A stretch of 63,495 bases of DNA, counting the filler, from Ministeria vibrans ATCC 50519 (taxonomy: Eukaryota; Protista; Filasterea): assembly GCA_943704425.1 (NCBI GenBank). It is 4 parts of 4 records of this genome, joined end to end, with 100 filler letters (N's around TTAATTAATTAA, not from the genome) between each part and the next. Parts side by side here need not be neighbours in the genome. Positions count along the whole stretch, not along the records: positions 23,239 to 54,033 come from CALSCP010000043.1; 3 more parts are not named here. The stretch is one strand, 5' to 3'. Below, in pieces: positions 1-63,495 of the stretch. Under the pieces are notes generated by a model. The model had not been told where the DNA came from and did not search any database. It was given only the letters and a program-made list of their open reading frames with translations. How positions within the stretch are numbered: position 1 is the first letter of the stretch; each line of letters opens with the position of its first letter. The position numbers and the translations under genes were made by a program.

Positions 1-51
1 GTGTCTCTGAGCGTTGGCCCACCGGCACTTGAAGACGATTCTGAACTGTGA
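1..51 (+). CDS. 3' end of an upstream gene (partial)
   Basis: Frame 1 reads VSLSVGPPALEDDSEL-stop and is followed by AT-rich intergenic DNA. The C-terminal -SEL loosely resembles an ER-retention signal. Confidence 0.35.
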   Translation: MSLSVGPPALEDDSEL

Positions 52-324
52 ATTGTGTATAATTAGATTTTAAAGGAAAATGTAGCGAGGAGAGAAAGGG
101 AGTGAGAGAGGGAGGGAGTAAAAAAAAAGTTGAATTGCATTTTTAATACAGATTTTCGTCGTAAGGCAGAATAAGAAAGAAAGTAAAAAAAATCAATCAG
201 AAGGTATTCATTCTCAATAATATAATAATAATAATAATTATAATAATAGTAATAAATTAAATTACTATAATTATTACTTTCAATGTCTCTCTCTGACACT
301 CGCTCTGTCATTCACCCTCATAGT

Positions 325-2471
325 CTAAAAAGACGACTCAGGGCCCGCAATGGAGTCTGGGTTGACTGCAGCGGCAGCTGCGAGTGGAGGCACGTCTGGC
401 TGAAGGTCCGTGACGTCCATACTCTCGGGCTTGGGACGGCGGGGGCGCGAGGGTTTGCGCAGCTGTTTGTTGACAAATTCGGGGACGGCCGTTTCGCTGA
501 TGGAGGGTTGGTGTTGAGGTGCCTGGCGGAGCTTGATAGGGCCCTCTGCGGGAAGCGGTAGAGGCTGGGGGGCGTTGCGAACGTGTCCGCCCTTGGCAAG
601 GGTTGGAGTGGTGCGCACGGGTGGGGGTGGGGGCAGCTTCTTGGCGGAGGATGCGTTGGCGGGTGCCTCCTCGACGGCGAGGGGTGGAGGTGGAGGCAGG
701 TCGTCGGTGGGGAGCATGTCGGCGGGGGGCAGAGGAAGATCTGGGATGGGCGGGATGGAGTCGAGGCTGGGCAGTGGGATGCTGCCCAGGTCGGTGATGG
801 GAGGTGGGGGAAGTGAGTCAATGTCGGGCAAAGGAAGGGCTGCAGTGGCGTTGTCACTGGCGTTCGTCGAGTGGACTGCGGGTGGCGGAGGCGGTGCCTC
901 GGCCTCGACGACGACTGTTGCCACAGCCCGAGTGGGTGGCGTGGGTTTGACAAGCACAGCAGATAGTTTCACGGGTGGCGCTGACATAGTGGCTGTCTGA
1001 GGGCCAGATGGCTGTTGTGACGACGACGGTGGTGGCGGAGGGGGGATGAAGACAGCTTTTTTCTCTTTGGGTGCCGATGGCGGGGGTGCAATGGAGGGAG
1101 CGGCTGGCATCTCAGTGGCAACAACTGCTTCTGGCCGTGAGGTAGTAGTACTCGCAGAGGCTGCAACCAAGTGGGCAGGCGGGGGCATCGATGGGGGGTT
1201 GAAAGTGCGCCCGCCTCGCGCACCACCACCACCACGCGCACGACCACCTCCACCACCAGTCCACGACGGCAACTCACCAACCTCCTCCTCTTCCTCTCCC
1301 TTGTCTTCACAACCCGCCTCGTCCGTGGTGCCAGTACTCTCCGGCGCACCTTCGACCTTGGTCTTGGGCGGTACCAGTCCAAAGTCGGTACCGCGTCGCA
1401 CCATTTGTGCGACACGGTGCGCCGTCTCGGACGCAACCGGCACAATGGGTGTGGGAGCAACAGAATCGTGTTTCCCATCAACCAGACGCTTCTCAATCTC
1501 CTCATGCTCTTTCAACTCGTGCAACTCATTCCGCTTGTTGCGTCTCTCGCGTCTCCTCGCAGCGCCAGTTAGGACCTCCCCACCACCAGCAGCAGCACTC
1601 AACGCGTCCTCAGCACCCTTATTCTTGGCCAGCTGCGCCAACAGCATGGCCCCCGAGCCCCCTCCTGCCTTGGCCTGCACGCTCAATGCCCGTCGTCGCT
1701 CCTCTTCCATCAGCTTGCGTCGCTGCTTCTCATCGCGAATCCGCTCCAGCTCCTTACTAAACGTCTTTGTTGGGTTGATCACACTCTTGCGGAAGTTCTT
1801 GTTGGCCGCGCGTCGTTTCTCCGGAGCCACTACGTGGGGCAAAAGAGTGTTGTTGAGGATGTCATGAGATTGGGGAGTCAAAAAAAGAGAGAGCTTACAG
1901 CCAAAACCAACAGCAATGTTGATAATGTGACACCACATTAGCATCGTCTCCTTATCCGTTGTGCGACAGTTAAAGCGACGGTACGGTGTAATAATCTGAC
2001 GCAAAGAAACAAGAGTTAAGCAAAGTGATAGAGAGAGGTATGCAAGGTGATAGAGGATACAGCGTGATAAAGAGAGATGGAAGATGCAACGTGATAAAGA
2101 GAGATGCAACGTGATGAGGATACAACGTGATAGAGGATACAACGTGACAAAGAGAGAGATGCAACTTGATAGAGAGATACAAAGTGATAGAAAGTGGCGA
2201 AAGAAAGTAACAAAGTGAGAAGAAAAGAAGTAGACAAGAAGAATACCTCAAAGAACTGGTACTGGTTGGTGAATGAGTTTGATGGGGCGGGCATGGCACG
2301 CTCGACGTCACTGAGGCTGACGACGCCCTTGATGTAACTTCCTTGGTCATCGACAAAGTACGCAATCTGTTGCAGATACAGATTGATTTCAAACATGCGC
2401 CACTTCCACGACTTGTATCGACCGCCTTGCTTCCACAGCCACCCCCGACACGCAAATCGGCACAGCGACAT
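325..2471 (-). CDS. PH-domain protein with a coiled coil and a long proline-rich C-terminus (3 exons)
   Basis: PH motif CRGWLWKQGGRYKSWKWRMF...YF...IKGVVSL...W. GT-AG introns at about 2246-1996 and 1898-1830 join it to the 325..2142 ORF, which carries polyproline tracts. Confidence 0.75.
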
Positions 2472-2542
2472 GGTTGGCGGAACTACATTTGCATTTTCAA
2501 TCACTTGAGTCACCTCGAATCTTTCCCTTGTTTGTTCGTTTG

Positions 2543-2573
<31 letters not shown>

Positions 2574-2628
2574 GTATCTCATGCTCGTCTCACTGAAATC
2601 CGAACGGTCGCTCCTGTTTGATGCGCAG

Positions 2629-4093
2629 ACAATCTCTACCTGGACTTCAACGGGGTGATTCATCTGTGCACGCACGGCACGGCGGCCAATGAAGGCGCAA
2701 CCGAAGACGAGATGATCTCCACCATCTTTGCGTATCTGGAGCGCATCATTGCGTAAGTGAACATGGCCTGTGCGTGTGTGTGTGTGTGTGTGTGTGCTCA
2801 TGCCCAGTGCACCAATAGGATTGTGGCGCCCCAGAGCGTCCTCTTTATTGCTGTGGACGGTGTTGCGCCGCGCGCCAAGATGAACCAGCAGCGTCAGCGT
2901 CGTCTGCGCTCAGCGCTCGAGGCTCAGAAGGCTCAGTCGTTTGTGGCGCTTTCAGGTGGTCTCCTGGCCATGCCCAAGAAAGAGTAGGATGCCACCAGTG
3001 TTACTACGACGACTCATACGCAGTACGACGTCTAATTTTTTGAACTCTCTCTCTCTCTCTCTCCAGGGCGTCGCCGGTGTTTGACAGCAACTGCATTACG
3101 CCCGGAACGGACTTTATGGTGCGACTGAACGAGGCGCTGACGGCGTTTGTGGCGCAGAAAATGGACACAGACGTGGCATGGCGCGACCTCAATGTGATTG
3201 TGTCGGGTCACCAGACGCCGGGCGAGGGCGAGCACAAAATCATGGACTATGTGCGACGCGAGCGAGCCCAGCCTGGGTACAACCCCAACACGCGCCACTG
3301 CCTGTACGGTCTCGACGCTGATCTTATTATGCTGGCACTTGCAACGCACGAACCTCACTTTGCACTGTTGCGCGAGGCCATCAACTTCCGGATGAACCGC
3401 GACCGAGCTCTCAACTCGACCGTCGACGCACGTCCCGAGGTCATTCTGGGCCAGTGTGCCGACGACTTCCAACTGCTGCACATTGGGCTGCTGCGCGAAT
3501 ACCTCGATATGGACATGCGCTCGTCGATCGAGTACCGTCGCGATGACCCTGAGCTGCTGGCGTCCGCCGCACGTCTCGAGTTTGACCTTGAGCGTACCCT
3601 CAACGACTTTGTATTCCTCAGCTTTCTCATTGGCAACGACTTCCTGCCTATGCTGCCCACGACGGACATTGACGAAGGCGGCCTCCACAATGCCTTTACT
3701 ATCTACCGCACTGTGCGCGAGTCGTCCGGCGACTACCTCGTCGACACGACCGACAAGCGTGTCAACATTGCTTTTATGCACCGGCTCCTGTCGACGCTCG
3801 CCGACCAGGAAGAAGAGGTCGTGTGCAAGCAGCTGCGCATCCCCATGGCGTCCAAGGTGCTCAAGAAGGACGGATCGGAAGCAGAAGCAAAGGACACCAC
3901 AGAGGAGAAGGTGGCGGCGGGCGATGCCGACGAAGAGCTTCTCGACGAGGGCGACATTGACGCGATTGCGGCACTCGCCACCAAGAAGGTCAAGGCCCCC
4001 AAAAAGAGCGCCGCTCTCATGTTCACTCCCTCTTCGCTTGTGCCACCCAAGACACAAGACTTGCTTCTCAAAAATAACAAGAAGGCAGCAGCT

Positions 4094-4132
<39 letters not shown>

Positions 4133-6847
4133 GCCACCGCTACCACAGCACCGGTCGCAACAACCGCCGCTGCACCTGCAGCGGCAGCGGAAGAGAACAA
4201 GACGGTGTCGACGACAACGCAGGAGACGGCAGGAGAAGTGGAGGAAGTTGCCGCTGTGATCGACTACAAGACGGCGTACTACGAGAAGAAACGCATGTCG
4301 CACGATCCGCGCGAGGTGTGCGCTGCCTACACGGCCGGACTCCAGTGGGTGTTTGAGTACTACTTTTTTGGACTGCCTTCGTGGAGCTGGTACTTTCCGT
4401 TTCATTTTGCACCCCTGCCGTCGGACCTGCGTGACGCCTTTGCCGACTGTTATCGCGCACTGCCGCAGTGGGCGCCCTCGGAGCCTCTCAAGCCTTTTCA
4501 GCAGCTGCTTGCCGTGCTGCCCGCAGCCAGCTCGGCGCTGCTGCCGACCCCTCTGGCTGCACTCATGACTGAAGCAACGTCACCTTTGGCTGCTGGCTAC
4601 TCGCTCGAGTACGAGACGGTGCCTGACCATCGTGGGCGTGAGTGGAAGGACGTTGCACTCATTCCTTTCTTTGACATTGCTCAACTCGTCTCCGTCTATG
4701 ACAAGACGGTCGCGAGCCATCCACTGAGCGACGCGCACGCGCATCTCAACCAATCGCAGAGTGCCCGGCTCTTCCAACGCGATCCGTCGGGCGCCACACA
4801 CGAGTTTGCCACGCCGCGCGACTCCAACCTGTTTGCAGCCTATGGCGCGACGATTGTCTCGCACTGCATTGCCTGCGACCTCGCCAACTCGACGTACGAC
4901 GCGCCCCGACCCGACTATGTGCACGAACTGCTGCCCGACTGCTGGACGGGTCTGGTGCCACCGCCGCCCGCCTTCCCCACAACCAAGTCGATTGCGGCCC
5001 AGCCCGAAATGAGCGAAGAGGGCACTATTCGCATTTTTCATCGACGACCCAGTCGCAATACGTCGCTGTTGCTCTCCATGACGGGCACAGAGGAGGAGAC
5101 GCGCAAGGCTGCGATCGCTGCTCTCACCCGTGACCAGTCAGCCGGCGACAAGGTGCTTGAACGCGACATTCGCGGCGCCATACTGGGCATTAACCAGGCC
5201 AAGGGGGCGCAAGTGGCGCACGCACTGCTTGGCGGCACCTGCGTGAGCGACTACCCCTTTCACTGCGAGTCGAGTGTCGTCGCGGTGCATCTCGAGCAGA
5301 GCGTCTGGCGCATCAACCGCGGTGGACAGGTGACCAAGGCACCGCGCGACGTGGACGAGTGGACGCGCATTTCGCGCGTGGTCACGGAACGTGCCTTGCA
5401 CCAGCACGGCATACGCATTGACCCACCCCACGTCATTGTCGAAGTACGCCCTATCATGGGTCTGTGCGCCTTTCCGAACGGTGGCACTGAGCAGGTGTTT
5501 GAGCAGGAGAGCACGTACTGTGCGGCGCAGCTGCTGACGCTACAGGCGCCCCGCCCTATCCCGCAGTTGCTGGCGCGCGAGCCGCCGGCGTTGGCCAAGC
5601 GATTGCCGATCAACTCGGTTGCCGTGTACCTGGGCGACGACCAGTATGGTGTGCGCGCGACCATTCGCTCGTTCAATGCGTCGCGTGGCACCTTTGGTGT
5701 GACACTGCATGTGCCGGCGAACGTGACGTCGACCAGCTCGACGATGATGCAATACTCGCGCGGTGACTTCCAATCGGCGCAGAGCGCCGCGTCAACGCTC
5801 TCGATGAACCCCCTGGCCATGTCGCGTCTGTTTAGTGCGGTGACGGTGCGTCTGCCGTCGGACGAGCCTGAAGGCGCCGACATTATTGTCGAAGTGGGAC
5901 TGCAGCTCAAGTACTCGCGACGCCAACTGTACGTACCCGGCTATTGCCGTCGTGTGTCTACGCGCAACATGCACGGCGAGGCGCGCACCACATGGGAGTA
6001 CAGCAACGACGCGCTGCTTATGTTGCAGCAGCTGCGCACTGCCTTCCCCGACTTTATCCGCGCCATCGAAGCGAGCCCCGACACCGACACGTACGACTAC
6101 ACCGCTTTGTTGGCGCCTGTGGTTGCCGCCGAGTCAACGGAAGGCGAATCGGCCGCCACTGATGCTGATGCGGCTGCTGTCGTGCCGGAAGACGAGGCGG
6201 AGACAGCCACGGCCGAAATGCAAAAGGCGGCTCGTGTGCGTGTCGAGGAGATTCTTGCCTTTTTGCGCAACCTTCCGTCGGCACGTCTGCCGCTGGTGCC
6301 GTGCGATGCCAAGGCGTTGGGTGCGACGACCGTGCACGATTTGGAGGAGCAGGCAAAGGAGCGTGTCGCGTGTGGCGTGACAAGCATTGAGCGAGTGGGT
6401 GTGCTGCCCAACGAGCTGCTGGCGCCTGTGTCGGTGCCATTGTCGGCAGGCGCCGGTCAGACACGTCAGTCGGTGCGTCTGGGCTCGCGTGTGCTCAACG
6501 CATGTGCGACGGGACCTGTTGTCTTTGGCGAGCGTGGTGTGGTGGTGGCGATGCGCGGAAATGTCGCGGAGGTGCTGTGGGACACGCCGCTGCTTGGAGG
6601 GCACAACCTGCTGGGCCGCTGTCGGACGATCCGCGCGTCGACGACGCCAGTGTCGCATCTGCTCAGTCTGGACACGCCTGAGTTTGCCGTGGCGATCCCT
6701 CGCAACCGCCGGACAGGTGTGGAGGGTGCGAGTGGCAGCGACGACGGCGCCGCGTCCAACAAGAAGAAGAAGAAGGGCAAGGCGAAGGGCGGAGACAAGA
6801 AGAAGTCTGTGAACATGTTTGAGCTGTTGGGCGATGGTGACGAGTAG
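2629..6847 (+). CDS. XRN1: 5'-3' exoribonuclease 1 (first exon not found)
   Basis: Motifs DNLYLDFNGVIH, AVDGVAPRAKMNQQRQRR, FDSNCITPGTDFM, GEGEHKIMDY, HCLYGLDADLIMLAL, GNDFLP and PFQQLLAVLP. The long C-terminal region is typical of XRN1 rather than XRN2. Confidence 0.92.
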
Positions 6848-7113
6848 TGAAACGAAAAAGGAAAGAGAGAGAGGGGGCGAGTGGCGAATGCGAAAGCCAA
6901 AGAGAGGATAGTAGTAATACAGTTTTTTTTTGCATTATTATTATTACTCCTCGTAATCAAGAGTATTAGTATTATAATAATAATATAAATAATTATTATT
7001 AATAATAATAATAATAATTAATATTATTCTTATTATTAAAATTAATAATAATAATAAATAATAATTATTATTATTATTAATTTATTATAATATTTTTTTA
7101 TTCATAATACACA

Positions 7114-10100
7114 TTAATGTTCTTCAACGGCTTCGCTTTCGCGTTGAGCGCAAGCAAGGGCCCTTTCTGCGTCGATGGAGACAACAAGACGGCCAATGGA
7201 CTGACCAGAGGTGTCGAGAACGGGCAAGGGTACAGCGTTGAGACGGCCCTGGTGAGCACAGAGGTCGACTTGAGCAGAGCCGATCTCGCGACACTCGCCA
7301 TCGCCTTCGTCGTCGGGTTCACTGACAACGGAGAAGGTGACGGTACCACTGCCCTGCTCGCGCTCGCGAGCCATGTCACACAGAGCCGTCCACTGCCGCG
7401 GAGCAGTGGCCGGCTCGCACGCAATGGTGTGCTCAAAAGCGAAGGGGAGGATGAGCGAGTCGCGCGCAACGGGAAGGGCAGCCGTCTCAAGGAGATCCGG
7501 TGCGACGCCGAGGAGCTGGAAATCGACAAAGAGACGCTTCACTTGGGGGTCTGAGAGGAACGAGGCGTACGGCGCGACGGAGAGGGAGTCAATCGAGAGG
7601 GTCACACTCAGATCTCGAGTGATCGATTGTGTTTCCTTTGGCGGAGGCAGGGTAACTGTGAGGTCGAGGTCGAGGTCGAGGTCAGAATTGTCGGCCGAGG
7701 ATGAGGTCGTCGATTGCGATGGAGGAAGAGAGGGCGATCTTGCACCAGCAGAGTTTGAAGGCTGTGTAACGGTCAGTGGTTTGGAGTTTGTCGAGGGAGG
7801 TACCGGTGCTGCCTTGGCGACAGGTTGTTGCTGTTGTGCTTGAATGTGTTGCCAGTGGAGGGAGACGTCGAGGAGCGCAACAAGTTTGTCGTTGTCGGTG
7901 AGCACATCAAACTGGCCGCGCACATCTCCACGCGAGTAGAGTGGACTAAGTGGGATAGTGGCGACGCCAATGAGAAGATTTGACGCTTGCAATTGGTCGT
8001 CGCGATTGGTGTGATCCTTGTCGACGGCGGTGTCGGTGTTGGTGTCGGTGTCGGTGTCGTTGAAAAGGTATACTTGGAGTGCGCCGGAGCGAAGCCAGGT
8101 GTCGCAGGCGCGGGTGCGCACGAGAGAGAAGGACTTGCGGTCATGGAGGACGGCGGAGACGCGTGCCACCGCAGTGACGGTGTGGGTGGCATGGTCGTCG
8201 TGACCAAGCACTCGGTATATGGCGTAGACGCGCTGGGCATGTGTGGACTGGCCTAGCAGGTCAACGTTGTTGATGGCAATGGAAAGGGTGTCGGTTGTGC
8301 TTGCGTCCGAGAGCGCCAACTCGAGTTCGTTGACGTTACTGTCGGGGTTGACAGAAGAGTCGTCGTGGGTGCGGCGCTCGTTGAAGAGGACGAGTGCCTG
8401 GCCAAGAGGCAGACGCAAGCGGAGGGAGTAGTCGAGCTGACCGAGCATCTGAGCAGCGTCGGACGGATGGGTGAGTACAGCAGTGTAGTCGAGGCGGACG
8501 GCGGCGGGGCGCACGAGAAGCTCAGCAAGGGACACGAGGGCAACGGCAATGCACTCGTGAGCGGCGCCGACGGCCGCGTGCACCTCGATGCGCATGCGGG
8601 CATGCTGAAGATATCTTAGGAAGAAATCGTCGACCGGATCGATCACAAACTCACTGGCAAAGTTGATGGGGACCTGCAAAGAGTCGCGTGTGTCAAATGC
8701 AACGACAGGCGACGTCTGTGTCTCAAAGGCAAAGAAGTCAAAAACGACAAAGAGCGAGCGCACGTCGGATGCGGGAGAGACGTCAAAGCGCACGCACGAA
8801 AGTCGCACATCGACAACGTTGGCACCCCCAGGAATGGGTGGTGTCTCCGTGTGTACTTGTTCAGGTGCAGTGCGCGAGACGGAGCGTGGACCATAGGCGA
8901 CGCTGCGCAGCTGCTGCTCAAGGCGACGGGCACGAGTGCCGCGCATGTCAAGCAGACGGGCCATTTCGGCAAGACGGCGATCGCATTCGGCGGTGGCGGT
9001 GGCGGTGCGCTCGCTGGCAAGACGCGCCTCCTCCTTGCAGCGGGTGGCAATGGACTGTTGGAGTTTGAGCAGACGCTGGGACTGTTCGAGTTCCTGTGCG
9101 GTCTCGGCAAGTTGTGCGCGCAGTAGAGTAACCGTCGAGGAGTCGGCTCGCTGAGTATGAAACGCGGTGGTGGGCTCGAGGAAGTCAAGATGGTGCAAGA
9201 CAGAGCGGACGGGAGCGTCAGGGGCACTCGTACGAATGGCAGAGTTAGGTTGCTCATGATCATGATCATCATGGGTGCTCTCATGTGTGATGTGGCGGTC
9301 AAGTTGACGTTGAAGCGTGCGTTCGCGGTCACGTGCGTCGCTGAGTTCGCGGGTGGTGCGTGCGACGGTGCGACGCGCACTGTCGAGCTGTTCAAGGGTG
9401 CGCTGCCGTTCGTTGAGTTCTGATTTGAGTGCTGTCTCGAGACGCGCCACCTGTGCCTGGAGTGATTCGTGCTGGCGTTCGCTTGCCATTGCGCTGTCTA
9501 CTGCGTGTGCAGGATCGAGGAGTGCCGCCTGTGCCAGTCGTTCGTTTTCTTGCAGCAACAGTCGTTTTTCTTCGTCTGCGTCGCGCACGCGTTCTTCGAG
9601 CTGTGTCACGCGGGAGCGGTCGCGTTCACTGGCGCGCGCCGTGCGTTCAAGTTTGGCGGCGCGCTCGCGTTCCCTGCGTGCCTCATCGTGCACACGTTCG
9701 AGGGATTCGAGGGTTGTCTCGTGCTGTACGCGCATGTCGTCAAGTTCGCGTTCGGTGGCGCGCAGTCGACGCTCGAAGGCCGTTGCGGCGACGTTTCGGT
9801 CGCGCAGTTGTCTCTGGAGGCGGATTACTTCGATGTCGTCGGTGACATTCAAGGCAGCAGTACTGGGCGGCGGCGGAGCAGCGGCGCGTTGTTTGAGTTG
9901 CGCGCGCAGGTGCTTGATTTGTTCGTTTTGCTGTTGCAGTTGAAGGTGCTGCGTCGACAATTGTTGCGTGAGCGTGGCGTTGCGTGTCTCGGCTTCGTTG
10001 AGTTGGCGCAGCGTGTCGTCATACTTGGCTTGTGCAAAGTCCGCTTGTTGTTTTGCAAGGTGCAGCTGACTGTGTAGCTCGCGCGTCTGCGTCTCGTGAC

Positions 10101-10736
10101 GATGAATGAGGTGAGTGGCGTTCATGTGCCCATCAACATCGTCGAACTGGTCGCGATGGGGTTCGACATGAGGCTGGGGTTGAGGCCGATCATGAGGATG
10201 CTGAGATTGAGATCGAGGCTGGGCGTTGGGTTGGGGTTGTGCTATCGACAGTGGTGGCGCCCGTGAGCTCAAGTGCGGTTTGTAGGAGGAGCGTCGTCCG
10301 GACGACTGTGCCAACTCCTGGTCACGCAGCGCAATTTTGCGCTTCAGCTTGACAATGGTGAGGTCCCGGTCGCGTAGAGCTGCTTCGAGGTCTTCAATAC
10401 GACTGGCCGCCTGTGCACATGAGCGAATGTGAGCGAGGGTGTTTTTGAAAAAAAAAAAAAAATCCCTGTGTTTTTGTACGTGTTCGTCTTTTTGGCGATA
10501 AATAGAGGCAAGAGCGGTTCGAGAGGTGGCGGAGGGGGCTTGATCGCGAGCGGTTTTCAGGTCTGAAGTCAATTTGAGAAGTTTTGTCGACATTCTACGA
10601 GGAGGGGAGTGGGAGGTTGAGTGACGCTGATTGATTTGAATTTGCACCTTTTTGCTTGTTCCTCATGGTCGCGCAATTGGCGTTTGAGTGTTAAGTTTTC
10701 ACTTTTGAGGCTGTCATAGTTGTGAACATTGTCCAT
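7114..10736 (-). CDS. RPGRIP1L: RPGRIP1L/fantom-like ciliary transition-zone protein (coiled coil plus C2 domains)
   Basis: N-terminal LKSENLTLKRQL...MSTKLLKL exons, a long coiled coil, the C2 motif FDFFAFETQTSPVV...VDDFFLRYL and the C-terminal FSVVSEP...ECREIG. Confidence 0.85.
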
Positions 10737-10879
10737 TGTGAAAAGAAAATTAAAAAAATGAAGAACAATTAGTTTTAAAATGTATTCCATATTCAAAAAA
10801 ATATATAATTCTTGATCAATTGACATTCTCACCACACTGAACGCACACACATTTTTGTTTCGTTTCTCACTTCTCCACG

Positions 10880-11131
10880 ATGGCCTTGCCACCTAGTAAG
10901 ACATTCAAGGCAGTTCCGCCGATAAAAGGGAGCTTTCCGCTTGACCATGAAGGTGAGGGGTTGAGACACAAAGCGCGTCTGATGGATTGCGTGCCACGGT
11001 CGTTTGGTGCAGGCGACTGCCATCCGAAGATGCTGGAGTACATGAAGTGCTTGAAGAGCAGTGGAGGAGAGAACAGCCAGTGCCAGGATGCGTCGCGCGC
11101 GTACCTTGAATGTCGCATGAACAAGTAGGAC

Positions 11132-11208
<77 letters not shown>

Positions 11209-11407
11209 GTCTTACGTATGCGTCTTACGTACGTACCGTGTGTGTATGTGTGTATGTGTATGTATGTGTGTGTCTTTGTATGTGTCATATAGCTTGTTTC
11301 GCGAGAGGTAACCCTTCTTGATTCTGTCTTCGAGTAGTAATCTGATGGCACCTGAAGACATGCGACGACTTGGATTTGATGACGACGAGAGAGGCGCCTC
11401 TAAGTGA
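10880..11407 (+). CDS. COX19: Cytochrome c oxidase assembly factor COX19 (twin Cx9C, 3 exons)
   Basis: PPIKGSFPLDHE|GDC...YMKCL...CQDASRAYLECRM..LMAPEDMRRLGF. Confidence 0.9.
11133..11202. repeat. (GT)n intronic microsatellite
   Basis: Direct inspection. It lies in a COX19 intron. Confidence 0.95.
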
Positions 11408-12206
11408 ACAGTCGACAGCCACGAGCAACAGTAATTTACANNNNNNTATGGACTTTGCAGTGCGCAGTCGTCTGCACAGTCTGCGTTTAGACAGTAGAGC
11501 TTGCTAAGCTCAGGCCCCAGTGGCTGCACACTGCCACACCTCTGCCAGTTCATTCTTTGTTCCGCGACTGGTGACTACTTGGACAATCGTCTGAACGCAC
11601 TTCGCACTATTGACTCGTCACACACTCACACTTAGAAGTTAGATCAGTCATCACTCATCACACTTTTTTTATTATTATTCACTGATCCCTTCAATGTTCC
11701 GTGTTGCTTCTCAACTCCCTCGCATGGCTGGTATGTGCGAATGAGCGACATATTGTTTCGGGCGGTTTCTTTTTGGCCTTTTTTGTGTTGGAGGGTTTGT
11801 AGCTGTGAGCGCCTCATGGCTTAGCTTGCTCCTGCAGTGACGATGTCTACCCTAGTAGCCGCTGTACGCCTATTGCTTGTTTTGACTGGCTTGTTCGCGA
11901 AAAAAATAAACAAAAAAAAGTGCGTTGACATCGCGACGGATTACGGCACACACGTCCCCTTATGCGGCGATCTACACGCATGTGGTGCACGCTGTGTATT
12001 GTGCGCATTGCATTCCGGGGGATGCAGTGGTGCGGACTCTGCGGAAGAGCGAGAGAGAGACAGAGAGACCGAGAAGAAAGAGACGACAGAAAAAGAAAGA
12101 AAAAAAATCCTAATCAGTGCGCAATATGGGTATGAGTGTCGACGGATTGTGTGTAGCTGGGTGCAGCGAGCCGTGTCTGCTACAAAAGTTCAGATGGTTT
12201 GAACTA

Positions 12207-12241
<35 letters not shown>

Positions 12242-12292
12242 TTCTGTGTTTTGTGTTTGTGTGTAGCGCGCGCTTCAGTGCGCCGTCCGGCC

Positions 12293-13328
12293 ATGATGGC
12301 GGTCGCCTGTATGGCGACGCGCGCCAGTGCCAAGCAGACTGTGTTTTCCAAGCTGTCGGGCAACCGGAAGGCGATCGTTGGCGGTCTGATCGCGTCGGGT
12401 CTTGGCGTCGCGGCACTCAATGTTGCCGTTGTTGCGGACACGCCCAAGGTGAACTACGAGGGCGTGCGCGCAAGCATTGCGGCGATCATTGACGACACGC
12501 CGTCGCACGGACCGCTCTTTGTGCGTCTGGCGTGGCACGCGAGCGGCACCTACTCGCAGCACGGGCACAATGGCGGCAGCAACGGAGCCACTATGCGCTT
12601 TTGCCACGAAGCTCAGGCTGGCGCCAACGCCGGACTGGGACTGGCGCGCGACCTGCTGGAGCCCATCAAGAAGGCGAACCCTGGCCTGAGCTACGCCGAC
12701 CTGTGGACGCTGGCCGGTGCCGTTGCCATTGAGCACATGGGAGGCCCGGTGATTGCGTGGCGTGCGGGTCGCTCGGACGCCAAGGACCCCAGTGCCTGCC
12801 CACCCACCAACCGCCTTCCCGATGCCCAGATGAACAACAACTGCCCCATGGCGACTGCTTCCCACGTTCGTGATGTTTTTGGCCGGTAAGAGTGAAGGGG
12901 TCGTCAAACGTAAAGCATTGACCGTTTTTGTTTTTGTTTTTAGTATGGGATTCAATGATCAAGAGATGGTTGCGCTGATTGGAGCGCATGCAGTGGGCCA
13001 GTGCCACACAGACCGCTCAGGCTACTCTGGACCATGGACGTTCTCGCCCGAGACATTCAGCAACGACTTCTTTGTGCGTCTGTTTGAGGAGGACTGGAAG
13101 GTGAAGAAGTGGTCAGGTCCGCTGCAGTACGAAGACAAGTCTGGCGAGCTGATGATGCTCCCGGCGGACATGGTCCTCAAGACCGACCCGGCTTTCCGCG
13201 TTCACGCCGAGCAGTACGCCAAGGACGAGAAGAAGTTCTTTGGGGACTTTGCCGTTGCGTTTGCGCGTCTGCTTGAGCTGGGTGTGCCCGGCCTGCACTC
13301 GACCAAGCCCTGGTACCAGTTCTGGTGA
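12293..13328 (+). CDS. CCP1: Cytochrome c peroxidase (class I heme peroxidase), probably mitochondrial
   Basis: [38 protein letters not shown] and GYSGPWT, with an N-terminal targeting-like leader. One intron at about 12886-12943. Confidence 0.88.
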
Positions 13329-13393
13329 TTGCGCTTTTTTTTTTGTTACTTTGTTTCTATGCGTTTTCTCTCTCTATCACTTTTTTCTTTCTC

Positions 13394-13432
<39 letters not shown>

Positions 13433-13528
13433 GTGTGTAGCCATGCAAAGACAGCAATCGAGTTCAAAAAACAAAACTATTTAACTATCAACTGTTTTTG
13501 AATGGTACAACACAAAACGAGTGAAAAC

Positions 13529-13921
13529 TCAGTAGACGAACGGAAGTATGCGGTACGGCACGAGCGCGCAATACGCATCCCACTTTGCGCCATACTAGAC
13601 GTAGTGGACAGAAAAAGAGAGAGAGAGAGGAGTTGGGTTGAGAACGTGAGAAGCAATTAGTGAAAACCTTCCGGCGGCACATTTCGTCGTCTGCACGTTC
13701 GCGGGGCAGCATGAGGGCAACGTAGTAGAGCGGGTAGAGCCAGGGCAGTAGAGAGTGGGTACCGGCAAAGAGAGCCAGTCCCACGGCCATGGTGATCTCA
13801 CCAAGGTAGTTGATGTGGCGTGAGACTAAGGGTGAGTGTGTGAGATGGAATAGTGAATGAATGAGCGAGTGCGTCGTGGTTGTTTGTATGTGTGTGTTGA
13901 ATGTGCGCGCGCGTGTTTGTG

Positions 13922-13961
<40 letters not shown>

Positions 13962-15118
13962 TTCGTTCGTTTAGTTTTTGGTGTGCGTGTATAGTATTTG
14001 TATGAATGCGTGTAATTTTCTGTGTCTTTTCGTACCACCCCAGAACCCTGAGCAAAGCAGTGGTGCGCCGGGCACAGTCCGTTGTTCAATCAGACCAAAC
14101 GCAAATTTTTTCTGGGAGAAGAATGAGGGTAGAATCAGTCACACCCCCAGGAGAGGAAGTATACGACGCTCTGTCTCTCTTTGTGTCTATATTTCCCTCG
14201 ATAAACTCGCTTACGGACGGGTTACGCTTAAAAGCGTACTTTTGGTTGTTGGCACCGCGAGCGAGGAGGTAGCCCGCAAGGAATACGGCACCAGCGAATG
14301 CGTTGAAGGCGACGGAGCGCTCGAGGGGCGTCGCCGCATCAATGGCTGCCGATGCGCCAATGGGGTAGAAGAAGGGGTAAAAAGCAAAGCAGCCAAAGAT
14401 AATTTTCCAGCCGAGCTTTTCGGCGAACAGATCGTAGGTGTAGAGGTGGATGTGCTCGTGCCAAAGATACTCACTGACCCAGAACACGAAGATGGATGTG
14501 TAGCAGACGCAGTTGAGCTCGAGTCCTTCGGGCGACGCCGCCTTGAGTGCCGCGTTACTCAACAGCACCAGGACCAGACCGATGGAACCAATGAGGTAGA
14601 GCCACATCTTGAAGTCAAAGGGGCCAACGAGCTGGGGATTGAACTCGAGACCCGAGTACACGTCAAAGAAGAAGAGACCCACCGAGCCAAGAGGAAAGCG
14701 CGCCCGGTCCACCGCCTGGAGATTGCTCTCGGGATGTACGCCATGCTGATCAACCGTAAGGCAGCGTCTCTCAGGCTCAAGCGTCCCTATGAAAAGGTAA
14801 ACGAAGAGGGAAGCGAACTGTGGATGATGTACCAGATAGAAAGAACAGCACAGACACAAGAGTGCCTAGGATCGAGGCGGCCATGGCACACTCAAGAGTG
14901 TGGCGAGCAAGCCAGGTGGGGTCGATGAGGCCGTGATTGGCAGCGACAGCAGCGAGAAAGACGCAGCAGACGAGAGTGGGAATGCCGTTGAGTCGGTAGC
15001 GCAGTGGCTGGCCGCGTCGGTTGCACACGTATCCAATGGTCTCGTTGGTGGGCCACACGACATGGACCAGTGTCACGACAGCGTATATTGAGGCAACGTA
15101 CGCAATATGTTCAATCAT
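13529..15118 (-). CDS. ERG4/ERG24/LBR-family sterol reductase (multi-exon)
   Basis: YRLNG, GLEFNP, DFKM, DLFAEKLGWK, RGANNQKYAFK, RHINYLGE and DDEMCRRKYG..W..YC.RVPYRI. Confidence 0.88.
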
Positions 15119-15207
15119 TGCGAAAATATGATCGTAAACAAACAAACAAAGAAGTGAAAGAACAAACAATTCATTCAACTCACAAGCTTTGCTTTCTCCG
15201 TATACCA

Positions 15208-15555
15208 ATGAGTCTTCTTGCGGTCACGATTGCATTTGGTGTGATGGGTGTGATGGGTCTGGTCGCCCCTGGATTTGTCGCGGGAGTGTTCGGCAGCAAG
15301 CTGACGGATGATGGCCGCAACGAGACGCGCGCTGTCTATGGCGGCTACGGCATCGCCGTGGCGCTTGCGCTCGACTTTGCCGGCAAGCACGAGCGCTTCC
15401 AGGCGGGGATCTACTTTGCGACGGCAGCGGCCCTGTTTGGCATGGCGTCGGGCCGGATTGTGTCGGTCGTCGTGGGCGACCGTCTTGGGAGTGCGCCCTT
15501 TGTCTTCTTCTTTGTCGAACTGGCTCTCGCCTGGGTGCTCTTTGACGCCATTTGA
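15208..15555 (+). CDS. Small four-TM membrane protein, DUF4345-like
   Basis: Hydrophobic segments with the RNETRAVYGG and GRIVS motifs. Intronless. Confidence 0.6.
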   Translation: MSLLAVTIAFGVMGVMGLVAPGFVAGVFGSKLTDDGRNETRAVYGGYGIAVALALDFAGKHERFQAGIYFATAAALFGMASGRIVSVVVGDRLGSAPFVFFFVELALAWVLFDAI

Positions 15556-15712
15556 ACTGCGTGTCCGTGTGTTGTGTATGTAGATGAAGAGTAATGGGGG
15601 TTTGTGTGTAAGTCCAAAGTACGAGATTCCTTCACTGCCGACGAATGGGCAATCGTGTGTAATTTGTGTATTGGGTTCCTTCAAAGGGAGGACCTTTGGA
15701 CTTGTCGGCATT

Positions 15713-16512
15713 TTAGATTCCTTCGAAGAGGGGAACTTTGGATTTGTCGGCAAAGTGCTTGAGGAAGGCGCCGAGACGCGGAGGAAAGACGATGCCCTTG
15801 ACGGACGAGAGGAGACGCAGATGCGAGAAGACAATCACATCGTCCATGGTGACCACATCGGCATTGCCGTTGACCGACAAGTCGCCTTTGAAGAGAGCCT
15901 CGACGCTTGCCAGATGCGGCGCCAGCTCAGCAAGGTGCTTGGGCGTGTCTGCGAGCGCCTCCTCAAACGAGCAGCCCAGGAACACCTCCTTCTTTGTCTT
16001 GAACAGCTCCGAGTCGGCGGCCGAAGGGAACTCGGCAAGCGCCATGGCGTGTGCTCGTGGCATGCACAGCAGCGAGCGAGGTTTGGTGAAGGAGCTCAGA
16101 AGTTTCTAAAACGAGAAAATAGGGTATGATTTGGTTGAGTGGAGCGAATAGAGACAGTCGGGCCACGAGCAGTCAGGCGTTGCACGTACGGGGATGTCGG
16201 CGTTCACCAGCGGCGCAACCTGGGGCCCGTCGCCCAGCGTGCTGTTGATGTGGTTGAAGATGTCCATACTCTCGCCGAACGCTGTGCCGTCGTCTCGCTC
16301 GAAAATGGGCGCCATCTTCGCATTGATAAGCTGCATGGAGAGGGGGGTACTGCGGTCAGTGGCATGCGGGAGGTGTAGAGGGCGACCTTCATGTGTTTGT
16401 CGATGTCCGCATACTGAATGTACGCGACGGACACTGGCGCGTTCTTCAGACCAACCGCGCAGCGCGCAAGATTGCAGAATGGGCAGTGGTCGTAGCAGTG
16501 GACAGTAGGCAT
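15713..16512 (-). CDS. grxB: Glutaredoxin 2 (GrxB type, GST fold), 3 exons
   Basis: YDHCPFC active site, KMAPI..DDG...GESMDI, LAEF and DDVIVF..LR. Two GT-AG introns. Confidence 0.85.
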
Positions 16513-16625
16513 CTTAAATTGTGTAAACTTTTGTAATTTGAAACAATTATTACTCGACTCTGTCTTGATTATTAAAATTTCGGAATTACTAATAATATTA
16601 TTATTAATTTTTGAAGAGTGTTTAA

Positions 16626-19600
16626 TCATTCAAGAAGGGCAGAAAGGATGTCGTGCAGCTTTTGAGCTGCGACTGTGTACTCATGAACTGGTCCGAGAGA
16701 CAACTCAAAAATGGCAAGAGCCTGTTTGGAGAGTTGGAAAGCACGCGGATAGTCTTTTTGATGCAGGAGAAGAAGAGCCATATTGTACAGGGATAGACCG
16801 ATAGACGGGTGCACAGGGCCGAACGAGTGCTCTTTGATGGTCAGAGCACGCTCATAGTACTCAAGAGCACGACTGTAGTCTCCTTGTGCCTCANNNNNNN
16901 NNNNNNNNNNNNNNNNNNNNNNNNNNNNNNNNNNNNNNNNNNNNNNNNNNNNNNNNNNNNNNNNNNNNNNNNNNNNNNNNNNNNNNNNNNNNNNNNNNNN
17001 NNNNNNNNNNNNNNNNNNNNNNNNNNNNNNNNNNNNNNNNNNNNNNNNNNNNNNNNNNNNNNNNNNNNNNNNNNNNNNNNNNNNNNNNNNNNNNNNNNNN
17101 NNNNNNNNNNNNNNNNNNNNNNNNNNNNNNNNNNNNNNNNNNNNNNNNNNNNNNNNNNNNNNNNNNNNNNNNNNNNNNNNNNNNNNNNNNNNNNNNNNNN
17201 NNNNNNNNNNNNNNNNNNNNNNNNNNNNNNNNNNNNNNNNNNNNNNNNNNNNNNNNNNNNNNNNNNNNNNNNNNNNNAGAGCCATGTTGTGCAATGTGGT
17301 GCCAGTATCAGCATGATCTTTGCCCAGCTTCGTCTCTCTAATCGTCAGTGCCTGCTGATACACCTCCAATGCTCGATAATAGACACTTTGACGCTGATAA
17401 GCATCGCCCAATGTTGCTAACGTGTTTGATGCAAGTACAGTCTCTTTGTCATGCACACACTCACACGCACACTTTGCAACACGCAGAGCCAACGCGTACT
17501 CTCCCAAATTCCTCCACGTGTCACTCAATCGGATTCCTAGCCACACCACACCATCGCCATACTCCTCCGTCTTGCCATCATTCCGCCTCCTCCCTACCTC
17601 AGCACATGCCCACCCCATCACTTGCATTCCATGCACTCCCACTCGTCGACTCCACTCCACATCTCCATACACCTTCGAGTCAGAATTAACCTCATCCTCT
17701 ATCACTCTCCCCACCCTCTGCAACTCACTCCACATCTCCTCCTCATCTCCAAATGCCACTACGCGACACACGTCCTGTACCAACTGATGCATCGACACCG
17801 CACTCCCGTTCACATCAACCACAGACAGTCGACACAACGCACCAAGTGCAACATCAAACGCATCCTCATCCGCCTCCTCCTTCTTCCTCTGCCCCACCAG
17901 CAATAATCGCAACACCTCCACTTCCATTCCACTCCCTTCCAGAAATCCCATTACTCCAACCATCTTTCGCACCATCTCCTTCCCTCCAATCTCCATCGCT
18001 CGTGCCAAACTCGGCTCGTACGTCGCCACAACTCGATCTTCCAATTGCAATCCTCCTCCCCAGTTCCTCTTCTTCAAAGCTTTCAATCTATCTGTCTCGA
18101 TCCGTGCGCGATACTCTCCGGCACTCACATGTGGAGTGGCTGCCAGATACGCTGTTGCCAAGTCAAGCGCCAAAGGCATTCCTCCCAACTTCTCAACAAT
18201 CGTCTTCAACTCCTCGTCTTCGCCTCCTCGCTTCGGCAGCCTCTTCCGCATGTACTCCATTCCCTCCTTCTCGTCAAACACACCCAGCTCCATCGGTGCA
18301 TCTCCTCCCTCAAACAACGCCCCCAACTCATCCACACTCCGCAATCGTGTTGTCACAATCATCTTCCCCTCCATCACGCCACCAGGCATCATCGTCTTCA
18401 TCTCATCTGTGATCACATCACATCCGTCTACCACCATCAGCCATCCTCGTTCGTGCGACAGCCACTCTTTTACGGCCGCCACCACCTCCTCTTCCTTTGC
18501 GTTGACAGCATCCACATGCTTCAGTGGAATGTACCGCACTGCCTCCCGATACGATCCCATCATCGTCGTCGCACTCGTTCCGTGCACCCAAATCACTGAG
18601 TGGTACGCATGCGCATTCCGTCGTGCATACTCCGCCGCCAGTGTGCTCTTGCCCACTCCGCCCGCAGCCGACACCGTCAGGTTCCCAATCGCCGCAGTCC
18701 CGCTCTGCATCAGTCGTGCCTCCAATTGCTCCAACTCCTTCTCGCGTCCCGTGAAACTCGCCGGCACAGCAGGCACCATTGCCAGCTTGTTGCGCTCCGT
18801 GTACTTCCCGTTGAACACCACGAACTCTCCCGTGTTGACATCCTCGCGCCACGGCAGTCGACCCAGCAGACACGTCTGTCGGAGATCGTAAAACTCGCTG
18901 AGGTTTGTCACCTCCGCCGACATCAACTCCGCCAGCTCCTCGTTGACACGGTCTGCCACGCACTTAACTGTCGCCCATCGCGCCGCGCCTTCCTTGTCTC
19001 GCGCAAACGCCCCACCATCGCCACCAGGCAGTAGCCATGCTCGTCGCAGCGCCATGTGCAGCACCGTGCCGCGCTCTAGGCAGAATGCTGGACTCCGACA
19101 CGGCGCGGCTGCCAGGCACTGGTACGACTCGTTCTGGACAAGCCCCTGCATCTCGGCCGTCTCCTCCGTCCCTCGATTACCCAACGACACCTTGGTCTCG
19201 TCAAATGCATCTGCTGACGAGCATGTGTCGAGCACGACGAGAACGTTGCGCCACACGCGTGTTGAGTCGACGCCCAAATCCTCTCGCAGTTGCTCCATCG
19301 TGTACGTCCCTTCGTACGTCGCGGGAACCGCATTGCCACTCGCATCGGTGTGTGCCAGTGCCGTGCATCGCGTATCGGCGAGCGTGGCGCCGTACGAGCC
19401 GTCGCTGGCGTTGAGGACGCCGTGCGAACAAATGTAGACGACCACTTGGTCCTGTGCGCCGGGACAATGGCCATCGAACATCGCTGCAAGCTCGCCCAGA
19501 GCCCTCTGGATGGCGTCGCGCGTCGCGTCCGTCTCAATCCACAGCAGGTCCTGCTTCTGGATGGCGTCCTTTGCAATTCTCGCGTATTTGTCTTCGTCAA

Positions 19601-19820
19601 CGGTTTTTTTGAAACCGGGCTGTGACAGCGCCATAGGCGTGTCTGCGAGCACGACCGCCTTAAACCCGTTGCGGACAAAGTCGACGGCGACATTGCGGAC
19701 CGTCGCCGCGACCCCTTCGAGCGTGACAAGGTCGAGAGTGTTTTTGTCGAATTTTGATCGTCCGACCACAAAAATGTATTTGTGGCCGGAAAACGTGGTG
19801 GTTTGTGAAGATGTTGCCAT
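16626..19820 (-). CDS. NLR-like STAND protein: caspase-like protease + NB-ARC + TPR
   Basis: His/Cys dyad motifs VYICSHG and VLDTCSS. NB-ARC motifs FTGRE, GGVGKSTLA (Walker A), WLMVVDG (Walker B), IVTTR, GGMPLAL and MHQLVQ. Kinesin-light-chain-type TPRs are interrupted by an N gap at 16894-17277. No introns are visible. Confidence 0.88.
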   Translation of the reverse strand: MATSSQTTTFSGHKYIFVVGRSKFDKNTLDLVTLEGVAATVRNVAVDFVRNGFKAVVLADTPMALSQPGFKKTVDEDKYARIAKDAIQKQDLLWIETDATRDAIQRALGELAAMFDGHCPGAQDQVVVYICSHGVLNASDGSYGATLADTRCTALAHTDASGNAVPATYEGTYTMEQLREDLGVDSTRVWRNVLVVLDTCSSADAFDETKVSLGNRGTEETAEMQGLVQNESYQCLAAAPCRSPAFCLERGTVLHMALRRAWLLPGGDGGAFARDKEGAARWATVKCVADRVNEELAELMSAEVTNLSEFYDLRQTCLLGRLPWREDVNTGEFVVFNGKYTERNKLAMVPAVPASFTGREKELEQLEARLMQSGTAAIGNLTVSAAGGVGKSTLAAEYARRNAHAYHSVIWVHGTSATTMMGSYREAVRYIPLKHVDAVNAKEEEVVAAVKEWLSHERGWLMVVDGCDVITDEMKTMMPGGVMEGKMIVTTRLRSVDELGALFEGGDAPMELGVFDEKEGMEYMRKRLPKRGGEDEELKTIVEKLGGMPLALDLATAYLAATPHVSAGEYRARIETDRLKALKKRNWGGGLQLEDRVVATYEPSLARAMEIGGKEMVRKMVGVMGFLEGSGMEVEVLRLLLVGQRKKEEADEDAFDVALGALCRLSVVDVNGSAVSMHQLVQDVCRVVAFGDEEEMWSELQRVGRVIEDEVNSDSKVYGDVEWSRRVGVHGMQVMGWACAEVGRRRNDGKTEEYGDGVVWLGIRLSDTWRNLGEYALALRVAKCACECVHDKETVLASNTLATLGDAYQRQSVYYRALEVYQQALTIRETKLGKDHADTGTTLHNMAXXXXXXXXXXXXXXXXXXXXXXXXXXXXXXXXXXXXXXXXXXXXXXXXXXXXXXXXXXXXXXXXXXXXXXXXXXXXXXXXXXXXXXXXXXXXXXXXXXXXXXXXXXXXXXXXXXXXXXXXXXXXXXXXXEAQGDYSRALEYYERALTIKEHSFGPVHPSIGLSLYNMALLLLHQKDYPRAFQLSKQALAIFELSLGPVHEYTVAAQKLHDILSALLE

Positions 19821-20287
19821 TGTAGAATGTAGAGTTGTAAAGATATCGTAAGCGAGGAGTAGAGTTACTGACGAAAATGAATTATTTATTATTTTAATCA
19901 GAATCGGAAGAGGAACAAGACATATTTTGCAATATTTTATATCAATCATACTAAATTCACAAGAAGAGTAAAACTCAAAACTGTTTTTCTCGTGAAACTC
20001 ATTGTAAGATTGTCAATTGTCATTACTCAATACTCTGTACTCATTCGTTTTAGGATGGTACAAAAGAACTAATAATAATAAAATTAATAATACTATAATT
20101 TATTACTTTTCATCATTATAATATTAAATTTTTTTGTTTGTTTTGACATTAAGTACAGCTCTCGATTCTCTATAGTTATATTTTCTTATTATTAATTAAT
20201 TTTATATACTAACAATAAACTTAATACTAATGCAACGTCAGTCGAGACGCACATGCGCTGGACCTCATACTAATCGTTATACACATT

Positions 20288-23032
20288 TTAGAGAGATTTT
20301 CCATCGTGCTCGTCTAAGACAAACTGTGCAAGTGCGTGTACGGCAATGGGCGAGTCGGGCTCAACGGCACACGCTCGATCGTGACTGCCGTCGGCCCATT
20401 TGCGTGCCCGGGATTTGGGAGCGGTAAGCGCACCCAGACAGTGAATGTGAAACTCAAGCTCAGGCGTTGTGGCGTCGTTGAGGAGCTGTTGGAAGACCTG
20501 ACCGGAGACGCAGTCAATGGCATGGAGAGCATTAGCGAACGCCTGGACTGTCGTCTCGTTTGCGCTCGCCCACGTGTACACCTTGTTGTGAAGGGACATG
20601 TCTTGAGCTACACGCACAATGCCGGACGCCACGCGCTCGACAGCGGTCAAGGAGACGGGTGCTTTGAGGATGGGTTCGGGGAGCGCGCGCACCGCGACAG
20701 CGACGCGCAACACAGTGTAGAGCCAGTCGCGTTGATTGGCGTGGCCCACCCCGGACAGAGCACACGGAGTAATGTGTCCGGGGCGATGGATTGTGCAGTC
20801 AAATCCAAGCCCCTGTGCCTGTACCACAAGTTTCTCGCACACCCACTTGGACAGGGCATACCCGCTGTCAACTCTGGGGCGGGTCTGTTCGGCAGGCGAT
20901 AGGTGGGAGTGTTCGACAGCAGATGTCGACGAGACATAGTGAAGTGACTTGCGACAGCCCGACGTACACAAATCGGCGAGCAGGTCACGCAGAGGTTGTA
21001 CGTTGGAGGGACGGAGACGCGCATACGTCATCGAGTGGTTGACGAGCGCTCCATTGTGGACAATCAGGGTGCAGCTACGCCGTAGCAGATTCCACCACTC
21101 GAGTGTGAGGCCAAGACGTTCGGCACGCAAATCTCCCACCACATACACAAGGGGAGGCAAAGACAAGGATGTCCCGGGACTAGTGAGAGTGGGCGCGTTG
21201 GCCGGACAAGAGCGGCAGTGGCACACAATTGTCGTGTCTGCGGCTCGATAGGCGCGCTGAAGGTGTAGGAGAATCTCGCGACCAAGGAAGCCGGTAGAGC
21301 CAGTGAGAAGAACCAGGTGCTTCTCGCTGGTCGGTAGCTCCAACTGGGCTGGGCGCAAGTGTGGGTCGAGATGCTCTTCGGTGTCCCAGTCGACAGATTT
21401 TTCAGTGGTGGATGTGACGGGAGAAGAAAGGGAGGTGTCGAGATCGGCGGGGTTCGCTTGAGTCGCATCGCCAAACATAATTTGATGCTGCAGCTGATAG
21501 AGTGTGACGGAACCGTCTACAAGCGACTTCCACGAGATGGTACCCATGTCAACGTTTGAAAGGGAGAGTGTCGAGGAGATCTGGAGGGCAGTGAATGAAT
21601 CGGCGCCATAGTCAGACCAGCGTCCCGAAAGCTGCGGCACGCCCTGTTTGTCGTAGGCACGAGGCGGAAGGCAAAGGGCGCGGGCAATCATTTGCAGCAG
21701 TTTTACGCGGGGAGAGTCGTGGTCTGTCGTCGTGGGCGTAGCATCATCATGATGGACGAGTGACTCGAGGGCAGTCTTGTAGCGACGTTCAAGGGCAGGA
21801 CGACACAGCTTGTGACTGACGGTGAGCAGACCGTTTACGTCAGTAAAGCGTTCGCGAGTGACGATCACGGCACGCGGCACTTTGTAGGCTTCGAGGGAGT
21901 TGTCAGCAGCAATGCGACGCATTTCTTCGAGAACACGCGCCTCAAGTTGAGCGGAGTCGGAGGTGGTAGTAGTGCAGCTGACGACAACGACGGCCATAAC
22001 ATAGTGGTGGGCGGACGAACCGTAGATGTAGACCTGATCGAGGAGGGACGACGCGCCCGCGTAGAGCGACTCGAGCTGCTGCGCCGAGACGAACTCACCC
22101 TGCGCCAGCTTGAAGATGTTCTTGATGCGATCGATGACGGAGTAGGTGCCGTTGGAGGCGTCAAAGGATCCAATGTCGCCCGTGCGAAAGTACCCGTCCG
22201 CCGTGAATGCCTCGCTGGTCACGTCACTGTTGCGGTAGTAGCCCGCAATCATGTGCTCGGTGCGCACGAGGATTTCGCCGCGCGCATGGGGCTTGTCGCT
22301 GGTGAGGTAACCCATATCGGGCACGTCCGCCAGCTTCACATCCGCGTCGGGTGACACATGACCGTCTGAGACTATAGAGCCTACTTCGGTGGCACCATAG
22401 CCATTGTAGACACTGACGTGGCGGAAGGTACGTTGCAGGAAAAGCAGGTCGGCGGGCGGTGTCTATATATAAAGTTTAGGGAGGGGGAGATGATATGAAT
22501 CTTTAATAGGAGGGAACAAATGCGTACTTGTGCTCCTCCGGTGATAATGGCGTGGAGTTTGGGGCCAAAGAGGGCACGCAGTTCCGACTGGGCGTGTTTC
22601 TCGGCCGCATCTAGGTCGGTGTCGCAAGAGGCGCCCGCAACAAGAGCGTCATAGTGGGTGCGCACGACGGCCCAAAAACGGGGTGTTGCGGCGACAATGG
22701 TGGGGTGAAGCATCCGCACGCTGTCGAGGATACGCTCGAGGGAGTCGGTAGCAAAGCCCACGCGCCCGCCACCGGCAAAGGTACGCAGAGTGTTGCGACG
22801 GTCCATGTTGTGTGCAAGGGGGAAAAAAGACATCCACGTCTCGGCACGCACCACGGACAGTGATGGCTTCAGCATGTCGAGGAACATACTCCGAAGAAAT
22901 ACGCACCCCTAAAGTGAAAGAGTAAAATTAATCTAATAATCATAAAAATAATTTAATAATAATTAAGAAGAAGAAGAATACAACCCATTTATATAATAAT
23001 AATAAATTATAGTAATAATAATAATAATAAAC

Positions 23033-23122
<90 letters not shown>

Positions 23123-23138
23123 TGCACCTTTGGCATGC
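20288..23138 (-). CDS. Carboxylic-acid-reductase-like protein (adenylation + carrier + thioester reductase), 5' truncated
   Basis: GMPKG, FPLAH, GYGATE, GYFRTGDIG, IDRIKNIFKLAQGEFV, carrier serine in GADS, LLTGSTGFLG, GYALSKW and IHRPG. Confidence 0.85.
23034..23121. repeat. (AAT)n intronic microsatellite
   Basis: Direct inspection. Confidence 0.9.
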
Positions 23139-23238
23139 NNNNNNNNNNNNNNNNNNNNNNNNNNNNNNNNNNNNNNNNNNNNTTAATTAATTAANNNNNN
23201 NNNNNNNNNNNNNNNNNNNNNNNNNNNNNNNNNNNNNN
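23139..23238. other. Artificial contig linker (44 N + TTAATTAATTAA + 44 N)
   Basis: Exactly 100 nt, containing a palindrome with stops in all six frames. The same structure recurs twice more in the window. Confidence 0.95.
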
Positions 23239-24232
23239 AGGCGACGTCGGTGGTGCCGGCCAGATGGAGCTGGGGCGCCGAGAGCAGCGTGTGATTGCGG
23301 GTGACACCAAAGGGGCCGTTCCACGAGGGGTCGCGCGGGATGATCTACACACAGTAAGAGACAGGCAAGGAAAAAAAAAAAAAGCTCACCTGGGCTTGCA
23401 AATGCTCGACAAAGAGAGGCTGCTCGTGCTTCTCGACGGCACTGGAGAAACGATAGGGCGTGCCGAGACCGCCCAGAGCCGAATCGGCGTCCTCAATGCC
23501 CGACCGCTGAATGCCGGCAATGCGCAGGCGCGAGTCGAGCTTTTCCTGCGACAGACCCGATAGAGCGACCGTCTCGGCTGCGAGAACAGGGTGAGAGACT
23601 AGACCGATTTGGGACTGGGACTAACTTTTCTCTTGCAGGAGCGTCTCCATTCCTGCTTGGATTTTATCGAGCGCCTTTTTGTTGTCTGTCGCCAGGTGAG
23701 ATGTGAGAATCGGAGAACATATTGAAAGAACTCACCTTCGAAGAGAAGAGCGGTAGCAGTCGAGCCTGCACAAAAAGAACAATTGAGTTCAGATACAAAG
23801 ACAAAGAAGTTTCTCACTTTTCGTCGAGTTCTCGTGATCAAACGCCAACTCTAAAAGGTTCAAAAGTCAGCGTGAGCAGTGGACAAACGTGTGAATCGAG
23901 ATGACGTACGAATTCCAATGTACAAAAGGCGAGTGTCAAACTGAGAGGGGTCGGCTACCGTTTCGAGGTCTTCGGTGATTCTCACAATGAATGTGTTTCG
24001 TCGATTACCGCCCGTCTCACTTTGAGAGTCGACAAACGCCGACCATATCTGCTCACCGCTCAAGTGATGACCAATGTTTGCTGCCCGTTCATCCCGATTG
24101 AATGGCGGCGCAGTGAGGCATGCAACAAGAGGTTCGCCAGTCGCCATCGTTTGAACTGTCCAAGACTGTGTCAGTTGGAATGAACCGACGTTCTTACTTA
24201 CGGTCACTGAAGGGCGTGCTACTAGCTGACAT
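23239..24232 (-). CDS. Multi-exon gene with a Crinkler-like / PD-(D/E)xK nuclease-like segment, 3' truncated
   Basis: Spliced reading MSASSTPFSD|QTMATGEP...|...YRFSSAVEKHEQPLFVEHLQAQ|IIPRDP...TLLSAPQLHLAGTTDVA. The GTTDV context resembles REase-fold domains of Crinkler effectors, recognised by eye only. Confidence 0.45.
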
Positions 24233-24937
24233 GGTCGTTTATTGCTACACAAAGGAAGGTGAAAATCAGTGCGTCCGATACGCGAACACGAAAGAGAGTC
24301 GAGTTCTCAACTTCTTTCAAGAAAAAGCAACGAATTCCAATTGAAAAGGCACAAAAAGCCGTGAGTAACAGACACATGAACGTCCACAACACATACATGA
24401 GAAACAATGAAACGAGACGAGTTGTGTAATGCAGTAGGAGAGGCGTCTTCAGGTTTTTCGTTTTTCTTTTTTTTGAAAGAGCGAGAGAGCGCGCAACGTT
24501 GCTTTGAGCGAGTCCCGAGCGCAGACACGTAACAAATACACACAAGATAGTCGCAGACACAAGACAAAGGGAGGGCAACGGAGAGAGCAACTCAAAATCT
24601 CCCACAAAGTCAAGGGCAAATAGTAAGACAGCGCGATGGATTGCTAGCGCTGCATCGGTGCCTTACCTATGGACGGTGGCAGCTGAAGTAGAGAAAACCA
24701 CAAAGAGAAGTTCAGAAGGTGAAAAAAGGTTGAGGCAGTTGACTCAGATCAAACAAGCGCAATCGCTCTCTCCAGCCCTATCTCCCTTCCCAGCCCTATC
24801 TCCCCTTCCCAGCGCGATCCCTCTGCCCAAATTCGAGCAGAGAAGGTCCTCCCCAGCCCTATCTCTCTCACTCGCTCATTCTCTGTAACAATACACTAGA
24901 TAGGCAAGAAAAAGAATAATACAAGAGAAAATAGTGT

Positions 24938-27567
24938 TTATATAAAGGCTGGAGTGCGGATTTGCCAATCAATCTTGCGCCACACACGAAACATAGTATC
25001 GAGGACCGAGCTCTTGTCGCACAGGCCAACGATTGTCTTGGTCGCATGCTCGACGCCAATGGAGTGGATGGATTGCCAGGGTGTGCGCAGATCGCAGTAG
25101 CGCTTGTGTCTGTGCCGAGTGCGGTGGACCACCTCGAGAGTCGGTAGCCCCATCGCCACATAAAGCAGCACAAAGAACTCGATCTCTCCGCCGCCACGTC
25201 GCACAACCACTGTCTCTTGCGGGTGCGACTCGGTTCGAGTGAGCATGCGGTTGGTGAGAATGACGCGACGACACCGGTGCTATCCGTACCGCAGACGCAC
25301 AAGCCCGTAGAGCGAGTCGGTGAGGGACGTGGAGAAGGACTGCATCTGCCTGAGAGGCACTGCCTTCCAGTCGTAGGAGAAGCGCATGAACATTGTGCAG
25401 CAGTATGCCACACTCGCCGCGTTCGTCTGGTTGAGCTGAAACGGCGTGAAGTAGGTACAGTTGTCGTTCTACACAGAAGACGGATCAGCTGGCCACCAAG
25501 AAAATGGCATACTTACGCTGACTGAGACAGAGCAGGTGTGGAAGTCCACACTAACTGTCCACATGGGAGCGCCGCCGTCGCCACCGAGCACAACCACAGG
25601 CTCACCGTCGGCTCTCTCTACCTGCCGTGCGCGAAGTGTGTCGTCGTCAACGGAGAGCACAACCACAGGCTCACCGTCGGCTCCCTGAGGTGTTTGGTCG
25701 TCGACGGAGAGCACAACCACAGGCTCACCGTCGGCTCTCTCTACCTGCCGTGCGAGAAGTGTGTCGTCGTCGACGGCAAGCCCGCTGCTACACTCGAAGA
25801 GAATGGCATCATAGACTGACTGTCGAGCGGTTGCAAAGGCGTCGTCGTGCGTTCGGTCCAAAGTGTCGGACAGTGACGATGAGCAGTCGGAGCGACGGTC
25901 CACGTCGTCTCTCCTCTCGTTCCCTTCGTCCTCTTCGCCCTCTTCACCCTCTTCAACCCGCTCCTTCTGTTTCTCTTCCTCGGCCCTTCGTTCTGCGAGC
26001 TTTCGCCGCCGCTCCGCACTTCGGACAGCAGAGTCTCTGTACGCCTCGCTCTCGTCGTCCTCGCTGTGCTCTACTGAATCTCCTTCGTCTTCATCCTCGC
26101 TTCCACGAAGAAGATGCTCGTCGGTAAAGAAGCTGGGCGGTAATCGACGCACCCTATCGTCCAGGGCCGAGCCTATTTCCACAACATCTTCTGTCTGAGA
26201 AAGAGAAGGAGAGGACAGGGGAGAGGATGTCGGGGAGGAGGGAGACGGAGGTTTGCGGGAGGTGGATAGTGCGGATGATGTTTGCGGGGCAGGGGACAAG
26301 GGAGGAAGAGGTTTGCGGGAAGTCGATGATGTGGGTGGTGTGGGTGGAGCAGAGGACAAGGGAGACGGAGGCTTGCGGGCGGCCGGTGGTATGGGTGGTG
26401 TGTATGGTGTGTGTGGAGTAGAAACGCTTTTGACTTTGCGCGAGAGCATTTTGCGGGCAGACCGGCGAGGAGGGAGGGTGGAAGTGGGGGTCGTCGCGCC
26501 GGTTTTGATGTGAGCATCCACAGCGACAGAACGAGCAATGTGAGCTGGTGGCGTGGAGTCGACAGGATCACGAGCGAAGGAGTTTCCTGAGCGTGAAGAA
26601 GACGGGGGCAGACAAGTCGATGGCGGCAAGACGGACCGTGAAAGCTCCCGTTCGAGTTTCTGTCGCTTGACGGTGGGTCTCTCGTCGTCGCTCTTCTCGC
26701 TCTTCTCGATCCTGTCGGCTGTAATCATTGTAGTCGTTGTAGTCGTAAGCGTCGACGTCCGGACGTAGAGAACGGCGATGTCGCAGAGAAACCGTGCAGT
26801 GGTGGCAAATCGGTCGTCGATGTCGAGGCGCACTTCAATAGCCGTGTTATGTGTACAGTCGTCCCATTTCACGTACTTAGAAAGACAGACCGAGCCCTTG
26901 TCGTATCTGATTGTAAAGCGGCCATCGTCTGTCTTCTTGTCGGCAACGGTATACTCCGTGGGGCTCTCGCGGTGAAGAATCAGGCGCTCGTTGCCGACGC
27001 GCACATTCGTTGGCCAAACCAAGTGCAGTTCTCTGAAGGCTTCCTCTGTTGATTGTGAGGCCTAGGGAACAAGGAAGGTGGGCAACAGTTGGATGGGGTG
27101 GAGTTTCGTACGCTTCTTCGGCGGAGCGCGTGAGCAGTGGAGCGTGTTTGCGAGTTGTCTTCGTCCGAGTCTGCGACTTCGTCGCATTCTTGCTGCTTCT
27201 CGTCCTGCTTCTCCTCTTCATCCTGTTCATCGTCCTCTTCTTCGTCCGAGTCCTCATCCTCTTCCTGGACCTTCGTACTGTCCATTCTCTCGGCAGGAAC
27301 AAGAAAATCGTTGGGTTGAGCGCGTTTCACTGTCGGTTCAGGCGCCTCGTCCTCCTCAGGCGGCACCATCATCCCCTTGGCATCTTTCGTGAAGTGGTGC
27401 TCGTTGCAGAGGTGCTTGACAAAGTTCTGAGACGTGCGAGGGTGCTTCGTGAGGAGGCCAAAGCGATCCGTTCGGCTCGAACACGGCTCAAGACGGCAGC
27501 GAAATTGCTTGTTTCCCGCCCGGGAGAGTGCTCCTGTCGGTGTGAAGTATGACAGGGGGAGGGCCAT
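24938..27567 (-). CDS. Hypothetical multi-exon protein with an N-terminal BED-like zinc finger and acidic and proline-rich regions
   Basis: FRCRLEPC...TSQNFVKHLCNEHH (C-x4-C...H-x4-H). A phase-0 intron at 27111-27062 joins the 26980..27567 and 25469..27022 ORFs, and there is another intron at 25516-25469. The 3' end is approximate. Confidence 0.55.
25587..25775. repeat. Three imperfect coding direct repeats (ADGEPVVVL units)
   Basis: GAGCACAACCACAGGCTCACCGTCGGCTC occurs three times. Confidence 0.85.
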
Positions 27568-27712
27568 AAGGGTTGAGGGAGCCGTGGGTGGCGAATTGAA
27601 GTGATCTTGGTGAGGGACTTAGGGGAGGAGGTTCAGTCGGGCTGGGCTGATCGAACGACTTTTTTAAAAAAGTAAAAACATTAATCTTTCTCTGTTTCTT
27701 TGTCACAAAAGC

Positions 27713-30700
27713 ATGTCCTCACTACAGGAACGCATTCAAGAGGCTCGGACGTCCCATTCCTTGAACCTGAGGAAGATGGGGCTCAGCTCTCTTCCAGACG
27801 AAATTCTTGTTCTTGCTGACTCTCTACAGGAATTGCTGTTGACAGACAACCCGCTTGGGATGATTCCCGACTGGATTGGACAGTTCAAGAAGCTCAAGGT
27901 ATGGAAAGGGGAGAGAAAGGCCAGGATTTCTCACGAGTCAGCTCGGTTTTTTTTTTCTGTACGAAGCTTCTCGACGTTGGGAATTGCAAGCTCAAGACGC
28001 TCCCGGCAGCCATTTTATGTTTGCGATGGCACCTGGGGGAGATTACTTACAGAAGTAATGAGGGATTCTCGCCGTCTCTCGACAATCTCTGTGCAAGTAA
28101 GAGGAGAACAATTTCAGTCGATGAGTACTAAAACGAAAGGTTTGTCTGTAGAAGGTTTGAGATAGATAGGATGATTGCTTCAATTGATTCTAACTCCTTA
28201 TCTTGCGCTTCTGGGCGTGGCAATGTTGGGCTGCTCAGTTTGTAAGAAGGCATCTTTTTGGACGATTTTGCTAACACTCGCAACTTTGCAGTTTGTAAGA
28301 TGTCAAGAATTGGTGTATATCTGACCCTATTTTCGCTCGATTCGCTGCTCTGTGCTATTTGGTTTAGGGTGTAAGTTTGAAGAATAGATCGAAATGGATG
28401 GTGACTGATTTGGACTGTGATTTGCACTCTTCTTTGCATTGTTTTAGCTCGTAAGTTTGAAAAATAGATCGAAATGGATGGTGACTGACTTGGACTGTGA
28501 TTTGTACTGTTCTTTGCATTGTTTTAGCTGGTAAGTTTGAAGAATAGATCGAAATGGATGGTGACTGATTTGGACTGTGATTTGTACTGTTCTTTGCATT
28601 GTTTTAGCTGGTAAGTTTGAAGAATAGATCGAAATGGATGGTGACTGATTTGGACTGTGATTTGGACTGTTTTTACATTGTTTTAGGGTGTAAGTTTGAA
28701 GAATAGATCGAAATGGATGGTGACTGATTTGGACTGTGATTTGTACTGTTCTTTGTATTGTTTTAGGGTGTAAGTTTGAAGACTAGATCGAAATGGATGG
28801 TGACTGATTTGGACTGTGATTTGGACTCTTCTTTGCATTGTTTTAGCTCGTAAGTTTGAAAAATAAATCGAAATGGATGGTGACTGATTTGGACTGTGAT
28901 TTGGACTCCTTCTTTGCATTGTTTTAGGGGGTAAGTTTGAAGAATAGATCGAAATGGATGGTGACTGATTTGGACTGTGATTTGGACTCCTTCTTTGCAT
29001 TGTTTCAGACGGTAAGTTTGAAGAATAGATCGAAATGGATGGTGACTGATTTGGACTGTGATTTGGACTGTTTTTACATTGTTTTAGGGTGTAAGTTTGA
29101 AGAATAGATCGAAATGGATGGTGACTGATTTGGACTGTGATTTGTACTGTTCTTTGTATTGTTTTAGGGTGTAAGTTTGAAGACTAGATCGAAATGGATG
29201 GTGACTGATTTGGACTGTGATTTGCACTCTTCTTTGCATTGTTTTAGACGGTAAGTTTGAAGAATAGATCGAAATGGATGGTGACTGATTTGGACTGTGA
29301 TTTGCACTCTTCTTTGCATTGTTTTAGACGGTAAGTTTGAAGGATATATCGAAATGGATGGTGACTGATTTGGACTGTGATTTGTACTGTTCTTTGCATT
29401 GTTTTAGACGGTAAGTTTGAAGAATAGATCGAAATGGATGGTGACTGATTTGGACTGTGATTTGGACTCTTCTTTGCATTGATTTAGACGGTAAATTTGA
29501 AGAATAGATTGAAATGGATGGTAACTGATTTGGACTGTGATTTGGACTCTTTCTTGCATTGTTTTAGGGTGTAAGTTTGAAGACTAGATCGAAATGGATG
29601 GTGACTGATTTGAACTGTGATTTTGCATTGATTTAGACGGTAAATTTGAAGAATAGATCGAAATGGATGGTGACTGATTTGGACTGTGATTTGGACTCTT
29701 CTTTGCATTGTTTTAGGGAGTAAGTTTGAAGAATAGATGGAAATGGATGGTGACTGATTTGGACTGTGATTTGGACTGTTCTTTGCATTGTTTTAGCTGG
29801 TAAGTTTGAAGAATAGATCGAAATGGATGGTGACTGATTTGGACTGTGATTTGGACTGTTCTTTGCATTGTTTTAGCTCGTAAGTCTGAAGAATAGATCG
29901 AAATGGATGGTGACTGATTTGGACTGTGATTTGTACTGTTCTTTGCATTGTTTTAATTGTTTTAGGGTGTAAGTTTGAAGAATAGATCGAAATGGATGGT
30001 GACTGATTTGGACTGTGATTTGGACTCCTTCTTTGCATTGTTTCAGACGGTAAGTTTGAAGAATAGATCGAGATGGATGGTGACTGACTTGGACTGTGAT
30101 TTGTACTGTTCTTTGCATTGTTTTAGGCGGTAAGTTTGAAGAATAGATCGAAATGGATGGTGACTGATTTGGACTGTGATTTGTACTGTTCGGTGCATTA
30201 TTTTAGCTGGTAAGTTTGAAGAATAGATCGAAATGGATGGTGACTGATTTGGACTGTGATTTGTACTGTTCTTTGCATTGTTTTAGTTGGTAAGTTTGAA
30301 GAATAGATCGAAATGGATGGTGACTGATTTGGACTGTGATTTGTACTGTTCTTTGCATTGTTTTAGTTGGTAAGTTTGAAGAATAGATCGAAATGGATGG
30401 TGACTGATTTGGACTGTGATTTGCACTCTTCTTTGCATTGTTTTAGCTGGTAAGTTTGAAGAATAGATCGAAATGGATGGTGACTGATTTGGACTGTGAT
30501 TTGTACTGTTCTTTGCATTGTTTTAGCTCGTAAGTTTGAAAAATAGATCGAAATGGATGGTGACTGATTTGGACTGTGATTTGCACTCTTCTTTGCATTG
30601 TTTTAGCCGGTAAGTTTGAAGAATAGATCGAAATGGATGGTGACTGATTTGGACTGTGATTTGTACTGTTCGTTGTATTGTTTTAGCTGGTAAGTTTGAA

Positions 30701-32220
30701 GAATAGATCGAAATGGATGGTGACTGATTTGGACTGTGATTTGTACTCTTCTTTGCATTGTTTTAGCCGGTAAGTTTGAAGAATAGATCGAAATGGATGG
30801 TGACTGATTTGGACTGTGATTTGTACTGTTCGTTGTATTGTTTTAGGGTGTAAGTTTGAAGAATAGATCGAAATGGATGGTGACTGATTTGGACTGTGAT
30901 TTGGACTCTTCTTTGCATTGTTTTAGCTCGTAAGTTTGAAAAATAAATCGAAATGGATGGTGACTGATTTGGACTGTGATTTGTACTGTTCTTTGCATTG
31001 TTTTAGCTCGTAAGTTTGAAGAATAGATCGAAATGGATGGTGACTGATTTGGACTGTGATTTGCACTCTTCTTTGCATTGTTTTAGCTCGTAAGTTTGAA
31101 GAATAGATCGAAATGGATGGTGACTGATTTGGACTGTGATTTGTACTGTTCTTTGCATTGTTTTAGCTGGTAAGTTTGAAGAATAGATCGAAATGGATGG
31201 TGACTGATTTGGAGTGTGATTTGTACTGTTCTTTGCATTGTTTTAGTTGGTAAGTTTGAAGAATAGATCGAAATGGATGGTGACTGATTTGGACTGTGAT
31301 TTGTACTGTTCTTTGCATTGAATTAGATGGTAAGTTTGAAGAATATATCGAAATGGATGGTGACTGATTTGGACTGTGATTTGCACTCTTCTTTGCATTG
31401 TTTTAGTTGGTAAGTTTGAAGAATAGATCGAAATGTATGGTGACTGATTTGGACTGTGATTTGTACTGTTCTTTGCATTGAATTAGATGGTAAGTTTGAA
31501 GAATATATCGAAATGGATGGTGACTGATTTGTACTGTGTTGTACACTCTTCTTGGTGCTCTTTCCATTGTCTTGTGTTAGTTGGTAAGAAATGAGAATAT
31601 TGAGAATTTGTTCGTGACTGATTATAATTTTAGTTGGTAATTGCGTTTTTACATCAAGCCTGTGACTCCCCTGTACCTCGCAGGCCGTGCGCAATGGAAG
31701 TGGGACACACGGGCGTTCTTTCAGCTTCTCGCGGAAGGAGTTCGACAGGAACAACAGCGACTTGAGCAACAGCGACTGGAGCAACATCGATTGGAGCAAC
31801 AGCGATTGGAGCAACAGCGATTGGAGGAAAGAGTGCTTCGTCTCGTTGAGGTACCACGCCATTCCATTAACTCTTCCAAAAATCATCTGTTCTAGGAGAA
31901 CGAAGCCGCGTTGAGTCGGCGACTTCAATTAGAGAGGGTAAGTTTTACTTTTCATTTTCAGTGCGCCCCTTATTGTATTATTTTTCAGGAATTGAACGAC
32001 GCTCAAAAGCTTCTCGAGGTACCTCATCATAGAATCCCTGCCATGTTGTGTTTGAAAATCACATTCCATTTGCACAGTCGGAGCGCCAGGCCAACCATAC
32101 TCACGCAAATCTACTGGAGAACGAGCCACCGCTGGTGACGCTCAGTCGCGCAGCCCATCGACTCGATCAGCTCGTTATGTCCGCCACGGCCGACAGCCTC
32201 GTCAGTGCCGATGTTGCGTC
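27713..32220 (+). CDS. LRR protein with a 45-microexon variable loop and a coiled coil (3' truncated at an N gap)
   Basis: Exons 27713-27898 and 27967-28096 encode LRRs (LNLRKMGLSSLPDEI, LQELLLTDNPLGMIPDWIG, LKLLDVGNCKLKTLPAAI). Then come 45 three-nt exons at 28152-31636, followed by exons 31684-31850, 31896-31937, 31989-32018 and 32078->32220. All introns are GT-AG and the frame is consistent throughout. Confidence 0.82.
28368..31530 (+). repeat. Tandem array of about 40 units of ~80 bp, each a 77-nt GT-AG intron plus a variable 3-nt microexon
   Basis: Unit GTAAGTTTGAAGAATAGATCGAAATGGATGGTGACTGATTTGGACTGTGATTTGTACTGTTCTTTGCATTGTTTTAG + NNN. It contains a donor, a branch-like TGACTGAT, a pyrimidine tract and an acceptor. 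Confidence 0.95.
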
Positions 32221-32226
32221 NNNNNN

Positions 32227-35200
32227 TGCTCCTGCTGCTGCTGCTCCTGCTGCTGCTGTTGTTGTTGTTGCTTACGCACTGACTCGAATGCATCGGGATC
32301 AGACGCACTTGCAGCGGAGGCGGGGCGGGATGTAGTCGGCGCAACAGCAACGGCCACGGGAATGGCATAGACCTGAGTGCCATCGGCAAGCGCCAGATGC
32401 GGCTTGACGCCCTGCGCCTTCATCATAGACGCAGCCATGCTGAGCGCCGACTCACGCTGCGAATCCAGCGACTGTTGTAGCGTTGGCTCGGTGCACTTGT
32501 CAAAAAGATGCCCACCCATGCCACAGTTGCAGCAAAAAGGCTGCCATTCGACATCGTCCACAATGGACAAGTCAATGGACTTGACTGAGGAGTTGTCGTC
32601 GTCGTCTTCGGTTGAGCCGTCAAAGCTCTGGGCGGGTGCCACACGTGAGCCAGCGATCGAGTCTGTCTGCGACGACGACGATCCTGTGCGCGTGAGACGC
32701 TCCGTTCCCAACGACGAACGTCCCATGGCGGGCACTGCGTGGTCGGCGACACTCGAGTCAGGCAACTGCTTCGTCGAACTGTGGTTGTCCTTGGCCTTCT
32801 CAGCCGCGCGCTTTCGACGCTCTCGACGACGCGACGACACAGATCGATTCGAAAGACTGCTCGCCGAGCTCGCGTCGCTGTAGCAACCGGGCGATGGAGG
32901 AGGCAAATCGAATCTACCGTAGGCCACTTCGTCGTCGTTAGCAAAGGCAATGGGCGAAAAGACGCTGGAGGACGAGTCGTTGGGAAGCAGTGCCAATGTG
33001 GAGCGAGCGGGACGTGTTGCGGAACCATTCGAGGGCTGCTCTTGCTGCGAGAGTGGGGTAGACGTGGGAGTGACGGTGGCGGACATGCGTGTCTTCTGTT
33101 GTTGTGGCTGAAGAGTCGACGTCGAGGAAGTGTCCATCTGACCGACGCGCGTGCATATCTTGTCGTCGCCAGTGGGTGTGGAAGTGGCCAACGCCGAAGA
33201 CCCCTCAGCAGAAGTGAGAGGTGATGCCGGAGTGGCATCGGCATCCGTGCTGCTCGAAGGAGGAGCACCAGACGAGAGTGTCTCTACTGTCACGCCCTGA
33301 GACGTTGATGCGCTCACGTTGGGACTCTCCGTTGTCGACTTGTCATTTTGAAGCGTGCTAGTGGCTGTGGTGGTGGTAGCACTCTGGGGGAGCCTCGCCG
33401 CATCGGGAGGTGACAAGACCGCTTCAGCAGTATCCATGCCGGACGCTGCCGCATGCTTGTTCTTCTTCTTCTTTTTCGAACGCTTCTTTCCACCACCTGC
33501 GCCTGACTCTGCTGTGCCACTGGACAAGATGGAGACGGATTCGGGTGCACTGGTTCGACTGCCACTGGCACTTGCTTCGCCCGTGTTGGCATCCGACTCT
33601 GGTGCGGAAACAGCAGCAGGAGGAGTAGAATGCGAAAGGTTTGTAGACCCGGGTGATGTAGCGTTGACGCCAGTCGAGGCAGGCGTGAGTGTCGTTGTGG
33701 ATGCGGTTGCGGGAGCAGCAGAAGCAGCAGTAGCAGCAGTACTAGGAATGGCCGTCGACGTAGTAGTAATAGTAGTAGTAGCAGTGGCGGCAGGAGTCGT
33801 AGAGGCAGTAGTCGAAGTCGTCGCAGCAGACGATTGATTTGCCGCACCTGTGCTACTGGTACTGACGAGCGGAAATGAGCCACGTCGTTGGTTCCAACGA
33901 CGCGTGTAGAGTTCTTCATCGCTGTCACGGTCGGCAGGCGCACGCGACGCAATGTGATTGGCAACAACAAAGACCGTGTCGTCGATGGGCGTGCGAGCGT
34001 CGCCAAGATCGTCGGCGACGGCGGGAAACGAAGAGCCTGAGAGACGGCCGGCGCCGTTGCCGGATATGCGGTAGCGGTAGGGGCGTTTGGAGAGACGACG
34101 CGAGCCGGGCAAGACTGCAAGAGGTGCGGCGCCGCCAACAGAGAGCGATTCGTCGTCGGCATCCTCGCTCTCATCGCCACCGGCTCCACTGTTATTCGCA
34201 GATGTATTAGCCTGAGCAGCCGTAGCAGCGGAAGTAGTTGTGGTAGTGGCGGTCACTGTCACAGGATTGCTACTCAAAACGTTGGGAGTCGTTGAGCTTG
34301 ATACTGTGTCCGAGCTGGCCGCGTCGTCACTAATCTTTTCGGTTGCGTTGCTCTCGTCGAAATCCTCCGTCACATCATCCATACCCGCTTCGTTGGGGAG
34401 AGGAAAAGAGGAGAGAGAGGTGGAAGGTTCGAGTAGGGACCTTCGATAGAGGAGCGCACCGGCAAGCGTGGCAATGGTGAGAGCAAGGCAAACAATGAAG
34501 CGAGGTGAGAGGAACACGTCTGCGGCAATGCTGGAGCGAATGGACGCCTGGAAGGCCATAAGAGGCACTAAAAGACCATTGAGGCGTTCGGCTTGGCCAG
34601 GTGTAATACGCGAGTGGGGGTGGCGCAAGAATCGACCGTACGACTCGATGGTGGGAAGAAGAGCGGCGGCACGATCGACATGCTCGCTTGGCAGCAACGC
34701 ATCGCCCTCGTCGCGCGCATCAACAAGGCGCCGGATCCACACGGCAAGGCGTTCAGTGTTGCGCAGGAGTGAACGAGCGCGTGTGACGCGACTATTTCTC
34801 ACGAGAGCCGTCAAGTCGTCGACGACAGCACCCACCACAGAGGCGCCATTGACAGAGTCGACTGTGACGGCCGCAACGGCGTCCATGACCGCGTACAACG
34901 AATCAATCACCGAGTGACTAGCGCGCACAGCCAGACGACCAAGGGCCATGGACGAGTCATAAGCAAAGGCAACAAGCGAGCCGACTACCGACTCGAGTTG
35001 GTCCTCCGTCAGATTCTCAGCCTCCAGTGCCAGATTCGCCACCATTTCGTGGGGGCGGTGGCTTTCGCCCTCAATTGACACCACCACCTTGTCGACTCTA
35101 TCGCAAAGAATATCAATTAGAATAACAAAAAATTTATAATAATAATATTACTATTAATAAAATTACGTATTTAAGAATAATAACAACACGAAAGTAATAA

Positions 35201-35243
<43 letters not shown>

Positions 35244-36341
35244 TAATTATAATAATAATAATAATAATAAAATAATAAGAACAAAAATAAGAATAAAAAT
35301 AATAATACTAAAATAAAAAATAATAATAATAATAAAATAATAAGAACAATAATAAGAATAAAAAAATAATAATAATTATCATCATTAATAAGAAGAATAT
35401 GATTATTAATCATTCCGAGAAGAAAATAATTATTCTAACAATAATTTCAAAAGCAAAACAACGACAAACGAAAAACGTATCGTCATCTCATCTCACCTGT
35501 AAAAGTAGATGATGCGGTCGACGCCGTTACGCACAACCTTGTAGACAAAGCAATCGTGACCGTAGACGGGTGCGTTGCGCAAGTAGGTAAGTTTGAAGGA
35601 GTCGTCGTTTTGGGGGGGATGCAGTTCGCGATCCGTGAGAAGTGTGTTGGTGAGTTTGATGCCGACCGAGGCAGCAATGTCGCCGTCGTAGAAGCACCGC
35701 ACGTCAAGCAAGTCAAAGTTGACACGGCGACGATAGCCGGACGAAGTGATATGACTGCGTTCGTGTGCGCTCCAACGAGACTTGGTGCAACGCAGGCAAC
35801 CAAGATCGAGCGAACACGCCTGCTCGAGAATGCTAATGTTGCTGGCGCCACCAAAAGCGGCAATGAAGGTGTTGGGGACGTCGGCGGCGTTCCTGTTCAC
35901 CAGCATGCCGCCGTCGTCAATGTCGTCGTCGTCGTCGTCGTCGTCGTGGCTGTCGAGGGCGGGCGCGTAACGAGCAGAATCGGGAATGGTTGGTTTTGGA
36001 TTGGCGCTGGTGGCATTTTCGAGGGACGTTGGGAGGAATCGCGTTGCTACAACCAAGTTGTCGTGGTCAATGTCGGTATAGGCGAGCTCGCGAGAGCCTA
36101 TGGGCAGCGAGGCGGCGCTGAGCAACATGGACGCTCTCTGTGGATGGCGAAAAGGCGACCCAGCGACGCTATTTGGAGGGGACAGCATGCGCGGACGCAA
36201 TGCAAGGAGCGCCAGCGATGCGACAGCGCTCAGAAGAATGCCCCACAGACATTTTGAGCGCCAGGAGCGTTGAATTTTCGCTTGCGGTTTACGACGCTGA
36301 ATGGGCCGTCGCGGCGTCGCAGGCAGCGATCCCTTGGCCAT
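32227..36341 (-). CDS. Hypothetical membrane protein with low-complexity regions and a CCHC zinc knuckle (3' truncated)
   Basis: An AT-rich intron (about 35497-35098) joins the 35493..36470 and 32202..35087 ORFs. There are two hydrophobic segments and the knuckle CCNCGMGGHLFDKC. Confidence 0.6.
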
Positions 36342-36423
36342 ATCGGCGTTTCCAGATGGGCACACTGTCACGGTCAAGCGGAGGGGCCGCTGGCTTTGGC
36401 GCAAGCGGAAGTGAGCCCACTCG

Positions 36424-36459
<36 letters not shown>

Positions 36460-37028
36460 GAAAGAGACAAACAAAGGTGGTTGATCGAAACGAGGTCGAA
36501 ATCTCAGTCTCAATGTGATCGCAATCTCGTGCGTGACGGGACACCGGGGACACGTTTGTAATCCATTGACTATGCTCGTTCTACTGCCCTCTACCTTGTT
36601 TGCCTATTGGTGATGAGGTACGTGACGCAAATCAGCGACAAGTGAAACCCGTGGGAATCCTGTCCTTCTCCTTTCGACGCTGTTCTCAGCGCTAGCTCTC
36701 GAGGAAGCCGCTTACTTCACTGGACACGGGCAAGACATGGCGCTATACTGGACAATGAGCCGTTTCGTCAGCCAAGTGGGCCAAATTCTTTCCTGTGTGT
36801 ACTGTTTTTCTTTTGGTATCATATGACGGAAAACAGAAATTTTCATTTTTTTTTCGATTTACATCATAATACCACTACGACCGAGTGCGTTACGCGTATA
36901 AATCAATTACACAAACCATTTTACTTGGTTTACTAGTCAATCGGCCGCAGTAGATTGCTCTTCTCCCCAAAAAATTGTTCAAACCGAAAGAAAAGAAAAA
37001 AAGAAGAGCACCGAAAAAACGGACGCTA

Positions 37029-38798
37029 ATGTCGGAAACAGACAGCGACGTAAGTGCAACGGAGATCCCGATGGCAGGTGGCAAGTTGGCAGCGGCGGCA
37101 TTCGCGGCAACAGCTGCGCCCCCGCGAATGAACCAGTTGGCTTCCATCTCGATGCCGTCGATGCCGTCGGTCGTTGCCGAGGAGCCTGTGGACGGCAGCG
37201 AGCCGTACTGCGTGCCGCGCGTGCCGCTGCATCTGTACGTCGACTACCGCACGCCGGCGGCAGCGGGGGGGTGTGAGAGCACGTCCGGTTCGTCGTCGCA
37301 GGCCGTTTCCACCGAGGCGCTGCAGTACGTCGGAATGGGCGCTCCCTCGCAGATGCACCATGCCCCGGACGCCGCGGGGGCGGTGCACTCGCCGCCCCAC
37401 GCCGGGGCCAAGTCGCGGTTCCGCGTCCCCTCCAGTGGCAAATCAGGCGGTCTCAAGTCGTGCAACCACTGCGGCGCCACCGAAACATGCCAGGTACCTC
37501 AATTGCCCCACACCCCCACCTTCGACTGCGAAATACCTTTTTTCTTCGTCTGTCTTTTGTCTTTTTGTCTTTTTGTCCTTTTTTTTTTCTTTTTTTTTTT
37601 GGCAAACCGAACGGCGTGCGCTACATCGAGGAGGCGAAGNNNNNNNNNNTACACCCGCGACCCCAAGCAGTCGTTTTTCGCATTTGCATTCTTGTGAATT
37701 GGACTCACCCTCGTCGTTGCGCATTAGTGGAGACATGGTGGAGCCTACGAGGATCTTTGTAATGCTTGCGGATTGTTCTGGGCCAAGCACGGTAAGACGC
37801 GAACGAGAGGTGTCATATGTTTGACAATGCGCTCATATGCTAATGTTAAATCTCTTGAACAATCGGTTCGTCTTCTGCTTATGTTTGAAGGGTATAACAA
37901 GCCCAAAGGCATGAGTGGCTTACGAAGGCGTGCACGCAAATCGCTTGCGTCGCAGAGCACGGGTTCCATGGATCCTGTTGATGTCAAGACATCCAACGAA
38001 CGCCTGTCGCCCATGCCCTATGCCATCCCATTGGCGCGCGCAGGTCGCTCCAGCTCACAGGGACGAGTGGACATTCAAGAGTTTCAGCATTTGCGGGTGC
38101 AACAGGAACAGCAGCAGGAACAGCAACAACAACAGGGAGGAGAGACGGATCAGCGCGGGTCGCTGACGAATGCCACACATATCCCGCAGCACACACTCCA
38201 ACAGCACCAGCTGCAGCATCAGCAACTGCTACAACAGAGACACGCACAACATGCGATGCAACAACAACAACTGTTCTACCATCAACAGCCTCATAATAAC
38301 TTTTACCAACAACAACAACAGCAACAACAACAACACGTACCACTCCAGACACATCAAGCACCGCCACCAGCACCGCACCAGCAACAACAATCGCTTGTGA
38401 ATCACCCAACACATACACACTCGCACCTCCCTGTACAATCCAGCTGCCCCATGCCTCACATGCCCTCTGTCTACGCCCCACCCATCCAGTACCGCCCCGC
38501 CATCTACGGCATCGCCCCGTACCGCGCCCACCCCGCCACCACAGCCACCACTACCACTACCACTACCGCGACGACCACCACCGCGGTGTCCACTTCCGCG
38601 CCCACCTTGACGCCCTCCACCGTGGCCCCCTCCGAGGAGCGAGCACCCCTCCCTGCCCCCTCTGCCGCCCTCCACTGTCCCCGCTGCCACCGTGCCGTCC
38701 CTGCCCTTCTCCCCTTCCCCGACGGCCAAACCCCGTCCGTCTGCGCCGTTTGTCTCGTCGACTCAACCCCCCTCTCTTTCGCTTCCTCTTCACAATAG
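37029..38798 (+). CDS. GATA-type zinc finger transcription factor with a Q-rich region
   Basis: Spliced CNHCGATETCQ|WRHGG...LCNACGLFWAKH, with a polyQ activation-like region. Confidence 0.82.
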
Positions 38799-38843
38799 CA
38801 ATAAAAATAATAAAGAGTGTTTTGTTAATCAGTCGATCGGGAT

Positions 38844-40871
38844 TTACTTTGGTTCCGTGGGCAATTCGTTCGACTCGGAAGCGGACGTCGCACACTCAGT
38901 CTCGGACGTCTCGGGCACAGAATCAGTCTCAGACGCCTCAGGCGCAGAATCAGTTTCAGACGTCTCAGGCGCAGGGTCAGCCTCCGACGTCTCAGGCGCA
39001 GGGTCAGTCTCACTTGCGATCGTAGGCTCACTTGTACTCATTGCGGTTTCACTTTGAGGGACTGTCGCACTCTCCGTCTCCACAGCAGAGCCTGTAAGAG
39101 CAGCAAGTGTCTTTTTGGACAGTTGTGTTTCGAGTGTGGCGCGCGCATGAGCCTCGACAACGGCAGAGGCAAGGGACGAAAAGTGGGCGCGAATGCACTG
39201 GACAAGAGCGTTGGGCACGACCATGTCAAGAGGCCCGCGCAGGGGCATGTCCGTAATGGGCCGTTGCTCTTCGTCAAACTCGCCGCTGCGACGGCGCTGT
39301 GTACCCCCTCGTCGTGTCCTGTTAAAATCGGGCCTCTTCTCCTCCGCATACACAATGTGTGCCTGTCGGAAGCTCGAGTCGATGCGGTCGATCGGAGCCA
39401 CCGTCTGGCCCAGCGTAAGGACCTCAGCGGGCGTCAGCGCACACATGTCCGCCAGCACAGCCATCACATTGCGCGCAATCGGTCGTTCCCGTGCCAATTC
39501 TTCGTGTGTACTTTTGTCCATCGCGCGCAGACAGTCCGACACCACTGCCGCAGTCACATTTTCGACCTTCATGCTCGTGAACGTCTCCTGGTCTCTTAAA
39601 TGATGGGAAGAACACAAAAGAAACAACAATAATAATGATAAGTACACAATACTTTCTTTTGTGTGTGTTTGTTTGTACTCTTTCAGAAGGGCACAAAGAA
39701 GGACGTTGGAGCGGAAAAGACGCTTGCGGTATTTAGTGAGAACGCCGTTGACGGTGGCAAGGTCGTTGATGCTGTGCACGCGACGGTACGCGAGCGCCTC
39801 TTCGACGTCGTGCTGCGACGGAAGGTCCTCGGCATCCTCCTCGAGCCGCTCGTATGTGTAGTCATGGATTCGCATCGATACCCCATTGGGCAGTTGCGAC
39901 TCGGCAAAGGCTGCAATCACGTCCGCTAGAATAAACATTGCCAGATATCAACACCAAAACCAATCGAGTGAGGGGAGAGAAGGGAGGAAGGAGGTAGATT
40001 CAAAGTAATAGAAAGATGTAGAGGGGGGCGTAGAGAGAAAGAGATGAGAAAACCCCCCAAGAGAGAATGAGAGAACAAAACAAAGGGATAGAGAGAGAAC
40101 GGTATGTACTGTGCTACCTTCAGCCTTGGACAGATTGAAAAACTGCATGTATCGAATGTACGTGTAGCGAAGGTATGTGTGAAAGTGCTTCTTGTAGACA
40201 AAAGTAGCCTTGAGCAGTGTCATGCGTTGGCGCTGTTTCCTCACGCGATAGTACGTCGTTGGACCTTTCAAAAGACAGTGCATCAGAAGGGCACGCCCAT
40301 CACACTCCACTTACATCCCCATGTTTTGCCAAAACGTCTCATCATTTCCCCATAAGCATCGAGTTTTTCCGTTTCAAACGCAAAGATGCGCAACTCAAGG
40401 GACTTGAAGAGCGTCGCCTGTGGGTGCGGCCATTGAAAGCTAAGGGGAGGGAGAGAGAGGCACAAAAAAAAAAAAAAAAAAAAAAAAAAGTGAATCCTGA
40501 GGATTGTGCAGCAATGCAGAGAGGCATGCAAGGCGGGGATCGTCGAAACCGTACTGTTTTCCACGGTTTGTGCGCCGTCGCATGTGGAAGCGCGAATGGA
40601 GCGCCTCAAAGAGAGTGTGTTCGCGACCGACTTGGCTCTGCGCATACTCACGGTTGACCGTCTCAACGTTGTTGTTGTAGCGCTTGCTCGCTCGCGGCGC
40701 TGTGGTGCATATGGTACATAATCTGGAAGACCCGCGAGGCGGAGAGCAAGCGACATGGCGCGAGACAGAGGCGATTAGGGTTTTCTTAAAATTCGTTTCA
40801 TCATTCATTTACCTTGGCGTCAGTGCCAACTGTCGAGGGAGTAGCCTCGTTAGTCTCAACGAAGCGAGCAT
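38844..40871 (-). CDS. MRPS10: Mitochondrial ribosomal protein uS10m with a long C-terminal extension (multi-exon)
   Basis: Leader MLASLRLTRLLPRQL and the S10-family motif MTLLKATFVYKKHFHTYLRYTYIR...ADVIAAFAESQLPNGVSMRI. Confidence 0.65.
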
Positions 40872-41029
40872 GGCAAGCAAAGACTCGGTATAATGAAAAT
40901 AGTAAAAGGTGTTCTCACTTCTCAGTTTCCGTNNNNNNNNNNNNNNNNNNNNNNNNNNNNNNNNNNNNNNNNNNNNNNNNNNNNNNNNNNNNNNCTTTCT
41001 TTCTAATAATTACACTTTTTTTTTGGAGT

Positions 41030-44074
<3,045 letters not shown>

Positions 44075-44261
44075 TCCCTTGTGTGAACAATTTCTTGTAC
44101 ATTGCCAATATTCTTCATAAATTAATAAGAGAAGAAAGAGTAGAAAAATTCTTCGCTTACTGAGCATAAATTATAATAATTATGAGTGATCAACAGTGAA
44201 AAGTCAAACGATCAATCATCAATGATCAAAGATGAAAGAAAAGTCAATTTTTCTTACAAGT

Positions 44262-44496
44262 ATGTCGTCAACCCTGTCAACGGCTCTCCAGAACGTGGAG
44301 CTGCTGGAGAGCGGCGTGGCGGACGAGGCGCAGCCCAACATCGCGCCGCCCCCGCAAACGCTGGTGTTTGAGCCGAGCGGCAACAACGACCTGACCGAGG
44401 TGGCTGCCTTTGGCGTTGAGCAGGTATCTCCCGTCCCTGCTCCTCGACGCCTCTTCGGTTTTCCCACTCTATCGATTTTCCATCTCAAAACTGTCT

Positions 44497-44531
<35 letters not shown>

Positions 44532-45593
44532 ATGACTGTGGAAGAGAGCGAGACGGTTCATATCGACGCTCGTCGTTCTCGCGAGACTCCTACCGTGGTT
44601 CTCAGTCGCGACGCGATTCATCTCCATCACAGTCCAGCGGAAAGCGAGCCTGTGACGAGCCTGGGTCGCCTCCGTCGAATAGTACGTCTCGTCCCAGCTC
44701 TCCAAAACGTTCTCGCTCCGACGACTGGTCTTCGCCCTCGTCCTCGAGCGGCTACCAGCGACAACAGCAGCTCTCCAGTGGCCATGTGGAGTCTCAGTCG
44801 CGTAAGCGTGGCGGGGCCCAGTGGAAAGTTGTCGCTCCGCCACCGCTACATGAGCGCGATCGTGACCGTGACCGTGACTATCGTCGTTCTCCACCCCCAC
44901 GCTACGATTCCTACGATGTGTATGGCCGTGATCGTGATCGTGGTCGTGATCGTGACCGTGACCGTGATCGTGATCGTGTTCGTGATCGTGATCGTGACCG
45001 TGACCGTGACCGTGATCGTGACCGTGACCGTGATCGTGATCGTGTTCGTGATCGTGACCGTGAACGCGACCGTGAACGCGACTATGGCTCTCCCCAACAG
45101 CATCAACACGAAGAACAACAACAACAACAACAACAGCAACGTGACAGCCGTGGCTCGTCGCCAGCTCTGTCCCGGCGATACTCAGGTTCGTCGGGGCGCA
45201 TGGCGTCCCCCCCGCCTGCGCCCGTCCCAACACAGGCAGCGTCAACAGGTCGTTCCTCGTTCAGCCTGTTCCGCCGTGATGCACCCCCTCCACCACCACC
45301 ATTGCCGGCAGCATCAGCTATGCCCGCCAAGCCCCCAGGGCCCCCTCCACCTATTCCTTCCCACTACCTCTCCACGCCATCCTCCTCTGCCCCCACTGGT
45401 CCCATCCCTCCCCCAGGCCCTCCTCCTCCTCACCACCCCCCCCCTTCTACCTCCTTGCTCACTGCGACTGTACGTACTATCCCTACCACTACCACCTCTA
45501 CCGCACTCACCCTTACACAACATCAGTCACACCAACAACCGTATCTCTCTCAGCAGCCGCAACAACAGCAGCAACAACAGCAGCAACATACTC

Positions 45594-45678
<85 letters not shown>

Positions 45679-47746
45679 GCAGTCACGACCTCCTCCTCCA
45701 TTCACAACTCCTCAGCCGCCCTTGTATCCACCTCCTCCTCGACACCCTCCAGAGCGCTCTCAGCAACAAGAACAACAATCACACCAGCAACCTCCTTCAT
45801 CAATTCCCCCTCCTCCACGCTTGTACCCTCAACAACACCCAACCAGTGCAATCCCCCCTCCGCCTCCACTCGCTCCTTCTTCTCTCCCCCACACTCCTCC
45901 CCACTCTCTCCCCCTCTCTTCTCCACCACCGCCTCCACCGCTTTTCCTCGACGAGCCACCTATGCGTCTGTCCAAGCGAGAGACCCTCAAGCGCATTGAG
46001 CAGGTCGACCGTGAAGTTGATCGTCTCAAGAACCAGATTGCCTCTGCAGCTGCGAGTCGTGCTAGTGCTCTTGCCTCCGAAAGTGCCAGGCAGGCGCGTG
46101 CCGCTGCCGATGCAGTCGCTCTCTCCATTGCCTCTGCCTCGCGTGCCTTCAAGCAATCCGACTCATCCTTGTCGCAGACCCATGAGTCGAGCGTCGCTGC
46201 AATGGACGCGCGCAAAGTGGATGGTACCGGTGAAGATCACGTGGAAAAAATTGAGGAAGAAGAAGAAGAGGAGGAGCGTGCGAATGAGTCTACGGAACAG
46301 CGTGTGTTGCGTGAAAATGCCACACGCGCTGCTATAGCTCACCGTCAGCGGGTGACGTCGGCCGTCGCGAGCGACTCTCCCTGGCCCACAAAGCCTCTGT
46401 ACAGCAAGAGTGCCGATGCGCCGGGTGTTGCAGAGACACTGGCCAAGCACACATCGGTGCGACCTCGACTCGTCCGACTGCTCTCGCAGCGGCGTCGACT
46501 GGTCCATGCCAAGGTGGAGGAGTTGCGCATCGCGTACGACCGCCAGCGGGAGGCGTGGCAGCGGGCTGTGGGTCCTGCAGCAGGCGGAGCGCCCCTTGAA
46601 GACCCGTCCTTGTCGTCGTCGTCGTCGCGGCGAGGCGGTCGAGGGGCGGCGTCGGCGCGCAGCAAAGAAGACAAGTTTCGCGAGTACTTCGAGAGCGAAT
46701 TTCCCGAAATGTACGAGCACAAGAATATGGGACGACGGGGTGCAGTGAGCGACATGGATCTGGAGCAGATCATGCAGAACATTCTGCAGCAGGAGCGGCA
46801 CAACGAACGCTACCTCGACACGTTGGTCGAGCCTACACCGATGATCATGGACGAGCGTCTGCGCGACGACGTCCGCTTCTTCAACCGCAACAGTCTCATT
46901 GAGGATCTTCCCGCGTACGAGCGCGACCGCCAGTTTCTCAATGTCTGGACCGACGACGAAAAGGACATCTTTACCGAAAAGTAGACTCTTTCTTTTGCTC
47001 CTGTCAATTATTGATTCTTTTTTATTTCTTTCTTTTTCAAAATGTGTAGGTATTTGTATTTTCCAAAGTCATTTGGCCAGATATCTCGATTTCTACCGAA
47101 TAAGAGTGCGGGAGACTGTGTACACTACTACTATGCGAGCAAGAAGACAGTCAACTACAAACGAATTTATCGACATTACTGGGCAGCACAGCGCAAGCTA
47201 CTACGTGCACAGCAGCGAACACAGGAGTCGACCAGCGGATCGACTGTTGGGCCACACAGCGCGCCTGCTGCGGCTGCTGCTTCGTCGACTGCCACGACCA
47301 CTGCCACTATGTGCACAACAGCTCCTGTTGCTCCTGGTGTTGCCACGAGTGCGCCAGCAGTGGTTGCGCCTGAGGCACTCGCGTTACTGCAGACCATCGA
47401 GGCGCCCGGTGGCCTAGGGTGTGTCGACAAGGTGCAGGAGCAGCGCTACATGGCCACCAGCTCAATTGACTCGCTGATTGAGCCACACACGCACAGCAAC
47501 GAGCGAGCTGATGCGGTGGATGTGGATGCGAAGCAACGGCTGGCACGACGACAGGAACGTCGTGAACAACGACGACGTGAGCGACAGGAGCAGAGGAAGT
47601 GCGGCCTCGATGACGTGATGAGTAGCAGCAGCAGCAGTGACGACGACGATGACGACGACATTGCCTCGCCTGTCAAACCTATCCAGCCAATGGGTCCCGC
47701 CATTGATGTACCTGGCATTTTTGACGCCATGGACGAATGTAAATGA
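44262..47746 (+). CDS. NCoR/SMRT/Snt1-like SANT-domain corepressor with an (RD)n tract and polyQ
   Basis: GPS2-interacting-like motif [18 protein letters not shown] and a SANT domain [13 protein letters not shown]|[32 protein letters not shown]. Confidence 0.75.
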
Positions 47747-48004
47747 AAAATCACAAAAAGAATATGATTGTGTTTCACAATTTTCACAAACACATTGAAC
47801 CAGTTCTCCTGCCTCTGATTCGTGACTTGCTGAGGAGACTGTATCGAGAATCGTCACTTATTTTTTGAAATGGTGATTTGTGATTTCAGTATAAGAATTG
47901 TGCTGCAAAATAAAAACACGATCAGAGTAAGTAGAATATTTTTCACGTCTTAGATGTCTTTGAGTTTTGACGTTTGAACTCTTTAATTTTTTTTTCTTTC
48001 AGTG

Positions 48005-49572
48005 ATGAGACGTTGTGTCGCGACCGTTATCGCCGCATGCTTTGCTGTGCTTGGTATACATGGCGGTGTCTACATTGAAGACGGGCGGCTGACGGACGAG
48101 ATGGGCCGTGCGCGGATGTTTCGCGGTGTCAATGTTGTGTTCAAGCAGTCGCCGTTCATTCCCGACTCACACACGTACAACACAAACACGTCCATGACCG
48201 ACCGCGACATGGCGGACTTGGCTGGCTGGGGCATCAATGTGGTGCGTCTGTTTGTCGCCTGGGTCGCCGTGGAGCCGAGTGCGGGTCGGTACAACGAAAC
48301 GTACTTGAGCGAACTTCGCGCTCTTGTGGATCGCTTTGCCACCTACAACATCTCTGTGATTCTTGATGCACATCAAGATGTAATTGCTCGGAGGTTCTGC
48401 GGCGAAGGTACCGTGTGCTGGCGATGGACCGTATTTTTTGTCATTCGGTCTCAATGCTCTACTCCTTCTTAGGCGCTGCCGACTGGGCCACCGTCCACGA
48501 GAACAACACCGCACACAGCTTTCCGTATCCGCTACCCATTACGTTGGAGCGCGATGCGCACGGTGATCCGCTCATCTCCTCCTGTCTGACGCATCCATTT
48601 GCAACCTACTACTTTGCGTTGGAGACGTGCAAGACCTTCCAGCAGTTGTACGACGCCACGACCGTGCGCGATCGTTTCATTGCTTTCTGGGCAGAAGTTG
48701 CGCGTGTGTTTCGCTCGGCACCCAATGTACTTGGTTACGAGCTCATCAACGAGCCGTGGGTTGGAAACCTGTACGACAAGCCTGAGCTGCTTGTGCCGGG
48801 CGTCGCTGACCGTGACAACCTGGCACCACTCTATGCACTTGTGCACCAAACGCTGCGCACAGTCGACCAGGAGAAGCTTGTCTTCTTCGAGCCGGTGACA
48901 CTTGACGTGACGCCAGCCGGCTTTGCGTCCAATCCCGTTGGCGGCGACGCCTACCGCAATCGAAGCGTCCTGTCGTATCACGTGTACTGTGGCTCAAACA
49001 CACCCACTCGCTATCACTTTGGGTGCGATCTGATTGACGGGGACTTCTTCCTTCAGCGCAAGAGTGACATTGCCCGTTTGGGCGTGGGCGGATTTCTCAC
49101 GGAGTTTGGCTCGCTGTGGGACGCGCCAAACCAACTCGGGGAGTTGAACCACGTCCTGGACTGGTCGGACCGTCTGTACCACAGCGCCACCTACTGGCAA
49201 TTTAAAGAGTACCGCGACTTCACGAACGTAGGGGGAGCCAGCAACGCCTCCTTCTACAATCCCGACGGCACACTGCAGACGCCCAAGGTGCGCGTCCTGA
49301 CGCGCGCCTATGCCTCTGCTGTTGCCGGGGTGCCTACTCGTCATCACTTTGAGGCCCGGACGGGTCGCCTTGAGTTTGAGTATGTGTATGCGGTGGCGGA
49401 TGCAACCACTGTCGTGCGCATGAATGCCCCTCTCTGGTACCCGACGGGCGTCGACGTTGCCATTGTCCCCGAGGGTGCCGCTGTCGCCAATATCGTCAAC
49501 TCAAACACGATCCACATTGTACACAAATGCGCTCTCCATACTCCATTGACTGTCACTGTTCGAGGCAAATAA
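48005..49572 (+). CDS. Secreted GH5 endoglycoceramidase-like glycosidase
   Basis: Signal peptide, FRGVNVVFK, VILDAHQD, FCGEG|AADW, GYELINEP (acid/base) and FLTEFG (nucleophile). Confidence 0.88.
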
Positions 49573-49707
49573 TAAAAATATGTGTGTGTGTGTGTGTTCT
49601 CTATAAAATAGAAGAAGAATACAGGAAAAATCCGACTTGTTCATTAATTTTGATTTTTGATTTTTGATCCAAACTTTTTTATTTTCCTTTTTGTTGTTTG
49701 GTTGGCA

Positions 49708-51652
49708 ATGGACCCCTCGACACCATTTGAGATCAACGACTTTACGAGCGCCTCCGACTGGGAGCGGGCGTCGTTTGCATTTGAGGAAGCTTTGCGCAAA
49801 TGGATGTTGGAAAGTTCATCGTCCACGTCGTCCGCACCACAGACAGCGAACGCGCCGCCAACTGTGGCGGCGGCGGGTGCCGCGTCAAGTGTCCACATCG
49901 TCGGTGCGACCGGCGTCCTCGCAGAGCAAACAGCAATGCTGCAAGAGGCGACGGCGACCATCAGTCTGAACGGCGTCGACTATGTCGCGTCGATCTGGTC
50001 GACGCGACCAGGCGCCGCACGCCCGCCCGTCATCGACAAGGGCCTGCGAGTGCTGCTGCCCCCCTCGTCGCATGCGCCGTCGACCCACTCGTCGGTTCCC
50101 GCCTCGCCCATGTCTCTGTCAACATCCGTGCCCTTTGGCGACGCGTCGGGCGCAGTGCACCCTGCTGCGCTCGTCGACGAGTCGCTCTCGCCCGCCGCCC
50201 TCGACCTGCTTGACCAGTGTGACTTTGTGCCTGGCTCGCATCCGCTCCAGCGATGGTACGGCGTCAAACAGTTTGTTGTGTGCGAACCGCGCGACGACAA
50301 GCGGCGACCGACGCTCGACGACGCCACGGCACTTCTGGGCGCTATGTGTGTCGCTGCGAGCAACATTGGTTGTTCGCTGCCCATGTTTGCTCAGATGCAC
50401 GATCGGAGTTTGCGCCTGTGGTTGGGTCGGTCGAATAATGCGCGGTGCGACATGGTGTTTGAGTCTACCTCACTGCGCTCTCCGCCACCGCGCACGCTCA
50501 GTCATCTCAGTGGCATGCTGGACTTGTTTCGCTCTCGTATGGGCACTCCCGTCGACTGTTACACTGCCAACGACGCGACTGAAGACGTCGGCGCTTCTGA
50601 AGCGGCGCGTGTCGCGGTCGCTGCTCGATTCACCTTTCAGTTAGCGTCCTGGCTCGACACGGACTGGCGCGACGACGATGTGGGTGCGAGCCAGCAATCG
50701 CCGCTCCGACAGGCCCTCGATGCGCCTATTGGACCTCGTAAGGACCCCGTTGAGGCACTCCATCTTGCCACAACCTGGCCGAATTTCCCCGAGGACGCGG
50801 TGCTCGACAACGCTGTCTACAGCGAACTCGATCCGTCGCTCGCGCCCGTTTGGACCCTTCGCGCCATTTTCACGCCGCCCATGGCGGTACACAGCCGTCT
50901 GACAGTGTCTCTCCAACGCTTTGCGCAGTTGTGCACGTGTGCCGACTCAATGAGAAGACTGATGGAGACGGCCACGACCACCGTCGCCACCGAGGGAGCC
51001 ACTGCTGCCGGAGGCACAGGAGCAGGCACAGCCGCGGCTGTGTCAGGGGGTGGGACCACTGCATCAAGCACGTCGTTGCTGTCGTCGGGGGCGCGCAGTG
51101 AGGATGCGAGCGAGGCGCTGGCTCGACTCACGCATGGCAGTGGCGGCAGTGGTCTGTTTCCGCACTACTTTGACCGGTCGGTGCAGCGAGTGCGCCATCT
51201 GGTGACAGCCGGGATGGACCGTGTTGTGAGCATTGTGGACGAGTCTTTGCCGTCGCTGGAATATGTGGACTCGCTGGTTGGTGACATATTCGAGTATGGG
51301 CGTGAAGGGGCGCAAGTGGTGTCGGCCGTGGCAGTGCCCCGCGTCAAGGGAGCGCCACTGGGATCGACCACGTACGCTCTGGGAGCCGCACTTCTTATGG
51401 TGAACCACCGACGGGGTGGCGTGCGTGCAGTTGCGTTGGTATGGACGGCATATGTACGTGCGTTGCGGCGCTGTTGGGAGTCGCTCGTGCGTGTGCCGGG
51501 CAGTGCCAGTGTTGTCAACATGGATCATTCTATTGTGCAGCAGAAGCTGGAGATGCTTAATGCATGCATTGACAGCCAAGGTGCACGTGAAAAACTTAAG
51601 CGACAGCAGCGTGAAAGTGCACGACGCCAACAGGAAGACGACGACGATGATT

Positions 51653-51683
<31 letters not shown>

Positions 51684-52773
51684 GGAGGAGTTTTTTGATG
51701 CGGAAGAAGATCCCAACACGGTCGAGAGCGAGCCCACTGTTGCAGCGGCGGGCGGTGGCATGGTTCCCGAAGGGGTTGTACACAACCATGCGAGTCTGTG
51801 TTTACTGGCAGGAGATCAGACGACGCCGTTGCGTGTGCCGCGCGTGCAGGAAGCGCCTCCGTTGACCGAGGACCAGATGGAGGCTCAGTTGGCTGCGTAT
51901 GCGGCTATGGGCACGACGGGCGAAGCGGCAGCGCTGCGGTCGCGTTTGCAGGCGGCGTCGCTGCTATCTGACATGGAGGCGTTCAAAGCCGCCAATCCGC
52001 TTGGGGTGTTTGCCGATTTTGTGCGTTGGCACTCGCCACGAGACTGGCTGGTGGACCAAGGGCAGGTGAGCGAGCGCATGAGATCGGCCGATGGGCTCTG
52101 GCAGGATGTGTGGGCACGGGCCCACGCCGTTCCCGTGCACCGCCAACGGCCGTTGTTCGACGCCACACGCGAGGCCGAGAAGGCGCTGCACTACCTGGAG
52201 ACCATTGAGCCGGCTGAGTTGGTGCGGCAGCTTCTGCCGAGTGTCGGGGTGTACGCTCTGCAACGGCTGGGCGCGACAGACGCAGCCGCACAGACACGGT
52301 GTGCGGCCCAATCGGTGCAGACGCTTGCCGACGCTCTTGATGGCCTGGGCTATGCGACAGGCATGGGTCAGGAGATGGGGCCTGCGTCCCTTGTGGTGGT
52401 CGAGCCGTTTGAACGGCGTACACTGCCTGCGCTCGCGCACGCTGAGTATGCGGTGCACCTGGTGCGTAGTCTGCGTCACAAGCTTGTGGATGCCGAGAGC
52501 CTGGTGGAGGCATTGCCGTGCGGCGACGAGGTGGCGGTACTCAGCGAACACGACCGCACCACCATAACCGAGATGTTTCGAGCGGGTGAGCCACTGAAGG
52601 AGGGCAGGCGTTCGCGTCTGCACGAACCGGACGCGCGCGAGTACCTCTTGCGTGCTGTCGTGTCGCGCCCATCATCTCGATCGCGACCGTGTCCCCAGCG
52701 AATGTATGTACACATTGGTGACGAGGAGTTTCGTGTCGCGAGTGCTCACTCTCGTGATCCAATTGTAAAATGA
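49708..52773 (+). CDS. RAB3GAP1: Rab3 GTPase-activating protein, catalytic subunit
   Basis: FEINDFTSASDWE, QKLEMLNACI, LLSDMEAFKAANP...DFVRWHSPRDW, LFDATREAEKALHYL and PQRMY. Confidence 0.92.
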
Positions 52774-52832
52774 ATGAATAGTAAATATATTATAAATTTC
52801 AAATTTTATTTGTTGTTCATTGTATTGATACG

Positions 52833-53795
52833 ATGACGTCGTTTAAAGAAGCGCGCGATGCCTTGAGACAGGCTCGCCTTCAGGGAACCCGCGACAGCAG
52901 AGTAATATTCGTTTCGACTTGCCTTTTCTGCGTTTAACCCTCTGCGCTCTGCTCTGGCCTGTAGAACACGTTCAAGCTGGGTCAACTGTTACTAAAGGAG
53001 TATGCTTCGAAGCTTGGTGAGTGGTTTCGTGTCGATATGAGTCGAACACGAAACGATTAATTTTTTTTTTTCTCTCTCTCTCTTTCTCTCGACACGACCT
53101 CCACGGCAGGTGACGAAGTGCACGCGGTGCGGGAACAGGTGGCGATTGCGGCGCTGGACGTGGGGCAGCTTGGCGTGGCGCAGGAGTGTCAGCGTGCGCT
53201 GGCGCGGCAGTTTACGCCTCAGAGCCATCGGGTCAAGCGACTGGCCGGAATGTGTCTGGAGATGCAGGGAAAGCTCGACGAGGCCAACGAGCTGTACACA
53301 ACCATGCTGGCCGAGGATGAGACCGACTCGGAGACCCGCAAGCGTCTGGTGGCCATTGCCAAGGCGCGTGGCGATGCCGCACTCTCCATTTCGCTGTTGT
53401 GCACCCACTGCGACCGATGTCCCACAGACTTTGAGGCATGGTCCGAGCTGGCGTCGCTCTACACTCAGCAACACCTGTACGACCTCGCGGCTAACGCACT
53501 TGAAGAGCTCATTCTGTCGAACCCACTGAACGACCGTGTGCTGACTCGCTACGCCGAAGTGCGCTACACGCAAGGGCAGCACGACCTGGCGCGCCAGTAT
53601 TTCCGTCGAGCCATCGAGCTTAACCAGCACAATGTGCGCGCCCTCTACGGCACCATTCTTGCCTGTGGCTCCAAGGCTGAGTTTGCAGCGGCACGTCGCG
53701 GAGCCGAGAGCGCCCTGCGCGACTCTTTGGCAGCCGCGCGCGCCCCCAACGCCAAACTCGCCGAGTCCATCATGGCCAAGACCAAGAAGGACTAA
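52833..53795 (+). CDS. EMC2: ER membrane protein complex subunit 2 (TPR protein)
   Basis: EQVAIAALD, FTPQSHRVKRL, EAWSELASLY, LEELILSNP and NVRALYG, with short 5' exons. Confidence 0.85.
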
Positions 53796-53955
53796 TCATT
53801 TACACTGCGAACCGTTGTTCGAATCATCACTGTACAAAATTATAATATTTTCCTCTTCTTTTTAAATTCTATTTTTAAGTTTGGTCTGGTCTGTTCATTG
53901 TTATCACTTTGTTTCACACACACACACACGCACACACACACTCTCTCTCTCTCTT

Positions 53956-54033
<78 letters not shown>

Positions 54034-54133
54034 NNNNNNNNNNNNNNNNNNNNNNNNNNNNNNNNNNNNNNNNNNNNTTAATTAATTAANNNNNNNNNNN
54101 NNNNNNNNNNNNNNNNNNNNNNNNNNNNNNNNN
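54034..54133. other. Artificial contig linker, flanked by (CA)n and (GA)n microsatellites
   Basis: 44 N + TTAATTAATTAA + 44 N. Confidence 0.95.
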
Positions 54134-54157
54134 AGATTGGTAAACATTCCTATCAGA

Positions 54158-54260
<103 letters not shown>

Positions 54261-54433
54261 CAATGAGTTGGTACGTATGAGTGAGTCAATGAGTAAGTAA
54301 GTATGAGTGAGTCAATGAGAAAGTGACTGAGTGAATGGGACTGACTGGGTGCGTGAATGAGTGAATCAATGGGTGAGAGAAACAGAGTGTGCGAGTTGCA
54401 AGGGTTTTAATGTGTGTGTGTGTGTCTTCTTAC

Positions 54434-55756
54434 CCTCTGGAGGAATGAACTCGGCAGAGGATACGTCCATGTCTTGTTCGTGTGCAGTGCGGTGTTTGCG
54501 CATTGTCTTGGTCTTTTTGTTTCCACTGAGAACAGAAACAATAAGGCATATTAGAATGGAAAGTTGCACTTTTTTGACACTCTTCTCTCATCAGCAGAGA
54601 CGTACTGTCGTGCCAGACGTTTCTGTAGGTTTTTGTTGAAGAAGCCCTTGTCGCCAAAGCAGACGGGCGTGTCGACCTCCCAGAAGATGGGCACGAGACA
54701 CTCAAAGACGATCTTTTGGTTGATTTCGCGGTAGGTGATGGGCTGGCCCAGTCCCGAGTTGGTTGCGCGCGATGCGTTGTACTTGTGAATGTTGGAGTAG
54801 ACCATTTGATTGTCCCTAGGTGGGGAAGGGAGGAAGGGGGAAGAGAGGACATGGCGTCAATGAGCGCAACGGATGCAATGGAGAGGCATACTCGAGTCTC
54901 TTTTCGGGATCTTCTGTGGTGGAGTCAAGACCAGCACCAAAGCTCGAGTGAGATTCGACACCGCCTCGCCCGAAACCGCGCGGGCCAAACAGAGCGCCGT
55001 AGCAGGGAATGTCGCAGTAGGGTTTGCCGTCATGCTAGTAGAAAGAAGAATGGACGACAGGGTCACGTACACAGGTGAGAGGATGGCGCACATTCGAGAG
55101 AGACAGACGCAACAAACACTGTTAATATAACTCGGCAGAGCGACAAGCAATGGCGCATGCCATGGCGTAATGTGTTGAACGGGGAGAAAATAAACGACCG
55201 GTGGAGGACGCGGAGGTGGACAGCGCGACAGACGGGGCGTGCGAGACGGGTTTGCGAATGACGTGACGTTGTCAACAATCGCTGCCAGTGGACTTCAACG
55301 GGACACGTTAAGCGCACGCGCATGTTGGAAATGTCGCAGAGTATGCATTTTCAAGACGGTGGAGACGCGCATGGAGAGCGGCGACGCCGAACAGCGGCGC
55401 TTGGACGCGAGACGCTTTGTATATCTTTTTATAACATTCGTTTTTTTTTTTTTTTTTTTTTTTTTTTCTCTGAGCACTGTACAATGGAAGTACTCACCTC
55501 TGAATGACCGCCGGGGTTCAGACGCTTCTTGCATTCGTTGCAGCGCAAGCACTGCGGATGGTACGCTTTGCCGAAGGAGACTTTTCGCTCAGCTGGACGA
55601 AAGGAGCGGTTAGAGGGAGAAGGCGAGGGTGGGAGGGTGCGTGGGGGGGTGGGGTGCAGAGAGTGGTGTGGGGCGGGATGGGAGGAGAGAGACGGGAGGA
55701 GAGAAGAACTTACCAAAGTACACAGGTTTTCTGCATGCTGGACACCGATCGCCCAT
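54434..55756 (-). CDS. LIM-domain RASSF-like protein (dRASSF-type N-terminus), 3' truncated
   Basis: Spliced [14 protein letters not shown]|[32 protein letters not shown]|[18 protein letters not shown]...VESH, then IHKYN...[24 protein letters not shown], which resembles the RASSF2/4 N-terminal block. Confidence 0.7.
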
Positions 55757-55995
55757 GGTAGCTGTTCGCTTATCGCTATACTCACTGAATACTGATGAGT
55801 GATACCACGAAAGAACCTGAAGAAGAAACCTGAATTTCGATTTTTCGATTATCTGAACGTGATTTGAACTTTTGTTATTATCTCTCTAAATCAACAATCA
55901 TCGATTCTCTATTTATTTTCGTATCTCTCGAAAGTCGCTCCACATTTTTTACGTCAGGAATCGCAAACGAGAACGTCGAGTTCTTATCAGTGCAC

Positions 55996-56307
55996 ATGGA
56001 AAAGAAAAGGACTTTGGCTGAGTTTGCAGAGGAGGATCTGCTGGGGGAGGACGGAGAGGGAGCGGGGGACATTGACGTGTAAGAAGTGAGATCGATTCGC
56101 TCCCACTGACTCCCGTGGGCCTTTCTCTGCTTGTAGGATGGACGAGGTGGGCGGTGTAGGTGTTGTGTGAGTGTTTCTGAGATGAAACATTGGGGGTCTG
56201 TCGAGTGGGGTTAAGTCTGTGCTGACCTTTTCGATGGCGTAGCTTCCTCGGCGAAAGCGACAAGCCAGTGGCACGGCGGAGGTGATAAACACAGCTAAGG
56301 CATCTCG
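55996..56307 (+). CDS. 5' fragment of a hypothetical multi-exon gene
   Basis: MEKKRTLAEFAEEDLLGEDG... followed by short exons bounded by GT-AG introns, running into a contig end. Confidence 0.35.
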
Positions 56308-56320
56308 GTAGGGTTTGTGC

Positions 56321-56424
<104 letters not shown>

Positions 56425-56524
56425 NNNNNNNNNNNNNNNNNNNNNNNNNNNNNNNNNNNNNNNNNNNNTTAATTAATTAANNNNNNNNNNNNNNNNNNNN
56501 NNNNNNNNNNNNNNNNNNNNNNNN
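56425..56524. other. Artificial contig linker, flanked by (GA)n and (CT)n microsatellites
   Basis: 44 N + TTAATTAATTAA + 44 N. Confidence 0.95.
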
Positions 56525-56614
<90 letters not shown>

Positions 56615-56664
56615 CTGTCTGTCTCTCTCTCTGTCTGTCTCTCTCGATGGCCGGTGCGCATTAC

Positions 56665-57248
56665 GTGATTTCAGAGGCGGATGTGTTGTGTTTTGCGGCT
56701 TCAAGGAGCATTGTCACCAGAGCTGTTTGTGCCTCCTTAAGGACCGCCACGCTCGCTTTGATTCCTGAAACACCAACGTGGTGCATGTTAGAACCAATAT
56801 ATGGTGCAGCCGTAGAATGCGGGAGTGTGGGAGCGGAGAGAAGAGAGAGAGAGAGAGAAGAGAAAAAAAAGGGACGGATGATTGAGAAAGAGAGACAAAG
56901 CAAATAATAAGGGACACGGTGAGAGCATCACACCCCACTGGAGCGTCTTGTCCACACAAAGGCCCAGGTAGAGCGATGCGTGCGATACGACAGGAGACAA
57001 ATACTCAGAGAAGACAATTCGTTTTTTTTTTTTTCGAGTTGCGATTGGCTCAAATGCCGCATAGCATGGGTGCGGGTACGGCTGTCCTGTGTGAGCGGGA
57101 CAGTACCTTGGGCCGCTTCGGCTGCTGTCGACTGTCGTAAGCAGATTTTGATCGCGCCCTCCACAAGCAGCGCAAACGCCTGCTTGTTGAAGTGCGCTTC
57201 TTCACCGCACGCCGCCAGTCCTTCTAATACAGCACCAGAGAGCTCCAT
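56665..57248 (-). CDS. COMMD3: COMM domain-containing protein 3 (5' part only)
   Basis: MELSGAVLEGL...F...AF.LL and VLKEAQTALVTMLLEAAKH match the COMMD3 N-terminus. Confidence 0.7.
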
Positions 57249-57421
57249 CAATATAATATAGAAAAGGAATGTAAATTTTGATCGAATCAATTAAAATCTC
57301 AAAACTGTTTCTCTCTCGTTGTTTGAGTCTCGACCTCCCTGGAGTCCTGACCAACCATCTATAAACCACACACAAAAACAACTTGTGACGCCATTTCGCG
57401 TGCGGTCTCAGCGTGTGAGCG

Positions 57422-58554
57422 ATGTTTCGACGCAACTTCGTCTCTTCCCTTCTTGTGGCGTTGCTGACTGCCCACGCGGCCCTTTCGTCCGTCTCACCAG
57501 CTGCCGTTCGTGTTGCTCTGTTTGTTGGTGGCGGCACGAGCAATCACAGTTCCGGTGAGTGCGCTACATGTTCACATTTTTGTTGACATTGGTCTCCCGT
57601 TTGTTTGTTTGTTTCGTTCGCTACTCAGACGGATACGCTCAAGCCCTGGACGCCCTTCGCAGCCAGGGCATCACCTATGCAACGTGCGGAACAAGCGACG
57701 TGGAGGACCTGTCACGCGACGCCTTTGACGTGGTGCTCTTCCCGGGTGGCAGTGGCGGCGGGGAGTACACTGCGCTCACTCAGGCGGGGACGGCCGCCGT
57801 CCGGGCCTTTGTCCATGATCACGGAGGAGGCTACATTGGCACGTGTGCTGGCGGTTTCTTGGCCGTGCCTGGCCGCTGTTGCGATGTGCCCGTATGATGG
57901 AAACGATTGTAGTAGCAATAATCATATACCTTCGTCTACCTCTTAGATGAAAGGTTACTGTGGCGATAAAACAGGATGCAGTCAGAGCACCGAGAGTCTC
58001 TCGATCATCTCAGCAGCAGCCACAGAGCCTTGGGACCGAGGACACGGCAATGTGACCATAGAATTCACATCGAATGCAATCGAAGTAACACACACGCACA
58101 TACACTCGCACACACACACAATACACTCACACATACACCCACTCTCTCTTTCCCTGTTTCAGCAATTTCATCTGCCCGACTCGTACCGCTCACCAGTGAA
58201 CATAGTGTATTGGCAAGGGCCTATTCTTCGTCGCTGGCAGACTCCGCACGACCCGTCTCTTCCCGCGTACACTTCACAAGCAACGTATCACACGGAGATT
58301 CACTCCAAGCACACTGAATGGACAAAAGGTGCACTAATCTTTCCTTTTATCTTCTTCTTTTTCTTCTTCTATTTCTCATCTCCTTTCTTTTTGTGTTTTG
58401 GACTGCAGGACAAATGGTCAACACGTCTGCGATTGTGACGTCGTCGTACGGGTCTGGTCGTGTTCTCGTGTCGTCGCCCCATCCCGAGCAGACCCAGCCC
58501 CAATTGCTTGATCTGATTTTGGGCTATGTCCGATGGGCGGCCGGGGTCTATTGA
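57422..58554 (+). CDS. Secreted class I glutamine-amidotransferase-like (BPL_N-like) protein
   Basis: Signal peptide, VVLFPGGSG, GGGYIGTCAGGFLA nucleophile elbow, YWQGP and GRVLVSSPHPE. Four introns. Confidence 0.75.
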
Positions 58555-58670
58555 GTCAAACGGGGGGGTGTGTTGTGTCTTTGGACATTTCCGAATTTCC
58601 AAATTGATGAAGCACACAATACAATTCTATCAAGATCATCCTTCATTGTAGCCACACTCTAATTTCGACC

Positions 58671-59673
58671 ATGATCGCTCGACGACTCACCACAAGCGCG
58701 GTCGACTCGGCTCGTGCGGCCGCGAGCACCTCCAAACCACGCAAACGCAAGCACGTCGAAGTGAAGATTGAAGAAGAGGAGGTGGCGTCGGGCGTGGTCG
58801 ACGATGCTCCGGAGGACGCCCGGTGCGCCGTCAAGGCCGAGCCTGGCGTCGACAGCGCCCTAGCGCCTTCGCCGCCGTCGTCGTCGCCTCGCAAGCGCCC
58901 CAAGGGCTCTGCGACACCCGAACGATTCGAGCAGCAGATCGCGAACATCTTCAAAATGCGCGAGAAGCGAGACGCAGTGGTCGACACAATGGGATGCGAA
59001 CGACTTGCAGACCGAAAGGCGTCGCCTGAGGATTTCCGCTTTCAGACGCTTGTCTCGCTCATGCTGTCGAGCCAGACCAAGGACGAAGTGACCTCGGCGG
59101 CCGTGGGGCGACTCATAGACGCCGGGTGCTCAGCGGAACACATTGCGGCAATGGACGACAAAACTCTCTCTGAGCTCATTTATCCCGTCGGATTCTGGCG
59201 CAAGAAGACCGTCTATCTGAAGAAAACCGCTCAAATGCTCCTTGACGAGTTTGCCGGAGACATTCCAAACTCCGTCAAGGGCCTCACAAGTTTACCAGGT
59301 ACACAATATGACACTAAACCAATGGTGTGTTTACTTGTGCATTGACACAGGAGTTGGGCCTAAAATGGCACACATCTGCATGCACGTGGCGTGGGACCAG
59401 CAAGAAGGGCTTGGAGTGGATACTCACGTACATCGTATTTGCGGGCGACTCGGCTGGACGGCTCCTGCGACCGCTGCAAAGACACCCGAGCACACGCGCG
59501 TCGAACTCGAAGAGTGGCTGCCCCCGCACTACTGGAAGGACGTCAACATTCTGCTCGTGGGCTTTGGTCAGCAGACGTGTCGGCCGGTGGGCCCGCGCTG
59601 TGGCGAGTGTCTCAACAACCAGTGCTGCCCACACGCCTGGAAGACCCGCAAGCACTGGCAAAAGAAGGAATAG
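58671..59673 (+). CDS. NTHL1: Endonuclease III homolog (HhH-GPD glycosylase with 4Fe-4S cluster)
   Basis: [26 protein letters not shown]|[14 protein letters not shown] and C-x6-C-x2-C-x5-C. Confidence 0.93.
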
Positions 59674-60040
59674 TATGTTTCTTTGCATATTGTATTATAT
59701 TTATTTTCATCTCCTTGAGTAAACTTTCTCTTCATTTATTTCTATATTTTTATTGTATTACTAATTACTCTTCAATTTCAATGTATTGTATTATCATCTC
59801 TTTGACAAACTTTATTTATACCTACATTGAAAATTTATTGAATTGACAAAATATTAAAACTCATTAAAGCTTAACAATTGGTGTAACATATAAATGGTAC
59901 TATCATTATCATTGATTGTTAAGCTGTTGTCTGTTGAATGTTGATTGACATTGCTTGACGACAGACCTGTCGTGGACCACTCGTGGACAATCGATCATTC
60001 ATCATTCATTGATCAAAACAAAATTTTCAGTGTTTTTCTG

Positions 60041-61828
60041 ATGTGGCTCCTGTCGCTGTTGCGTCGTCCCCGCTCTCCATTACTATTGGAGACCGACGCC
60101 TCGTTGAAGGCCCCGGGGTCGCACCACTGCCAGACGGTGTGTCATTTTTGCAATGCGGCTGTGCAGGTGACTGCGACGGAGCTCACCGAGGGCTTCACCT
60201 GCCCCGACGCGCTCTGTGGCCAGTACAACGGGTTTGCGCCCGACGGCGACTACAATCTCGACATGCCTGAGACGTACACCGTGGTAGAGTCGCAGCGCCG
60301 GCGCTTCTCGTCGTCGCCCCAGAAGCAACCCCACTCGTCGATGTCGCCCCTTTGCGAAAAGTGCACCGAAAACCAAGATCAGCGCATCCGGCTGCTCGCA
60401 GCGTTTGTGCCCGACGACGAAGACGACTTTGATGCGCAGGTGGATGCCTATGCACGCGCTCTCGACGCAGAAAAACCCCTTTGTGCCGTGTGCCGTCAGA
60501 TTGTCGACGCAGAACTCGACCGACAGCGCCGTTGGCTCAGTTGGCTCAATTTCAGCTCGCGCTTACGCTCAAGCGACCGTGTTTCTGTCAGTTCAACGGG
60601 CCGTCGCACACACGCTCTCGGCAACGCGCGGATCATGGCTGCACGCCTCACTCGTCTTTGGGTCGCGCTCGTTCTTCTTGCGCTCCTCACCGCAACCACA
60701 AGCACACTCCTTGTACATGCCAATAGGCATAGTCATCACGCCACGAATGACATTCCCCTTGTCACGTCACCCACTTGCCGACACCTAACCCATCTTGGCG
60801 CACCTCTGCGTGCGCTCATGAGTGCTTTCCATCTCATCGACTCACCTCGCTCTCTCTTCGCCTGTGCCACCACCACCACCACTCACAGCTGCCACGCTAC
60901 AGTCGCTTGCCATCTCGGCAGTGGTGCCGTCATTGCCACAGTGCTCTCCTTTTACGCTGTGGCCTTGGCCAGTCTCCTTGAGCTCCACCAACGTCTCACC
61001 ACCCGACCGGCCCTCCTCTCTCTCCTCTTCACTCTCTTCGTCACTCTCCTCACGGCCCTTCCCCGTCTCCTCCTTCGCTCCTACCTCTACTCAGACCTCT
61101 GGTTTCTCTTTTTACTTTCCTTTTCGCTCCTCACAGTACGCCCCAAATCCCGAAGTTGCTTCTGTTTTTTTTAAGTGTGTCTTAACGCTCTTTTTGTGTA
61201 GTCGCTCACTCTCAATTTAACCGCACTGCGCTACACATCACGAACACTTCCCTTTCCCACTTACAGCAACACAAACAGCACTGTCCCATCTCGTGCACAG
61301 TCTCCCAATTCCTCTCGAGCGCCCTCTCCACACTCTGACTATCTCTCGGGCTCAGCTCTGTCTGACCCAATGACAATCGAATCACTCTCCATCTCACAAC
61401 GTCAAAAGAGTCCCACTGTCACTCCAACTCCCCCCACAGCAACCCCCACAGCAGCAGCAGCAACAACAACAACAACAACAACGGAATCGCGACGGCAACA
61501 ACAGACTGAAGGAGAATCTCAGCTCATTCGTCCCGCTCGTTTAGGCTATCGTCCGGAGACTATATCTCACTTACGCGCAAGAGAATCACAATTGTTCCGC
61601 CACCCAACATCATCATCATCATCATCATCAGCGCACGCTTCTTCTGCTCTTCCTCTCAATGTCCTCTCTCAACTCCAAACGAGTCTCTCGCTCAAAGAGA
61701 GATCTCTCACTGACTCGTTTCGTCGCGCGCTCTCTCCCATTTGCCTCCTCTCTCTCCTTTTCGCTCTGTCTCTTGCGATAAATATCTTTCTCGCGTCCCG
61801 TTCAATTGCGCCCAAATCTGAGTTATAA
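60041..61828 (+). CDS. TMEM201: TMEM201/Samp1/Ima1-like inner nuclear membrane protein
   Basis: Ima1_N motifs CHFC, CPDALCGQYNGF..DGDYN, LCEKC..NQ and LCAVC, followed by TM segments. Confidence 0.8.
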
Positions 61829-61893
61829 CTCACACACACCACAAAACAAAGAATGATGATGATAATACACTGTAACAAGTAAGAGAAAACGCA

Positions 61894-63442
61894 TCAGTCG
61901 GAGTCGTCAATGAGATATGCACTAATCTCCTGACGCATTTTGCGTCTTCCTTCAGCTGCTCTCCACGCACTGGTGACAAAAGGCGGAAAAGGGACTTGCA
62001 CGCTAGTAGTAGTAGTAGTAGTGCCGGTTGTGGCAGGGAGTGGTTGAGTGCGAGTTTCGCGCAGGAGAACACGGCAGCCATGGCAGCAGTGCATGGAAAG
62101 ATCGGAGGGAGACAGTGTAGAGTGCTCAGGGTGGGTGGAAGATGAGGATGAGGATGCACACGTGCCACTGCTGCACGTACCACCACCACCACCACCACCA
62201 CCACCACATCCCGTTTGTGACGCACTGCACTCATCAGTACACTCCTTCGTGAGCTCCTTGGTGCGCTCACCACTGTCCGTCTGCAATCCTCCCACTCCTC
62301 GCGCTCTCTGTCCTGCTTTGCTCCACCTCTGCTCTTCTGCATCCATCACCGCCCCACACAACACGCAGCACACCACTCCCGCTCCATCCAAGTGCAACGA
62401 CGACAGTTTCTCGCCAACGCGAAGCACAGTCGACACTGTCGCATGAAATCCCGTCGTTTCCAGTCCGCAAATGAACTCTTCCGTCAGTCGTCCAATCGAT
62501 CCCGTTTCTCGCAGTCCCTCACTCACTGCCGGTCCGCTTGAAAACCACGAAAGTCCTTTCCACTGTGCAAAAAATGCCAGATCCTTTGTCGAAATTTGCC
62601 TAAAAATACACATTATTGAGAATCAATCAAAATTTCGACTAATGAATCGAATTTCCGGCTTCTTTTTGTCGTACTTGAGCGGCCGGACAAAAAGAATACC
62701 GTCAATCAGGACCTCACTGCACCCCTTGACCTCCATTGCGAGTGTGTACCCTCGGCCTTTTGCCACATTCTGTAAAAAAAAAAGGAAAAGTTTAGCTAAT
62801 TCTCCATCACTTTGTTTCTCTCTCTCTATCACTTTGCACTTTGTTTCTCTCTCTACCACTTTCACTTTGTTTCTCTCTCTACCACTTTCACTTTGTTTAT
62901 CTCTCTCTATCAGTTTGTTTCTCTCTCTCCGTCACGCTGTTTCTTTCTCCCTCCCTCCTTTCTCTATCACTCAGTTTTTTCTCCCTCCTTTCTCTCTTTC
63001 AAGTGGGAGGCGTTTTTTTTTTTGTAACCTCTAGTGTTCGCGCTGCTAGATGAGTAGCATCTTCGCCTGTCCAGATTTGTCTGTAACCCTTGTCACCTGC
63101 GACGCGCAGCAGAAGACGACGACGGAGGGTGCGCAGAAGGTCTTCGCGCGCCGTCATGGTCGTGGTTGCAGCAAAAAGCGCACGCAGTTGGGTGGCTGCT
63201 TCAAGACTTTCGTTGGTGTCGGATGGGGCTCGGTCCGACAGTCCGAGTCCGTCTGGTGGGAGTGCCATGTAAATGGTTTCGAGCTGAATGCGGTGGACAG
63301 GCACGCCAGGCGCAATGCGCTGGATTTCCCTCACCATCGCGTCGAGTTGCGCACGACGCTTCTCTTGAAGTGCCGGCAGCAGAGCGCTTTCGTCAATGAG
63401 ACACACGCCGAGAACCAGACGGCTCTTGTCGCGTGGCGAGAC
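61894..63442 (-). CDS. CTU2: Cytoplasmic tRNA 2-thiolation protein 2 (5' end lies outside the window)
   Basis: TAREDLL, TGEDATHLA...VAKGRG, VRPL|R, SIGRLTEEFICGL...ATVSTVLRVGEKL, CVLCG and CHGC. Confidence 0.88.
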
Positions 63443-63452
63443 CTGTCCGCAC

Positions 63453-63495
<43 letters not shown>

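Follow-up and report, generated by a model that had tools for sequence, protein, structure and literature searches.

Is the repeat-rich interval of 3.6 kb that parts two open exons of a leucine-rich-repeat (LRR) gene in Ministeria vibrans ATCC 50519 a single intron, or a chain of introns held apart by exons only one codon long, and in the latter case, are these exons chosen among or all retained? The window, meaning the whole stretch of DNA that was analysed (63,495 nucleotides, filler included), carries this gene on its plus strand. It is very likely an expressed gene of a lineage-specific family with an LRR/linker/coiled-coil layout, its linker being built from constitutively included exons of a single triplet each, in an array that arose by tandem duplication.

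Gene structure and layout of the array

Splicing was followed in assembled contigs from runs X1, X2 and X3 of two studies, with the initial 30 nt visible at every loose end; X6 is the DNA run. In line with an automatic guess of the run type, we infer that X1–X3 are RNA from their behaviour, namely joints across conventional introns that are missing in X6, near-zero depth over most of the array, and the presence together of spliced and partly spliced forms, and their contigs are termed RNA-type below. The features of the gene are as follows.

27713–27899, plus strand: exon 1, with ATG at 27713 and a leucine-rich-repeat N-terminus, ending in phase 0 (open frame, RNA-type contigs)
27900–27966, plus strand: conventional GT..AG intron of 67 nt (contig ends)
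27967–28096, plus strand: exon 2, a second LRR, ending in phase 1, base 28096 being the first base of a split codon (open frame, own-genome matches)
28097–28370, plus strand: non-repetitive introns of 55, 84, 50 and 73 nt with microexons 1–4 (parse, paralog conservation)
28152–28154, 28239–28241, 28292–28294 and 28368–28370, plus strand: microexons 1–4, AAG, TTT, TTT and GGT
28371–31489, plus strand: core array of 39 units, introns 5–43 (most often 77 nt long, GTAAGT...TTTTAG), every intron with a 3-nt exon behind it, microexons 5–43 (TRF, unit table, entropy, triplets in RNA-type contigs)
29571–29636, plus strand: unit 20, a 66-nt defective intron that has lost 11 nt internally (unit table, contig coordinates)
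31490–31683, plus strand: terminal introns of 91, 50 and 47 nt, of which the second and third are non-repetitive, and microexons 44 and 45 (parse, paralogs)
31581–31583 and 31634–31636, plus strand: microexons 44 and 45, both TTG
31684–31850, plus strand: exon that takes up the frame again in phase 1, with a conserved R-A-Q-W-K motif ahead of coiled-coil heptads (open frame, TRF, contigs)
31851–32077, plus strand: two small exons (31896–31937 and 31989–32018) between conventional introns 31851–31895, 31938–31988 and 32019–32077 (GT..AG joints)
32078–32221, plus strand: last exon within the window, ending at an assembly gap (N at 32222–32227)

Parsing 28097–31683 by regular expression for AG-NNN-GT sites resolves it into 46 GT..AG introns of 47–91 nt each and 45 spacers of exactly 3 nt, and thereby recovers every spacer of the original prediction at its position and in its order, together with the intron boundaries and length range that it gave; two incidental AG-NNN-GT sites occur besides the 45 of the array. 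All 46 introns flanking the microexons begin with canonical GT and end with AG, and GC-AG is used by one unit of a paralog array. Tandem Repeats Finder (TRF) describes a period-80 array at 28371–31538 (39.6 copies, 92% matches), the core consisting of 39 units in tandem, each of some 77 nt and a further 3 nt. As this core is a tandem repeat, its AG-NNN-GT pattern is necessarily periodic. The pattern also extends into non-repetitive sequence on both sides, as had been proposed, with 3-nt spacers between unrelated introns at six junctions (28152, 28239, 28292, 28368, 31581 and 31634); the branch-like sites claimed for these introns are found in introns 2 and 3 (CTAAC) and 4 (CTGAC), while intron 1 has CTAAA only. 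Per-column entropy reaches 1.88, 1.45 and 1.41 bits at the triplet versus about 0–0.5 bit at nearly all intron columns, two exceptional intron columns having 1.1–1.6 bits. With variability so confined to the triplet and the same layout recurring in diverged paralogs, chance does not account for the pattern; in other parts of the piece, chains of only 4–5 AG-NNN-GT sites were found, arising by chance.

On the upstream side, exon 1 alone scores 18.8 bits against Pfam LRR_1, below the 20.6 cut-off (exons were searched singly, and the frame of the triplet string was checked by translation of the joined triplets), with an LxxLxLxxNxL pattern discernible by eye, and the exon is kept at 85–92% in paralogs. 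RNA-type contigs over exon 1 carry exon-2-like sequence directly after 27898, and loose ends of X2 and X3 at 27898 and 27964 hold the sequence of the neighbouring exon. The stretches 27967–28095 (43 aa) and 31686–31850 are both stop-free, so that 28096 and 31684–31685 together form a split codon, and the phase 1 previously assigned to either side of the array stands. The 31684–31850 exon is covered by RNA-type contigs and has a 15-nt repeat in its coiled coil (TRF), and downstream of it the three introns in 31851–32077 show GT..AG joints in all of X1–X3 but not in the DNA run X6. Read in phase 1, the triplets would form a linker of 45 residues between the LRR N-terminus and the coiled coil, rich in Gly, Val, Ala, Pro, Asp, Trp and Tyr. 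The assembly gap at 32222 interrupts the window gene before the point at which a kinase domain is found in a paralog. Since gene predictors and RNA-seq aligners are unable to place 3-nt exons, genes with such arrays are liable to misannotation as having one repeat-filled intron. Assemblies also break inside the arrays, and many copies end in gaps or at contig ends.

Splicing of the triplets

Exact runs of concatenated triplets are present in RNA-type contigs for the window gene (30/30 and 26/26 nt) and for paralogs C915 (30/30 nt) and C73 (26/26 nt). In X1–X3 contigs of these three genes and of C2647 such runs abut the downstream exon or other triplets, as in an X2 contig with a 30-nt triplet run ending at 31683, and RNA-type contigs of a close paralog place AAG directly after exon 2 and connect microexon 2 with microexon 3. 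A search of the 29.7-Mb genome for the 30-mer formed by the last ten triplets returned no match with up to two mismatches. Found concatenated in RNA-type contigs as a string that the genome lacks, the triplets are genuine spliced exons; the view that the spacers are true 3-nt exons, and each repeat unit an intron recognised individually, is thus supported. The visible runs, of 26–30 nt, each cover part of the array; taken together, they imply that 45 exons of 3 nt in a row can be put together by a spliceosome into a coding segment of 135 nt. Intermediates with incomplete splicing are plentiful enough to appear as assembled contigs.

In the mechanism that we propose, each 47–91-nt segment would be an ordinary spliceosomal intron, presumably recognised by intron definition, whose donor is a strong GTAAGT, whose branch site is of the CTGAT/CTAAC type and whose acceptor is TTTTAG. 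Because every donor lies just 3 nt from the preceding acceptor, adjoining introns would not be engaged simultaneously, and their removal would be stepwise and probably in no fixed order. The array is a natural substrate for studying the use, order and speed of acceptor and donor sites 3 nt apart. Removal of all introns would ligate the 45 triplets into a 135-nt insert, to be translated in phase 1 as the 45-residue linker, with inclusion of the triplets essentially constitutive.

The original prediction had gone further, suggesting that each triplet is independently included or skipped, so that one gene would yield a large library of linker peptides. Such skipping is mechanically possible, since every unit is splice-competent, and any subset of triplets would keep the frame; partly spliced forms, moreover, reveal slow processing of the array without a set order. 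Yet all ten of the mapped triplet strings (10/10) are unbroken series in genomic order, and unbranched contigs reach 62, 92 and 105 nt past their aligned part (the first 30 nt of each being visible), although abundant skipping would have fragmented the 31-mer assembly graph. A direct join of 28096 to 31684, which if invariable was to have told against the prediction, is absent among the joints listed in X1–X3 contigs, where triplets are present instead; the sole joint leaving 28096 leads to 29567 (X3), with unknown letters between. Contigs lose rare variants, so that low-level skipping could escape these data, but only consecutive runs are seen and the visible diversity resides in the genome, between paralogs, and combinatorial diversification by splicing is therefore improbable.

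Unit 20 constitutes a natural mutant within the array. In X2, 26 nt of concatenated triplets stand directly before 29567, and in both X2 and X3 a joint leaves 29640; these coordinates indicate contigs that read through 29567–29640, retaining unit 20 between spliced triplet runs, which speaks for the autonomy of the units in splicing. An X1 contig spans 29527–29640 unspliced. Retention of unit 20 would put in-frame stop codons into the message, and as the retaining form occurs at appreciable contig depth, the window copy may be poorly productive.

The paralog family and the origin of variation

Exon 2 has 13 matches in its own genome and arrays lie at the equivalent position in eight or more contigs, and no fewer than 13 paralogs share both the architecture and its position. 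The most complete arrays hold 22 to 45 triplets and many others are cut by gaps; in assembled arrays all 217 parsed spacers (217/217) are of 3 nt under a parser that accepts this length exclusively, the chains running unbroken through whole arrays. At the protein level the chain is conserved at its two ends. Microexons 1–4 read K-V-[F/Y]-W in phase 1, with positions and residues conserved in paralogs and with the T-to-C differences of C915 all synonymous, and the terminal TTG TTG together with the next exon gives V-V-G in the window gene where paralogs have V-V-D, a feature conserved in distant paralogs. This protein-level conservation covers the first four and last two microexons, amid paralog flanks that are 56–89% identical. 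Across the triplet strings one stop occurs in the true frame versus 4.9 expected (P=0.0185, of moderate significance), as against 13 versus 13.2 expected in the unused phase 2; the triplet string of paralog C312 has an in-frame stop. An ancestral chain of at least six microexons, common to all paralogs, probably grew by tandem duplication of a unit of intron plus triplet.

In paralog C2121 the exon homologous to 32078–32221 continues for some 545 aa into a kinase domain (Pfam Pkinase, 4.6e-12), seen in this paralog only, and the family layout would run from an LRR N-terminus through the linker to a coiled coil, with a protein kinase added in at least one paralog. Homology searches returned nothing for the C-terminal 545 aa of C2121 at 1e-5 or for a Rab3GAP-like ORF at 1e-10, and at the thresholds set they found no relatives in other species; an exact-product look-up gave no entry, and a 19-nt core of the unit had 0 exact matches in the metagenome contigs scanned. 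A protein atlas search gave only a bacterial-dominated GH5 cluster, and a Walker-A-like GxxxxGKT motif was noted by eye in the C173 paralog ORF. The genome scan for AG-NNN-GT chains suggested along with the original prediction did reveal an excess, which is accounted for by the family's arrays among the matches listed. A second apparent chain in C2647, of 54-nt period, proved to be a coding repeat of another gene.

Sequence divergence is distributed unevenly within the arrays. Introns differ by about 4% both within arrays and between four genes, whose unique flanks differ by 8–16%, as opposed to about 60% of triplet sites, and per site the triplets are 16–89 times more variable than the introns around them; between array subfamilies, intron sequence differs by about 25%. 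The arrays vary among paralogs in the number and content of their triplets, indicating that the variation is encoded in the germline. A tentative and rather doubtful extension is that the arrays are a device for germline diversification codon by codon, in which some process hits or spares exactly the exonic triplet and new linker codons appear in LRR-kinase paralogs far faster than under neutrality. The process might homogenise the intron moiety alone, for instance with excised intron RNA as template or through short-tract conversion ending at the heterologous triplet, or it might direct mutation to the 3 nt that part acceptor from donor; skipping at a low level could contribute somatic variety in addition. 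In what is putatively a family of sensor kinases, the pairing of homogenised introns with hypervariable triplets could disclose concerted evolution, or targeted diversification, of a new kind.

The same disparity between introns (about 4%) and triplets or unique flanks could also be produced by a burst of young, near-identical mobile introns inserted between the codons of an old, ordinary exon. Introners and introner-like elements (Micromonas, Aureococcus, fungi) likewise supply many near-identical spliceosomal introns to one genome, dispersed over unrelated genes and with transposon hallmarks. Here, in contrast, all unit matches (130/130) fall in tandem arrays at one homologous position of a single LRR/coiled-coil gene family, and introns flanked by identical triplets are not significantly enriched (28/203 vs 21 expected, P=0.06), so that there is no signature of target-site duplication. 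Saturation of every codon boundary without one 6- or 9-nt exon being left is implausible as well, and identical multi-unit blocks show that triplets were duplicated along with their introns. Insertion is thus very unlikely to have generated the arrays.

Equally hard to sustain is the notion that selection acts on the intron RNA once it is excised, or on a delay caused by 46 splicing events in series, with the 3-nt exons no more than minimal frame-preserving spacers. A pattern of conserved introns and variable exons is known from the SNORD115/116 host genes (PMC11608373), and partly spliced intermediates did assemble here. Unlike in those hosts, the repeated intron contains no recognisable structured small RNA: Rfam has no family at E<=1 over 27600–32200 and folding of the unit does not surpass that of shuffled sequence (z=-0.26), on which grounds an intron-encoded structured RNA was set aside. 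The roughly 25% divergence of introns between subfamilies, and the conservation of the triplet-chain ends as protein, likewise argue against selection on the introns. Finally, an 80-nt satellite within one 3.6-kb intron that is removed whole, its AG-NNN-GT sites being accidental, is scarcely tenable, for although TRF sees the core as a plain tandem repeat and short chance chains do occur elsewhere, RNA-type contigs contain triplets rather than the direct join, the 3-nt spacing is held by the non-repeat flanking introns and in paralogs, and variability is restricted to the triplet.

Comparison with known systems

For the chain of constitutive one-codon exons favoured here, no report of 3-nt-exon arrays, consecutive-microexon arrays or tandem introns of this kind was found in the literature, in keeping with the earlier assertion that no comparable array was known; full-text searches led only to isolated microexons, to RPS24, to snoRNA host genes and to recursive splicing. 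A parallel may be drawn with the micro-exon genes (MEGs) of schistosomes, a multigene family in which very short symmetrical exons (range 3–81 bp, mostly 6–36 nt), set between unrelated introns that are long and reach 5 kb, encode variable disordered segments and, alternatively spliced, make up most of a small secreted protein (PMC10526429, PMC10399815). Both systems thus build a variable coding segment from serial tiny exons in a multigene family. In the present chain, however, all exons are of 3 nt, the introns are of 47–91 nt and tandemly duplicated, and the product is a 45-codon linker inside a larger LRR/coiled-coil(/kinase) protein, with inclusion that looks constitutive. Isoform variety of the MEG type is not apparent, triplet runs being consecutive in contigs, where rare isoforms drop out, and no sequence homology of the window gene to MEGs was seen.

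Brown-algal LRR/ROCO genes, too, are a fast-evolving LRR family with a repeated exon-intron module, which is reshuffled in the germline (PMC3341825, PMC11378527). The module described here differs in consisting of one codon plus an intron and in encoding a linker after the LRRs, and the C173 paralog ORF, unlike ROCO proteins, has no Pfam match to a Roc GTPase or COR domain. In the algae the shuffled module is reportedly a whole LRR exon.

At the level of splicing, the array resembles the ratchet points of Drosophila, at which adjacent acceptor and donor sites define a zero-nucleotide exon and very long introns are subdivided (bioRxiv 10.1101/006163; PMC6110457; PMC8605326), in that acceptor adjoins donor and a long interval would be removed in successive steps. 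It differs in that 3 coding nucleotides remain at each junction and occur in RNA, and in that the segments are short, complete introns. Microexons of 3 nt are found in animals in cytohesin-1 (PMC6314551) and MAP4K5 (PMC8632122), and RPS24 has microexons of 3, 18 and 22 bp (PMC12207440). As in these genes, a recognised exon adds one residue in frame, but the animal 3-nt exons are isolated, usually regulated cassettes within long introns, whereas the 45 consecutive microexons of the window gene go well beyond the longest run found outside micro-exon genes, the three of RPS24.

Splicing of the three-nucleotide exons

In the LRR gene of Ministeria vibrans, a regular-expression parse of 28097–31683 recovered 45 AG-NNN-GT sites with the coordinates and order originally predicted, and cutting at these sites leaves 46 segments of 47–91 nt, all of which begin with GT and end with AG and are separated throughout by 3 nt. 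The core consists of 39 units (an intron with its following 3-nt exon, or triplet) of the form GTAAGT...TTTTAG and modal length 77 nt, registered by Tandem Repeats Finder as an 80-nt repeat (28371–31538, 39.6 copies, 92% matches). The first four and last two introns are unrelated sequences, still spaced by exactly 3 nt; the branch-like sites attributed to such introns are present as CTAAC, CTAAC and CTGAC in introns 2, 3 and 4, while intron 1 has CTAAA only. Positions 27967–28095 and 31686–31850 are open in frame, so that the upstream exon ends and the coiled-coil exon resumes in phase 1. As a description of the sequence the original prediction is thus accurate on all points checkable here.

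Eight public sequencing runs were found, and assembled contigs from X1 (2011, organism A), X2 and X3 (2025, organism B) and X6 (2022, organism A) were compared with 27600–32200. X6 covers the intronic repeat in 27 of 30 bins with no splice joints, and is therefore DNA. In X1–X3, GT..AG joints at three conventional introns (31851–31895, 31938–31988, 32019–32077), depth near nil across most of the array, and the coexistence of spliced and partly spliced forms led us to treat these runs as RNA, a status that the database tool gives only as a guess; the RNA support consists of contigs, none spanning the whole array. These contigs hold letters that match nothing in the genome but equal triplets in succession. 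In X2, the 30 nt seen of a 62-nt loose end before 31683 equal the last part of triplet 35, triplets 36–44 and most of triplet 45 of the window gene, and the 26 nt preceding 29567 in the same run equal triplets 10–18. Consecutive triplets of paralogs on other contigs were matched as well (30/30 nt for C915, 26/26 nt for C73, and 18 nt followed by the next exon for C2647), all matches being verified by script. Since no copy of the 30-mer formed by the final ten triplets occurs anywhere in the genome at ≤2 mismatches, the triplets must have been joined by splicing, and at the contig level the spacers are indeed spliced 3-nt exons. The same joined triplets contradict a single large intron holding a satellite. 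No direct 28096–31684 join is among the joints listed for X1–X3, and the sole listed joint from 28096 leads to 29567 (X3) with unknown letters between.

The proposal that include-or-skip choices generate combinatorial diversity found no support: all mappable triplet strings are unbroken series in genomic order, with only consecutive runs seen in contigs that would hide rare isoforms. Frequent skipping would break up a 31-mer assembly graph, and single contigs extend 62, 92 and 105 nt beyond their aligned part (the first 30 nt of each was seen). Skipping at a low level, for which nothing here speaks, may still occur below what contigs can resolve. What they do display is intron retention. Judging by the X2 and X3 coordinates, one contig passes from spliced triplets through an unspliced unit 20 (29571–29636) and back to spliced triplets. 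Unit 20 alone bears an 11-nt deletion, leaving it 66 nt long, and keeping it brings stop codons into frame. In other contigs intron 2, whose GTTTGA donor is weak, or else intron 4 stays in place with neighbouring introns removed. This retention pattern is consistent with intron definition operating on each unit separately, in no set order, and the array would be processed by ordinary intron-definition splicing.

Coding signal and variability of the triplets

Parsed for 3-nt spacers only, the assembled arrays of the family yield 217 spacers, all of 3 nt, in chains unbroken across whole arrays. The 45 triplets of the window gene read in phase 1 as 45 residues without a stop, and across all arrays, where shuffled triplet order predicts 4.9 stops in the true frame, a single one occurs, in the C312 copy (P=0.0185); phase 2 has 13 for an expected 13.2. 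Microexons 1–4 encode K-V-F-W in both the window gene and C915 despite two differing triplets (TTT vs TCT), both differences falling at third codon positions, and K-V-Y-W in distant paralogs. At the other end, the last two microexons (TTG TTG) and the next exon give V-V-D then R-A-Q-W-K in paralogs whose flanks are just 56–89% identical. Stop depletion and conserved ends form a signature of selection that appears to act on the inferred phase-1 translation, and a chain of six or more microexons between unrelated introns had apparently formed before tandem amplification. The phase-1 linkers of the window gene, C1600, C2647 and C73 place Trp beside Gly (GW/WG-type motifs) and are rich in acidic residues, a composition that recalls Argonaute-hook and other aromatic-glycine low-complexity regions by resemblance only.

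When the 39 core units are aligned, intron columns have an entropy of 0–0.5 bit nearly everywhere (two columns reach 1.1–1.6 bits), compared with 1.88, 1.45 and 1.41 bits for the three spacer columns; per-site mean pairwise difference is 0.042 in introns versus 0.60–0.65 in triplets. Groups of five and four units share identical 77-nt introns but differ in flanking triplets. Over eight arrays, per-site diversity is 16–89x higher in triplets, and in the C1049 array 86-nt introns diverge by 0.8% and the adjacent 3 nt by 70%, a contrast that uniform mutation cannot yield. Repeat introns of the window gene, C73, C915 and C2647 differ at 2.7 positions within arrays and 3.3 between, versus 8–16% for the unique introns and exons of these genes, and the intron moiety has therefore been homogenised, both inside single arrays and from one array to another. 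Some blocks of several units were duplicated with triplets included, and triplet sharing is about twice as common for nearest-neighbour introns as for random pairs. Germline hypervariability of the triplets is real, and may stem from short-tract conversion among introns combined with peptide-level selection, from some process sparing the triplet, or from some process targeting it. Just 28 of 203 introns have identical triplets on both sides, which speaks against insertion in the manner of a transposon that duplicates a 3-bp target. The intron matches no Rfam family, and its fold is not unusual.

The gene family and its proteins

In the genome (29.7 Mb, 2860 contigs), a two-unit query gave 130 matches, every one in tandem arrays on a few contigs, and exon 2 of the window gene (27967–28096) gave 13. 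All parsed family arrays share one build, a homogeneous intron (77, 85 or 86 nt) with a variable triplet, and one position, after an exon ending ...CTCTGTGCAA and before an exon starting ACCGCGCGCAATGGAAG or a close variant. When the whole genome was scanned for pairs of chained AG-NNN-GTRAG sites, 351 matches were obtained against 272 in a reversed control; the excess is the family arrays, other hits among the matches listed being low-complexity sequence. Several arrays end in N gaps or at contig ends, and thus evidently break assemblies. Members on individual contigs include the following.

C73, 4600–7252: a 77-nt-unit array
C73, 1–620: the start of an 85-nt-unit gene
C312, about 1900–2000, reverse strand: one unit with a GC donor in place of GT (TTG|GCAAGA)
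C2647, 3620–4460: an array stopping at an N gap and partial unit, then switching abruptly to a coding repeat (ADGEPVVVL...)

The two genes on C73 suggest that the family is partly clustered. The triplet string of C312 carries an in-frame TGA in phase 1, and this copy may be a pseudogene. The C2647 coding repeat is homologous to the upstream ORF 25469–27022 of the window, and the junction reflects either misassembly or rearrangement at the array.

Exons were searched one at a time rather than as a joined gene model, and no homologs beyond this genome were found at the thresholds used. Exon 1 gave a sub-threshold LRR_1 match, its LRR pattern being visible by eye, and a coiled-coil region comes after the linker. 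The last exon is cut by an N gap (32222–32227), past which lies a different gene (961-aa ORF, minus strand, 32202–35087, CCHC-like motif). In the close paralog C2121 the reading frame extends for ~545 aa and reaches a protein kinase domain (Pkinase, 4.6e-12), a part that the window copy lacks, possibly through scaffolding. The more distant paralog C173 shows a GxxxxGKT motif, but Pfam detects no Roc domain in it, and the family was therefore not filed as ROCO.

Known systems and neighbouring loci

Single 3-nt microexons are known in cytohesin-1 (PMC6314551), MAP4K5 (PMC8632122) and PICALM, and RPS24 has three consecutive microexons (PMC12207440). Schistosome micro-exon genes combine exons of 3–81 bp with long introns and alternative splicing (PMC10526429, PMC10399815), Drosophila ratchet points are zero-nucleotide (bioRxiv 10.1101/006163; PMC6110457; PMC8605326), snoRNA host genes have tandem introns (PMC11608373), and brown-algal LRR/ROCO genes undergo exon shuffling (PMC3341825, PMC11378527). 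A full-text literature search found no description of dozens of single-codon exons in a row from a duplicated intron, and we place the array within the micro-exon gene theme, as a new and extreme form of it.

Neighbouring genes are mostly long and intron-poor, unlike the LRR gene, and long microsatellites are also present.

48002–49572: GH5-type glycoside hydrolase gene, nearest atlas clusters mostly bacterial
49657–52773: intronless 1038-aa ORF with a Rab3 GTPase-activating catalytic domain (Pfam 8e-48)
53118–53795: EMC2-like TPR gene
35136–35399: (ATA), ~90 copies
42955–43141: (TC), ~93 copies
45560–45678: (CAA), ~40 copies

A search of 5.8 billion clustered proteins at 1e-10 returned nothing for the Rab3-GAP-type ORF, and the genome seems to be one without close sequenced relatives.

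Follow-up and report, generated by a model that had tools for sequence, protein, structure and literature searches.

Sequence evidence suggests that an LRR signalling gene of Ministeria vibrans ATCC 50519 contains a long run of real, mostly constitutively spliced one-codon exons, a reading to which we assign a probability of roughly 0.6. The gene lies in the window, the whole stretch of 63,495 nucleotides that was analysed, and presents 45 candidate 3-nt exons, each flanked by YAG and GT. Exon 2, the 45 AG-NNN-GT triplets (28152-31636) and the exon starting at 31684 can be joined in phase 1, the start at 31684 requiring one preceding base. The array is no chance repeat. Local phase-1 translation of the 45 triplets matches, letter for letter, the peptide and flanks given in the first-pass annotation of this DNA, which had tentatively interpreted the peptide as a CDR3-like ligand-binding loop plus a linker of variable length in a putative LRR C-terminal cap, convergent with VLRs.

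Gene model and array unit

The features of the host gene are listed in Table 1. Exon 1 matches Pfam LRR_1 (E 0.0013), and the LRR register of exon 2, including N31, F34 and P36, is invariant in an alignment of eight paralogs. At the first leader exon, the donor is weak (GTTTGA). The helix encoded downstream of the array includes five QQRLE repeats (15-nt tandem repeat at 31743-31826), and residues 8-54 of this exon are predicted by AlphaFold2 to form a single helix (pLDDT 91.6).

Table 1. Features of the host gene and its candidate one-codon exons, in window coordinates.
Feature	Position	Strand	Basis
Exon 1: ATG start, hydrophilic N-terminus, LRR repeats 1-2	27713..27898	+	Open translation ending at GT donor
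Intron 1: 68 nt, GT..AG	27899..27966	+	Size typical of the gene's other introns (45-59 nt)
Exon 2: LRR repeats 3-4, phase 1 end (one extra A)	27967..28096	+	Frame; 8-paralog alignment
Three candidate leader one-codon exons: AAG 28152-28154, TTT 28239-28241, TTT 28292-28294	28152..28294	+	Unique non-repeat introns
Tandem array of 40 candidate one-codon exons, 80-bp period	28368..31489	+	TRF; splice-site listing
Two candidate trailing one-codon exons: TTG 31581-31583, TTG 31634-31636	31581..31636	+	Unique introns
Downstream exon: split codon completed, then R-A-x-W-K motif and long helix	31684..31850	+	Frame
Three further exons: 31896-31937, 31989-32018, 32078-32221	31896..32221	+	Frames; coiled-coil region continued
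Assembly gap (N)	32222..32227	.	Host gene 3' part cut off; in C915 the reading frame runs on

Tandem Repeats Finder describes the array as 39.6 copies of an 80-bp unit with 92% match, where both the number and the order of units in this 3.2-kb repeat depend on the assembly and may be misstated by it. The typical array intron is 77 nt long (GTAAGT...TTTTAG, with size variants of 65-91 nt) and comprises a GTAAGT donor, a T-rich tract and a TAG acceptor, with a CTGAT branch-like motif located approximately 39 nt upstream of the latter. Array introns are approximately 95% identical, and in this array the entropy of nearly all 77 intron columns is at or near 0, versus 1.5-1.9 bits in the triplet columns. 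Sub-variants of the intron are zoned in the same way as the encoded residues, indicating that the zoning of the peptide reflects local duplication of units. A structured- or small-RNA role of the conserved intron was considered and rejected (fold z-score 0.55; no match to the array intron in Rfam).

Paralogous arrays in the Ministeria genome

The same architecture is found at no fewer than 15 loci of the 29.7-Mb eukaryotic genome, on independently assembled contigs, with unit sizes over loci of 80, 88-89, 85-88 (C1237) and 91-92 bp. Eleven homologs of exon 1 are present in the genome, at 61-92% identity, and every exon-1 paralog that can be followed leads into an array or an assembly gap, many arrays ending in gaps. 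Between loci, the introns are 94-96.5% identical and the unique flanks 84-88%. Paralog C915 retains the downstream exon at 87% identity and the three further exons at 96-100%, and its gene continues into a protein kinase domain. The bodies that follow the helix in the paralogs comprise a coiled coil with a kinase, a Roc-COR-like GTPase with a caspase, and probably an ankyrin-RING protein. The tentative Roc assignment is based on a Pfam Roc match that falls below the cut-off (E 0.0017), on a P-loop-like motif and on similarity to Roc-COR clusters by Atlas features (score 0.96), and a search of the paralog bodies against the PDB returned no sequence match. For the nearest paralog of the window gene, a kinase was found and no Roc was detected. 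Short introns and a Rab3GAP gene were also noted in the Ministeria genome.

Evidence for one-codon exons

In all eight arrays that were parsed in detail, the triplet columns rank first to third in variability among the 85-102 alignment columns. This concentration of variation differs from what would be expected of a neutral minisatellite, in which variation should be spread over the unit without a codon pattern. In these arrays the exon measures 3 nt in every unit, despite intron indels that give unit spacings of 68-95 bp; the sole exception observed at any locus is one unit of the C2854 fragment, with 5 nt in place of 3. Paired AG-NNN-GTAAG sites number 129 and 69, versus 4 and 1 in controls, and all but one of the matches listed fall within these arrays. 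No interior triplet has the form NAG, which would create a competing acceptor.

The ends of the arrays are conserved at the level of the encoded residues. The leader triplets read K/R-V-F/Y-W at a conserved position in all paralogs, including C1237, which shares this leader despite an exon-1 identity of 61% and seemingly unrelated introns. The TTT/TCT and ATT/ACT differences among leaders are synonymous only in phase 1, where T and C occupy third codon positions. At the other end, where the 3' end of an array can be read, the trailing triplets of most paralogs are TTG TTG, which yield V-V before the next exon; C915 has GGG TTG (R-V), and the last unit of C173 is CGG. The peptide has K/R-V-F/Y-W before it and, in most paralogs, V-V-D/G-R-A-x-W-K after it.

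Stop codons are absent from all 189 adjacent phase-1 junctions, while an average of 3.8 stops arises when the order of the triplets is shuffled (P = 0.008) and glutamate is enriched in place of stops (P = 0.001), statistics that overstate replication because tandem units are not independent; in the C312 array, one adjacent junction carries a TGA. At skip junctions, stops occur at approximately 1.5%, against a compositional expectation of 2.1%. Stops therefore appear to be avoided at adjacent junctions only and to occur at chance rate where units are skipped, a pattern that favours full inclusion over selected combinatorial skipping.

When exon 1 was searched against the representatives of a library of 1.84 billion proteins, the only family members retrieved were two genomic read-through ORFs, one of them from a metagenome scaffold of 685 bp. 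Scanning metagenomes with an invariant 34-nt word of the intron gave no match.

The encoded peptide

Full inclusion would yield a low-complexity peptide of 45 residues, in which aromatic residues, G, R and D abound while L and K are scarce, placed between a four-repeat LRR head upstream and a long helix downstream. The two compositional zones described previously are borne out by residue counts: 17 of residues 1-26 are W, Y, D, G or R, and 15 of the last 19 are A, P or V, with W, Y and R absent from this second part. The variability attributed to the segment is likewise upheld, since it constitutes the hypervariable part of a conserved module. Its proposed location proved partly correct, in that the segment directly follows the last LRR and is followed by a helix in the AlphaFold2 model, but no LRR C-terminal cap is seen. 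The N..F.P.L sequence that had been taken for a cap motif corresponds to the regular LxxIxYxxN...F.P.L register of the fourth LRR and is invariant in eight paralogs. The CDR3-like composition is produced equally by any order of the same triplets; it stems from a small triplet vocabulary, 48% of which ends in G, so that the resulting codons begin with G (GNN: G, A, V, D, E). As a whole, the reading as a VLR-like CDR3 in an LRR cap finds only partial support. Pfam identifies only LRR_1 in the host protein, with no LRRCT or LRRNT even at E values up to 10, and the hydrophilic N-terminus shows no apparent signal peptide on inspection, so that the protein, unlike VLRs, looks cytosolic.

Alternative explanations of the array

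One alternative is that the 3.6 kb spanning 28097-31683 are a single repetitive intron, removed directly or recursively and leaving no triplet in the mRNA, the array being an intronic minisatellite with splice-site-like ends. Exon 2 and the downstream exon also stay in frame when they are joined directly (A + GC = Ser), gene predictors would call the stretch one intron, and splice sites 3 nt apart are expected to hinder each other; to our knowledge, their simultaneous recognition is sterically unprecedented at this scale. This explanation nevertheless fails to account for the bases between the splice sites being the most variable in eight arrays, for a spacing that stays at 3 nt despite indels in the introns, for the conservation of leader and trailer and their synonymous pattern across paralogs with diverged introns, and for the avoidance of stops at adjacent junctions, and we consider it unlikely. 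A mobile, introner-like origin, in which intron copies propagate themselves, or a mis-assembled repeat, in either case without gene-specific function, could be suspected from introns that are nearly identical across loci, from runs of identical triplets that could resemble target-site duplications and from the many arrays adjoining gaps. The copies, however, occur only in arrays, at the same position and in one gene superfamily, and apparent solitary matches turn out to be the ends of arrays truncated at a gap or at the end of a contig. An identity as introners was rejected, as copies are not dispersed singly through unrelated genes. The recurrence of the architecture in independent contigs and the presence of the leader exon on a 96%-identical metagenome scaffold further argue against this explanation, which we regard as highly improbable.

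It may also be asked whether the triplets, if they are real exons, serve as a combinatorial diversity generator, with regulated or stochastic skipping allowing one gene to produce a ligand-binding loop at the LRR end in a very large number of isoforms, in analogy to VLRs or CDR3. All triplets are frame-neutral and approximately 98% of skip junctions are free of stops, conserved hydrophobic stems frame the peptide next to the LRR, and the host family includes immune- or death-like bodies (Roc-COR, caspase, kinase). Against this stand the restriction of stop avoidance to adjacent junctions, the absence of an LRRCT cap, a signal peptide and a Cys framework, and a composition already accounted for by the triplet vocabulary, and such a generator appears improbable. 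The preferred reading remains that of one-codon exons that are, for the most part, constitutively included.

Proposed splicing and evolution of the array

Each 80-bp unit would combine three exonic bases with a short intron that is complete in itself. The size of the array introns is normal for the Ministeria genome, and they are therefore probably recognised by intron definition. Since exon 2 ends in phase 1, every array codon would be split between neighbouring triplets, its first position coming from the third base of one triplet and its other two positions from the start of the following triplet. With inclusion mostly complete, a 45-residue peptide would lie between the LRR and the conserved W-containing helix, and the LRR head, array and helix may be viewed as a module attached to different bodies in the paralogs. 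We infer splicing and translation of the triplets, and likewise a role of the peptide as a variable hinge or recognition loop. Near-identical introns could make duplication, deletion and exchange of units frequent and always in frame, so that the length and the sequence of the peptide would change far more rapidly than the exons on either side. A broader and decidedly tentative extension of this scheme is that the arrays are a system of codon-cassette diversification, in which homogenised introns act as substrates for in-frame recombination and possibly alternative splicing. Populations or single cells might thereby vary a recognition peptide on LRR-headed caspase, kinase or E3 ligase proteins, which would make up a self-diversifying, immunity-like receptor family that relies on one-codon exon splicing.

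Comparison with known systems

The micro-exon genes (MEGs) of schistosomes have exons of 3-81 bp, long unrelated introns of up to 5 kb and secreted products (PMC10526429), and their alternative splicing is documented. The gene described here resembles them in carrying much of its coding sequence on tandem, frame-neutral candidate micro-exons (45 triplets, each a multiple of 3 nt) between ordinary exons, and in its variable, low-complexity product. It departs from them in that the array exons are all exactly 3 nt long, the introns are tandem repeats of 65-91 nt with approximately 95% identity instead of long and unrelated, each codon would straddle two adjacent exons, and the multidomain proteins appear to be cytosolic instead of secreted. 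Lamprey VLRs carry a variable, ligand-contacting insert in the LRRCT, possess cysteine-rich LRRNT and LRRCT caps and a signal peptide, are secreted or anchored in the membrane, and are assembled somatically. As in the VLR insert and antibody CDR-H3, a hypervariable segment rich in aromatic residues, Gly and Asp here adjoins an LRR and is framed by conserved residues, but caps and signal peptide are lacking, no sign of somatic assembly is apparent, the variability observed is that between germline paralogs, and the composition follows from the triplet vocabulary. Several paralogs may recall ROCO proteins (LRR-Roc-COR, LRRK type) in having an N-terminal LRR followed by a putative Roc-COR-like GTPase, with the array at the place where an LRR-Roc linker would be expected. 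They differ in having only about four LRRs, a Roc match below the Pfam threshold and a caspase or kinase as effector, and the window gene is of a type combining a coiled coil and a kinase, with Roc not detected.

Regarding splicing itself, the nearly back-to-back acceptor and donor resemble the ratchet points of recursive splicing, making stepwise intron removal plausible, although ratchet points leave no exon whereas three bases lie between AG and GT in the parsed arrays. Isolated 3-nt microexons are known to be spliced, for example in RPS24 (PMC12207440). Known 3-nt exons are solitary, whereas at least 40 are consecutive in the tandem repeat described here, and no account of 3-nt exons in arrays emerged from our literature search.

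Implications

Such exons will escape standard gene callers and short-read aligners, and assemblers break at them, which should be borne in mind in annotation. If cDNA confirms inclusion, no known run of minimal exons would come close to the array in length, with 45 in succession and every codon split, and the array would put intron-definition splicing, and the minimal distance between splice sites, to a stringent test in nature. It would also constitute a new route to an evolvable coding region, in which single codons are gained, lost or exchanged through the repeats and the frame always stays intact. The domains of the host family (LRR, Roc-COR, caspase, kinase and ankyrin-RING) resemble the machinery of innate immunity and cell death, and the arrays may therefore bear on the origin of recognition diversity before animals.

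Structure of the host gene

The window is eukaryotic DNA with short introns of the GT..AG type and an ORF for a Rab3-GAP catalytic subunit; it comes from a genome of 29.7 Mb in 2860 contigs. Exon 2 of the host gene is followed by 45 YAG-NNN-GT sites, each enclosing a candidate exon of three nucleotides (triplet): three leaders in unique introns, 40 in a tandem array of intron-plus-triplet units and two trailers, a number of units that, like their order, may be distorted by repeat assembly. Three further small exons lie 3' of the downstream exon before an N gap at 32222 truncates the gene. Just past this six-N gap (32222-32227) lies an unrelated 961-codon minus-strand ORF (32202-35087), which suggests that the gap is a scaffold join.

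Features of the host gene and its surroundings (window coordinates)
Feature	Position	Strand	Details
Host gene start (ATG)	27713	+	
Exon 1	27713-27898	+	with exon 2, encodes four leucine-rich repeats
Exon 2	27967-28096	+	last base is the first of a split codon
Three leader triplets	28152, 28239, 28292	+	unique sequence
80-bp tandem array	28368-31489	+	40 triplets; TRF 39.6 copies, 92% match
Two trailer triplets	31581, 31634	+	
Downstream exon	31684-31850	+	requires one preceding base; five QQRLE repeats
AT-rich (ATA)n tract	35136-35399		about 260 bp
(TC)93 microsatellite	42955-43141		
Rab3 GTPase-activating protein catalytic-subunit ORF	49657-52773		intron-free; Pfam E 8e-48

When the 40 units are aligned, the three triplet columns show 1.5-1.9 bits of entropy and almost all of the 77 intron columns are invariant; the triplet columns were the three most variable in 8/8 arrays analysed. 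Unit spacing varies from 68 to 95 bp through indels, with the exon constant at 3 nt, and across loci the array introns share 94-96.5% identity, against only 84-88% for the unique flanks. The array intron yielded no significant RNA fold and no Rfam match. In 35 of the 40 units a TGC (UGC) motif precedes the acceptor AG by about 12 nt; in animals, microexons dependent on SRRM4-type factors are marked by UGC motifs close to the acceptor. Two exceptions, a unit on contig C2854 with 5 nt between AG and GT (L028:3790-3800) and an array on C312 that lacks upstream LRR exons and carries an in-frame TGA at a GAT|GAT junction (L025), are probably pseudogenes or assembly errors.

Evidence for inclusion of the triplets

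Across paralogs, the leader triplets read AAG/GAG, then TTT/TCT, then TTT/TCT/ATT/ACT, then GGN, which in phase 1 always encode K/R-V-F/Y-W. The T/C differences among them fall at third codon positions in this phase, whereas reading each triplet as a codon would entail F/S or I/T changes, and the pattern is kept in C1237 despite 61% exon-1 identity and unrelated-looking introns. Trailers and the next exon encode V-V-D/G-R-A-x-W-K in most paralogs (R-V-D-H-A-R-W-K in C915). In the seven arrays of known phase (196 triplets, the units not being independent), no stop codon was found at 189 adjacent junctions. Randomising the order of the triplets produced 3.8 stops on average (P = 0.008, with the same non-independence). 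Triplets beginning with AA, AG or GA are preceded by G, not T, enriching glutamate (P = 0.001, units again non-independent), and no interior triplet reads NAG, a sequence that would act as a rival acceptor. The leader codon pattern, the avoidance of stops and the absence of NAG together argue against the alternative that the array is a silent repetitive intron, and these sequence patterns favour triplets that are real exons, mostly all included. Combinatorial splicing is possible but unsupported: stops arise at about 1.5% of skip junctions in the same seven arrays, compared with 2.1% expected from composition, and the sequence patterns taken together gave no sign of selection specifically for skipping. 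In protein libraries, the family is represented by genomic read-through ORFs only.

No description of tandem arrays of 3-nt exons was found in the literature searched. The closest known counterpart, the micro-exon gene family of schistosomes (PMC10526429), is unlike the present one in its range of exon sizes, the nature of its introns and the type of protein encoded.

Distribution of the arrays

The unit family recurs in many other contigs. Unit types differ in size: 80 bp (C43, which carries the window's array, C915, C73, C2647), 88-89 bp (C1260, C312, C1600, C1049), 85-88 bp (C1237, where the intron looks unrelated) and 91-92 bp (C2596, C1977, C2736). Exon-1 homologs were found at 11 loci, and all those traceable beyond exon 2 run into an array or an assembly gap; arrays in paralogs often abut gaps or contig ends, indicating that they break assembly. 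Paired AG-NNN-GTAAG sites 40-100 nt apart occurred 198 times, compared with 5 in controls, and 168/169 among the matches listed fall in these arrays, so the feature is family-specific. A dispersed introner or genome-wide feature was rejected, all but one of the listed paired sites lying in this family's arrays.

One 7.2-kb contig, C73, carries two family genes head to tail, the first with an array, a Roc-like domain and a caspase domain; the second begins with exons 1-2, followed by an 88-bp array of its own. Some paralogs, at least, are thus tandemly clustered. A metagenome scaffold (L032; ENA ERZ23497376) is orthologous to the C1049 paralog over its 5' part, at 95.9% identity; on this scaffold the donor after the first leader exon, AAG, is GC rather than GT. 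A separate array of 92-bp units, unrelated to LRR exons (C2596:33142-33803; L037:3511-4400), is preceded by a first exon consisting of ATG and 14 hydrophobic, signal-peptide-like residues and ending in phase 0. When each triplet of this array is taken as one codon, R and W alternate (CGT TGG CGC TGG CGC ... GGA GGG), and it could be a gene for a small secreted cationic-aromatic peptide.

The encoded peptide and its host proteins

Phase-1 reading of the 45 triplets reproduced exactly the peptide and flanks translated in the first-pass annotation, and the zoning described there is present (W/Y/D/G/R in 17 of the first 26 residues, A/P/V in 15 of the last 19). Because the intron sub-variants show matching zones, the zoning reflects duplication of neighbouring units. 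The proposed likeness to CDR3 loops holds as a resemblance of composition (pooled: G 12%, V 12%, W 10%, A 10%, R 9%; W+Y+F 21%; L and K rare). It is largely mechanical in origin, since any ordering of the same triplets yields the same composition and in 48% of triplets the last base is G, which is favoured at exon ends preceding a donor and gives GNN codons. The supposed cap motif N..F.P.L belongs instead to the canonical LxxIxYxxN...F.P.L of the fourth LRR, invariant in 8 paralogs; Pfam found no LRRCT or LRRNT domain, and no signal-peptide character was seen at the N-terminus of the protein. A helix had been expected after the variable segment, and the downstream exon is indeed predicted to fold as a single long helix (pLDDT 91.6). 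The peptide thus lies where the small LRR head meets the conserved helix.

Beyond this helix the host proteins diverge. The closest paralog is C915, with 93% identity downstream; there the coiled coil runs on into a protein kinase. In C73, C1260, C312, C1049 and C173 the array precedes a P-loop GTPase that looks like Roc-COR (weak Pfam Roc match; Atlas score 0.96); in C73 and C1049 a caspase domain comes after it. In C2736 (L038, ~75.1 kb, minus strand) an N gap of 1.1 kb has swallowed most of the array, and downstream come an exon for a W-containing helix, then ankyrin repeats and a RING finger, so that the module is probably also joined to an E3-ligase-like body. The array-bearing head therefore appears to be a module set on varied signalling, death and ubiquitin bodies.

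Each unit would constitute a complete short intron of genome-typical size, so that intron definition could remove all of them, each unit leaving behind the equivalent of one codon. Near-identical introns would promote frequent unequal exchange, always in frame, which would explain why the arrays of close paralogs have introns in common but not triplet order. We infer that the resulting peptide may serve as a variable hinge or recognition loop.
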